Below, piece after piece: positions 1 to 64,000 of a DNA stretch of 64,000 nucleotides (its first letter is position 1; each line of letters opens with the position of its first letter). Source of the stretch: Alloascoidea hylecoeti (taxonomy: Eukaryota). The notes under the pieces are model-generated. The model was not told the DNA's origin, searched no databases, and worked only from the letters and a program-made list of their open reading frames with translations. The position numbers and the translations under genes were made by a program. The stretch lies in NCBI GenBank assembly GCA_001600815.1, contig BCKZ01000009.1, positions 336,194-400,193 of the forward strand, given 5' to 3'.

Positions 1-358
1 AAGAAGATGCAGTTATGTCTGCATCATATTGGCTTTTATTTTTGTTATTTTCAAAATTATCGTGAAATTGGTATCTGTTCAGAAATGTATCATTAGGGGT
101 TTTATAACTGGGTGTATGATGATTGTAATTAGTCTTATTCCTGACCTTTTCGTCGTTTGTTTTGGGAGTAGAAGTATTTTGATTATTATGTTGATCTTCT
201 GATTCATTTGAGATAAATCTCATTTGCCTTATACTTAGATTTGCCCCACGAATCCACGCACCTTTTGAAATGGGAGATATACCATAAATAATGGGCACTA
301 GCTTCGTCGGCTGAGATCTAAATGTCACTATAGGCTTCAGATGAGATAACCTCTCCAT
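1..358 (-). CDS. 5' part of a gene running off the left edge; hypothetical protein with a mitochondrial presequence-like N-terminus
   Basis: ATG at 358; frame open for 119 codons to the window edge (MERLSHLKPIVTFRSQPTKLVPIIYGISPISKGAWIRGANLSIRQMRFISNESEDQ...). First ~50 aa are basic/hydroxylated with one acidic residue. Not in the ORF track because it has no stop. Confidence 0.6.
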   Translation of the reverse strand, partial: MERLSHLKPIVTFRSQPTKLVPIIYGISPISKGAWIRGANLSIRQMRFISNESEDQHNNQNTSTPKTNDEKVRNKTNYNHHTPSYKTPNDTFLNRYQFHDNFENNKNKSQYDADITASS

Positions 359-511
359 CCTATTGTTTATTGCTATTACTACTATTGCCTGAACTGGTTC
401 CAATATGGTCCAAAATGTCAAGTCTGAAGTTAAATATATGAGCACGTGATCATACAAACCAAAATGATCCTAAATATATGATTCTATAATTTATTTTATT
501 TACATATACAA

Positions 512-3500
512 CTATAACTCGTCATGTAAAAGGTCATCGTCAGATTCATTCTCGCTCGAATTCACTGAAGTTTCGGTCTTCAATTGATTTTGTAGTTTAA
601 GCCGCTCATGAACCTGTTTCTCAAGTTTAGCTATTTCATTATCATACTCCGTCCATTCTGGGATTTGTCGCCTTGCCCTATCAAGTTTTGGCTCCTTAGT
701 TAAAGGATTGTTACATAAATCGATTGTTTTCGCTGTCTTCAAGCTTTCATCGCTACACCAGGTCTCGCACCAGAGCCATTCTTGTGGTAATGAAAAAATT
801 GGAATTTCTCTCTGGAGATTATTGGGTAAATCTTGATCGAGATTACTCAACGAATTAGGGTCAGCACTGAGAGATTGGTAATGCTGCCTTAATCGATCAC
901 CGGCCCCCATAGCTCTGAACTTTATAAGATCAATAACATATAAGGCACTGATATGATACTTATATTGATCGCCTAAAAAGGTTTTCCAATATCCCTGTTT
1001 CCAAAATCTAAAGCCTTCCATTTCCTCACGAGAATCCCCCATTGGTGTGTAACCATATGGAGCACCCTGTAGATCTAGATCAACCAGCTCTTTGAGGTCT
1101 GTTCTCACAATTTGGTCGGCATCAACAAAAATAACTTTCTCTAAATCTTGGGGAAATAGGACATCAAGAAAAAGAATCTTGTAGCCCCAGATTGTTCTTT
1201 GCTTTTCCTTTTGGCCTCTTAGCCAGTGTGGCCAGTTATAAGTAACTAACTCATAGTCAAACCCATTTTTTTCGGCAAGATAAGGCAAAAGCTGTTTAAA
1301 CTTTGGTGAAAGAAAGTTCTCAATAAACCAATATTTTACTGTATGTTCTGGTGAGGTGTGCCTTTTTACACTTTCAGTCATAATTCCCAGGAATCTTTCA
1401 TATAGATGGCCACTAGCAACAGAAAAGATGTTTATGTCTGCCTGCTTTGGTTTGGGGGAATCCTTCTTCAGCCAGTTAGAGAGGAAACCTCCCTTTCCTG
1501 AATTACCTGTTTCTCCATCGACTAGTGTTTCGCGCTCTTTACCTGGTCGTTTGATGACTTTAAGGAATACAGTTGCACCATTAAGGTCGGAGACAAGTAT
1601 AATGGCAGTTCCGTCTTCATTTATAGTACTAGGATCACCTTCATCCTCAATGCTATTGACATCAGAAGTGCAGGAGATGAACTTGTATATATTTTTGGAT
1701 TTTCCTTCCTTTAAGCGCAGCGTATACAAACCAGGATTTCCCTGGAGTTGAAAATATCCAAGATTTGTCATAACGCTTGTATCAGTAATAGCCTTTAGAT
1801 GAGACTTTTGACCGATCGCTAACTCAATGGCTAACCCACGTGGGGGTGTAACTCGACCCTCATGTACAGTTTTAATATCAAATGTATGTCCTTCGATTAG
1901 GATATTTCTTAATAGATATGTTCCATTAATAACAGTTTTCCTGTTCTTCGGAATTAGTATATTGTCCAAATCTGTAATACTCTCTTCTGGTACCACGATC
2001 CAAGAGGGGGGAGAATCGATGTCCAAACTAATCAGTGTTTCATCCGGAATATCAAATGATGCGACAGAAGGGTAAATAACTTTCCCGTTATTACTAAAAT
2101 CTATTAATTTATCAGTTTCCGTGGTGTAGACGCCATTATAGAATCGCTTAATAGGCATCTCCTCAAGAGTAAGACTTGGGTTTAGAATCAATTTAATGGA
2201 AACCGATGATAACTTGGAAATGGCATTTAACATAGGGACTAACCGCTGGGCGCTTTCGCTGAGGGGATCAATAACTGCTGTAATATCAATAAAAGTATTA
2301 TCTGAGCCCTTGATCTGAAATCCAGCATGCTCAAATTTAAAATTTGGAAGTGTGATTCTGCGATTATTTGGTTCAATTCCAAAGAAATCCTCCTTTGGTT
2401 CATTCTCAATCACAAGAAGTTGAATAATTCCATCATACCAATCAAACTTATCAATTTCAACATTATCTGGGTATTTTATTCCAAGGTTGGTAAGACTACT
2501 TTCAACTGGTTCAATACGGTATTTGGTTTCATAGTCAACAAGCATTTCCAAATCTTCCGGAGATAACGTTTTTATATCCACTCCATGATCATCAAATAAT
2601 GTTGGAAGAACAATCTTTCTAGAATCAACAAATAATGTAATATCGTTTGATCCGATCTGCATAGCCTTGAGCCACTTTTTGGCAGCTGGGCGTTGTTGAC
2701 TTGACGTTTCAATATGAAGTGATAAATCATTATCGTGATATCGGCTTAGAAGGATATTTTCAAATTCTCCAATCAAATCATCCGTGACTCCATTTGAAAT
2801 AGTATCTGCTAATTTGGCGAAGACACTTAGCCCAAATGGGTCATTAGTAGTTTGAACAAATCTAAACTTAATATTCTTCTTAGCCGATAATGATTTAACG
2901 TAATTTAAAACACCGATAAGTTGGTCCAAGCCAGATCTTGATCCAAAATTTTGAATAAGCCAGAAAGAAATAAATGGCTTATTAGCATCCCCAGGTAAGA
3001 TATACTCAATATTATGAGAAGCTGTAGGATGACCAATACTATCAAAATTGAGGTTTCCAGTTTCAGGAACAACAATTGTGTTTCTTCTTGATAATGCATT
3101 CTTTAAAAGGAAATCCGATAATTTTATATCCGAGGGGATCTCATCTGCCAAATATGCTTGTCTAAGTCTATTGTTATCTGTTGAAATTAATCGTCCAGCA
3201 ACATAAGGCCATTCCTCATTTAAATCAACCACCACACCATTCACAATAACTCGGGGTCCGGAAATTCCCAATCTTTCAAGCCACTCTCTTGATGATGCCC
3301 ATTTATTTTGAATATCTTTAGAAGTCATATCAAACTTGGGGATTTTATAGATTTTGCAAAGTTTTTTGAAAACTATTTTATCATTCTTTGATTGCATCAA
3401 TCGTTCAACAGCAGAAACAATACGATCTCCTGTAACATTATTATTATATAAATGATAAAAGAATCTAGCACGTATTTCAGAATCTGGATTATTGAAGTTA

Positions 3501-5190
3501 AGTAAAGGTACAAAACCAACATGTAAGCCAACTTTGTTATTTATTATATATCTCGATAAACCCGAAAGCAATTGAAGATGTTGTACCTCTGAAAGATCAA
3601 GACTGAAAACATAGGAATGAATATTTTCTCTGATTTTATAAAATTGTCCAGGACGAATAGAATGTTCTAATTCTTCTCTGCCTTTCCATTTAGAGTATTC
3701 ATCATCCGATGATATATCATTCACCCAAACAATACTTTCTGAAATTTCAGTTTCGGGGCATATTTGATATCGTGCTAACCCTTGGTCAGAGATTGAACTG
3801 AAAAAGGGATTAGTGAGCAGTAATTTAAAACCATCCTGTAATGAAATACTGAAACTCTGTAGTCGGTGCAAAAGATCCGAATCCTTCTTGATTAACTCAA
3901 ATATACTAAATATAGTGTCCTTGAGACCATTCGTGGTAATTCCATTGATAAAAATCTGTGATGTTCCTGGTTTGAGCCCCAACTCTTTATTAAAATTCAA
4001 CTCCTCTAGTAATTTATCATCTACTAGAATATCCACTAAAGAAGAAGTATATTGGGGTATATGTGAGAGAAGTTTAGTGAGTTTCGATAGCTTAGATGTA
4101 GAATCTTCGATTCCAGATAGAATAAAACTAGCAGCTTTAGCATCGAGCATAGCAACATCTGATTTCGACAAGGTGTCAATTTCAGAATAATGTCTGTCAA
4201 AAAATGAAACACTTTCGACATCATTGGGCTGGGCATCTTGATCTATGCTTGGTATTTGGTTCTTATTATCTTCAGAATGAAGATCCTTTCTATCATCTAT
4301 GACAAGGTAATCTGTTCGTTTCAAATTTAATGCTACACCATATCCTCCAAGGACATCTCGCTCTTTTGAACCATCTCCTGGTATATACCTAATGGTATAG
4401 CTAAGTTTCCCTATATTGGCAGATTCGATCAAATATTTGTTCCAAAGTTTAAAAGAATCATCCTCAACGTTTCCGTATAAAATTGCAAGTGGTGCATTTC
4501 TTTTTGATCCGTATATCCTGTTTTCATCCAATGGGAATAAGTCATCACTATCCCCTAATGAATCAGAAGAGGTTGTCATAAGAGCGAATACATCATCAGG
4601 ATTGCAATAAATTGTATTCCCGAAATAAAGCCAGGATTGAGAATTCTTAGGACAATCGGAATTCATGTATGTCTTCGTTTTTACTGTTCCTGGAATCACA
4701 TATTCTGTATAGTACTGGTAATAGGCTTGGATTTTCGGAGAGTTATAATGAAGTGACAATTCTAAGTCAATTAAATCCTTCTGAAGTTCTGTAATATATC
4801 CATTTTTTATTAAGAAGTCAAAGGAGTTTTCATATAATTCTTTGTTGGTAAGTGATGAGGTGTCAATTTCAATTTCTTCAGCCTCTTCAGCCTCTTCTTC
4901 ATGAGAGTCAACCGCAAAAGACGTTATAAATTGTTTCAGTAATGGGAAATAAGCATCATGGTTTTCTTTGGAAACAGCTTCACTATATAAGGTATGGTTG
5001 GTTATAAGAATTGATTTGATAGATAGCAAAACAATTTAACTTACAGTAATTCCAATTCAAATGGAGTTTTTGTCCAATTTGCACAAAGTTTTATATTCAC
5101 ATTGCTGGGAGGGCTAGATGATGTCGCAGTGGTTACGAATCCTGAAAGAATTCCCACTGCCTGGACGATGAGAATTGGTAAATTTCTCAT
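512..5190 (-). CDS. KRE5: UDP-glucose:glycoprotein glucosyltransferase (UGGT/Kre5, GT24); 2 exons (5190-5045, 4982-512)
   Basis: Signal peptide MRNLPILIVQAVGILSGFVTTA in exon 1; intron 4983-5044 (GTAAGT..TAG) joins ELELL|EAVS in frame; C-terminal GT24 domain (INIFSVASGHLYER, WGYKILFLDVLFP, FVDADQ, LDQDLPN, WLWCETWC); C-terminal HDEL. Confidence 0.96.
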
Positions 5191-5331
5191 GTGTGTGAAG
5201 TGGAGAAGAAGCGTTAAGAAGGTTAGGTTTCTCTTAAGTTTGCTAAATCTTCTGTAACTATGGGTGTAGTCCACACATATAAATTTAATATCATTGATCC
5301 TACCTAAATACTAAAAAAAAAATTATTTACA

Positions 5332-7062
5332 CTATAAAGGCTTCCTGGCGTAAACAAATGTTGTATATTGACTAGGAGCATTGTCTCTCTGAACTCCATG
5401 GTGTTTCTTGCCTGTCTTCTCATCGATTGTTATCAAAGAATTCTTCAGGCAATAGTTACGGAAACGTTGAATGGCATCAGGATCGGTTAAAAAAGATTCG
5501 CCATATAAATTTACTAGCTGTAACCAATAAAACTGAATCATAAAATCGGTCACATAGCTTGCTGTTCCACCGGCATTAGAAGCCCTTGGAAGAACAATAA
5601 CTGTCTTGTTAATATTTGTGAAACCAGCGTCACCTAAATGTTTAACGATCTTTTTAGAAGGGTATGGATCCATTTTTCGAGGTTTGAGTCCTTTATTTAA
5701 AATTAATTCTATCCATGGTTTATCATCCTCATCAGGATTTATCACTTCAAAGTCAGAAACTAACAATTCAATATATCCACCCGGTTTTAGAATCCTATAT
5801 ATCTCTGAAATAACAGTAGGCCAATCTAGTTCTCTCAGTAGATACCAAAAGGCCCGAGAAGTCACTGAATCAAAGAAGTTGTTTTTGAATGGCAAACTTA
5901 AAAAGGATTTTCCTGTGGCAGGAACGAAATTAGAAGGACCACCACCAAAATCATAGGATGATAATTCATATCCATAAACCACTGTATCTGGGTAACTCAA
6001 AGCCAATTGCCAACTCAGCGGACTTCTTAAAACACCTTCTATTTCTAAAAGAATGATCTTTTTTGATGGCAAGCCTCTTTTTATATTTTCCCTATTATTA
6101 TGAATAATTTCCCTCATCTCTGGATTCATAATTATCTCGCCTTTTTGGAGAAAAAGTAATGCCATAATTGCCCATAGAGACATAATACCTGTGTCCATTC
6201 CTGGCTTGTATGTTCTTACAAATTGTAACCAAGCTTCTCGTCTTGTTTTGGCATATACCAAAGCATCCGTAGGCTGGCTCTTCTTCCAAAATTCATAATA
6301 GCTTTTCCATCTACTTTTATAAGATTGATTTCTTTTATTTAGAGATTTTAATGCATCTTGTCCATGGGCATCACGATCGGATTCCTGCTGAATTTTGGTC
6401 TTAGACAGTGACCTGGAGATATATGAAGAATCGCGATTTGCATACTCATATGGATTAAAGATTTCTGAACCAGATATAGATGATGCAGAAGATTGAGGTG
6501 TGCTGGAATCACTACTTCCGGTTGATATGGTTGCATTGTCATGAAATAACCCACCGGTATGATCAGTAGCTGATTTCGCGGAGGTGTGTCTCTTATTATA
6601 ATCATTGCTGTACTCACCTCTTAAATTATAAGAAGCGGACATAGAGCGCTGGGAAATAGATTTTCTTAATGATGTCTGAGAAGGGGTGCGTAAATGATTT
6701 CCAATCTTATAGCTATATTCATAATTGTCATCCTCCTCCTTAAAGTATATCGGACTTCTTTTTGGATGTACATTCGAGCCTGCATCGTCAGTAAAACATC
6801 TCAGTTTCTCCCCTACTCCCCCTGGGCCTGAAATCGTTGTCTGGGATTTAAAAAAAGGTGTGGCTGGAGTAAACGGGTAAATGGTGATATCCGAGTTGTT
6901 TGAATGTATAGAGGCTGAACTACATGAAGAAGGACTTTCCGGTGGGTTGGTTAAAGGTGAGACTTCAGCAGCGCTCTTAAGGTATTTAATGTCATTATAG
7001 TTGGCTATAGCCGTTGGGATTTTCTTTGGTTGTATCTGTGTTTCCAGTTGTTGGACATTCAT
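5332..7062 (-). CDS. Protein with a Ser-rich disordered N-terminus and a C-terminal class I SAM-methyltransferase-like domain
   Basis: 576-aa ORF; LPFKNNFFDSV and EIYRILKPGGYIE match class I MTase motifs II/III; motif I region is degenerate (LLEIEG). Confidence 0.75.
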   Translation of the reverse strand: MNVQQLETQIQPKKIPTAIANYNDIKYLKSAAEVSPLTNPPESPSSCSSASIHSNNSDITIYPFTPATPFFKSQTTISGPGGVGEKLRCFTDDAGSNVHPKRSPIYFKEEDDNYEYSYKIGNHLRTPSQTSLRKSISQRSMSASYNLRGEYSNDYNKRHTSAKSATDHTGGLFHDNATISTGSSDSSTPQSSASSISGSEIFNPYEYANRDSSYISRSLSKTKIQQESDRDAHGQDALKSLNKRNQSYKSRWKSYYEFWKKSQPTDALVYAKTRREAWLQFVRTYKPGMDTGIMSLWAIMALLFLQKGEIIMNPEMREIIHNNRENIKRGLPSKKIILLEIEGVLRSPLSWQLALSYPDTVVYGYELSSYDFGGGPSNFVPATGKSFLSLPFKNNFFDSVTSRAFWYLLRELDWPTVISEIYRILKPGGYIELLVSDFEVINPDEDDKPWIELILNKGLKPRKMDPYPSKKIVKHLGDAGFTNINKTVIVLPRASNAGGTASYVTDFMIQFYWLQLVNLYGESFLTDPDAIQRFRNYCLKNSLITIDEKTGKKHHGVQRDNAPSQYTTFVYARKPL

Positions 7063-8863
7063 GTTCTTATGGAATTATATTACAAGTTTAGTGAAGTAAT
7101 GGAAACGTACGGGCCATGGGAGATTATATATATTTGGCCGCAATTGCAATTGCAAGCTTAAAATTAGGCCTGCGATATTATGTTGTAAGATGGCTAGGTA
7201 AAGTTTCTGAATTATTCACGGAATGCAAGGTCGAAAAATTATACCCTTAGCTTATATTATAAGAGAATATTGAAGTGCTTTACCAGTAAAATCGCAACAA
7301 ATACTGTAAATTGAATTTCTACTTCAGGAAGGAGCTGTTACCAAACAAGTTCTCACCGGCGTTAATCCTGGCTAAAGACTTTATGTTTACGCTGCATTTG
7401 TAGACCTAGATCTAAAATAGAAAAGGCACATAAGAAAAAAATTACTAAATCATAATATTATAACGCTTTAGATCTATGAATCCCTGGTATATATGCTCAT
7501 ATAATATGTTAACATCCTTTTGATCAGGATCGCTACACCTATACTTCAAATTTCATACTTATTACTTACGTACCCAAAATAGCGATAACTGAACTTGCCG
7601 ACAAGTCATATGAAATTGATAAATAAATATTGTATGTCTGTTCTGTCAAATTGTGTCAATTAATGTTACAACTTGCCTCAAAATCAGTGTAAATTTAAAC
7701 GAATTATAGTAGATTTATTATAATTAACTATGTGCATTATAATTATAAAAATTATAATAAGCGATGTATTGATTCTATATACCTATTGAATATTCTATCA
7801 GGTGAGTTTCCTTAATTAATTCCACCTCTAAATCATGATCATATAATAAGTTAACGTTAATTATTTTTAGCTATAAACTTATACCTATAATTCATCAGCA
7901 TTAGCAAATGATTCAAGAACTCACTAAAGTTCACATTTCAATAAGGAGTCGTAAGGACGTTTAGATTGACCGCCACAGGCATTATATAATAATTAATTAA
8001 GCTAAGTTTAAGTTTAAGCTGATTTCAGATCTTCCAACATTATTTTGGCCATGGCAACTTGGCAATCCATACTTCCGACTCCGAGTGTAAGTAGGCGAAT
8101 TAATCATCTTCCATGGAGCAGATCGGACATAACACCTAACAACTCGAGCTAGATCTACGTATACCACTTCTTGTCAATTACAACCTTCCACACACATTCG
8201 CACATTTATAAATCTATTTCACAAAAATTTCCCTTAGTTAACAATAAAACATACCGGAAATTAGTACATACTACATGGTCTCAGGCCTAGCTATAGAGTC
8301 TAGACACATACCTGCTTCAGAGTGCTACCATTATAATTTTTCTTGTATAATTAATTACTTATAGTATAATTACCAGTATATCCTTAAATTTTACCATTTT
8401 TCTTTTCTTATTATATGATATCGCGATTAATACAGATCTTATATCAAATGTTATGGATTATTGTAAATTACACAATCCCACATGCGTGCGCCCCCAACTT
8501 CAACGTTAATGTCTCTAAACGTGAACCAATAATTACTTTTACGGAAACATTTACTTCAAATAAGAGTTATAATTATATATATATAGATATGCCATGATCA
8601 TTTATAAGATCTTATTGTTTTATATGATATTGTTCTTGACCATACATAGTCAACGTTAGCCCAAAAAATAAGCTTAAGTGTTTATTAACACAATCAACAA
8701 CATCAACAAAAGAATGAATTTACTGTAGCTAAATATTCTGAATATATAAACTACTTAATAATACTTATTCTAATACATTTTCCTATCATATTTCTACTCG
8801 TTCTTTGTTTTCAGTTCAAAGTCGGGAGAGTTTCTTCTTCGTTTACTATCTTTTTCATGGTGT

Positions 8864-9232
8864 TTATCTCAAGTGCAGTAAGTTCTCCCCCTTAAATCTC
8901 ATCACCAACTGCTGGATTTTCATTGAGCGTCCTTGTCTTTCCCTCCTACTCTTACTTATTCGTTTCATTTTGTTTTCTATGAACTTGGGGATATTTAAGG
9001 GTGACAATCGCTCAATTGTGGAGACAATCTGAACTCTAAATCTAGAATAGGTCTCTGCATATCGTGCATATTGTGAGTTTTCAGCCAGTCTCACTACCAA
9101 ATGATCTAGTTTTGTTAGTATTTTCTCGATTAATCTGTATTTATCTAATCTCTTTCCAATTCGTCATCTATATAGCTTAGCCAAACCATCTTCTGGTGGT
9201 GGTATATCAATCGAAACAGACTTCATCACCAT
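8864..9232 (-). pseudogene. Candidate small spliced orphan gene or decayed gene (~95 aa)
   Basis: Canonical branch point TACTAAC followed by AAAACTAG (acceptor 9106). Putative donor GTTTGG at 9186 joins MVMKSVSIDIPPPED|DHLVVRLAEN in frame with ORF 8864-9100. No recognisable family. Confidence 0.3.
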
Positions 9233-11094
9233 ATGCAAGTTGTTCAAACGGGCATATAGCCTATAGTAGAGGAAACTAAACCTTTACTTCTTTTATAAAT
9301 CATCGGCGGAATGATGTTCTTTTTTTCCAGTTAGTGAAATGATTTTGGTGCTTATACAATAGAGTATCGTGTTCTTAAGTCACTGGAACACCGTCCTCTA
9401 CCCAAATGAAGTTAAGTTGATATAGTAGATTTAATTGGTTTAGTTGGTTTAGTCGATATATAGTAGATTCGTTGAATATTAATTCAGTTACAGATCACAC
9501 CAATTTTATTAAAGTAGAAAAATACTTTCTATGGAAGAAAAAAAGAGGTTCAAATATACCTACACATTATCTCTAAATATCATTTACATCACACCATAAT
9601 ACATGTATTAGGATGAATATTCTTAGCTCAATGTGCCATACATAAACTGCTACCACCTTTTTTTAATAATTCCTGCATTCAAGATACGATATCGGAGTGG
9701 AAATTTGGGTCTATATATTCTGTCTAGAGATCATCTAGTGTATTTCCGAAGTTTGATTCATCTTATTTTCTTTACTTCCCCGTAGCTATATAATGACTGG
9801 CTCATTTTTGTTGATTTTTTTCACCTTCCCGGTTGGATCCAGATCTGGACTATAAGCAGACTACTCAATCACTTCAATTTACTACTCTTCAAACCACGAT
9901 AACACCAGCTTTGTGAAAAGGAGCATTATCTTGCATGCAGATCAACTTGTCCCTGAAATTACATGTACAGTATTGCTAAAGGTTTAGATCTAGATGAGGT
10001 GAAGCGCTTTTCCGCATTGTCCAGGCACAGTTGCAAGGTAGTTTTTTTCGCGGAGCGCGATATCCTCCAGGCTCCAACTGCAAATCACAGTAACTGGTAA
10101 CTACTAACTGCTATACATCCCGACTCCCAAGTACTTTGTGAAATTCCAGTGTGCATGTTTAGGCCTTCAGCTCCGTGTATCGGATCAAAGAGGGGTCTTA
10201 AACGCGTGAAGAGCATATTCCTATACCACTGCGGTGTGGCGCGTTTAATTTTGGGGATCTTTTCGACTTCAACGAAGCATCCCTAGGTTGACGTGCCAAT
10301 CGGGGATATTTTTAAGCAAAGTTTTTGTAATTAATGTTAAACTTAAAGAATTGAGTTTTAGAGTTATAACATTTTGGGAACAGAGAAAAAACTTACACGG
10401 ATTTTGAAATTTCACAATATTATTGACTTAAGTTGTAATACTCACACCTCTGAACACTCAATGCAATATAATTGGAAATGAGGCCAATACGATTTTATTA
10501 TTATTATTATTATCATTCACGCTCGAGAATCAGCTATGGGCCTATGACTATTCGTAAATTGAACAGTAAGTTGTCTAATAGTAATGCATAGCAAAACGAA
10601 GTCATCTTCGTCAATAAGCAAAATTAAGTCTGTTAGACTTTTCCTTAAATTTTTTACTACAATGAATGAATTACTCCTGTAATTACATATCTTGTCAAGA
10701 TGAAAATCTCAACATCACGATGTATATCCAATTCTAGATAAATGTTTATCTATTATTCGAAATGAGAGCTTTTCGTATGACGAAAGAGCACAAGACTTAC
10801 ATATATGCCTATATATAGCATAATTATAATTTATTGTAAATACACTCAAAAAAGATACGACTTCAAAGAAAAACAAATCGAAATAAATCAAATGGTCGAG
10901 ATGAGCATCATGCTAGTTATATATCTATTGTATATTATAAATATTCTTAATGTAGGACCAAGTTTTAATGATATAGCTAATTAATGTTATAAGTTAATAA
11001 ATACCAAGAAAATTTCATAAATTAAAGTTCAATCGAAACTTTTTCCAAATATAATTAGAAACCGGTATGTATAATGAAAGTAATGATGAAATTA

Positions 11095-11968
11095 TCATAG
11101 TTTCCCGCCAGGAGTACCATTGAGGACAACCCCAGATTCTGCCTCATGTTGAAAGCCTTCTAATTGTCTTAACATAATGGAAGGGTGTTTTCCCTGTTCT
11201 GTTAATTCTCTAAATACTACAACAGGTTTTTCATCAAGACCTAGTATCCGTTCCTGATCATCATAACACATCACCAAAGCCCATTGACGCCAATCGCTGT
11301 TGTTCAGACGATGTCTTCGCATTGCTGCTTGTAACACCTTTTGACATTTATCATCTGAAGAAGCCCTAAGCTGTTTCAAAGGTTCACTTTTCAAAGGAGA
11401 TGAGTTTGAATTGGCTAATTTTGGCTGTGAAGTTTGTGGCCATGGCATCATTGTACTTGCAGGGTTAATACTTTCTATTAATGGCGAAGTAGGCACAGAT
11501 GTAGAATACGTAGAAGAAGTTGATATAGATCGTATTATTGATGGTTTGCGTGTCACATTCAACGCTAGATTTAAATGATTATGGCGGTGATCATTATTTG
11601 TATTTTCATTTACAGTGACGGGAGATATCACAGGATTTGAAATAGAAACAGCTGAAGACATTTGTTGTGGACTAATTTTCTTTTTTGTAGAAAACTTTCT
11701 TGATAAATTTGAAAGGTTGAAAAATCCCCCAGAACCGTTAGGTTGTGTACTAAGTACTGTTGATGAGCTGCCTGATCTCGCCCGTGTTCCAGATGAAGCA
11801 AGATTTGTAATTGGAAGTAATGAGGGGGTTGAAGCATTTGTGCCTAGGCTAAAATTCATTAGATTATTGTTATGTGACGGTGGGGGAGGGGAATTATGAT
11901 GATTAGAAGAATACTGAGGCACATTCGATGATGTAGAAGCTAATTGAAGCGATATGTTCGGGGTTTGT

Positions 11969-12003
<35 letters not shown>

Positions 12004-12878
12004 TTGATTATGTTTTGCATTAGTAGGGCCTTGGTGATGGGTTGTGGGGGAGATAGTAGAAGCCGAAGAAGTTGAAGTTGCGGTAGACGGCGGGCTTGTG
12101 TGATGCGAACTATGTGGGTCGGTAGGAGTCGGCAAGGGCTACAAATTCCATCGACATGTTAATAAAGCATAGGATAAAAAAAAAAAAGATTTAGAAGGCA
12201 TACCTTTGTTTCCTTGACTAGCTTAAATATCGGCAGCAGATCTTCACGCAAGCGATTAAAGTTATCGGACAGCTTTTTCAGTTCTTGATTTGTTAGGGTA
12301 AGATTTCTATCTTTTAGTTGTAACTGCTTGTTTAAGTCAGATAAATCATTATTCAACTTTTCATTAATAACATTGATAGAGTCTGTTGATGTGATAGCAC
12401 TATTTTCAAGAGTTGCCTCTGTTTGTGATTCCAATTTGTACATGGGGTTATTATTGGTGCTAACTGATGCAATTGTAGAATCATTTTGGCTTGCAAAAGA
12501 ATTATTTGGGAAAACAGAATCAGAGGATAGTAAATTCTCCACTTGAACATTAAATGCCGAAAGCAATAGATGAATATTTTTTAGTATTGTTAATCTATGT
12601 GCCATCTTTTTTATCGACATTTCTTTTAGATCATTATTTGTCAGGTACGGAAGTATATCACCCGAAATATTGTTGTCAATAAAAGTTTCAGCATATTGCG
12701 GATATCCTATTTTTGAAATCCACGAGGAGACGGCTTCAACATTCCATTTTAAAATATCGTCGGGGTATTCGAGATTTGTCCGTGTGGAGGTTGAAGATGA
12801 AAGAGTTGAGAAGATTGAAGAAGTAGGGGAAGATATGGCATTTACTATGGCTGACGTGGGTTCTTTTGCCATGGTCAT
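11095..12878 (-). CDS. STE50: MAPK adaptor Ste50 (N-terminal SAM, C-terminal Ras-association domain); 2 exons (12878-12204, 12138-11095)
   Basis: SAM domain (WNVEAVSSWI..GYPQYAETF..NISGDILPYL); coiled coil LREDLLPIFKLVKETK joined to PLPTP by intron 12139-12203 (GTATGC..ATTAAC..TAG); RA domain (DDKCQKVLQAAMRRH..WRQWALVMCYDDQERILGLDEKP), ending TPGGKL. Confidence 0.93.
11965..12006 (-). repeat. CAA/CAG repeat encoding 14 Gln in Ste50
   Basis: (TTG/CTG)14 read directly on the + strand. Confidence 0.9.
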
Positions 12879-13355
12879 TAATTTGGATAGCCGGGTGATT
12901 AAGAGAGTAGAGGAATAAGATTGGTGAAGAGATCGTCTGTGTGTCTCAAGTAAAAATATAGTTGATGATATGTCAGGGGTCGAAGGTTTTAAATTGAAAT
13001 TAAATTAAAGAAAAGCAAAAGGCGGTCAACTGTTAGGATTGGGGCCATATAATAATTTAGTACAGACTCTAGAGTAATAATATTGTTATGCCACTTTTGT
13101 TCAAAATATTGAGAAAAGAAGAATAAAAATAGTCGATAATAGCTTATTATAGAGATGTGGAGCCAGCGAGTCACGACCCTGCACAGTCTCTGGGACAATA
13201 AGAAAATCTTTAACCAACTGAGCTTAAAAGAGTTTTATCACTGCCTAGCTGGTATATATTCTAAATTTCCTATTGCAGTATACCTAAAATATTTTTGGTT
13301 GGAAGAGGAGGCTACTATATCAAAAATTTAAATTTATATTTCATTCATACTATTA

Positions 13356-14399
13356 TTATAACTGTGCAGAAGTGTTTGGTACCTTATTCAAGATCTCGAC
13401 CCAATAACCATCTGGATCTTTAACCAACGAAGAATTTTCTTGGAAATCGTGTACAAGTTGAATCCCTTCTTTTTTTAGCTTGTTAGTTAGCGCTTTAGCA
13501 TTATCTACTCTTATTCCTATATGGCTGTAACCAATAATACCGTCATCATCTTTTTCATGGCCATCATAATATTTAAAGTCGGGGTCCTTTTCGGAATCAT
13601 AGTTATACGTAAGCTCTAGCATTCCCTCAGCGTCCCCGGTATACGCATCCCCTTCCTTGAAATCACTGTCATTAGAAAACCCAAGAAAATATAAGTCAAA
13701 CTTTGCATCCGGAAACTTCTTGATTTCGAATAATTTCATACCCAGAAGTGCACGATAAAACTTGAGTGAAAGATCTATGTCTTTAACTCTAACCATTGTA
13801 TGATTGAATCTATAGTTTTCAACTTTGGTCTCATTAGCCTGGACCGATTGTGAAACAGCTGAGTTTTCAATAAGCTCAATCCAATAGCCATTGGGATCCA
13901 AAAAGAAAGCAATGTCTTTTTGTCTTCCATCAGCCAGTTTTTTCTTAAATGCAACGCCTTTGGAAAGCAGAAGATTCTCAACGGCTTGTATATTATCAAC
14001 GGAGATGCACACATGACCAAAACCTCTATACGGATCAGAGTTGCCATTTTCGACTTTGACATTAAAATCCGGTTGGGGGGAGATCAATTGCAATTGCAGA
14101 AGGCCCTGGCGACGGAAGTACGGCTTTCTGTACGATAGTGAGTCGGGGGTGTCGTAGCCCAACAAATACGATTGGGATCCATTGTTCTGTACGGTTTCAA
14201 TGAGAGAAAGGCCGAGTATCTGAGTGTAGAAGTTGAGGGATTCCGTGATGTCAGCGACACGGAGGGCGGTGGAGCTGAGCAGGTAGGAGGACGGATCGGT
14301 CGACATTGTCCTGAGAGATGTGGAGGTGGTTGGGTTGCGCCGGGCGGAGGCCATGAGCCGGAATGCGGCGGCCGAGGTGGATCTGAAGGAATTCAGCAT
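13356..14399 (-). CDS. GLO1: Glyoxalase I (lactoylglutathione lyase), two-domain fungal type, with N-terminal presequence-like extension
   Basis: Duplicated VOC motifs (GFGHVCISVDN, DPNGYWIE, FNHTMVRVKD, LELTYNY, DPDGYWVE); second in-frame ATG at 14306 gives MSTDP.., resembling the budding-yeast Glo1 start. Confidence 0.95.
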   Translation of the reverse strand: MLNSFRSTSAAAFRLMASARRNPTTSTSLRTMSTDPSSYLLSSTALRVADITESLNFYTQILGLSLIETVQNNGSQSYLLGYDTPDSLSYRKPYFRRQGLLQLQLISPQPDFNVKVENGNSDPYRGFGHVCISVDNIQAVENLLLSKGVAFKKKLADGRQKDIAFFLDPNGYWIELIENSAVSQSVQANETKVENYRFNHTMVRVKDIDLSLKFYRALLGMKLFEIKKFPDAKFDLYFLGFSNDSDFKEGDAYTGDAEGMLELTYNYDSEKDPDFKYYDGHEKDDDGIIGYSHIGIRVDNAKALTNKLKKEGIQLVHDFQENSSLVKDPDGYWVEILNKVPNTSAQL

Positions 14400-14609
14400 A
14401 TGTGGAGCTTAATTGTTGCTTTGAAATTCGAGCGACAGATTTGTGGCGACCGTGCTGAGATGTACGCAATGCTTGCGGCTACAAACAAACGTGCAGGCTC
14501 GTAAACCGTAAATGGTAAACCGTAAAGTTAATAGTTTCTGCGGGGGATAAAAAGCTCGATTCTCCCACATTCCTTTTCTCCCTCCTCCTCTATATCGAAT
14601 TCTCTCATA

Positions 14610-15194
14610 ATGTCAAACGATTTTGTTGTTTCTGCTGTTGGCTTCATTAACTCTAACAGAGTTAGTATTCTTGGACTCTTGGGTGCTAACCCAACCATCA
14701 TCCCAGATGATTTAAGAGACCTCTACTTAAAGGTTGCTACCTATACTGATGGAAGTTTCACAACCAACACTGAACTTGTTGCTCAATTCAAGACTGATGA
14801 ATACTTGTCTTTCGTCCAAAACTTGTCTAGTTACGGAATTGATGCTGGTATTAATGGCGCCGCTTCTGCTACTGCTTCTGCCACTTCTGAGGCTGCTTCA
14901 TCTTCTGCTGCTCCAGTCACTACATCTTCCAAGACTGCTGAATCAACTGCTGAATCAACTGCTGCTTCTGCTGCCAAGACCGAATCTTCTAAGGTTGAAT
15001 CTTCTTCTAAGGCTGAATCTTCCAAGGGTCAATCATCTGCTAAAGCTTCTGGTTCTTCCTCTAAGGCTGCTTCAGGATCTGCTTCTAAAAGTGCCAGCAG
15101 CTCCACGGGTGCCGCTGCCCATGCTGGTATTGACTCCACCTTCTTTGGCCCAGCTGTCCTTTTAGCTGGTTCATTAGTGCTCAGCATTTTATAA
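14610..15194 (+). CDS. Ser/Ala/Thr-rich putative GPI-anchored cell-wall mannoprotein, Srp1/Tip1-like
   Basis: LYLKVATYTDGSFTT resembles the Srp1/Tip1-type domain; S/A/K repeats; C-terminal STGAA followed by a hydrophobic tail (AVLLAGSLVLSIL); strongly biased codons (GCT/TCT). Confidence 0.75.
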   Translation: MSNDFVVSAVGFINSNRVSILGLLGANPTIIPDDLRDLYLKVATYTDGSFTTNTELVAQFKTDEYLSFVQNLSSYGIDAGINGAASATASATSEAASSSAAPVTTSSKTAESTAESTAASAAKTESSKVESSSKAESSKGQSSAKASGSSSKAASGSASKSASSSTGAAAHAGIDSTFFGPAVLLAGSLVLSIL

Positions 15195-16826
15195 GCTTAA
15201 CACAAACTGATGGTTTTTAAAATTTAATAAGATAATCAAAATTGCTAATTGTTGCTCTTTTTTGTCTTTTTCTTGTTCAACCTTAATTATCTAAATAAAT
15301 TGTTTAATTTAATTATTGACATGGTATATAATATATATTTACTTAATACACTTAATTTCCAACTTTATCATTTGTATATATCTTAATGATGAAATTATCA
15401 ATAATGAAAAATACCCATTAAGATGTAATAATATTGATATATATCATCATAACCTCGGAGTTTTAATTCACATTCATTCCAATTTGAAAAACGATTTAAA
15501 CTTTTTGCAGTTACAACAAGAAAGCAACTGTTCCATATCACACCATTTATTAATAATTTTGTCCAATATTGAATAAATCTTTTCAATTTGAAAAATTTGG
15601 AAGCCAACTTATAATTAATTGACTCTTTTTTTTGATCTGAAATATTTACTATTCTATTTATTTTCAAATTTAAAAACTAATTTTGTATGTAAAACATATG
15701 GCAGCTGTGGGCGTAGTCCCCCTCTCCAATCACGACAATTTAAAATTAGGACTGTATTGCTAACTGAAATTTATTCTGAATCCGGAAAAATCTTTATGTG
15801 AATTTTCATGCATTATGCACTGTTATTATGTATTTAAGTTTAAATATGGTTTGCTTTTTCTAAGGACTTCCTTCATTATAGGCCAGCCCCCATTTCGATC
15901 CATGGCATGCTTTATGAGTACTGCATTAGTGTACTAGCACATTCTCCATTTCCTTACTTAAAGCTAACTGCAGAAAAGTAAGTTAGCTACATTACTATTC
16001 AGATCTATTATAAGTTTCATTATGTATTGTTGATATAATTGATTACATGGATTCGAGTATACCGGTAGTTCAGACTCGCAACCCCATTTTCATTAATATT
16101 TTTACATTTACCATTTTAACTAGACATTTTTGCTTCCAAATTATTCATTCGCGGTTGGAATGATACATGGATAATTGAGAAGTAACAAATTAATTGCTGC
16201 TAATGATTTAGCGCCGATTGGGATATTATAGGAAAAAAGGTTTATGATCAATCAATCAATAATATAGCTATAAGTAAACATCAATCGGTATCTTTCAATA
16301 TCATTTAAACTAAATGTTGGGAAACGCGATAGACCAAATATTCGGCCATTACGATTAATAATTTTAGGCAACATTTAACTAATTTTAGATCGCCTTTTCT
16401 ACCCGAAGTTGTTCCATAACACGGATATTAACGGATCATACCGCTATTAATACCGCTGAAAATTAGTTAATTCTCTTGTGTTGGTACTAGGTAAGCAATG
16501 GAATATATAATGCTAAGAGGGATGTGTATTATGTTACCGTTGAATATTACATGTACAATAGCAACTCATCTTTGGTGAGACATAGAAGAATCTGGTGGGA
16601 TTTTTTTTATAGATTTTAGATGTCTTTGGTGTCATTTAGCAAATGGAATGTTCTCCACATAATTTGCATTTCCACGATTTCATCAATTGCAATGTTATTT
16701 ATACAACCAAATATGTGTATGTGTATTTTATGTAAACAATAAATAATCCTATTATATTTTAAAAAATGTTTTTCTAATGCTGCATAATAATGCTGCACAT
16801 CTGCGCACGGTTGGTCAGTGAAGCGC

Positions 16827-16862
16827 GGTTGGTAAAGCTGGTGGTAAAGCTGGTGGTAAACC
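16827..16862. repeat. Short tandem repeat, ~3 copies of GGTGGTAAAGCT
   Basis: ggttggtaaagct-ggtggtaaagct-ggtggtaaacc read directly. Confidence 0.8.
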
Positions 16863-17424
16863 ACGATCAAAGTAAAACTTTATAGGACGGACATAAGATC
16901 TCATAAGTCTTCCAAACTTATATCTTATATCTTTCCTAATGAATTATACCATTTTAACTGAACAACTATTAAACAGTGTGTTATTCGATTTCGATATGTA
17001 CACACATCTTTAATCATAACCATAAGGTGCATTGCAATTGTATTAGAGTGTCATTAGCGTGGCAAGGGGGTAGAGAATCTAGAAATATATTTTTTTTCAA
17101 AAATTTGTAGTATTTTGATGATATTCAGAATGGCCCAGCATTTAGTCTAATTGGTAATCGAAATTAAAAGAAATCACTCTCTGTATCGTCACTGTTTCGA
17201 AATCCATTCCTCTTAAGTTTCAAGATCGCAATGCATTACCAATAGGCTACATTATTTTACTAAATTTAGGAGTAAATACAATTCAATACTAAATTGGTCT
17301 CACCTCTCTATTTTAATTACAAAATCAAAAGTAGATATTAATGCTCTTTAAAATTATAAGATGTCTTTTTATTTAAGGCCTGTAATTGATATATCACAAG
17401 TTTAAAAATGATAATTGCAATTAT

Positions 17425-18827
17425 TTAAAGGCCCCAACCAGAAACTTCTACCTTATGTGAGTCACCAAATGGGTCATCATCTTCCGTTGATTCAGATATA
17501 TTGGATCTAGAATCTGAAGCCTCTGTCGTCTTGGTACTTAAACTTGCCTTCTTTACTGGAATTGGAGGTGGTTTTCGGGTGATAGTAGGAAATTTCGAGT
17601 TTTTGGGTGAAGAGATCTTAGTTCTTGATACTCCTTCTGATATGCTTCCATCATCACTAGATTCAGATTCACTATCTTCCGAGTCTGAATCTTCTCCTGG
17701 TGCACGGCTCATCTCATCATATTTTTTCAAAGCAGCAACTAACTCTTCATTCGCATGAATTAATGGCCCTAAAAACTCTTCTGATGAGGCAATTAATTGA
17801 ATATACCGTAGAATCTTTCTTCTTACATCTCTTGCCTTTTCAAAGCATTCCGTCGCTTTCCTATTTTCCGTAGAAAGCTCTTCTTCTCTATTTATAACTT
17901 CTAATGAATTCATCAAATTGGTAGCAGCTGATCCTGCTTCAGCTAAAGTTGCATATATCTTTGGTTTTTCCTTCACTATATTCAAATCCTCACGTTTGGG
18001 AGATATCTCTCTTTGTTTCTTTTTATGATTGGTTTGTCCTTGAGAACTTCCACCATAAAAATCATCATCGTATTTTCCAGATCGGGATTTTCTATGAGAT
18101 TTAGAAGTCTTGCGATTATGTTTATTAATTCCACTAGATTGCGGTGGTTCAGGACTATTTCCAGAATCATCAGTTAAATTATCATCCAAATACGCAGGTT
18201 TTGGTTTTGACTTCTTCTTTTTCGGGAGTTGTTGGTATAACTTATTTAGTGAGTTATATTGAGATTGATCTTTAAACTCAGTTGCCCATCCAATAAACAG
18301 TGATGTGAGTTTTTTTTTCACTTCAGGAGTCGTAGAAGAGTCCGAGGCAGATATCCTTAAACGTTCCAACAATCGTTCATCATTGTATAGTGCTGTAGGT
18401 TGTTAGCATCTTTGTCTTATCGGTCTCAATAGTCATAAAACATACGTTTTAAATGATTCCCTCCATTCTGTACAAGTAATTCAAGTAACTATAGCCGCGA
18501 AAAAGATGAATCAGTATTTGGTTGTTCAATATGTATCATATATTCATACCTCTAAGGCTTTCAGCTGGTTATCGGGAGACCCATACTTTAACTTTTTTCT
18601 AATAGCTCTGGCAGCTTCAGTGGGTCTATAGAGAAATAGTGGTGAGTTAGACCTCAATGTGTCAAGATAACCCTTAAATTAAGAAGTACAAACCCTGTTG
18701 ATTGTATTTTTATGGAGTCCAACAACTCAACAAATTCACCATATAGGTCCTCGTCATCATTTTGGGTAGTCACTCTCTCAATAATAGAGCTGACCGTCGT
18801 GTACGGATGATCTGTCAGAAATCCCAT
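17425..18827 (-). CDS. LSB5: Lsb5 (VHS-GAT endocytic adaptor); 4 exons (18827-18694, 18625-18550, 18488-18446, 18392-17425)
   Basis: N-terminus MGFLTDHPYT; spliced VHS sequence STGPTEAARAIRKKLKYG..KALELLELLVQNGG; introns GTTTGT..TAG, GTATGA..TAG and GTATGT..GCTAAC..CAG all keep frame; GAT domain (RRKILRYIQL..LIHANEELV); C-terminal DPFGD. Confidence 0.93.
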
Positions 18828-18977
18828 AGTGCCCACACAAAGGAACTGCTGGCGATCTTTGTACAATTAAAGATGGCTTAATTATCTAACAATGCGGATT
18901 TTCACCACCAAACTTCCGGGAATTATGATTACGTGCTTGTTCAGAGATTGCTTTGTGATTATAAATATTCTTCCCAC

Positions 18978-19539
<562 letters not shown>

Positions 19540-19896
19540 ATCCGAATGTGATTGAAAATGAGTACACTTAAATATAAGCCCTTGTAGGCATCTTATTAGT
19601 TATAATCATAGTTGAAAATATAAATACACACATTTAAAACATAAATAGTCTTTATATGAATCTGTTTGCCGATCTCCAATATCCAGTATATATTATAATC
19701 AATGCCAAATTCAAACTTATTTTATAAACACATAAACAAAAGTATAGGTAAGCCACTTAAATAATATAGAATCAAGAAATATTCAAAAAGAAGGTAAATA
19801 AAAGATCAAAAAAAAAAAAGCACTAGAAATTAGGCATATAGCTATGGTAGAAAGAGAGCATAAATAAAGCCATTTGTTATATTAAATTGGAGTCAT

Positions 19897-22800
19897 TCAC
19901 ATGGAATCATCAATAGAATCAGCATCAAATGATGACATTTCTGGGCAATCTGCAGCAACATGCCCTTCTTCGTCACATAAAGCACACCAGAGTTTTCTAC
20001 CATTCATTGGATGGTCCAATTCATCAAATTTGGAGAAGTTGGTAGTATTCTGTTTAGAAAATATGTTGGACGGGGCAATTGTTTCGGGTGAACGTGTCAA
20101 AGGTATTGTATTCACGGATGGATTGGACGAGTGACCATTATTGAGGGTATATGTGGCGGCTGAGATCCCAGATGTGGTTTTGGAGGATGAAGAGGGCGAC
20201 TCTGTGAGTTTGTTATTGGTGACATCTTTGTTGAAACTGGCTAATGAAGCACTGGTGTTAGAAATGAATATGGACGATCGATGACTAGAACTTACTACCG
20301 AAGATCTAGGAGGTTGAGTGCTGAACAACGATGAATGTGGACTTGACTCACTTGAGTTTTGATAACTCAAATGTGAGTTAGGGGGTTGCCCGAATGAATA
20401 ATGACTTAAGCGGCTTGAACTATGTCTAAGATCTTGAATTACTCTTTCCAACTCGATTTCTTTCTGCTCCTGTTTCTCTAATTGTTCTTGTAATTTGCGT
20501 CTAATGAGTACCCTTTCTTCTTTCGCTTCTTTATTTTGTTCAAGTTGCTCCTTTATTTTTCGTAGCTCTTGTAATGAATTTCCGACTTCCTGTTTTGAAC
20601 TATCACTATTTTCTTTTAATCGTTGAATAGAATCGAGAAGCCTGTGATCTGCCCTTTTCTTCAAATGTTTGTTTTTGTCCACCTTCAAAATCAATGCATT
20701 TAGTCTAACATAATCAGAATCACTTAGTGCCTCACTGATTACTCGGTCTTTATTCATTGGACCTCTTAATAGAGCAACTTTTTGGTCTATTTGCAGTAAT
20801 AGTAAATCGTTCTCTTTTTTAGATCGCTCAATTTTTTGCCTTAATTCCATCAGTTTGTTTGATCTATCTGGGATTTTATAGGCGCTGTTGTAAAGATCCG
20901 AGTTTTCATCTTTATAAATATCTAATTGCTTCCTAATAATATCTAATTCGATATTATTTTCAAAATTGGTCAAACTTGCTAATCCATTTGTGAGTCCTTG
21001 AGCCAAATCCCCAAATCCGCTAAATGCTGTGTTTTCATTAGGTTTTGATACAGGTATAGTGGCACTGTTTTTATAGGAATCCATTTTTACTTCTCTTTCT
21101 TTTAATGATAATTTTAATTGTTTCAGTCTTTCATCACTGTTTTTCAAGTCATTCAATTGTTCTTTCAAATTTCTACGATCTATTTTGAAGGAATTTAATT
21201 GCTTGTTGAGATAATCCATATAATTTATAGTGGTATCATGGGCACCTTTCCCCTCTCGATCTGCTTTCCCCTTTTTTAACATATTGATTTTTTCAATAAG
21301 AGCCTTTATTTCTTCATCTTTTTGTTTAAGTGTGGATGCTTTACCACTTAACTCATTTCTATCCTTTGTCATTGATCTGATTGTAGTTTTCAATCTTTGC
21401 AGCTCATCACCACCTTGATTATTCGCTTTGTTGTTTGATTCGATTTTCAATTGTTCTAGTAGATTTTTATTTTCTTCTTGATAGTGAGCAAGGATAAATT
21501 TTTGTTCTTCAAATTGCTTTTTACGTGTCGTTATAGTGGAACTCTCGAATCTCAATTGCTGAATCAATTTATCTTGTTCTTCAACCTTGACAGCTAATGT
21601 TCCGATTTCGTCCTTATTGTCGACAGGTTTCCCCTCTGAGATCAATTTATCTTTCATTTGTAAAATTCGTTTGTATTTTTGCTCTAGAGATTCAATATTA
21701 TGTTGTGAATTTCTATCCACCTGCAACTTCAGTTTCGTTAACTCTTGATGATACATTTCAGAGGATTCCTGGATTTGATGTTCCAGTGCTTGAACAACAT
21801 CTCTAAATTCCTTCCTTCTATCTTCGAATTCAGTTTTTACGATCGAGATTTGATTGTTTTTATCGTTTATTACTTCTGTGAGCTTTCTAAACTTTTGATT
21901 AAATTCATCTTGCAAAGTACGTTCAATCTGATGTTCTTTAGTATCATCAGTAGCGTCATCATTATAGAGATTTCTTGTTGTTAATCTCATAACTGTTTCC
22001 TCCATATTTCTGAGATGTAACGCCTGTTGCTCCATTTTAACGATTTGTGATTCGGTGGACATCGCTAATTCTTCTTTTTCTTTGTTTAACTTAGCGTTCG
22101 ATTCTTCGAGACTTTTTGATTGCATCATTAAGCCGGCTGATTTGGGACTTAATTTCGCATTATTCTCATCCAGCTCATCATATGAATCTGCGAAAGAGCT
22201 GGAAAGTGTAGAGTTTGAAACTATAGATTGGGATGAAACCCGCCTGTTTAAATAATTTCTCGTGGAAATGGTTGAAGAGTTTGATTTAGTTCGCGGAAGT
22301 GAGGATGACGCCAAGGACGATTTTCTTCGGGAGAATTTTTCAGCTATCGCTATATGCCGAAGATCTGGAGAACTTGTGAGTCTTAGAGTATCAGCCAACT
22401 TTTTGGAGAGGCTCAATCTATTTTTTATCGGTTCATAGGAGTCCTCCTGGATGGTCATGGGGGGAGATGTGATTCTCATTTGAACTGATTTTAGAGGAAG
22501 AAACAGACCTGAATTTGGCACGGATAGTTGGAAATATTGAATACTGGGAAAAGAAAGACAAAAGCGATATTAGAGTTGCGTGGATATGAAAAATAAGATT
22601 AAGACAATTACAGATTTTAAGTAGCATAGTAAAGCATACATACCCATTTATTGAACCGTTATTTTTACCCTTTTGGATGCTATTCCCAATCAGCTCCAAT
22701 CCAACATACTCACCTTTTTTCCCCTTCACGGGGCCGCGATACTTGATGATGCCTCGTATTCCCTTGGAGGTCGAGACAACCGAGCCCAGGGCCAAAGGGC

Positions 22801-22939
22801 TGCTGGGACTGTCTGCAATAGGCGACAGAATCTGCGGCTTTGGCAGGGAAGCACGAGCAGAGCTAATCAGGGGTTTTGGGGTACCGATTCGTCCGTTCTC
22901 ATGCAGGGCGACTAATGTGGTGTTCTGCTTCGCTGCCAT
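19897..22939 (-). CDS. BIK1: CLIP-170 family microtubule plus-end protein (Bik1/Tip1); 2 exons (22939-22644, 22543-19897)
   Basis: CAP-Gly domain (GIIKYRGPVKGKKGEYVGLEL..GKNNGSING|IQYF..SGLF) completed by intron 22544-22643 (GTATGT..CAG); long coiled coil; C-terminal zinc knuckle WCALCDEEGHVAADCP. Confidence 0.85.
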
Positions 22940-24078
22940 CACTTTTCTTCTCTCTGCTGATCAACTAATCCGCGAATCTTTTGCTGACTTTGTCTCCCGC
23001 TCGATAAAGGGTGACCGAAGAAAAAGGAATAGAATAAGTTACTATGTGCCCAAATCTCAAGATCGTAACGGTCCGGATCCTGACTTCCGTTTTTTGTTCC
23101 TATCCAGGTACAGGGTTTCCACGTGAGGTTCCAAAAGTGAAAGAATGCAGCTACTGTTTGACGCCCTGCGACAAATCTTGTCTCAATTAATTATAGAGCC
23201 CGAAATACAAGAGTATCAGAGGACAAAGAAAGTAAAGATGGGCGAAGATAAAAGCGTGACCAAGCCTTTATCATGACCAGAGTCTGGTAAGTGGAGAAAT
23301 TGAAAGGTAAAAGTGGCCAGATATCGGAACTTTTCATGGCCTTTTAAATTCATATTAATATAACTTTCGGCCACTGATATGTATGACATAGCTATCAGCT
23401 AGTTATACATGTATATTTGAGTGGATATCGTACCTCTTATATTATTAATCAGTTAATATCTAGACATCTAGGCGTATATATAGGCTTTTTTGCTTTATTT
23501 GTGGGTATTTAAAGGGCAAGCTTGTACCTTTTTCTGACAAAACGTTAGTCACCCACACAGAATTTAATGTTCTATTCTTGAAAACTTTAATTCTGGTCTA
23601 ACAGAATAATCCATATAATATACGTACATGTTTATTCATAAACTCCTGGGGTTAACCACTTCATCAACTACGTAGTACGTACCTAATGCCCAATAATAAG
23701 AAACTGGTGTAAATCCCCTGTATTCTACTTAAACTTAAACTTATAGGCTCAGCAATGTCAGCATACCATAAAATGCATGTACTGGGAATCTCAATATACC
23801 ATTGGTTACAAAACTTAATCTTGTTGATTTATATGATTAATAACGATATATATATCTGTATTATACAAGCTTAAAAGGTTCCTATCCCGGGCCAGCTGCC
23901 AACGGTGAATGAAGTATTTTCTCAAATTTACAGTCAATGGATACACAGTAACAGAACTCTTTATCAACTCCCCATCGTAAATCATCGCAGCTGACAACTG
24001 TCAAAAGTAATATAAATAATATCAGAAATATTTCCGAAACACAATTCCAATATTTTTAACATGATATTTCAGCAGTAC

Positions 24079-24475
24079 TACGTCATCTCATCCAGAGGTA
24101 CCACCCTTCTGGTCACCCTTCTATAAAACATCTGCCCTTGCTCTCTTTTTTACTACCCCACAACCACCAACAATGGTAAAATCTAAGATCACTTAGCACT
24201 TGGATCAAGGGATACATAAATGAGGCTACCAAACTTCATAGTAAGAAGTTGCCTTGAGCTGAATGTATCGATCACTCAAATTTCTTAGAAACGCAGGATT
24301 GGCCCATTCAACACTCATCTATCGTATCAATGGTGGGAAATCCAGATCAGCAGCTAAAGAAGCGTTTCCAATTTTGTACAATGCCCAAGAGAATTAAATA
24401 ACTATAATGATACTTTATTTTACGAAAATGGGGAAGGGGCGGACAGAAATCCTATATTGTTGGTTGGTATACGTA
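24079..24475 (+). mobile_element. Decayed, internally deleted pogo/Fot1-like (Tc1/mariner superfamily) DNA transposon relic
   Basis: 24287-24397 translates RNAGLAHSTLIYRINGGKSRSAAKEAFPILYNAQE, resembling the Fot1/pogo N-terminal HTH (STL..R.NG..SR..A....L...QE), preceded in another frame by NVSITQIS. ATG at 24173 after a TATAAAA. Ends TACGT/ACGTA with weak inverted similarity (CCCTTC / GAAGGG); multiple stops and frameshifts. Confidence 0.5.
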
Positions 24476-25642
24476 GACCGAAGATATTCAGAAGAGCTCG
24501 GGGATGAGCTATATGTATTATATAAATTAACGTGCATATGCTTATTAACTGATCATACACGTATATAGGCCTTTATATATAACTATAAGCTTTCATCTTG
24601 ATTTTTCTTCTATAAATAATTATAAATATTATAAAAATTAGTCCACTGTTGTTGAAAAGCTGCCATTAATATTTGCTATGACCACTGACGAGTTACTCTT
24701 GGTTTAGACCCATATTATAAAATTTTAATATGCAAGAGTCTTCTCTAATAAAATGTTATATTATAATAAAATGCAACCTCCAAAAGTTTGCAATGACGAT
24801 TGCAACAATCTTATAAGGAGATAGTCCAATATAGTTTATCTTATATATGCCATATTTAACTTTAAAATAAAATTTTCGAGAGACATCTTTACCACTGTTT
24901 TTTTTTGGAATATTTTAACGGTGTATTTATAACACAACGAAGGTGGGGTTGTAACTTTGTAATTATCGTTATACTCAACGTATTGTCATATTCCAAATTC
25001 CTGGATATCCGAAACAATTGATAAAATAATATTAGAATATTATAAATAAACTCCTAATTATTCATTGATATAATTGCCAATTTGTCATTGGAATCGAAAA
25101 TTTTACAGCTGTTTGAATATATAATATTAATGTTATTTAATTTTTATATCATTAGTAAGCTTAAGTTTAAATGGCATAACCATTATATTTAACGTTGTTG
25201 TACTACATGAATTATAATTAATATGGTAATATTGGGCTGCATATGCCTAGTATGCTACCAAATTTAATATGCTAATTCCATAATTCACGGCGGATATTGG
25301 CAAATGTGGCACATTTGGCTCATCAGCCCCTAATTTCATTCTTATAGCCACGCGACTTAATATGAGATACATAATCATGTGATCATGGGTTGAGAGCCCA
25401 GTTGAGAAACTTGCTTCAAAGCCATTCATATTTTCATAATTATCTTAGCTAGACACTATCAAATTATAAATAATTAGTGTAATCATCTTTAAGATTTTAA
25501 TCTTTATAGGCCTATTATATATATTGTGTATATATCTTTGACTATCAAGTACGTTAACATCACATCGATTATGTACGTACATATAGTATTATATTACTTT
25601 GAAAAGCCAATTGCAATTAATACTTGTATTGCGATGATGTAA

Positions 25643-25682
25643 TGTGAAGTTTGTGAAGTTGTAAAGTTGTAAAGTTGTGAAC
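25643..25682. repeat. Short tandem repeat of TGT(G/A)AAGT, ~5 units
   Basis: tgtgaagtttgtgaagttgtaaagttgtaaagttgtgaa read directly. Confidence 0.7.
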
Positions 25683-27158
25683 CCTTCTCGGAGCAGTATT
25701 TATTGTGTTAATAATGAAAATATTTAAAATGAACTAAGTCTATGGCTGAGGAGATCTACAAACATCAAGCAGAAGCACATTAATAATTATCTTAAGCTCA
25801 GCTTTAACTTTATAATTAGCCTAAAAGTTCTGTTATGTTGATCTTAATGATCCAGTCACCAGTGCAAGCTTTTGTAGGTGTGTTATTACTCAGTCGCAAA
25901 TTAAACGCTTTGTTACGGTTTATTAGGTGAAAATTTAAACGTTTCATCTCTTGTTTCTGATATTGTAATTGTGATTGTGCTGTCACAGAATATTAATTGA
26001 AATTGAACTGCCCCTGAGGAATGTCGAGAATCGAGATGTGAATACCAAAAAAAGACAGTGAATAAAATAAATTTATATTTAATATCTATAATAATAATGG
26101 TAATGTTATAGGGGACCTCTATTTAAGTTAATTTTACTATATATAGGTATATTATCCGTACATATAAAGTATGCGCGCGTATATCTATGTCATAGCTAGA
26201 GGCCTATATTCATGGAAGCTAATTATAATATCCATTAGCCAGGAGATACGAAAAGATTAGCGCACAATGGCCCCACGTTTGAATTCATACATCATCACGC
26301 GAACGCACCGATTGAAACCAAGAAATGAATATAATTTCCCAAATCGAAAGAAGCGATGTGTAATTTCAAATTATCACCTTACATTTAGAAATTAAATATA
26401 ATTAATTATAAGCATATTTAAAGTAGCTATATATACAGACAAGAATGAAAAATTGATGCCGTATAAGATCATGACATACCGGTATAAATATATAATGAGC
26501 TCTAAATACTATGCATTTGATACATTGATCTAAAGATCTTGAGAGTCAACTTTAAATTTGTAATTGCAATTGAGTTCTCATCATGGCATTAGCATCGAAG
26601 CTTAAACTTTATCTTTCTAAAAGATGGAAGTATTTTAGTAGATATATAATAGAAAAAAAGTATCCCCCCCTTTGAACAACTTGATGGCTTGATAATGTCA
26701 TCCCCTAGGTGGTTTTTATGTGCAGAGTACAGCTAAATGAATAATGCCTAGATTTCTGAAGCTTCGGCACAGGACCCATGACTGACTCACTCAATATTAC
26801 TGAGTGATTATAAACTTAAAGCACCTCCTCCTTTCGACCTGACCCATTTCTTAATATAATCAAGAATGTGTAATTATAAGTTACCACAAATACATTAAAA
26901 CAATATTACAATTACAATTAAATAATATATTTATTCAACCATTTCTTTACGAGCAAAACAGCCATAGGCTTATGTAATCCTTGCTTTTTTACTTGTCGAG
27001 AGAAACAAGCCTAATGCTAGGATCATTTGCGCATTAAGTTTCTACATCTTCTTCCTCATTTGTTTGATTCTTTTCACATATCCCTAGTCTTCTCTAGAAA
27101 ACTCTGCAGTAAAACAAAAAGCTCAAGACGCTATCCCACTATTATACTACCTCCAGAC

Positions 27159-30080
27159 ATGGCTACGGTTAATGGGGTTTTAGATCCTCAACCTTTAGAC
27201 TATCATCGGAAAGATATTCCAAATTCAGAAGAACTCACCCATGTTCGGCCCAAAAAGAGACGGATTGTACCGAACGAAAAAAGAAAGCGTGTGGCAAGGG
27301 CTTGCGACACCTGCAAACGGAGGAAACAAAAGGTATTGTACACATTTATTTTGTCTTTGGTTGTGTGCTGTTTACAATGGACTAACGATTTCTTGGGATT
27401 ATACTTTGCTTAGTGCGATGGTAAAAACCCTTGTTTTATTTGTGCCAGTAAAGGATTTGATTGTCAATACTCGGGCTTCGACAAAAGACTAAGTGTTCAC
27501 AGTTATGATATTTCACCTACTTCTACTGGAAATTCTCTCTCTCGCAGATCTTCCCTGGGAATGGGTGTCAGTCCACCAAAACGAGGACAGCAAATAATTC
27601 CTGATCAAAAAAGTGTAGGCTCATCTGTGAATCAACAACCTTTAATCCCCAATATTCCAAGAGCTAGGATGGGGTCAGAAGATCAGCAGAAATTTTTGCG
27701 CCAAGATTCCTCTATGTCCCCTGCGGATACAAGTGTAAGCTCCCGGTCCTCGCGATCTATCTCGACAGTTCATCATGATACTTCATATATTCCCCCTTCC
27801 TTACAACCTCTACTCTCTTTTCCCGTAGAAGCCCCTACACTACCGTCGATCAACAGCCCATCAACTGAAAACGCAAGCAAAGATTTTGTGGGAAATGTCG
27901 AAGAAGGTGGGAGAAATTCTAGACTCCTATATGATAAGTCAGGTCATTTAAGATACCTCGGTGAGAGCAGTGCTTTATCGTTGTTGGCTCAATCTAGGAA
28001 GGTTTTCCTTGCCAAAAATGGGCAATCCGCATTCACACAAGATCCACAGCGTTTTCATATTGTAGATTCTCCTGGTTACGTCAGTACAGGTTGGAAAAAT
28101 AGTCAATTACCTGCGAAAGAAATTGCTTTTTTATTTATCCAGCAGTTTGAAGAACATGTTAATGGTGCCGTTTACGTTTTTGATATGGATGATTTTAGAG
28201 ATGAAATTCAAGAAGTTTACCGTAACCCTTTGAAAGCTTCTCCTAAGACTATCTGTCTGTTAAATCTGGTAATGTCAATAGGTTCTATATTTTTATTAGC
28301 TGCACACCAACAAGATACTTTACACTTACCACTAAAAGATGTTTATTTATGTAACTTTATTTTAAGCAAGATAGAAGTTTTCCCACGAATCTTCTTTGCA
28401 AATGGTTTACATTTGCTAACTGATTCTAGTGAGGATGGTGAGTTATGGATTGTTCAAGCATATTTACTGGTTTTCTTATTCTATCAAATTAGTTGTCAAC
28501 GAAATGCATCTTGGATACATCTTGGTGTTTCCATCAGGCACGCTCAAGCTCTCGGTCTTAATAGAAAATATGTTAATTTAACGTTTAACAAACGCGATTG
28601 TTCCCATAGAAGAAAAATATGGAGATCTCTTTATTTTAATGATAGAATATGCTCCTCATATATGGGTAGACCCATTACAATCGATGACCGCGATTGGGAT
28701 GATATGCCTGATTATCCGAACTTTTCAGAAGAAAGTAGTTCAGTTCAATATCAAACGGTTAAAGTAACAGAAATACTTGGTGAGATTTTACACCGTGTTT
28801 ATACAAGTGAGAAAATAGGAACTTTAGAGGCTAAGAATCTCGCCTCGAAATTGAAAAGTTGGACAGTGAATCTTCCTGAAAATTTACAAGCTGGAATAAT
28901 ATTCCAAACCTCTCAATCCTCAATACATTCAACGACATCACCTACCTCTGGAAGTGCGCAGCCTTATAATGTAATCTCATTGAAAGAGAAACAATCATTA
29001 TTAGTTCTACATCTAACTCATTTACACACTGTTTTATTATTGTGTCGTCCTTTTTTCTTTCATGTGATCTCCCAGAGGAAAAATAGTAGCCAAGTTCCGG
29101 AGAAGCCCGAGATACTAGAATCATTCGATGAATATATGAAAGCATGTATTCAGTCATCCCTTCTCTCAAATCGGTTGGTCGAGGTCTTCTTTTTGAAAAA
29201 TGAACAGCCAATACGAGATCATGCTATTATATATTTTATTTTCAATGCCGGCTTAATCTTAGGTCTACAAGTTTTAAATCAAATTTACTATGGATTCGGA
29301 TCGAACTGTCATTTACTAGTTTATTCAATAAAAAGTTCAATTCTTATCCTTCAAAAATATGGAAAAATAGATCCTACCGCCGAGCGATACCATAAGATTA
29401 TAGTTAACGTGTATGAGGCGTTAGATAAAGATGGGCTTATTACTACACTCTCTAATGAAATGGCATTTGTAAATTTTAATGATCTTGTTCAAAACTCAAA
29501 TTATCAGGATGGTTTATTACTTACTGTTTCTAATGTTGAAAATGAAATTACAGCAGGATATTCTAATCCGACAGTAGACGCACCATTGTCCTTTACACCA
29601 TCAAATTCAATTCTCAATCCAAATTCAGTTCCAACACCAAATAATGCCACCAATGGCTCTAATTCTTTTGTTCCAACTGATGCTGCTGATATTCACACGT
29701 TGACAGGAAGTAACAATATGAATGGCTCTAATAAATTACCCATGTCCCAACAATCTTCAATGAATAATATATCATCATTGCTGGAGTTTGATCAATGGCT
29801 GTTTCCATCATTTGAATATGATATGGATTATAGCAAGGGAGGAATCCTAACACCAGAGCAGGGTGATGTAGGATATGCGGATGATTCAATTCAACAAAAT
29901 AATAATGACGGCTCAGCAATGAATCCAGAAGAAATTTCGAGAAATGTGGTCAGTTCAAATAAGGAAAGGGGATCTAATATATCTGGGGGAGTTGTTCAAG
30001 TAAAAAGTTCTGGCTTCACCAATGAATTCTTACATTCAGAAAACCCACGGCAAGGGTTATTGATCGATAAAGGATATTGA
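27159..30080 (+). CDS. Zn(II)2Cys6 fungal transcription factor with middle homology (Fungal_trans) domain; 2 exons (27159-27332, 27414-30080)
   Basis: ACDTCKRRKQK|CDGKNPCFICASKGFDC completed by intron 27333-27413 (GTATTG..ACTAAC..TAG); YLGESSA and AQALGLN..RRKIWRSLY..DRICSSYMGRP motifs. Confidence 0.93.
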
Positions 30081-30621
30081 AAATTAACTATTATATATAA
30101 GCCATTTGCGCATAGGACAATACCAAAAAATAAAAGAACTAATAAACTCTGTTTTTATGATTCACCTTTTATGCATGGTTAATGTGTAAATTGATTGTTT
30201 TTTATAGCGAAAATTTTCTCGTACCTTAGACTTATTTTTATTATATATACCCTGAAGACTCTCCTTAGTTAATATGTATCTGTATATTCAAAAAATGAGT
30301 GATAACCAACCGTTCTATAGCACTTATAATTGTCATAATATCTGCTGTTTTATGATAGATCTAAATATAAGTTTATAACATCTCATATATGATAGCTTTA
30401 AATTTAGGTATAACATAGTAGATGTGAATAAAATATGTTTCAAATTTTAAAAAAGAAAGAAAAGAAAGATAACAAATTAATATAAAAATTATATCTTAAT
30501 AAACCGTATAAAACCTTATATATATTAGCTAAATGCCAGCTGCAGCCCAAATTGAAAGTGTTATAAAAATATAACTATATAATAATGTATTTACCATATA
30601 GTTAATTATAGAATATCCAAA

Positions 30622-32376
30622 TTAGTAACAATCTTCAACAGCAAACCATTTGGGTGGATCAAAGCCATTTGGCCTGCTTGAGTAATGAAACTCGTTAGCA
30701 AAGATATTTGATTCGACAACAGGTTTCAACACTTTGATCATTCCTCCAAAACCTTTGCTATATGATGATTGAAGGTACTTCTCTGATTCAAATAACGAGG
30801 GATTTAACTTTTTCATTGATTTAAGTGTAGTAGAAGATATCTTGTCAACAGAATCATAATACCTCAGTTTAAAGATTTCTGGACACTGTTTTGATAGTAT
30901 TTGACTCCATAGTTCTTCAGAATAACATCCTTGCTGTAATAGTAGTAGGTCATATTGCACTAATGATGTTGTTGTCCAGTAACTTCCACCATATTTAGCT
31001 CGCTTATATATTGCAACCAGAGCAGATATGGCTCCCATACATCCTGTTCCATAATCGGACATTGGAAAAGGTGGCACCATTGGTTCTCTTGCCCCTAACT
31101 TCATGCCTTGGAGCCACGCGACACCAGAAACACAGTCGGCAATCTGTTGCCAACCAGCTCTGTTTTTCCACTCACCCTTGAAACCAAAACAGTTTTCAGA
31201 AACATAGATATAGCCTTTATTACGCTTTTCAGCTAAGTGCGCTAATTTTTCTGGACCGTATCCTAAATTCGTAATGGCATTTGTTCTATAACCATCAACA
31301 ATAACATCTGCATCTGCCAATAATTCCTCGAATTTAATTCTATCCTTTGGATTTTTTAAATTTAGATCACAGCAATGTTTTCCCATGTTACAATCAATTT
31401 GAAAAAATGGGACATCTGGAAGTGAACTAGAGCATGTAACTTTTAAAACTTCAGCTCCATATTCAGCCAAAATTCTAGATATAGTAGGACCTGCAATAAT
31501 TCTGCATAACTCTAAAACTTTAATACCTTTCAATATTTGAGGTTTTGAACTTTTTGAAGATTTACTAAAGGTGTTCTCGGGATATGGAACTGGTGGTGTA
31601 ATTTTTTCTAATGTCTCAATATTCCAATAAGGCTCCTTAGAAATTATTTTTCCGTGACTTGTTTTTAGAAATGCTTTGGCTGTCAAAGCCTGGCAACCAG
31701 CTTGTCTATTTTTTAGATTTAATTCCTCAAGCTCACTTGCATTATATCTGGAAACAGCACCTTGTATAGTCATGACCACTTTGTTATAATCACCTTTTAA
31801 TTCCGGTTTGAATGGGGGAAGACCGATCATCTTCAAAGTTGTTGTGGCTTCAAGTGATCCGTGAATATGATAATAATGACCATCTCTAGTTTTATAAAGA
31901 TTAGCACTCATTCTTCTATATTGATCAGACTGGGCTTTATTAATATCAGTAGGCTTTACGCGGTGGACGATCCCTTTACTATATTTTCCAAGTCCATCAA
32001 TTGAGGATAAGTAGGTCATAAATAGAAACATCAAGGCATTCTGAACGTCTACCGATAGTTTGATTGTACCGGAAGAATTGAAACCTCCATTGATATCAGG
32101 ATCATAGTTATAAGTTGAAATAACACGGTTACCATATCTTTCTTGACAAATTAGAGCAGCAATACAAGCTTCAACACCTTTCAAGGCAGATATTGTCTCA
32201 ATTTGCTTTAAAGGACAAGGAAGAATATGTTCATAGTTTGATGGATTAGAAAAGGACACAGACCGAGCAAACTTTTTTGCACTTTTTGGTAGAGGGCACC
32301 TTTTGCTATTTAGCAGAGACTCAAAGAGCCTTTTAGTCTCTAAAGGAATATCATATTGGATGGACTGAATGGTCAT
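30622..32376 (-). CDS. CoA-transferase family III (CaiB/BaiF), fungal long form
   Basis: LKGIKVLELCRIIAGPTISRILAEYGAEVLKV, NMGK..LNLK, ADVIVDGYR..LGYG, and the catalytic-Asp region PMSDYGTG..AL.AI.KR..GGS..SL; intronless 584 aa. Confidence 0.92.
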   Translation of the reverse strand: MTIQSIQYDIPLETKRLFESLLNSKRCPLPKSAKKFARSVSFSNPSNYEHILPCPLKQIETISALKGVEACIAALICQERYGNRVISTYNYDPDINGGFNSSGTIKLSVDVQNALMFLFMTYLSSIDGLGKYSKGIVHRVKPTDINKAQSDQYRRMSANLYKTRDGHYYHIHGSLEATTTLKMIGLPPFKPELKGDYNKVVMTIQGAVSRYNASELEELNLKNRQAGCQALTAKAFLKTSHGKIISKEPYWNIETLEKITPPVPYPENTFSKSSKSSKPQILKGIKVLELCRIIAGPTISRILAEYGAEVLKVTCSSSLPDVPFFQIDCNMGKHCCDLNLKNPKDRIKFEELLADADVIVDGYRTNAITNLGYGPEKLAHLAEKRNKGYIYVSENCFGFKGEWKNRAGWQQIADCVSGVAWLQGMKLGAREPMVPPFPMSDYGTGCMGAISALVAIYKRAKYGGSYWTTTSLVQYDLLLLQQGCYSEELWSQILSKQCPEIFKLRYYDSVDKISSTTLKSMKKLNPSLFESEKYLQSSYSKGFGGMIKVLKPVVESNIFANEFHYSSRPNGFDPPKWFAVEDCY

Positions 32377-32826
32377 TGTAATTGAAATTGTATGTAAGTT
32401 TAAATTTGAAGATATGAATGGGTTTCTTTTGAATTTATTTACCTAGATAGGAGCAGCATGTGCCTTTATATAATATTGATCTTATATATATAATTCTGTT
32501 AACGTTTCTAAATATAAGATAAATAATATTAATTATAAGGTACATTTCTAGACAAAGTAGTTACAGCAAATTCCAAAGGTGATGTCCAGTTAATTTCTAA
32601 TGAGTTTACGAGGCGACTTAAATAATTATGTTAAATACAGTATATTAAAAGGTGGTTTCTATTGCAAATTGTTTTACAACGGTGAATAGCATCATGATCA
32701 TGTAGATATTGTATGCATATATTGTCATTGAAGCACAACGGGTATCTGAACATGCACATAACGGTACCTGTTCCTCAAACGGCAAATAGACCTTATTATT
32801 CGAATTTACGGCTTGCATCATAGCAT

Positions 32827-32889
32827 ATCCGACGGAAACATGGATTCAATTATTCGGATAGTTGTTTATGCACCATATAACCGTCGGAT
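32827..32889. promoter_or_regulatory. Inverted pair of CCG-N-CGG elements in the divergent CoA-transferase/dioxygenase promoter; candidate Zn2Cys6 sites
   Basis: ATCCGACGG (32827-32835) and its exact reverse complement CCGTCGGAT (32881-32889), with an extra TCGGAT between them. Confidence 0.45.
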
Positions 32890-33264
32890 CACAGTTTTAT
32901 TCTTCTGTACCCCACGGTAAACTGTTTCTATTTTACAAGTTTCTCCTCTTGTATATATTATTATTTCATTACGTGTGGACATTGTACAACCATCATCTCT
33001 TAACTTCACCACTTTTTTTAGTTATGTATTTTTTATTTCTGATGCTCGAAAATCATATGAGCAGCCCCCACATACGAACCGTAGATGCCTAAAAAAGAAC
33101 CAATCAGTATCCTTCCTTTAAATAATGCTGATCGTAGCTTAGACACACTGAACCACTACTGGTAACTTCACTGGATTGTTTCAGAAAAATAGCAAAACTA
33201 AAGTTTACTTGAAGATTTAAGTTCAAGTGATATATTTTTTGAGTATATAAAATATTATTAGACT

Positions 33265-34167
33265 ATGACCAAAGAATTTACGAACACAGTTATTAAAGCT
33301 ATAGGACCAGGTTCTGCTCCCAGAACTAGAAAGATCCTCACTTCTTTAGTACAGCATGTCCATGACTTTGCTAGAGAAAATTCAATCACCTTGGATGAAT
33401 GGGCTGTAGCAATGGATTTCATTAACCGTATTGGTAAACGAACTGATGAAACAAGGGATGAGGCGATTCTTGTTTCTGACGTGCTTGGTTTAGAAGCGCT
33501 GGTCGATTCTCAAACAAATCAAAGCGGAGCTAGAAATCAGACATCTTCTTCAATTATCGGTCCTTTTTACAGGAAAAATTCGCCGACATATTCGAATGGA
33601 GAATCTATCATTCAAAAAGATGTCGGGGGTGAGAAAACCCTTGTTACTGGCCGAATTACGAATATTGATGACAAGCCAATTGGTGGTGCAAAAATTGAAG
33701 TTTGGCAGTGTGCGCCTAATGGCCTTTATGAACAACAAGATCCAAATCAGCCCAATTTTAATTTAAGGGGTACTTTCTACACGGATCCCGCGGGATATTA
33801 TAGCTTGATTTGTTTGTGTCCTACGTCATATCCCATTCCTACAGATGGACCGGCTGGGGAGTTGCTTCGTATGATGGATCATCATCCAATGCGTCCCAGC
33901 CATATTCATTACAAAGTATCTTGCCCAAAATTTCATACTTTGATTACTCAGGTTTATGATTCTAGAGATGACTATATCTATGATGATCCTGTGTTTTCAG
34001 TAAAGCCTGACTGTGTTGTTGACTTTGTCCCTGCAAAAAAGGAACTATCAGAAAAAGGCATTTCATATGAATTAAACTATAATATTGTTCTAGCCACTGA
34101 ATATGCTGTTCAAAATTCTATCTCTAACAAATTTAGAAAAAATAATTCTCTTAAATCTTGGTTGTAA
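33265..34167 (+). CDS. Intradiol ring-cleavage dioxygenase, most like fungal catechol 1,2-dioxygenase
   Basis: N-terminal SLVQHVHDFARE..EW..A..F and SDVLGLEALVD; IIGPFYR; Fe(III) ligands in GLYEQQD, SYPIP and RPSHIH. Confidence 0.93.
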   Translation: MTKEFTNTVIKAIGPGSAPRTRKILTSLVQHVHDFARENSITLDEWAVAMDFINRIGKRTDETRDEAILVSDVLGLEALVDSQTNQSGARNQTSSSIIGPFYRKNSPTYSNGESIIQKDVGGEKTLVTGRITNIDDKPIGGAKIEVWQCAPNGLYEQQDPNQPNFNLRGTFYTDPAGYYSLICLCPTSYPIPTDGPAGELLRMMDHHPMRPSHIHYKVSCPKFHTLITQVYDSRDDYIYDDPVFSVKPDCVVDFVPAKKELSEKGISYELNYNIVLATEYAVQNSISNKFRKNNSLKSWL

Positions 34168-35081
34168 ATTCAAGCAAGTTAAACAATTCAGATGTTACTT
34201 TTTGGTTTAAATCGTGAATATTATATACAATAGAGAAACCCTTTGATGTCGAATCTGATGGAGTTTATCGTATTAGTTGCTGTCACCTTTTAAAAATCAA
34301 ATAAATATATATATATATATACATTATAATTTTCAATATTAGAGGCTTTATGGGTAATTGTAAAAACTAGTAATTCAAAGGTATTTAAATATTAATTAGA
34401 GCCATCCATACGATGATTCAAACACCATGAAGATCAACAATTTTAAGGAACATTAAGCAATCAAAAATTTGAAGTAATGAGATTATAACAACAAAGAACA
34501 ATTATGAATGGAAATTGAAAATTCATGACCATATAATGATTCAGATTTACTAAAAAGTACTAAATTTAAGCGCCACCAAATGGATCCGGAAATTATTATT
34601 ATTATTTTCTATTAACATCAGACACATTGAAGGAGAAAAGGAAAAGAAGCTACATAATAACCAACCGTTAAATTTGGGAATTGAATTTAAATCATATTTA
34701 CGTATATTCTACACAGTATAGGTCATCAATATATGTCTTGCGATCGTGTTAAAATATGCGCACACCCGTAATATTATAATATTCAACGTCAATGGAAATA
34801 TGGATAAATTCATATATCCGGATCAACAAACTAGTTGGGTTATGGAATTCAAGCCTTCAATAATTTCTCGCAGCAGTGGAGGATTTGTTTATTGTTCAAT
34901 GCTCACCATCTTCCGAAACTTACATTGCTATAGCTTTAGTGCATCTACCACACGTGAATTTTTTTAATTACTATTTTAATACATTTTATTCTTTTTCTAT
35001 TAAAGCTTGAGTGAAATTTGTTTTCAGTTCGGAAATATTTAGTATAGCGGTATAACTTATAAGTTATAACAGAAAACTATC

Positions 35082-35552
35082 ATGTGCATTATACAACAGA
35101 AAATCTGGAAACTTACAGAAAATAGTCAGCTGAATTCCTGGTTAGAACGGTTTTATAAAGCAAGTGATACGCCTCCACCATCTCCTCCAGTTGCAGACCC
35201 ATATATCTCTTATTATACTACATCAGCAGTTTTAAAGATGGGCTCGACCGAAGCAAACAATCATGCTGAGATCGGCTCACTCAGACAAAAAATGTGGTCG
35301 AAAATAGAGAAAAGGCATCATGTGGTGCACAAAGTCTTCTTTTTATCCAACCCAGTAACAGATGAATTACCGGAGAACAAGAAAACCAATATATATCTTG
35401 AAGGCACTGTTGAATATGCGCTGTTTGATGGTAAAAGTACAACCATCGAATGGGCCGGTCGTATGCAATTCAACGGAGAACAAATGGGTAATGATAAGAT
35501 AGAATTGTATAAGGTTTATATTGATTCTACTTCAAGAGATCTATGGTTATAA
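35082..35552 (+). CDS. Fungal SnoaL/NTF2-like domain protein
   Basis: 156 aa; FYKASD.P, LRQKMW..R.H, GTVEY..DG..EWAGR and YKVYID pattern typical of small fungal SnoaL-like proteins. Confidence 0.7.
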   Translation: MCIIQQKIWKLTENSQLNSWLERFYKASDTPPPSPPVADPYISYYTTSAVLKMGSTEANNHAEIGSLRQKMWSKIEKRHHVVHKVFFLSNPVTDELPENKKTNIYLEGTVEYALFDGKSTTIEWAGRMQFNGEQMGNDKIELYKVYIDSTSRDLWL

Positions 35553-35976
35553 GAATCCTAATACCCCGGCGCTCCAGTACTGTATGCTTGTGTCGGTACC
35601 GGTTGCGGTATTACGATGAGCCTTAGAGCCAATTAGGATTATAAATTCAAATAGATATTTATGGGTCGTCGATATCATAAAAACATATATGCCTAACTAT
35701 AGGAACTTATGAATGCAATGCATATTAGTTATATTGGTTATTTATAGATTATGATTTGTATTCACACATAAAGTTTTAGAGGGTCATAGACTCATAGATC
35801 ACAATAATTTAAGCATAAATTATAAAATAAATAATTAATTATAAGAAAAAAATCGAATAGTCATAATAACAACTATCAATATATATATATATAAGTTATA
35901 CCAAATCAATCCTAAACACACCATATATTTATATCCATATATCATAAATCAAATAAATTTTTCTTCAAGATTTCAC

Positions 35977-36756
35977 CTAAAAGATAGAAGAAAAAACTTC
36001 TGACACTTTTGACCACAAAGATCCAGTACAATATTCTTTAATCTTAGAATAAGTATCATCCATATGCTCTTTCATATAAGACTCATTTTCTGGAAAATGT
36101 TTCATTTTATGTTCAACCTTTGACAATTTTCTAAAGACTTTATTGATTTTCTTTTCAAGTTTCTTCTCTTTCCTTTCGAACCCCTTCAAAGCTTTCTTAG
36201 TTGGATTTTCCAAATGACCAAATGACTTAAGAAGTTCCTCCTTTTCAGAAACTTTCTCCTCTAAATATGACTTAAGGCTTTCAAATTTATTCTTTAACTC
36301 GTCAAATGATTCATCCTGATCATGGTGGTTGCCGTGGCCACAACCTTTGCCTGTGTGCATATCATTATGATCTGATTTTGATACATCTGAAAATTGCTCA
36401 TGTTCTTCTTGGTGCTCTTCTGGGATTGCAGTAATAGGTACAACCGGCTCAATGGGTAAAGCATTAACAGTTCCATCATTATTTTCCCATCCTTCACCTA
36501 AAATCCTATCGGCACTAAATTCGGGAAGTTTTTCATTCTGAGAATCAATAACAGCTGTAACTATAGAATAACCCCATACCAAGACCCATACCAAGACGAG
36601 GGCAAGTCCGATTCTGCATCTTTTTGATTTGGTGGCGGATTTAGCGGGAGCCTCTGCTGGAAGAACAACATCAGCGGCTGCCTCATTTTCAATGTCCTTC
36701 ATAAAAGGGACCTTCTCTTCCAAAATGGTAGTGTCTTTATTAACGTTATCAGTCAT
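35977..36756 (-). CDS. Hypothetical type II single-pass membrane protein with His-rich and coiled-coil C-terminal part
   Basis: Long ORF (extends to 36867); likely start MTDNVNK at 36756 (AAAATG context); TM helix IGLALVLVWVLVWGYSIVTAVI after a basic KSKRCR patch. Confidence 0.7.
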   Translation of the reverse strand: MTDNVNKDTTILEEKVPFMKDIENEAAADVVLPAEAPAKSATKSKRCRIGLALVLVWVLVWGYSIVTAVIDSQNEKLPEFSADRILGEGWENNDGTVNALPIEPVVPITAIPEEHQEEHEQFSDVSKSDHNDMHTGKGCGHGNHHDQDESFDELKNKFESLKSYLEEKVSEKEELLKSFGHLENPTKKALKGFERKEKKLEKKINKVFRKLSKVEHKMKHFPENESYMKEHMDDTYSKIKEYCTGSLWSKVSEVFSSIF

Positions 36757-37416
36757 TTTCGTTGATAAGTATGATGTGGGAAAAGAGAAAAGTGAGATGC
36801 TATCTCTAACCTTGTTTTGAAACCTGGTCTGGAAACTTCTACCATGTGATGGGATATACATCAGCACGTGACATACTTAACTAATATTGTATCATGATTT
36901 TGGAGCAACATCCGTTCAAATTAGGCGAATTAAGGGTGTATAGGAGATACAGATGAAAAGCCCTGCAGTAAATATAAAAGAAGAAGATAGCAAGGGACCT
37001 CGTTATGAATATCTAAGAATATGGCAAATATTGATTTTTTTTTCAACGTTAAGATACAATTCATACTTATGCTGAAGTTATGCATAATACAACTAGTGTT
37101 GCGCCTAAATCTCTACACAAAAGTATGACGGTCATATGCATTATTTGTTGCCATTTCTTCGACTTTATTGAAATTTCAGATAACTTTTAAAATTCCTCTT
37201 TGTGAAATTAAGTAAACCCCAACGTTCATGAATCGTGACGTATATATCTCATGTATAGCCGTTTTTTTTTGCACTTAGTTCTGCAGGTCAATCAATTGCA
37301 AGCGTATTCTAGTAGATCTCAGGATTAAATAATAATAAAGATCTCCTAGAACAAACAAAAAAAAAGAGCTGAACTTGTGATCAAAAACATAATTTCTTTT
37401 TTCCCTTTATTTGAAC

Positions 37417-38351
37417 ATGAGACTTGGGTATATTCTTCCAACAGTAAGCTTTTCTTATGAAGAAACTTTAAAATGATGTATTTAGAGATGATCTAACCTG
37501 AATCTGCATCCTATAAAAAGAGATTTCTCGGCTGTCTTTCTCTAGATATAGCCACAGAACTGATAATAATAAATGGTATCCTGAATCATTTTAGTGGTAT
37601 TTATGGACTTGCTTCACTAGTAACAGGTATGTGTCCATAGTTTCTTTTTGGTCATATTAATTAGATAGCCTTATTAACCCCAAGACATATTGAAGGACAT
37701 TCAACTGGCTTTGTTCAATTATCTAGCAATATTCTATTAGTAATATCGATTCCCATATATATATTAACGCTGAAAAATATAAATAAAGTGAATCCCTATG
37801 TGATGTCACTTTTCACTCACTTTTATTTCATTGAAACTCTATTAACGATAGCGATCACTACATACTTTTCCCTTTTATGGTTTAAATTTGATAATCAGAA
37901 AGTTGAACCTATTCAAGATATTTTAGAACCTTCAGCACCCGACAATACAGACCAAGAGAAAATTCTCACGATTTTTACAACTATATTTTACATATTGTTC
38001 AGATTATACTCAACTCTTATTGTTGCTGCTTTTACAAAACGTACTATTTATCTTGAAGAGCGCCAGAGACAGTACAGCAATATATTTAGTGAAATATTTT
38101 CTGAGTCAAGTGATTCTTCTGAGATAAACTATAAAGATAATAGCTTAAATCCCAGAATTTCAAAGTGGGAGTTAATTCATTCGGCAGTTCTGTATTCTGC
38201 TGTTTATGTATATAAAAAGATTTGGAATGAAAAACCAAATGAAGATTCCAAACTTGTTCGAAAGGATCAAACAGCCAGACACATTCAAATATTGAAATGG
38301 CAACTCGAACAACTCAATAGCTTCCAACAAAGAAAGAAAAAGCTAGAATGA
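37417..38351 (+). CDS. KEI1: Kei1-like inositolphosphorylceramide synthase regulatory subunit; 3 exons (37417-37443, 37521-37626, 37696-38351)
   Basis: Spliced N-terminus MRLGYILPT|RFLGCLSLDIATELIIINGILNHFSGIYGLASLVTG|H matches the Kei1 pattern (LP..FLG..L..A.E...LN..SG.YG..L.TGH); donors GTAAGC and GTATGT, both acceptors AAG; several TM segments. Confidence 0.8.
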
Positions 38352-38840
38352 CAGTATGATCTATCCATATAATGGTAGATGCGAAATACTGTTTTAATTT
38401 TGGGTATTAACAACCAAATTCTGGTTAAATTATTTCTATTTATATGCAAAGCTTAAGTATATTTTATTTACTTTAAAATTCGATATATTTGAAGCTTAAG
38501 GTATCAATTATTGATATCAATATTAATGTTAATGATATCAGATATTGATGGGTGAATATTAGATATAAATAGCTTTATATATGGTCATATGTTTTCGCAT
38601 ATTTCATGATTTTAGTAGCAATAAAAATATTCGAAATATCAAGAAAATTATCCACACTTGAAGACATCTTAAAACATCCTACTATAATCTTATAGGGCCT
38701 ATACTGGTAGCTGGTACAGAGTTGCAAACTAAACACTGGTTTCATTGAAAATCCGGGTAACGTAAATTTTATCGATTTTGAAAAAAAAAAAAACTTCAAA
38801 ACTCATCGAGGTGGCTCAACATTAACAATAACTAATCAAA

Positions 38841-39354
38841 ATGGGAAAAGAAAAAAAAGAACACAAAGAATCTAGTGAAGACAACTACGATAAACGGGTA
38901 AACGAGGTGTTACCTTTTGCTCACCCATTGGCATCCAAGAAACTTAATAAAAAAGTTTTAAAGACTATTAAAAAAGGTATGTAATATTTTCATTAATACT
39001 CAGAGCTTCATTAACAATTAAATAGCTTCTAAGGCAAAACATGTTAAAAGGGGAACCAAAGAAGTAGTTAAGGCCTTGCGAAAAGGTGATAAGGGTCTTG
39101 TTATTCTTGCTGGTGATATTTCACCAGCAGATGTTATCTCACATATACCCGTTCTGTGCGAAGATCAAGGTGTTCCATATGTTTTCATTCCTTCAAAACA
39201 AGATTTAGGATCAGCTGGTGCAACAAAGAGACCTACTTCTGCTGTTTTCATCGTGCCAGGTGGTTCCAAGAAGAAGAGCGGGGATGCTGAAAAAGTTAAG
39301 GAATATAAGGAATCTTTTGATGAGGTCGTCAAAGAGGTTGGAAATACAGAATAA
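38841..39354 (+). CDS. NHP2: H/ACA snoRNP protein Nhp2 (L7Ae family); 2 exons (38841-38976, 39026-39354)
   Basis: LPFAHPLASKKLNKKVLKTIKK|ASKAKHVKRGTKEVVKALRKG..LAGDISPADVISHIPVLCED..DLGSAGATKRPTS; intron 38977-39025 GTATGT..ATTAAC..TAG. Confidence 0.96.
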
Positions 39355-39635
39355 ATAATTTTCAAAACTTCAGGTTTAAAAGAGTTTTATGGGTTTTGTT
39401 TTACTATATTAGATATCAATATTTTATTTTGTTTGCATTAAACCTATAGATTCAAGTTGAATTGGAATTGACTACCATCACAAACATTTACAGTTGTAAT
39501 ATATCCAAAATATCAAAATATCTATTTATATATGCTAATTATATTTATGGATTTATGTAGTAAGTATATACACATTTAAAAATTATGACCAATAATTTAA
39601 TAACAGAATCCTTATAAATATTTATAAGATTAAAT

Positions 39636-41714
39636 TTATAATTGTGACTTCACCCATCCTTCCAATCCACCTTTGATAATTATTTCTTGTAAGTTTGTAC
39701 CCAATTCTCCAACTTTTTGTTTCAAAATAACTTTTCCATCCTTACCTTCTGTGACGGTTACTGAAGATTCCTGGACATTCCAAGTAGCCCACCATCCGGT
39801 ACGTCTCGTTAGTTCTGGTTCGGAATCCTTATACTTTTCCCTAAGCATACCAATAAGATCTGGAATCTCCAACGTCATTAGAGCGTTGTTGATACTGTTA
39901 CGAGAGAAAATATTACCAAAAGAACCAGCAATTACCAATTTCATATCACGGGCAAGAATAGCTGTAGCGGCTTGTTCTCTCGAGGAACCCGTACCAAAGT
40001 TGAAACCTGAAATAATAATATCGCCAGCTTTAGTTTTTGAACCAAATTCAGAATCATAGTTTTCCATGCAAACTTCTGCCATCTTTTCTCGAGTGACATC
40101 GTCTTGATAAGTGTATTTACCGGGATATATTCCATCAGTATTAATGTTATCTGCATCACAAAGAACAAGTTCTCCTTCAATCTTACTTGGAAATCCATCA
40201 AGAATATTTATAGCACTTCCGGTATCTTCAGGAGAAGCACTAGAATCAGCAATAGCTATACTACTCTTGATTCCTTGTGTAGATGGAGCTTCTTTACCAT
40301 GCACTTCTTCGGGAAATGCAATCTTTCCCACTACTGCAGAAGCAGCAACAACCGCTGGAGAAGCGAGATAAGCAAGAGCATCTCGACTTCCCATTCTACC
40401 TTTGAAATTACGATTAGTTGCTGAAATACCAACTTCACCATCCTTTAGCAAGCCAGCACCTAGACCGATACATGGACCACAACCTGCCGGTAGAGGAATT
40501 GCACCAGCATCTAGTAATGTTTTCCAAGCACCGACAGCTTCAGCATCCTTTTGAACATTAGAGGAAGCGGCAGCTATGTAAAATTCAACACCAGGGGCAA
40601 CCTTTTGATTTTCGATAACTGATGCTGCTTCTTTAATATCGCTCAATCGACTATTTGTACATGAGACTAGGTATGCTTTATTGATTTTGATATTTTGATT
40701 TGAAAGATCTGTCAGAGAGGTTGAAATCTTAACTGAATTTGGACCTGAAACATAAGGTGCCAATGATTCAAGATCCAATATTAGGTGTTTGGCATATCTT
40801 GCTTCAGGATCAGCAGAAACTAGTTGTGATTCTAAAGCATCGATAGTATTTTTGTTAACTCTTGGATGTGGCTGGGGAAGTTTAGTGATACGTTCTCTGT
40901 ACCACTGGATCAATGTTTTATCAACCGGGAAAAGACCAGATAAAGCACCCCATTCTGTTGTCATATTAGCAATTGTCAATCTAGAATCGATTGATAGAGC
41001 TTCTATCTCATCGCCTACGAATTCAATGGCATGATTTAAAACTTCATCATTATTGAACACACCACATAAAGCCACAATGACATCTTTACCAGACACACCA
41101 TTGGGTAGTCTACCTTTTAGTTCGACTTTTGCAACAGGAGGGATTTGCCACCAAGTTTGACCAGTGGCCCAAATAGAAGCGGCATCAGTTCTAACGATAG
41201 GAGTTCCTAACCCTCCAATTCCACCATATGTATTGGAGTGTGAGTCAGATGCAACACATAATTTTAATGGGAAAGCATAGCCTTCTTCTACCATTATTTG
41301 ATGACCAATCCCTCTTCCAGCAGGATAAAAGTCAATTCCTTGCTCCTTTGCGAATAGTTCAATATTTTTGTACTTTGTCAAGTTTTTTTCAGTTTTGTTT
41401 TGAACATCATGATCAAGAGTCATGACGATCTGTCTATTATCTCTGACGTTTGCAGCGCCTAGACCTTTAAATTTAAGAGCGACTGGCCATGTATTGTCAT
41501 GTGTCATACAATGAGCAGGACGGATAGAGACATAGTCACCACTTCTAACAATTTTCCCTTCGGGTAGGCCAACTGCAGCCTTTTGAACTATCTTTTCTGT
41601 GAGATTCTGGGGAACATAAGGTTTAGTTGTTGCGAAACCTCTCCGAGTCAAAACAGATAAGTTGAGATTCCTTCTGAGTAGAGGGCTTCTCATTAAATTC
41701 GTTCGTAGACCCAT
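39636..41714 (-). CDS. LYS4: Homoaconitase, mitochondrial (alpha-aminoadipate lysine pathway)
   Basis: Presequence; [64 protein letters not shown]. Confidence 0.97.
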
Positions 41715-41927
41715 TGATATAGATAGTAATATATATAAAAGGTGGAGGTTGAAGTTTTCAAGATTTAAAAGCTAAAAATGTGTCATCGCTTGAAATCCTC
41801 AATTTGAGTGGTCGATATGCTGACGTAACCTGCTTATGCTCAAACCCAATTTGGTGGAAATAATCCACGTGATCACCGGTTACCTCAGCATCTTAAATTT
41901 GATGAAATATGATAATATGCTATTCAC

Positions 41928-44185
41928 ATGGAGCTCAACAATTCCAACAGCAGGAAATCTCCCAAACTTCCTATTGAGAAATATCGTTGGTATCAGCCGA
42001 ATATTATATTTGACTCTAGATCTCTTATTCTAATGCCTTCTCATTATAGGAAATGAACTACTGTATCTGATAGAAACAAACCAGGTTACAATTCTTGTGG
42101 GACACACAGGTTGTGGGAAAACAACTCGTAAGTGAGGAATTGAGAACCAATTGTGGCACATATTCAACTTTAACTAATTTTAAAACCATAGAACTTCCTC
42201 GTTTTCTTTACGAAGCCGGTTGGACATCTGATGGTTCCCTAATTGCCTGTACCCAACCTCGAAGACTAGCCGCCATCTCAGTAGCCACACATGTTAGTGA
42301 AGAAATGAATTCCCAACTAGGTGAAATTGTTGGATATTCAGTTAGATTTGAAGATACTACAACCAACACAACAAAAATTAAATATGTTACAGACGGATTA
42401 TTGTTGAGAGAAGCATTACTTGATCCCCTACTACGAAGATATAGCATAATTATGATAGACGAAGCCCATGAACGTACAATTTCTACTGATATCTTATTAG
42501 GCTTATTGAAAAAGATTCTGAGATTTAGAAAAAATTTACGTGTTATTATCTCAAGCGCTACAGTGCTGGTCGATGAATTTGAAAAATTCTTCAAGAAGGC
42601 ATCACACGGAAAACACGACCTAGCAGATGCTTTATCCGTTGCAAAAATCTGTGTTGAAGGTAAATTATTTCCTGTTGATATCTTATATCTCTCAGAACCA
42701 TGCCAAGATTATGTTACTGCAACTGTGAATACTATCATAAAAATTCATCAATCAGAACCTATTGGCGATATTTTGGCATTTGTTACAGGAAGAGATGAAG
42801 TAAATAGCATTTTATCAGATCTATTGTTGCAATTAGAACCTCTGAAGAAATCCAAACCTTTCAGACTGTTACCTTTATATGCTGGACTTCCAAGGGATGA
42901 CTTTCAACTTCTTTTTGAGCCTTCAGATATCGGTGAACGGAAAATCATAGTTTCTACAAATGTTGCTGAAACTTCTGTCACTATTGATGGTGTCAAATAT
43001 GTTATCGACTGTGGGGTAACAAAAGAACCATTTTATTATCCAGAGACAGGTATAACAAAGATTATTTCTGTTTCAGAATCAAAAGCATCTGCCATCCAAC
43101 GGGCAGGGAGAGCAGGTAGAACTTCTAGTGGAAAGTGTTTTAGGTTATATCCAGAATCATGTTTCAAAGACAACACTATAATGTCTGATGCAATTGTGCC
43201 GGAAATACAAAGAATTGATATTACTGGTATGATTGTTCAATTAAAGGCTTTGGGAATAGAAAATGTAGTTCAGTTTGATTACTTGACAAGTCCAGACCCC
43301 ACTTCAATGGCCTCATCGCTTGAACATCTCAACGCCTTGAGAGTAATCGATGATTATGGGAAATTGACGAAACCGGACGGTGAATTCGTCGCTGAGCTCC
43401 CTCTTGATCCGAGAATGGCTAGTTGCCTTGTGAGATCACATGAACATAATTGCACGAAAGAAATATTGAGTATAACAGCAATGATAACGATATATGAGAC
43501 ACTGTATATTAATTCTCCAAATGGTAATCGATCGTATTCTGAAGCTGATCGATATGATGAACAGGGTATAACTAAACTGATTGCACTCGAAGGCGATCAT
43601 ATCACCCTTTTAAATATATTTCAGGCATTTCTTTCAAGAAGAAATAATAAATCTCCAACCTGGGCGCGAAAACACGGTCTTAACTATCAAGCGCTACTAA
43701 AAGCGGAAAGCGTAAGACGACAATTGGAACATTATATGGAACGGTTACATATTTCTAAATCTAATATTAATACAATTGAAAGGGGCAATGAAAGCAAAGG
43801 ATATGAGAATTCTAAAGTACACGATATTCTGCGCTGTCTTGTAGGTGGATATTTTGATCATTCGGCCAAGATGTTAGGAAATGGGTCACTTGAACTGATA
43901 GCAAAAGATCGAGATAGTTCCGGTGGCGTACGCATTAAAGAAACAGGTCCAATTTGGATTCATCCGGATTCGGTTTTATTCCACCAGTCGGTAGAGTACG
44001 TAATATTTCAGGGAGGTGAGTATCGTGCTTAATATTATTTTGCTTGTGATAACTAGCTAAACCAATACTAACTCCGAATGTCTCATACATATACAGTGCG
44101 AGAAACAAAAGGAAAAGCATATTTGAGCATTGTTTCAAAGATTAACAAGTTGTGGCTTCGAAACAGAAATCATCAGCTTAAATAG
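41928..44185 (+). CDS. DHX35: DEAH-box RNA helicase, DHX35-like; 4 exons (41928-41985, 42050-42127, 42192-44015, 44097-44185)
   Basis: LPIEKY|RNELLYLIE..VGHTGCGKTT|QLPRFLYEAGW, TQPRRLAA, DEAH, SAT, QRAGRAGR; introns GTTGGT..TAG, GTAAGT..TAG, GTGAGT..TACTAAC..CAG restore frame. Short N-terminus and LLYL.E / EAGW signature fit DHX35. Confidence 0.85.
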
Positions 44186-44807
44186 ATATAGGACCTTTGT
44201 CGTTAGGGGTTGGAAAAGACAAAGACAGTTAATGATGGCCATGGAGGGCCCGCGGAGGCCCGGGAAAACATGGAATGTTAGTTGATTTTAATCATCGGGT
44301 GAATATATCTCACAATTGCAATTAATTTGAATTAGAGCTATGAATGACCCGACAACCGAACCCATTCTATTGGTAGTATAATAATATCTTGATTGAAATT
44401 TTTACACCACCATGCCCAGATCTACACGGTCGTTTGTACCATGATCCGTGCCACGAATAGTGTAGATCTTGTAACAGAATCAGGAAGGAGAAGAAGAAGG
44501 AGGAGATACAGGGGAACTCGCAATTGCCAGCGAATTCGGAGGTGTGAATTGGAATTAGGTCTTTTTCGATCCGCGATATCAGATCAGGGGGTGTTTGGAT
44601 GCACCCGAATTAACATGATTTAAAAGGTTGAATTGTCTTCCCCTTTATTTCTTCTCCTTTTCTATTCTCTTCAATATCTGTTCCTGGACGGCTTTGCCAC
44701 TTATCTGTTATATCATAGATATTGTCACATTATTACCGTACTACGAATAACCTTAGTTTTGGCCGTGCGACCTTCTTATCTGTTCCATCCTTTTATTGAA
44801 AATTACC

Positions 44808-45724
44808 ATGCCTGCAGTTACAGTTCCTCACATTCTCACCTGGGATAATCCCATTGCTACCGGCAAAACTTTTTCTCTCATAATTTTTGCCCTGTATGTC
44901 GTCAAATATGTCAATGTCCTCAGAGTCTTCTTATTTCTGTCCTACCCGGTTTTGTTCTGTAAGTTTAACTTCCATTTCAAGTTTAGCTTCAAGTTATGAT
45001 CTGATTATAGACTCTTGGCTTCAAATCCTAACAAAAGCTTATTTCAAATTTAGTATCCGCCGCTATTGAATATCTAGGAAGACGTATACAGAAATCCCCA
45101 ACTGGATTTGTCTCAAAATTCAAGCCAAAGTATCTTACTATTCCTCAAGATGCTGCTGAGAATTTTTTTTCTTTCCTGTTTAAAACATCTAATAGTGTTC
45201 TTTCCCATGGTCAAAAGATCTTCTACTCAGAAAGCTGTCACACGACATTTGTTGCGGCAATTTCCTCTTGGTTTTTATATCAGTTCACCGGTTTGGTATC
45301 TATCTGGACTTTAGCTACAATTGCTACTATTGTCGCATTCTCTGTTCCTGCCATTTACATTCGATTCCAGAAAGAAATTGACCAAGGGGTTTCTTCTGGA
45401 GTTGTTTTTGCGAAAGCTAAAGTTGGAGAGGCTCGCGTGATTGCTGCACAGAAAGCTGCTCCTATCCGCGCTAAGATCGACGAGAAAATCGCCCCTGTTC
45501 GTGCTAAAGTTGATGCTAAATTAAGTCCCATCAGATCACGATTCGGAAGAAAAGTTCCTGTTTCTAACGGGGAATCAACTGGTGTTAAACCTTTTGTTGA
45601 GTCTACGGAAAAGTTCACTACTTTCAATGAACCTGTTACATTCGAGAAATCTCCTTCGTTTGCCGATGTTCCAATACCAGCTACTCAGATAAATGGTAAA
45701 AGATCATCTCAGATTGTAGCTTAG
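44808..45724 (+). CDS. RTN1: Reticulon-like ER-shaping protein; 2 exons (44808-44958, 45054-45724)
   Basis: ILTWDNPIATGKTF, two long hydrophobic hairpins, FSVPAIY..FQKEID; intron 44959-45053 GTAAGT..CCTAAC..TAG. Confidence 0.88.
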
Positions 45725-46348
45725 ATCCTTGATGTCAGTCATGGAGAATTTTAGACAACTTGAGATTGTAATCAATTAGCGCGCAGACATATGTTAGTAA
45801 TTTTGGGTGGTTGTCACGAGAGGTGTATATTGTGGTGAAAGGCATTTCGATGTTTAATTTTTTTGATTACAAATAGCTTATGGGTTTATATTTAATATAG
45901 GTATAGCTATAAGATTTTGGTTGCTTATCTTCTTTCTATTTTATTCATTCAATATTTCTGTTTACAAATATAATTTTATTGCAATTGATTATAAGATAGG
46001 GCTTTCGTTCATTATGAATTCATGTTATTAATTGATTTAATGAAATATTAGTGAAGTTCGTGAATATGAAACGGCTTAAATTGTAGCTAAATGTATTTGC
46101 AATTATACTTCTATATGGTATATCTAGTTATGATCATCGATAACGATCGTAAAATTACATCTTTTGTGGCTATATATGGATTCAAAAGGAAAGTAGATGT
46201 TATTGATATATCTGCCTGGATTTGGTAATTATAGGAAATCTGATAATAAGATTAATACTAAATGTTAGTTGTTCTAGAGACCTTGAATTTTCGATGTAAA
46301 AACTTATACTGCTATAGCTGTAAATCATAGGATATGATATTTCAAAAA

Positions 46349-46991
46349 TTATAAAGTCAAAAGATATTTTTGTAGTTTTTCCAATGATTTTCCTCTATGA
46401 CTGATACTATTTTTCAAATCTTTAGGCATTTCTGCATAAGTTTGTGTGTAACCTTTTGGCTGGAAAACTGAATCCCATCCAAACACAGTGGGTCCTCTAG
46501 AGGGTACAATATCACCCTCAGTAATTCCCTGAAATATCTCTACTTCAGCTTTTGGCCCGGAACAATAACCGAATGTGCAAACCGCTTTTGCCGTCTTATC
46601 GGGGTAAGCCGCAAGAAGATTATTCAATCCCTCATGCCCAATTGATTTCATAAACCATTTTCTATTTCATACAACTGTTAAATTATTATTTCGCTAAATG
46701 TAAAGAGAAGTAATATATCACTTACATATAAGGACCTGGTAGTCCATTTAAGGCATCAAAACATAGCGATGTATCTTCAACAAGAACCGGACCTCCAACT
46801 ACGGAAGCAGCTGCCTTGGCTTTATGTATCGTAACCTCTTCTAACGTTCCTTGGATTTCATCCAAATCTACATTTTGATTTGTAATCATGAACTTTCCAA
46901 CCTGGGTAGATTCAGAGCCATTGGACAGAATTTTAACAACTTCTTTCAGTTTGTTAGCATTTCCCGTGACAAATGTGATTGTATTTGACAT
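46349..46991 (-). CDS. HAM1: Inosine triphosphate pyrophosphatase; 2 exons (46991-46726, 46661-46349)
   Basis: [43 protein letters not shown]; intron 46662-46725 GTAAGT..TAG. Confidence 0.96.
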
Positions 46992-47369
46992 AATGATTAT
47001 ATATAACGTATTGCAATTGAGTATAGATATGTAGATTTGGATTCATTAGAGAACTGTCGAATGAAATATGCAACAGTTGTATGGATGTTAAACAAAAAAA
47101 TTCCTATATATAGCTATGATATAAAGTTTATATCAATTATGTCTTGCACACCTCTGAAAACTTAGAGCATATTCCCTCCCCAAAAACTTGTATGTTCGAA
47201 AGTAGAATGGAAGTCTGTCTACATCTGATAATGTTATAGACTCAAAAGCGTCTAGAGGAAACGAGAAAGGTATACTTCAAGTGCAAAAAAAAGGAAATAA
47301 CATAATATTAATCATTAATAGAAGTTGTTACTACATTTGCCAGCGCTAACTGTAAAAAAATAATATATA

Positions 47370-49748
47370 TCAAGCAGCTATACTGGCTTGGTTTTCATAG
47401 AATTCAATAATCTGTTCGGAGCTAGTAGCATCCTCTGGAGTTTTATCTTCCCGAACTCTGATAAATCTGGGAAATCTCAATGATATACCCTTGCCAAATC
47501 TTTCAATTCCAGCCTTATAAATAGGAGACAGGGAAAGATCAGCAGTCAATACTTCCCAGACCATTGATGGTTCAAACCAAACATCAGGAGTATTGTTTGA
47601 AGCGGTGTCATAAACAATGTATGATTTAGGGTTTGGAATCACTGTTTTGGACAAAATATCATGAAACTTTTTTAAATCTTCCTCGCTAAAACCTGTTCCT
47701 ATTTTGCAGATGGTTTCATATTCGCCAGTATTAGAATTATAACAGCCCAGTAGAAATCCACCATAAACACTCGTTCTCTTACCACGACCGTGATAGGCAC
47801 CAAGAACAATCAGATCTAGAGAATCACCAACTCCTTGCAAGTAATCTTTTTTCAACTTCAACCAATTTCTACTTCTCTTACTTGGTTCATATTGACTCTC
47901 AGAACCATCTAATACTTTGACCATTAAGCCTTCACAACTATCTTTCATACTCTGATCCAAGAAAGTTTGAATATCGTCAATGTTAGAAGAGTCCATAGCG
48001 GTGGCAAAGTTGAACTTATTTGGCACAACTTGTAATACTTTCTGCATTATAGAGCGGCGTTCGCATAGTTGTCGTTTAATTAAAGGCTCTTCATTTAGAC
48101 TTAAAATATCAAAAGCAAATAAACAAACATTAACAGTAATATTTCCCTCTTGAACGTCTTTTCTTTTCCTTGTAGAAAGGACCTGAAAAGGTAAAATCTT
48201 TTGTTGTTTCACATCCCAAGCAACAGCTTCGCAATCCAAAATTAGTGAGCTTGTATTTGATTCTGTATTAATAAATCCTTGAACCGATGAGATAATGTCG
48301 GGATATCTCTGTGACATATCCTCAGAATTACGGGAATAAACACAAACTGATCCATTAGAAAGCAAATGTACTTGAGCTCTTTCACCATCGTATTTGTATT
48401 CACATGTAAATTTCTCCCCTTGAAATCTATCAAGAACTTCGGTGATTGATTTTGTTGGTTTAGCCAACATGGGTTTTAAAGGAATACCAGTTGTTAATTT
48501 GATTGACTCTTTTAACTTATCAATGCCTTTCTCAATTATAGCTTCAATAATAATTTTATAATTTGGAACTTGATAAAAAACCTCTTTTATTTGTTCTTCT
48601 GCCATTACGAACCTTTCGGGGTTAATTTTGCCTTTCTTTCCTGATTTATCATGCTCCCACATTACAAAGGCTTGAGAGAGAGCTACTAAAACAGACTTTT
48701 CCGCTAGACCAATTCTCAATTTACCTTCTAAACTTCTAATCAGGTACTTTGCTTCAACACCTTTACAGGCAGTCATCATTCTATTTATGATTGTAATTTT
48801 TTTAGCTTGTGACTGATTACCTGTAGAAGTTGCAATATCTTTTAAATTTTTAAATACAACATCAACATCTAATGGTTTGGATCTAAACATTGTTGATTGA
48901 TTTGAACGAGATTGTTGTGCCACAGTTCCTAGATCTCCAATCTTTTTATATTCCTTTCTAATTAAGGATTGACCACGACCCGTGCCCTCTGCGATAGCTT
49001 TGATAAGAATAGATTCACCTAATCCAAGCTCAAGCCCTTCATAATCTGGACCAAGTCGACTAATAAAGAGGAAAGTAACAGGAACAAGATCCAAAGGATT
49101 TGTTTTCAACACTTGTAAGAAGAATGCGGAACAGTCGCTGACAATTTGAAGTCGTGATGATATGGATTCAATTTTCGCAAATGTATCGCAAACAGCAGCA
49201 TATGGTACTGGATCATTAGATTTCCATTGAATTTCCTTGGACAGTTTAGAGGATGATATATTTAAGGATGAAATCTTAAGAAGTTTAGCGTCTTTCGCGT
49301 CTTTCACATCTTCCATTTTTTCATTCACATTGTTATAATCCTGATCTTGCTCTACATCAGATGGTTCTTTGTTTTCATCATTAGTTGTTTTTTGGACGGG
49401 TTTTGTTTTCGTCTTCTGTTCTTTGGAATTTGATTCTATTTTCTTTTTTGGAGGATTTTCAGATTCCAGATCCTGCTCCCTTTCAATTGTGTCTTCATCA
49501 TCGGATTCAATAACTCTTCTTTTTCTCTTCAGTTTTGGATTTACATTTTCTTTTGATTCCTCCTCTTTTATTTCCTGTTGACCTTTCTCATTTATCTTTT
49601 TCAACTCTGCTTGTGTTTTATCATTTATTTCATTTCCTTCTGTCTTTAGCGGAGATACTTTTTGATCATCTGTCAGAGGATTTGCAGCCTTTTTAGAAAA
49701 AAAACTTGCAAGAGTTCGCTGTTTTGGTTTAAGGGTTGTTTCTGGCAT
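47370..49748 (-). CDS. CDC9: DNA ligase I; first ATG at 49748, frame open upstream to a TTG at 49934
   Basis: PIP-box QRTLASFF; KPMLAKP, EYKYDGERAQ, EGLMVK, WLKLKKDY, SLRFPRF. Confidence 0.97.
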   Translation of the reverse strand: MPETTLKPKQRTLASFFSKKAANPLTDDQKVSPLKTEGNEINDKTQAELKKINEKGQQEIKEEESKENVNPKLKRKRRVIESDDEDTIEREQDLESENPPKKKIESNSKEQKTKTKPVQKTTNDENKEPSDVEQDQDYNNVNEKMEDVKDAKDAKLLKISSLNISSSKLSKEIQWKSNDPVPYAAVCDTFAKIESISSRLQIVSDCSAFFLQVLKTNPLDLVPVTFLFISRLGPDYEGLELGLGESILIKAIAEGTGRGQSLIRKEYKKIGDLGTVAQQSRSNQSTMFRSKPLDVDVVFKNLKDIATSTGNQSQAKKITIINRMMTACKGVEAKYLIRSLEGKLRIGLAEKSVLVALSQAFVMWEHDKSGKKGKINPERFVMAEEQIKEVFYQVPNYKIIIEAIIEKGIDKLKESIKLTTGIPLKPMLAKPTKSITEVLDRFQGEKFTCEYKYDGERAQVHLLSNGSVCVYSRNSEDMSQRYPDIISSVQGFINTESNTSSLILDCEAVAWDVKQQKILPFQVLSTRKRKDVQEGNITVNVCLFAFDILSLNEEPLIKRQLCERRSIMQKVLQVVPNKFNFATAMDSSNIDDIQTFLDQSMKDSCEGLMVKVLDGSESQYEPSKRSRNWLKLKKDYLQGVGDSLDLIVLGAYHGRGKRTSVYGGFLLGCYNSNTGEYETICKIGTGFSEEDLKKFHDILSKTVIPNPKSYIVYDTASNNTPDVWFEPSMVWEVLTADLSLSPIYKAGIERFGKGISLRFPRFIRVREDKTPEDATSSEQIIEFYENQASIAA

Positions 49749-50196
49749 TGATAATAAAGTAGAAGTATAGTTTCGATATGGACGTGTATTAAAAAATATT
49801 AAACGCGTCTTTATCTGAAAAAAACAGTAGGTTGAAGATATATTTCCTAGGGTGTGTGAATATTTTGGAAAGGAAAGAATTCTTCTTTTTAACGGAAGTA
49901 AATATTGTGAGTTGAGTATATTGATTGGAAACAACGGGAATTTATAATAAAAATCTAAAAGGTGGTGGTGAAGGGCTGGACATAATTTACTAATTAGTAC
50001 TAATAGAAAGTCCCAAAATAGAAAATATGAAAAATATTAAAGAAAAATAAGCGAAAAATATTTAAATGTTCGTTTAATTTATGTTTATGATTTTTCTTAT
50101 TAGAAGTATCAAATAATTTGTATTTAAAAAATATTGGTAAATAAAAGTTTTTTCCTTTATTTTTTATTTGATGTGTGCCTATAATTATTCAAAAAG

Positions 50197-50203
50197 TGAG
50201 TCA
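50197..50203. promoter_or_regulatory. Gcn4/CpcA binding site upstream of TRP2
   Basis: TGAGTCA (= TGACTCA) about 60 bp upstream of the TRP2 ATG; TRP2 is an established general-control target. Confidence 0.6.
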
Positions 50204-50263
50204 ACCTTTTCAATTTTTAGATCATAATAGTTTTCACGTATAGATTTCTCCATATATACCACA

Positions 50264-51811
50264 ATGACGACTCTTCAACCTCCTTTAGAGACACTCCAAT
50301 CTCTCATACAAGCTAACAACACAGCCAATCCAACCAATCCACCCAATCTTTATCCTGTTTATTGCCACATTCAAGCCGATACTTTGACACCACACATTGC
50401 ATATCTTAAACTCGCCAGACCTGGCCAACCAAATTCCCGGTCTTCTTTTATACTTGAAAGTACCAAGGAAGGTGAATATTTAGATCGATTTTCATTTATT
50501 GGTGTGAACCCAAGGAAAATAATCAAGACAGGAAATGGATTTGGTCCAGATGTTGATCCTTTGGTTTTGCTTGAAGAGGAACTGAAAAATTATAACCAGG
50601 CAATTGTTCCGGGGATCCCTCCATTATCGGGAGGAGCCGTTGGTTATATTTCCTACGATTGTATTAAATACTTTGAACCAAAAACTAGAAATGACAACTT
50701 AAAGAATATCTTGGACCTTCCTGAAGCTGCCTTAATGCTCTTTGACACTATCGTTGTTTTTGATTTTGTGTTCCAAAAAATTCAGATAATTACAAACATT
50801 CTAATTCCTCAAAACGGTTCTTATAATTTAGAAAAGTTATTAACTGAAGCAAAAAAAGAGATCAATTCAATTAAAGACATTTTATTAAACGATGAAGAAA
50901 TTCCTTATCCTCCTCAAGGACCTATCAAACAAGATCTTGATTTTACATCCAATATTGGTCAAGAAGGTTATGAGGACCATGTTAGAGTCCTGAAAGATCA
51001 TATAAAAAAAGGTGATATCATTCAGGCCGTTCCATCTCAACGAGTCGCTCGTCCAACAAGTCTACATCCTTTTAATATATATCGACATCTAAGAACCGTT
51101 AATCCTTCTCCATATATGTTCTATATTGACTACTTGGATTTCCAAATTGTTGGTGCATCCCCAGAATTACTTGTTAAATGTGATAAGGGCCGTATTATTA
51201 CTCATCCAATTGCAGGTACTGTTCGTCGTGGTAAAACAAGACAGGAGGATGATTTGTTGGCACAACAATTACTCTCTTCAAAAAAAGATAAAGCAGAACA
51301 TATTATGTTGGTCGACTTGGCAAGAAACGATATTAACAGAGTTTGTGATCCAATGACAACAAATGTTGATCGTTTATTAACAATTGAAAGGTTTTCACAT
51401 GTAATGCACCTTGTTTCCCAAGTATCTGGGAAATTAAGAACTGGAAAGACCCGTTTTGATGCTTTTAGATCTATTTTCCCTGCTGGTACTGTTTCCGGGG
51501 CTCCAAAGATTAGAGCTATGCAGCTGATTTCAGAGCTTGAGAAGGAACAACGGGGTGTATATGCCGGTGCAGTTGGACACTGGGGCTATAATAGTCAAAA
51601 TATGGACACATGCATCGCTTTAAGAACTATGGTTACGAAAAATGGAATTGCTTATTTACAAGCAGGTGGTGGTATTGTGTTTGATTCTGATCCTTATGAA
51701 GAATACATTGAGACGTTAAACAAGATGAAAGCTAACAATAATACTATCGTAGAAGCTGAAAAGTTTTGGACTGAAAAGTTAAAGAATGGAGAAAGTAGTT
51801 TAGAGACATAA
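50264..51811 (+). CDS. TRP2: Anthranilate synthase component I
   Basis: SFILES, GGAVGYISYD, GDIIQAVPSQR, NPSPYMFY, PIAGT..RG, AEHIMLVDLARND, FPAGTVSGAPK, QAGGGIVFDS. Confidence 0.97.
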   Translation: MTTLQPPLETLQSLIQANNTANPTNPPNLYPVYCHIQADTLTPHIAYLKLARPGQPNSRSSFILESTKEGEYLDRFSFIGVNPRKIIKTGNGFGPDVDPLVLLEEELKNYNQAIVPGIPPLSGGAVGYISYDCIKYFEPKTRNDNLKNILDLPEAALMLFDTIVVFDFVFQKIQIITNILIPQNGSYNLEKLLTEAKKEINSIKDILLNDEEIPYPPQGPIKQDLDFTSNIGQEGYEDHVRVLKDHIKKGDIIQAVPSQRVARPTSLHPFNIYRHLRTVNPSPYMFYIDYLDFQIVGASPELLVKCDKGRIITHPIAGTVRRGKTRQEDDLLAQQLLSSKKDKAEHIMLVDLARNDINRVCDPMTTNVDRLLTIERFSHVMHLVSQVSGKLRTGKTRFDAFRSIFPAGTVSGAPKIRAMQLISELEKEQRGVYAGAVGHWGYNSQNMDTCIALRTMVTKNGIAYLQAGGGIVFDSDPYEEYIETLNKMKANNNTIVEAEKFWTEKLKNGESSLET

Positions 51812-51909
51812 ATTATATTAATAATCATTTTTGTGTTTTACGTTGTGTGTTTTTGTTCATGTGTGTTTTCTGTTTTTGTGTTCAACCTTCCAACAAACAC
51901 ACATTTGTA

Positions 51910-52539
51910 ATGTCAGATGATGAAGAAATAGACAAAATCCTCGAACAAGAAACCTCCGCATATTCAAAGTCGGTTGAGATATCACGGATATTGTCTACTT
52001 TTCCCTTAGACTCATATAACATTTTATCTCTTCAACCAGGATGTACAGCCAGAGACATCAAAATTACATACAGAAAAAAATCTCTTCAAATACATCCAGA
52101 TAAAACCACTGATGTCAGGGCTCCAGATGCATTTGACAGACTTAAGAAAGCCGAAAAGGAACTAGGAGATGATAAATTACGTGAACGATTGGATTCTATT
52201 TATACTGATGCAAGGAAAATTTTGATAAAAGAGAAAAAGTGGACAATTCACGATAGTCGCCTAACAGGAGCAGCCTTTTTGGAGGAATGGAGGGAAAAAG
52301 TTAAAGAGATTCTGATCGAAGAGGAAGTTAGGAGGCGAAGATTATTAAAGAGAAAAATGGAGGAGGAAGGAAGGGAGCAAAGAAAGAAAGAAGAACAAGA
52401 AAGAGAAAGAGAACTAAAACGAAAGGCAAAAACTGAATGGGAAGATGCTACTGAGCAGCGGGTTAGTAATTGGAGAACGTATAATCATAAAGAAGAATCT
52501 AAAAAGAAAAGGAAGAAGGCGAAGAAAGTTTTGGCCTAA
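51910..52539 (+). CDS. J-domain protein, DNAJC8/Spf31-like
   Basis: Start MSDDEE at 51910; J domain YRKKSLQIHPDK..AFDRL.KA; charged coiled coil; WE...EQRVSNWR and KKVLA end typical of DNAJC8/Spf31. Confidence 0.85.
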   Translation: MSDDEEIDKILEQETSAYSKSVEISRILSTFPLDSYNILSLQPGCTARDIKITYRKKSLQIHPDKTTDVRAPDAFDRLKKAEKELGDDKLRERLDSIYTDARKILIKEKKWTIHDSRLTGAAFLEEWREKVKEILIEEEVRRRRLLKRKMEEEGREQRKKEEQERERELKRKAKTEWEDATEQRVSNWRTYNHKEESKKKRKKAKKVLA

Positions 52540-52575
52540 TATTTATTATATGCTATGATAAATTGGTGATTCATA

Positions 52576-53402
52576 TTAATGACTTCGAACGATAAATGAA
52601 GAAGTATTTAAATTTAAATTTTCATAGCTGACATATAATAATATATTTCTAGTATCCAATCGACAGAAAGACTGGGAATACTTTGGCATATTCCAATCCC
52701 TTGTATATTTCTGGTTTAAAATGTAAACTTTCTTGTTGCATTCATGCTTAAACTTGTAGCTATAGGTTGAGTCAGGTTGATCCAACTAAAATTTCACTAC
52801 GATCATCATTTTTTTCTTTGGATATTATTTCTTTGGATATTTTTTCTTTGACTATAAGTTATGTATTCTATTTAACCCCATATATCCTATCTATTTCCCC
52901 CATTGCGCCGTGAAGGGATTTCTATCAGTTGTTAAGCTTTTCTTTCTAAGAGACCTTCTTCTGGAAAACCACAACCAGAGCGTAATCTCAGACATCTCCC
53001 ACACATCACACCGATAATCCATTTTAATTCATTCACTATCCGTTAGCATTTCGTATGGGCAGCTTTTGCATTGCTGTGGGGCACGTCTTGGGACTGTTGT
53101 ATATTTCCGGTCAATCGCTTTATCCACCACATACCCATTCTAGCACAATAAACCAATGAATCAGTAAGTTAAAATTTTAACTAAAAACCAATTGGTATTC
53201 ATTTGTCACTACCAAAGAGTGTCCACCATTCTTTCTGTAATAAAATGTTGATCCGGCCGCACCGTTTTCTTAAGGAATCTTTGAAATTGATGTATTCGGT
53301 TCAAGTACCATTTGTCCAGAATATTTAACAATTTTAGCCTCGAATTCCTTGCTTCTTGATCCAAGAGGCCTTAAGTTTTTTTTTCCTTATTACCTTTTTC
53401 AT
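52576..53402 (-). pseudogene. Possible decayed or small spliced gene of unknown identity
   Basis: Intron-like signals on the minus strand (TACTGAT..TAG at 53140; GTATGT 53134..GCTAAC..TAG 53036) and several coding-like frame fragments, but no long consistent ORF. Confidence 0.25.
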
Positions 53403-54001
53403 GGACTGTAGGGTTGAAAAGAAAATAAATAAGGCTTATATGTGTCCAAACTCAATGTAAGTTACTCATTCATGACATTTGAGTTAGTGTTGTCCCGGGG
53501 AATTAATGACCATACTAGATGGGTAAATGACAAATACCAAACCGATGTCTCTATATTCAAACTTTACTTTTGCTAATATTTCTTGGAAATAACACTGTAA
53601 TATAATTTATTTATATTAAAATTAAAAGTAAAAGCAAATCAATCCTGCGACGATGAAATATGAAGAAAAAAATTGGTAACTAATAAAGATAGTATAGAAA
53701 ATATGAACTGAATATCATAATTAATGGATATCAACTAAAAAATAATAATAATGGAGGGAGAAATTTAAACGACAAAAAAAACTAATGGTATATTATATAA
53801 CGAACAGAGAATGGCAAATTGCAACTGACAAAAAAAAAACTTTCAAAACTCGATTTAAATTCATTAATATTCAGTTCAGCTCAATTCAATTCAATTCAGT
53901 TTAAATCCAAGGAAGGTATAGAATAAATATCAAATAATAATGATAATAATAATAATAGCAATAAGCTTAAAGAATCAAGGTCAAAGAAAAAAAGAAACAA
54001 A

Positions 54002-54040
<39 letters not shown>
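54002..54040. repeat. (AAT)13 microsatellite
   Basis: Read directly; a shorter AAT tract lies at ~53933-53960. Confidence 0.9.
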
Positions 54041-54043
<3 letters not shown>

Positions 54044-54349
54044 GACGTAAAATTTAATACTATAATGAAAATATCAGCATCCAAAAACAAAAAATATATA
54101 TATATATAATGAAATAATGTAATTTAAATCTCAAAAATTTTTTATAATTAAAAGAATTAAAAAAAGAAAATAAATAAAAATAAAAATAAAATCCCAGAGA
54201 AAATGTATTGAATATAATATAATTCATATGATATATCTCGTTTCAAATTTATAGTCAAAGAAAGAAACAAAGAAAACAATAAAACAAAAAGTATGTGGAA
54301 AAAGGTGCAAAAAAAACTGTGGAGAGTGGAAAGTTGAATTGATGGATGA

Positions 54350-57241
54350 TTATACATTCCATTGCATATTAACATCTCCTTCTTCTTCTTCATCAGGATC
54401 AGGACCATAATCACCTTCATAAATAACAGCCCCAGCTTTTCGATGTTGGTCAACAAATATAAAAGGTTCTAAAGTAATCAATTCTTCAGCAGTTGGTCTT
54501 TTCATTGGATCAGGTTGTAACATCCACTTAACAACATTATCTAAAGTATCAGATTTATTAATCATAAATTCTGGAGCCCATGATGGTATATCAGGAATTG
54601 ATTTATAAATTTTTGGTAAATGTTTTGCCATATTTCTTTTTTGTCTTGCAATAAATTCTAAATCATGTTGTGACATAATCATATTTGAATCAATACCATT
54701 TATTTGAAATTCATCATCATCATAATTATTATTATTATCATGATTTAAATATTCATTTAATTCACCAGAACTTAATTTTCCTGCATCACTTAAATCACCA
54801 GATCTTAATTTTTGCCAACTTTCACCATTTCCTGGTAAAACTATATTTGCAGCACTTTCTAACATTATTAAACCTAAAGAGAATATATCAGCAGCTTTTC
54901 CATAAGTATTATCAGATATTATTTCAGGAGCAATATATTCTCTATCACCTTCTCTATCCATATCTAAAGTACCACCATTTGATTTTAAATTATTTGAACG
55001 ATTTGGAAAATCAGGACATTTTATTGCCATACCAAAATCACCAATTTTTAAATTTCCTTCAAAACTTATAAAAACATTTGCAGGTTTTAAATCTAAGTGT
55101 AAGAAGTTTTTTGAATGAATAAACCTTAAACCAAGACATAATTCAACTAAAATTTTCCAAACTCTCCATTCATCTAATTTTTTAACTTGACCAGTTTCTG
55201 ATAAAAAAGTTGAAAGATTACCATTTTCATAAAATTCAGTTAATATATATAAATGAGAATTTGATTCCCAATAATCAATATATGAGATTATATATTCTTT
55301 ACCATTCATTTGTTGAGATGAAGAAGATGAAGAATATGATGAAGGAGATGATGGAGTAGAATATGTATTTAATGCTTGTAATATATGAACTTCTTCTAAA
55401 GCTCTTGCTTTTGCCCTTGGACCTAACAAAGGTTTTTTAGTTCTTTTAACGATATATTTTGTATGAACAGAATTCTCAGTTAAATGTGATGATGGTGATA
55501 ATGATGATGATGGTTTTTTTGTAACAGTATAAACAATTGAAAAGACACCTTTTGAAAGTACTTGAACAGTGTCAAATTTTGAAGTTAATAAATCATCATC
55601 AAGATCTAAGCTACTAACGTTGCTTATATTACCAATATTTATTGTATCTACACTTGTATTTGCAGCATCAGAAGCTGGATCATAGTCGAAATCAGCTGCA
55701 TAAGGAGTTTTGGGAGTTTTAACAGGAGTTGAAGGATGAGATTTAATTGAATTTGTTTCAGAATTATTTTTATGATTATTATTTCGAGTAGGAGTAGAAC
55801 CAAAGGAACCATTTGATAAAGTATGAGTTAGTATATTATTTGTTAATGTATTTGTTGGAGTTAAATTATGATTCTGTTTAATTGTTTTAGGAGTAACAGT
55901 TATTGTGCTATTAGTATTAGTACTCATAGTTCTTCCAGCAGTTGTTGTATTATGAAAAGCACCGCTAAAACTAGTACTTAATTTATTTAAGTTTGCACTT
56001 GTCATGTTTGAAGTTGTTAAATCAGAAATTGCGAAAGATTGTGAATATTGTGGTTGAGATTGAGGTTTTTGATTTTGAATTTGAATTTGATTTGCGGATT
56101 TTGATTTTGTAAAAGATAATTGTCGTTTAAAACTACTTGATAGACTTGATTTTTCAAAGTCATTATTATTGTTGTTATGATTATTTGGAGGTGAAGTTGA
56201 AGATGAAGATGAAGATGAAGATGAAGATGAAGTACCGAATAAGACCGACCTTCGAGAAAAGAGGCCTCTTTTGGAACTGCTATTGTTATTTGAATCATTT
56301 TTCTTTTCTTTTCCTTTTCCTTTTCCAGAGGTGACCTTATTTATATTTTCTTTTTCCTTCTTTAGGATTTTTGGAATTTTATCCTTTTTTGAAACTTTTG
56401 AAACTTTTGTAACTTTTGAAACTTTTGAAGGAGAGGGAGAAGAGGGCTTTGGAGGAGGAGAGAAGCGATTTTGTAAAAAAGAATTCAGATTGAAAACTTT
56501 CCTCTTTTTAGGAGTATCATCGAGAAAGTCATGATCATGATTATGAATATGAGAAGGGAATGAAGGTAAATGTAGAGGTTTTTTTGTCGGGGTAACCACG
56601 CGATCCTCCATTTCCATTTCCATTTCGATCTCATCGTCCAGATTGGAGTCGTCCAGATTGGAATCATCCAGATTGGAGTTATTGGGTATGTCTATGCTTA
56701 CGTCATCTAAGGTAGAAAAGTCATTGAGGGTTGTGTTTGTGTGGGAACGGGGGAATAGGTGGGAGTGCAGGTTCGGCAGGGAGGACGAGATGGGGGTGTG
56801 TCGGGTGGGGATGCGTTTGCAGGGGGTCTCTGGGGTGGGCGTGGAAAGGGGCCGGAACTGCGCAAAGGACTTCTTGGACTGGAGCCCGGAGCCGGCGAAG
56901 GCAAATGGGAGGGGCTTGCTGCTGTTCCACGCAAAGGCCGAGGGCAGGTCGCCGGAAGGTGTCTGGTGGGTCTGCGCACGGGGCGTGTTGGTGTTCATGG
57001 GCACCGGGGGGTTGTGTGCCGGGGGGACGTTGGGGAGGTCTGTTCTGCGGATCTTGGAGTTACCGTGGGGACCTGGCGAGCTGGATGTTTGGCGTTTGGA
57101 CGGAATGGTCTTGAGGTTGAGGATGCCCGCAGACCGTCGCAGGCCGAGGGGCCGAGGGTGTGCGTGGGAGTGTACGTGGGGCACGGGGCTGGCGGTGGTT
57201 GCAGTTGCCGTTGCGGCTGTGGGCGGGCGTGCGCGTGGCAT
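54350..57241 (-). CDS. SWE1: Wee1-family CDK inhibitory kinase
   Basis: Kinase domain LSKGVFSIVY, EEVHIL, LDEWRVWKILVEL, HLDLKPANVF, KIGDFGMA, EGDREYIAPE, WQKLRSGDLSD; N-terminal PETPCKR and low-complexity regulatory region. Confidence 0.94.
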   Translation of the reverse strand: MPRARPPTAATATATTASPVPHVHSHAHPRPLGLRRSAGILNLKTIPSKRQTSSSPGPHGNSKIRRTDLPNVPPAHNPPVPMNTNTPRAQTHQTPSGDLPSAFAWNSSKPLPFAFAGSGLQSKKSFAQFRPLSTPTPETPCKRIPTRHTPISSSLPNLHSHLFPRSHTNTTLNDFSTLDDVSIDIPNNSNLDDSNLDDSNLDDEIEMEMEMEDRVVTPTKKPLHLPSFPSHIHNHDHDFLDDTPKKRKVFNLNSFLQNRFSPPPKPSSPSPSKVSKVTKVSKVSKKDKIPKILKKEKENINKVTSGKGKGKEKKNDSNNNSSSKRGLFSRRSVLFGTSSSSSSSSSSSTSPPNNHNNNNNDFEKSSLSSSFKRQLSFTKSKSANQIQIQNQKPQSQPQYSQSFAISDLTTSNMTSANLNKLSTSFSGAFHNTTTAGRTMSTNTNSTITVTPKTIKQNHNLTPTNTLTNNILTHTLSNGSFGSTPTRNNNHKNNSETNSIKSHPSTPVKTPKTPYAADFDYDPASDAANTSVDTINIGNISNVSSLDLDDDLLTSKFDTVQVLSKGVFSIVYTVTKKPSSSLSPSSHLTENSVHTKYIVKRTKKPLLGPRAKARALEEVHILQALNTYSTPSSPSSYSSSSSSQQMNGKEYIISYIDYWESNSHLYILTEFYENGNLSTFLSETGQVKKLDEWRVWKILVELCLGLRFIHSKNFLHLDLKPANVFISFEGNLKIGDFGMAIKCPDFPNRSNNLKSNGGTLDMDREGDREYIAPEIISDNTYGKAADIFSLGLIMLESAANIVLPGNGESWQKLRSGDLSDAGKLSSGELNEYLNHDNNNNYDDDEFQINGIDSNMIMSQHDLEFIARQKRNMAKHLPKIYKSIPDIPSWAPEFMINKSDTLDNVVKWMLQPDPMKRPTAEELITLEPFIFVDQHRKAGAVIYEGDYGPDPDEEEEGDVNMQWNV

Positions 57242-57492
57242 GGCGAGGATCGTTTCGTTGCGTTAGGAAGGTGTCGCGTTTGAATTCTGTTTAAATTTGT
57301 CTACAAGGTGCAAAGTGAAAACAAGTCTCCCCGTCGGCAGGGTAACAGCGGCCGGACAGGGTAACCCCCGGACGTCGTGTGCCTGGCACGTGACGGGCAC
57401 GTGCCCCTACTCTGAAACTGCGCTGAAACACTTCTCCTCCTCCAACTCTTGCACCAGCTGTTCCTCCGAGTGTCTGCCAACTGTCTCCCACC
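57242..57492. promoter_or_regulatory. Compact GC-rich bidirectional promoter with two CACGTG boxes
   Basis: 251 bp between divergent ATGs; CACGTGAC at 57387-57394 (Cbf1-type) and perfect 12-bp palindrome GGGCACGTGCCC at 57395-57406. Confidence 0.6.
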
Positions 57493-59037
57493 ATGCAAAC
57501 AATCCCCTGCTTCCCTCTCGCCCGGCCCCCCCTCTCGCCGGCCCCTGCTCCTCTGGCTTCCCTGGCCCCCCAGCCGGCCCCGGCCCCCCGGAACCCGTGC
57601 CCCAACCCGCGAGCCCTGCGTTCCGATACCCTCCTGATTGACCCTCCCGTCCTCTCCAACAAATCAAACGGCCTCTTCCAGCTGGCTCCCGTCGGCCGCA
57701 AGTCCTCTTCTCTGCTCTTGCGTAGGCGTCGCTCGGCCCTCGTGCTGTCCCCGGTGCCGTCCCCGGTGCCGTCCCCCGTACTCTCCTCCCCCACCGAGGA
57801 TATAATGTCCCACTCAGATTCCTCCTCCTCGACCATAAATCTCTCTTCTTCAAACTGCACCTCGGATTCCTCTCCGTCCCAGATCTTGTTAACAGGAACA
57901 ATTCAACAACAAACGTTGGATCCTTACCCTTCACATTACACAACCTTACTAGATCCTTCCGACCATCGCATCCATTTAAAGGGTGTAGGGGAAGCAGAAA
58001 ACAAACTTAACGCCTACCCTAATGGACCCCAACAAATCCTTCCAAATCTTTTCTTATATTCTGAACCAAATTTGGACGAAATAATGAAATTCGACTTGGT
58101 CATAAATGTGGCTGAGGAATTGAAATGTCCTTTTGACTTATCTCACACAAAGAAACATGGTATTATAAAAGGAGACTTACTTTTTAGTCCCATGAGTTCC
58201 ATACAATCCGTTTTTGATGATATTAAAACTCCACTCGATTCTAAAATTTCTAATTCATTTTCTAATTCAATTTCCATTCACAATCCAAATTCAAGTTCAA
58301 ATTCAAATGTTGATGTTAATCAGAACCCTGACGCTGGGAATGTTAAAATTAAAACTTATAACCATCCGCAAGGTTCAACCGAGTACCTGCATGTTGCATG
58401 GTCACACTCAACTCATATCTTACCTGCTCTTCCATATATTACTTCAATAATATCTGATCGTCTTTCATTAAACAAAAGAATTTTAATTCATTGTCAATTT
58501 GGCGTTTCAAGATCTGCTACTTTATTAATAGCTGCTGTAATGAAAATACAAAAATTGAGCGTTAAAGAAGCTTATGATGTTGTACAATCAAAAGCTAATG
58601 AAATTGGTCCAAATATGGGCTTAATATTTGAATTAGCTGATTGGGAAAAAGAATTAAAACGTCAAAATACTCCATTGATTTCAATCAATATAAATGAAGA
58701 TGATGAATCACAAGTAGATGGATTACAAGTTAATGAATTACAATTACAAGTAAATGGAAATGAGATACAACCAAATGATCATGATTATGAAAATGAATAT
58801 GAAGAAGATTCTCATGATATCTTATCCCCAATAACTCATAATTTTCCAATTATTTCAATAAATGGTCATAAACATGAACATAGTTTAAATGATCATGATA
58901 ATGCAATGAAATTACCAAGGTTAAACTTACATACTTCAATTGGAACCCATTTTAATCGTGATGAATTAAGAAATGTTCCTTCGTTTTCTGAAGTTCCCTC
59001 ATTTCCTGAAGATGTTAGCCTTAATGTTAGGTTATAA
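57493..59037 (+). CDS. MSG5: Dual-specificity (MAP kinase) phosphatase, Msg5/Sdp1/Pmp1 family
   Basis: AYPNGPQQILPNLFLYSEP, FDLVINVAEE, EYLHVAWSH, active site HCQFGVSRS, I.PNMGLIFEL. Confidence 0.88.
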   Translation: MQTIPCFPLARPPLSPAPAPLASLAPQPAPAPRNPCPNPRALRSDTLLIDPPVLSNKSNGLFQLAPVGRKSSSLLLRRRRSALVLSPVPSPVPSPVLSSPTEDIMSHSDSSSSTINLSSSNCTSDSSPSQILLTGTIQQQTLDPYPSHYTTLLDPSDHRIHLKGVGEAENKLNAYPNGPQQILPNLFLYSEPNLDEIMKFDLVINVAEELKCPFDLSHTKKHGIIKGDLLFSPMSSIQSVFDDIKTPLDSKISNSFSNSISIHNPNSSSNSNVDVNQNPDAGNVKIKTYNHPQGSTEYLHVAWSHSTHILPALPYITSIISDRLSLNKRILIHCQFGVSRSATLLIAAVMKIQKLSVKEAYDVVQSKANEIGPNMGLIFELADWEKELKRQNTPLISININEDDESQVDGLQVNELQLQVNGNEIQPNDHDYENEYEEDSHDILSPITHNFPIISINGHKHEHSLNDHDNAMKLPRLNLHTSIGTHFNRDELRNVPSFSEVPSFPEDVSLNVRL

Positions 59038-59269
59038 TTCTCTTATTTACCATCATAATTATTACTACGAATTTTACCACAATTAAAAATTATATTTAAT
59101 CAAAGTGTTTCATTTTTCAAAGAAAGGAATACAAGATAAATGAGATATGAGATATTCTTATGATTTATGAAAGGACCCTGGTGGTCTATACCTTACAGTG
59201 CCCTACCAATGCAGAAAATATTTATTATTAAAAAAAAAAACTAAGAATATAAAAAAAATATATACTTCT

Positions 59270-59420
59270 AGTACTATATTACTACTATCATTTAGCATTG
59301 CTTTTATTTTACTATTACTACTATTTGCTATTACTATTAATATTAACATTAACATTAACATTAACACTAACATTAACATCACTATTACTGTTATTACTAT
59401 TATTGTTGTTGTTACTACCT
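59270..59420. repeat. Low-complexity (TAC/TAT)n and (ATTAAC)n tract
   Basis: attaacattaacattaacattaacactaacattaac plus flanking triplet repeats. Confidence 0.75.
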
Positions 59421-60659
59421 TCTAAACACTCCTTTGTTTTGCATTTGCGTTTTGACTTTTTTCTATTGTTTAAATTTACCTTTTATATTATGTTAATTAA
59501 TATACTAACTCAACTTTGAAAACAATCTCTAATAACTAATTTTTTTATGATCTATAAATGCTTGTTATTTTTTCAATGAATTGTTGGTTAGATTTATTTT
59601 ATTTTTAATACCTATGGGTATATTTTGTCATTTTCTTGTACTGGTTTACTTGTTATATTGCCTTGTTTTATCTTATTTTATTTCATATTATTTCATATTG
59701 TTTCATGTTAGCTTTTATATTAGTTTAGTTTATATAGTTAGTTTCAAGTTTGTTATTTTATATCAGCAATAAATCAATTTTTCTGTAATAATCATTAACT
59801 CCAATTCCAATCCCGTAAAGATTAGATTTTAAGTTCATATTTATGTAGATTTCAGAATCATAGTGATTATTTTGTTTAATTTAACATCTTATTCAATCTC
59901 AATTAGTTGTGTAGATACAAAACATCAATCACAATGGAGAAGAATATCGATTTAGAGTTATAAACTCGAACTAAATGATTATTGGAACCCCCAATATCCC
60001 AGAACCAAGTGCACACGGGAAACTAAAAATCTACTACATTTTGTTTTCACCTTTTATCTCCCTAAGCTTCATAAGCTCCTGGATTGTGTCGGCCAATTGC
60101 TTGTTGTAATTCTTTATTTCCATTATTTTCTGTAGTAATAATAATATAAATTTCGGTTTGGGAAATTCAATATATTCTCAGTTAATTTATTATAAGTAGG
60201 AAATATTTAATCTTTTTATAATCTAGTATATATCTTACTATAATTAATCCTAGATAGTTATGGGTGACTTTAGAAAAGGATATTGAGGGAAAGGCGGCAT
60301 TAATTAAAATCTGTTATGGAATTGTCAATTGGTCATTTAAACAGGAATTTCTCCCTTTCTTTCTCCACCTAACCCATAGAAGACTAGTTTATATATTCAC
60401 AGATTAGTCAGAAGGTATAGATATTAAACATCCAAGGCCCATTAATAAGAAGCTTGGATTTTCTAGTCGTAAAAAAAGAATGCAAATGATAAAGGATTAA
60501 TATTGTTAAAGCACCATGTGGACCATGTAATAAAGGGTTTGACACCCTCAATTATAATGAAACGAGTCTAACAAATATTAGGAAAATTGAATTATTTTCA
60601 ACAATTTTTGTCTACCGGTACACCTGATATTGAGACTACGGTAGTGCTTTTTATAGTAT

Positions 60660-62320
60660 AAATACACAAGGAAGGAGTGGAAATACAGATTCCAAAAAAT
60701 ATTAATGCGATTAAACCAATACAGATATTCAATTTCAAAGCTCCAACTTCAAAGCTTCCAACGACAGCGTTGGAAAATAATAGTATTATTGCTGACCCTA
60801 CCAAAGCCAAAGGAGATGAGATACAAAGTTACCATAAATTATTAACAAATTATGAAGAATTGGAAATAGAAGAACCACCACAATGATAATTATCCTGAAG
60901 TATTCTATGAGATGTATTGAAAAAATCTGTTTTTTCAAAGACACAGTAGAATTACTATAGAATGTAGGCTAATGGAATACCTTTATCAGATCATATATAA
61001 TATTAGAAGAATAATATTGGGTTTGAAACCTTCCACCACTATGAAGCAGGTTATTACGGGTATAGAAAATTTATGCATATGATCAGTTTGCATCAGCTTA
61101 TAAGCAAAGTGGAACTTAAAAAATTAGTTAATGAGAATAAACTGCCAAATAATAACATGAACTTATTCTTCCTGGAGGTCAAGTTTCAGATCTTATTCTG
61201 CTAAGATAAACTAGTTATCGCGTTCACATTCAGCTATAAATTCCAATTTTCCACAAAGAGCACATGTAAGATTCTAAAAGAAATTGTTTTTCCTTCTTCT
61301 TTATGCCAAAAGCAGTCTATTGCAAAGGTTTGCATAAACTATCTTTCAATGAACAGATGTTTAGTTGCAAGTAAAAAATGGGATATTGGGAACATGGAAA
61401 AACGATAGAGTCCCAATATACAATTGTACCAAATTGACACAACAAAAAAACATTTTTTTAAAATTTATTAGAATTGTTCATTGTCCATATAAATGTAAAT
61501 ATCTTTAATGAGACATAGAAAAAAAATCTAGTGATCATTCTTTTATAGATGTTATAAGCTTTTTGTGTCGTTCACCAGGTGGAATACATCATAAATATGG
61601 AGGCATGTTCTTCCTATAATTGACTATTTCCCACGATTTCATCAATGTTAAGAAGATGAACAATATTAGAAATCCCCTCACATCTGAAGTAACCCTATAA
61701 GACGGTTCAATCAAGTTTTCAATTCAGCTACCTATATATCCTTACAGAGTTTCTGCTATTTCTGGTCAGAGAATATGTAGATGGTCTGAGTTATGCTTAT
61801 TGTATATGGAAAGTGCTTAAACTAGGAATTTACCTCCAAAAAATACTTTCTCGTTTCAAAAAAAGCAGTTGTATCACCATTTAATCCAGAAAAAGTTTTG
61901 AAGAAGTGCAGTGATGGAAAATTCACGTCTGAACAGATTAAAAATACGTCTACTATAGACCCTATACTAAAGTCTCAATAAAGATGCTAGTAAACAAAAT
62001 ATGAAGTGGCATAATATTGGATTTCCGCTGCATACTACAGGTGAATCAGGCTACAACTCCAACACTTCTATCTCCCACTCAAAAAATCAATTCATCGCAA
62101 TTGTAGCGTGTGAGTACACTATATGTGTCATCCTGTTTGAATATGGAATCTTCAGGAAGCTCTTCAAAGGCCTCTTCCAAAAGTTATACGTAGGAACGTG
62201 TGGTGGCTCCTTTCTATAGCTATTTTTGGTAATCGAAAGTCCTTAGAACACTCTGATTTATCCTTAGATAATATTCTTCTGTTCATTTGGTTCTTCTACT
62301 TCAGATAATACCTTTTACAA
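60660..62320 (+). mobile_element. Heavily decayed L1-clade non-LTR retrotransposon ORF2 relic (boundaries approximate)
   Basis: Collinear fragments in shifting frames: IIADP..IQSYHKLL (60785), ANGIP (60968; cf. GPDG.P), KKLVNEN..ILPGGQVSDLILL (61165; cf. Q.GF.PGR.I.DNI), CRSPGGI (61566; cf. C.P...GGL), IWKVLK (61804), C..H..C...IWN and WLLSIAIFGNRK (~62100-62240). No intact YADD found. Confidence 0.45.
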
Positions 62321-62864
62321 GCCTAAAATATTCCAATATTAATCTATTTCTAGAGTGTTTCTTAGGTGGTCTTTGGTATTCTAATTAATTGAAGTTTGAA
62401 GCCAGCTTGTGATTTAATCTATATTTATTCAAGGGGAGAGCTTCCACAACCATCAGAATTCTGATTTACTGCCATTTTAGTGAAAATTTTAGGCATTTTT
62501 ATTGGAGGAGGTGTTACATCAGAAAAGTTGTTGGAGTATTTATTTTCTATGAACCGCACAGTTGAGGGGGATTATTTCAGCAATTAAGAAGCCATGTTTA
62601 TGGTCAGATTACAAATATCAGTCCATTCAGTTGGTTGCGATTGTTTTTTAGAATCGAAATTATGTGAAATCTCGCTGGAGTTTTAGAAGTCATCCCAAGT
62701 AATTAAAAAGATGGAATTTTTGGAGGGGGTAATTGACGCTTGGCTGTAATTATGTGTCTTTCTGCTTTCAACCTCCTCAATAATTATAACCACATCAATA
62801 CAAAGCTCACTCATAAATCAACTCTAGACCTGGTATCATCGCTTTTATTATTAAATTAGGTTAA

Positions 62865-63917
62865 ATGAGATTAAAATTACGACTTCCTTCTGGAACATCT
62901 ATTTGTGCCTTAACAAGTTCCGCCACTGTTAAAGAATTAAGGACAATAGTTGCAAAACTCGATAACAATTTCACCACTGATAGTAATATCGAAGTAAAGG
63001 TTTCATTCCCTCCGAAAGTTATAGACCTAAGTGATGATACACAACTATTAATAGATGTTGGTGTTAAAACCGGTGACTTATTGATTGTTAGCTTATCAAA
63101 TGTAAACGATACATCATCTTCAAGCGTGCTTACAAATAATGATTCAACCTTAAACACTGGAAATGCTGAAGAGGCTCCGCCACCTTATACAAAACCCAAA
63201 GGTTCTTTATATCAAGAACTATTACAATCTGAAGTTAATGAGAAAGAGATTGCTCAGTCACAAGACTCCAAAACAACCCCACCGAAAATTGACTTAAATG
63301 ATGGACAAGTGATATTACGTGTAATGGAAGATGATAATTCATGTTTATTTCGAGCCATTGGTTACTGTGTACTTGGGAAGATTGACACAATGATTGAATT
63401 AAGACATATTGTGGCTGATGCAATACGCAAAGATCCTATAGAATATTCAGATGCTATATTAGGAAAACCACGTAATGAATATATAACGTGGATTTTACAA
63501 CCAACTAGTTGGGGTGGAGCAATTGAAATTGCAATTTTAGCTGAACATTTAGGTATAACAATCAACTCATTTGATGTCTCAACCGGTCGCGTAGATACAT
63601 TCAATCCAGATGCGAAATCATTTTGCAATATTATTTACAGTGGAATTCATTATGATGCTGTTGCTTATACTCCGGCTACTGGTAGTGGAGAAGGGGGAGA
63701 ATTCGATGCAACAGTTTTTGGAAAGTTAGATCAAACAGGTATTCAAGTAATGGTTGCAACAGATGATCTTGTATCTCTATTGAAAGTCAGGCATTACTAC
63801 ACTGATACTGCAAATTATACAATTAAATGTAATGTTTGCAATCAACAATTCAAAGGAAATTCGGATGCTACAAAACATGCCAATCAATCTGGACATTATG
63901 AATTTGTTGAATGTTAA
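62865..63917 (+). CDS. OTU1: OTU-family deubiquitinase Otu1/YOD1
   Basis: N-terminal Ub-like domain (FPPK), DDNSCLFRA, WGGAIE, YSGIHYD, C-terminal C2H2 (CNVC..H...GH). Confidence 0.96.
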   Translation: MRLKLRLPSGTSICALTSSATVKELRTIVAKLDNNFTTDSNIEVKVSFPPKVIDLSDDTQLLIDVGVKTGDLLIVSLSNVNDTSSSSVLTNNDSTLNTGNAEEAPPPYTKPKGSLYQELLQSEVNEKEIAQSQDSKTTPPKIDLNDGQVILRVMEDDNSCLFRAIGYCVLGKIDTMIELRHIVADAIRKDPIEYSDAILGKPRNEYITWILQPTSWGGAIEIAILAEHLGITINSFDVSTGRVDTFNPDAKSFCNIIYSGIHYDAVAYTPATGSGEGGEFDATVFGKLDQTGIQVMVATDDLVSLLKVRHYYTDTANYTIKCNVCNQQFKGNSDATKHANQSGHYEFVEC

Positions 63918-64000
63918 TTTTTTTTTTTTTTTTCATAAGCAAATATCTTAAGCATTATTTTTAACAAGAAACATAAATCAAATAACCCATTAATTTATAT

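What the first reader, a model, noticed from the sequence alone, without database searches (positions are those of the whole stretch)
27159..35552. Putative aromatic-catabolism gene cluster: Zn2Cys6 TF + family III CoA-transferase <> catechol-type dioxygenase + SnoaL-like protein
Seen: four adjacent non-housekeeping genes sit among core genes, preceded by a ~4-kb gene-free tract. The CoA-transferase and intradiol dioxygenase are divergent from one 888-bp promoter, and the three non-regulatory genes are intronless. Established: intradiol dioxygenases open catechol rings in the beta-ketoadipate pathway, whose CoA step normally uses a family I transferase; family III enzymes activate diacids and aryl acids. 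Inference: a self-regulated module that activates an aromatic acid or a (substituted) muconate/diacid product through a non-canonical CoA route. I do not know a characterised yeast pathway with this gene combination.
Basis: partly seen in the sequence, partly recalled or inferred. Interest (0 to 1): 0.72.

Follow-up and report, generated by a model that had tools for sequence, protein, structure and literature searches.

The report
Yeast catechol-breakdown gene cluster
These four neighbouring genes are a reshuffled copy of a known yeast gene cluster for breaking down the aromatic compound catechol, and the main open question is how one enzyme, which looks like a coenzyme A transferase, closes the ring-opened product into a lactone.

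Summary
The four genes are real and at the stated coordinates. They match, one for one, four of the five genes of the published Candida catechol-branch cluster of the 3-oxoadipate pathway: ZCF25 (activator), MCI1 (muconate cycloisomerase), HQD2 (catechol 1,2-dioxygenase) and MLI1 (muconolactone isomerase). The fifth gene, OEL1, has a single orthologue on another contig. A family I 3-oxoacid CoA-transferase and three thiolases also lie elsewhere in the genome.

The family III 'CoA-transferase' is therefore not a stand-in for the 3-oxoadipate CoA step. It belongs to the family of Aspergillus nidulans AN3895, whose deletion accumulates cis,cis-muconate. The SnoaL-like protein belongs to the family of AN4061, whose deletion accumulates muconolactone. 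Both enzyme trees place the window genes inside the budding-yeast clade, so there is no sign of transfer from moulds.

Still open: the MCI1 family keeps the family III catalytic aspartate in 120 of 120 listed homologues, so the lactonisation may go through a CoA thioester. My literature searches found no in vitro test of this. I also found no enzyme in this genome that would make catechol. Verdict: a new member of a known kind, of modest interest.

The parts
27159..30080 (+). Zn2Cys6 transcription factor, Zcf25-like (exons 27159-27332 and 27414-30080; 946 aa)
   Evidence: Fungal_trans and partial Zn_clus; six-Cys motif after splicing; best match in this genome to the protein in the ZCF25 slot of Candida-type locus L005, E 1.4e-71 against 7e-17 for the next of 19 matches; 292 bits to the ZCF25-slot protein against 235 bits to the paralogue beyond MCI1
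30622..32376 (-). MCI1/AN3895-type protein of CoA-transferase family III (muconate cycloisomerase by published genetics); 584 aa; putative catalytic Asp441
   Evidence: CoA_transf_3; 55% identical over 571 aa to the MCI1-slot protein of L005; AN3895 primer peptides fit this family; model residues 277-579 align with family III structures at Z 24.3, rmsd 2.5, 261 aligned; the only CoA_transf_3 match in the genome
32377..33264 (.). 888-bp divergent promoter with two CCG-N-CGG sites (32829-32835 and 32881-32887) and 9 ACGG words
   Evidence: ACGG 9 observed against 2.5 expected in 300 dinucleotide shuffles, p 0.003; CCG-N-CGG found in none of the other 16 regions tested; motifs chosen after looking at the sequence
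33265..34167 (+). HQD2/CrcA-type catechol 1,2-dioxygenase; 300 aa; iron ligands Tyr155, Tyr189, His213, His215 and Arg210 present
   Evidence: Pfam; 52% identical to the HQD2-slot protein of L005; motif positions (ligand roles recalled from intradiol dioxygenases); the only Dioxygenase_C match in the genome
35082..35552 (+). MLI1/AN4061-type NTF2-fold protein (muconolactone isomerase by published genetics); 156 aa
   Evidence: 38% identical to the MLI1-slot protein of L005, E 6e-34 pairwise; hit P0278 (E 6e-20) is Cd36_42090, the listed orthologue of MLI1/C4_02200C; NTF2-like fold

Best explanation
[quoted passage not shown] The Zcf25-type factor switches on the cluster. The dioxygenase opens catechol to cis,cis-muconate. 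The family III protein (MCI1) turns muconate into muconolactone. The NTF2-fold protein (MLI1) shifts the double bond to give 3-oxoadipate enol-lactone. [quoted passage not shown] Shown here: orthology, linkage and intact motifs. Taken from papers on orthologues: the step assignments and the regulation. Inferred: that this species uses the genes in the same way.
For: The published cluster is HQD2-ZCF25-OEL1-MLI1-MCI1, C4_02230C to C4_02190C (PMC8311171 supplement). C4_02190C is labelled 'CoA-transferase family protein', and C4_02200C is the orthologue of Cd36_42090 (PMC12625712 supplement), which is hit P0278 of the window's small protein. Locus L005 has these five genes in the published order and strands, and each window protein matches its slot. 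Accession offsets fit too: dioxygenase to family III protein +4 in four C. tropicalis records, in C. viswanathii and in one of two S. stipitis series (+3 in the other), and the SnoaL protein at +3 in C. viswanathii. In A. nidulans, deleting AN3895, AN4061 or AN4531 accumulates muconate, muconolactone or the enol-lactone (review PMC12388069). Both AN3895 primer peptides match exactly, 40 aa apart, in 4 of the 120 listed homologues, and the window has the equivalent motifs at 356 and 396. Zcf25 is needed for growth on catechol and for induction of its own cluster (PMC12625712). Downstream genes are present: OEL1 orthologue at G000:C16:525120-525953 (42%, E 4.5e-37), a family I transferase over both TIGR02428 and TIGR02429 cut-offs, three thiolases. 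No beta-propeller lactonase was found that could do the muconate step instead (0 matches).
Against: There are no expression or growth data for this organism. I found no enzyme that would supply catechol: no phenol-hydroxylase domain, only COQ6 at E 1e-4 with a fungal phenol hydroxylase query, no salicylate-hydroxylase-like gene among the five of 7 FAD_binding_3 matches that I read, and one amidohydrolase that does not look like a 2,3-dihydroxybenzoate decarboxylase by my recall of the families. These genome searches give lower bounds. The best solved-structure matches of the dioxygenase are hydroxyquinol dioxygenases, and several yeast orthologues carry that automatic name. The window enzymes sit on long branches (0.50 and 0.48 against medians of 0.15 and 0.11). 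I could not read the primary papers behind the step assignments. The single family I transferase could serve acetoacetate rather than 3-oxoadipate.
Confidence: 0.9

Rival explanations
1. Same cluster, but drifted in this lineage to a substituted catechol or hydroxyquinol, or to detoxifying catechols from the environment rather than growing on phenols.
For: No catechol-making enzyme found; long terminal branches; the dioxygenase differs at 7 of 111 columns that are at least 90% conserved in 37 other homologues of the yeast clade, including R206H, S242P and A245S; A. niger CrcA also accepts hydroxyquinol and methylcatechols in vitro.
Against: The deviation counts lie inside the family range: 7 in a range of 0-13 for the dioxygenase, 10 in a range of 1-25 for MCI1. 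Long branches are expected when no close relative is sampled. MCI1, MLI1 and OEL1 are all kept, which the hydroxyquinol route would not need.
Confidence: 0.07
2. One reading: the family III enzyme activates an aromatic acid, or replaces the family I 3-oxoadipate CoA-transferase, in an uncharacterised pathway.
For: It has a family III fold and the catalytic Asp. I found no in vitro assay of MCI1/AN3895 in my searches.
Against: Deleting the A. nidulans family member accumulates muconate; a family I transferase exists in the genome; the gene set is the published cluster.
Confidence: 0.03

Closest known systems
Candida albicans catechol-branch (ZCF25) cluster: HQD2, ZCF25, OEL1, MLI1, MCI1
   Same: Four of the five genes are orthologous (29%, 55%, 52% and 38% identity to the TF, MCI1, HQD2 and MLI1 slots of L005); a regulator sits inside the cluster.
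   Different: Here the order is TF> <MCI1 HQD2> MLI1>, with MCI1 and HQD2 divergent; OEL1 is on another contig; no phenol hydroxylase was found in the genome; the TF has an intron.
Aspergillus nidulans catechol branch: AN4532, AN3895, AN4061, AN4531
   Same: Same enzyme families, as judged from primer-derived peptides and the IPR032710 label of AN4061; deletion phenotypes define the steps.
   Different: Judged by locus numbers, only AN4531 and AN4532 are neighbours there. I did not have the full AN3895 or AN4061 sequences.
Scedosporium catechol cluster SAPIO_CDS8717-8721
   Same: TF, catechol 1,2-dioxygenase and an adjacent muconate cycloisomerase (PMC8283699).
   Different: It adds a phenol monooxygenase and a transporter; the lactone isomerase and hydrolase are on another scaffold. 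Its sequences were not compared here.
CoA-transferase family III (Frc, CaiB, SUGCT, Mct, AMACR)
   Same: Residues 277-579 align structurally (Z 20-24); Asp441 aligns with the D of the 'D-x-x-T-G' motif.
   Different: It has an extra conserved N-terminal part of about 275 aa that these searches did not place; sequence identity is only 15-27%; all six NCBIfam family III models score far below their cut-offs; the motif R-x-G-W-Q-Q replaces R-x-G-Y-D.

Membership tests
Yeast catechol-branch (ZCF25) cluster | HQD2-type catechol 1,2-dioxygenase | tested here: met
   52% to the L005 HQD2 slot; in one clade with C. tropicalis and C. maltosa catechol dioxygenases; substrate not tested
Yeast catechol-branch (ZCF25) cluster | MCI1 gene (family III CoA-transferase-like) | tested here: met
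Yeast catechol-branch (ZCF25) cluster | MLI1 gene (NTF2/SnoaL-like) | tested here: met
Yeast catechol-branch (ZCF25) cluster | Zcf25-type Zn2Cys6 regulator in the cluster | tested here: met
   Best match in this genome by 54 orders of magnitude; closer to the ZCF25 slot than to the neighbouring paralogue; no tree was built
Yeast catechol-branch (ZCF25) cluster | OEL1 enol-lactone hydrolase inside the cluster | tested here: not met
   One orthologue, on contig C16 among unrelated genes; the gene is present but unlinked
Yeast catechol-branch (ZCF25) cluster | Induction by catechol that depends on the TF | not testable with these tools
   No RNA holder listed; shown for C. albicans in PMC12625712
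CoA-transferase family III | CaiB/Frc fold | tested here: met
   Model pLDDT 89.2; Z 24.3, rmsd 2.5, 261 aligned to 9zav_A
CoA-transferase family III | Catalytic aspartate | tested here: met
   Asp441; present in 120 of the 120 listed hits, out of 914 found; its role is recalled from Frc and CaiB Asp169
CoA-transferase family III | CoA-dependent catalysis | not testable with these tools
   Needs an enzyme assay
Cluster transferred from Pezizomycotina | Window genes nested among mould sequences | tested here: not met
   Nested in budding-yeast clades, support 1.0 (41 of 79 sequences) and 0.978 (40 of 81), with no labelled mould sequence inside

The most novel reading that the evidence does not exclude
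The ascomycete 'muconate cycloisomerase' (MCI1/AN3895 family, including this gene) works through a CoA thioester. It loads CoA on one carboxylate of cis,cis-muconate through Asp441; the thioester makes the neighbouring double bond a good acceptor for the other carboxylate, which closes the lactone; CoA then passes to the next muconate, so the net reaction looks like an isomerisation. This would be a third way to lactonise muconate, apart from the bacterial Mn-dependent enolase-superfamily enzyme and the beta-propeller enzyme (both recalled). The NTF2-fold MLI1 would likewise be an independent, ketosteroid-isomerase-like solution for the next step. The claim concerns the whole family, not only this genome.
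Probability: 0.5. Interest if true: 0.6.

Novelty: new member of a known kind. Interest (0 to 1): 0.27.

Why it matters
As a cluster it adds one more arrangement to a known pathway and shows the module is old in budding yeasts. The practical point is annotation: databases call the MCI1 family 'CoA-transferase family III', 'CAIB/BAIF', 'nodX' or 'alpha-methylacyl-CoA racemase', and leave MLI1 as 'SnoaL-like' or hypothetical, which hides the pathway. If the lactonisation needs CoA, the fungal route differs in chemistry from the bacterial one. It would also mark this gene as the one to delete when engineering a yeast to accumulate muconic acid.

Tried and rejected
Transfer from Pezizomycotina: rejected; the best hits are yeasts and the trees nest the window genes among yeasts (FastTree, 79 and 81 of the 120 listed hits each, rooted on an Aspergillus sequence, no topology test).

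Family III protein as the A. niger KstA equivalent: rejected; KstA is a family I, SCOT-like enzyme.

Word-indexed homologue search with the small protein returned only itself; the full HMMER search found 138 proteins.

Scan of prokaryote genomes with alignment A1: 94 pattern matches, none confirmed. The patterns were fungal, so this does not show absence in bacteria.

Test for an internal repeat between the N- and C-terminal halves of MCI1: probability 1.3%; the profile search of solved structures matched only the C-terminal part. The N-terminal 275 aa were not folded or searched on their own, so their origin is unresolved.

The CCG-N-CGG promoter motif was absent from the five intergenic regions of L005, from the two other divergent promoters (L052, L054), and from the regions upstream of this genome's OEL1 and family I transferase. 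It stays a weak lead.

No RNA holder listed. No earlier finding of this scan matched. No Rfam or tRNA match.

Literature: ten search calls, two rejected for characters and nine counted in all; some searches looked for a biochemical study of MCI1/AN3895 or a CoA-dependent lactonisation and listed none. The library lacks most subscription papers. Gerecova et al. 2015 and the A. niger salicylate paper were not held, and Martins et al. 2015 and 2019 were not read, so the point may already be in print.
Full report
Observation. The ORF list and sequence and Pfam confirm four genes. A Zn2Cys6 factor lies at 27159-30080 with one 81-nt intron that splits the zinc cluster (946 aa spliced). A CoA_transf_3 protein lies at 30622-32376 (-), an intradiol dioxygenase at 33265-34167 (+), and a 156-aa ORF at 35082-35552 (+) that the Atlas calls SnoaL-like (0.97) and whose model has an NTF2-like fold. 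The two enzyme genes face away from 888 bp. The flanks hold a CAP-Gly protein, a 294-aa ORF of no Pfam family, Kei1, an aconitase-family enzyme and a helicase. The dioxygenase and the family III protein are each the only match of their Pfam family in the 24.8-Mb genome (lower bounds). The upstream 4-kb tract is empty by ORF, Rfam and tRNA scans, but gaps of similar size occur elsewhere in the window.

Identification with a published cluster. A supplement of PMC8311171 lists the Candida albicans catechol-branch cluster as HQD2 (C4_02230C), ZCF25, OEL1, MLI1 (C4_02200C) and MCI1 (C4_02190C). A supplement of PMC12625712 labels C4_02190C 'CoA-transferase family protein' and gives Cd36_42090 as the orthologue of C4_02200C. 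Cd36_42090 is P0278, a hit of the window's small protein at E 6e-20. Metagenome locus L005 carries dioxygenase, TF, hydrolase, SnoaL-like and family III genes in the published order and strands; that it is Candida albicans itself is my inference and was not checked. The window proteins match those slots at 52% (dioxygenase), 55% (family III), 38% (SnoaL-like) and 29% (TF). Searching this genome with the ZCF25-slot protein returns the window TF at E 1.4e-71, with the next of 19 matches at 7e-17. The hydrolase slot (OEL1) has one match, on contig C16.

Step assignments. A review (PMC12388069, passages) states that deleting A. nidulans AN3895, AN4061 or AN4531 accumulates cis,cis-muconate, muconolactone or 3-oxoadipate enol-lactone on salicylate. 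I did not have those sequences, so I used published qPCR primers (PMC7842363 supplement). The AN3895 primers read ADVLV and CFGYEG. Both occur exactly, 40 residues apart, in 4 of the 120 listed homologues, three of them named Aspergillus proteins, and the window protein has the equivalent motifs at 356 and 396. AN4061 is labelled IPR032710 in that supplement (NTF2-like, recalled). Its primer peptides, translated by hand, occur in the small protein's family: the best of 137 representatives has MLYGTV and QVYLDPG 39 residues apart, the spacing of the weaker window matches at 105 and 144. Zcf25 is required for growth on catechol and for induction of its own cluster, OSC1 and POT1-2 (PMC12625712, passages). 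The real 3-oxoadipate CoA-transferase of A. niger, KstA, is family I (PMC10406623, passages), and this genome has one family I gene and three thiolases.

Conservation and origin. Locus tags put the dioxygenase next to the family III gene in Babjeviella (9731/9732), Candida arabinofermentans (29086/29087) and Magnusiomyces (6453/6454, with the SnoaL-like gene at 6455). Accession offsets of +4 fit the Candida order in C. tropicalis, C. viswanathii and S. stipitis. Against linkage: Sugiyamaella (1393 against 1116) and Ascoidea rubescens (contigs of different length). Of 80 metagenome loci centred on the family III gene, 13 hold the dioxygenase, 36 a TF match at E below 1e-10, 8 the SnoaL-like gene and 4 all three. 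Of the 23 loci with at least 7 kb on both sides the counts are 9, 22 and 5 (not de-duplicated, many loci are close kin, TF orthology not tree-tested). Trees of 79 family III and 81 dioxygenase sequences nest the window genes in clades with all named budding yeasts and no labelled mould sequence (support 1.0 and 0.978). The module looks ancestral and repeatedly reshuffled.

Mechanism. Shown: the C-terminal 300 residues have the family III fold, and Asp441 sits where solved family III enzymes have their catalytic aspartate and is kept in 120 of 120 listed homologues. Inferred: muconate lactonisation is an addition of one carboxylate across the double bond next to the other, and a CoA thioester at that second carboxylate would favour it, as thioesters do in the family III racemase. 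A catalytic CoA cycle would give a net isomerisation and fit the deletion phenotype. I put this at about even odds. The alternative is that the fold was recruited as a CoA-free acid-base catalyst. The small protein keeps invariant Asp29, Arg68, Trp72, Arg78 and Tyr143 in 40 aligned sequences. A double-bond shift in an NTF2 pocket would resemble ketosteroid isomerase, but the fold match is general (rows at Z 12-15) and shows no function.

Points against, and gaps. No catechol-making enzyme was found in this genome, so the inducer and feeder are unknown. The dioxygenase's closest solved structures are hydroxyquinol dioxygenases; the yeast HQD2 clade is not clearly named among those entries. The window enzymes have long terminal branches, but their departures from conserved columns are within the family range. 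The promoter holds two CCG-N-CGG sites and an excess of ACGG, of the kind Zn2Cys6 factors bind (recalled), but the motif was picked after inspection and is not seen in the other promoters checked. How this organism reads CUG was not determined; the four genes hold 12 CTG codons, none at the catalytic positions named here.

Papers. Passages only: PMC10406623, PMC12625712 (plus supplement rows), PMC7842363 (plus supplement rows; one supplement file was unreadable), PMC12388069, PMC8283699, PMC8311171 (plus supplement), PMC9204233, PMC12420386, PMC12366324, PMC8896014, PMC10832562. The last five added nothing decisive. Not held or not read: Gerecova et al. 2015, Martins et al. 2015 and 2019, and the A. 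niger salicylate paper (for two of them); they may already discuss the family III nature of MCI1.

Verdict. A real, ordinary cluster: a new arrangement of the known catechol-branch module, confidence 0.9, interest 0.27. The residual interest is the chemistry of the MCI1 family, for which my searches found no test.

Noticed in passing
window 35977-36861 (-): 294-aa ORF next to the cluster with no Pfam family: one hydrophobic stretch, then a His/Glu/Lys-rich region. Not part of the catechol module as far as tested.
   Followed up: no
G000 whole genome: No phenol hydroxylase, salicylate hydroxylase or 2,3-dihydroxybenzoate decarboxylase was found, although the catechol branch is complete; the source of catechol is unexplained.
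   Followed up: partly
G000:C16:525120-525953 (L097 4621-5454): Unlinked OEL1 orthologue; its conserved N-terminal part lies upstream of the first in-frame ATG, so a 5' intron is likely.
   Followed up: partly
P0165, P0174 and unlabelled neighbours: Bacterial catechol dioxygenases (Plasticicumulans, Sphingomonas; about 50% identical) fall among the fungal HQD2-type sequences near Pezizomycetes. The placing is weakly supported (0.76) and there is no outside root; a possible fungus-bacterium transfer.
   Followed up: no
L079 7042-19836: A fungal locus with phenol hydroxylase, MCI1-type gene, TF, SnoaL-like gene and dioxygenase together: a fuller form of the same cluster.
   Followed up: partly
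L052 and L054: Other fungal loci with the same divergent dioxygenase / family III arrangement, about 300 bp apart.
   Followed up: partly
G000:C5:111000-113200 (L099): A Zn2Cys6 factor divergent from an Amidohydro_2 gene; it resembles a rhamnonolactonase with its regulator (recalled, not tested).
   Followed up: no
G000:C3:155094-156068 and C14:244696-245643: Two squalene-epoxidase-like genes (label recalled from the sequences printed).
   Followed up: no
P0024: A Candida tropicalis MCI1-type sequence is also filed under 'Asgard group archaeon', probably a contaminated assembly.
   Followed up: no
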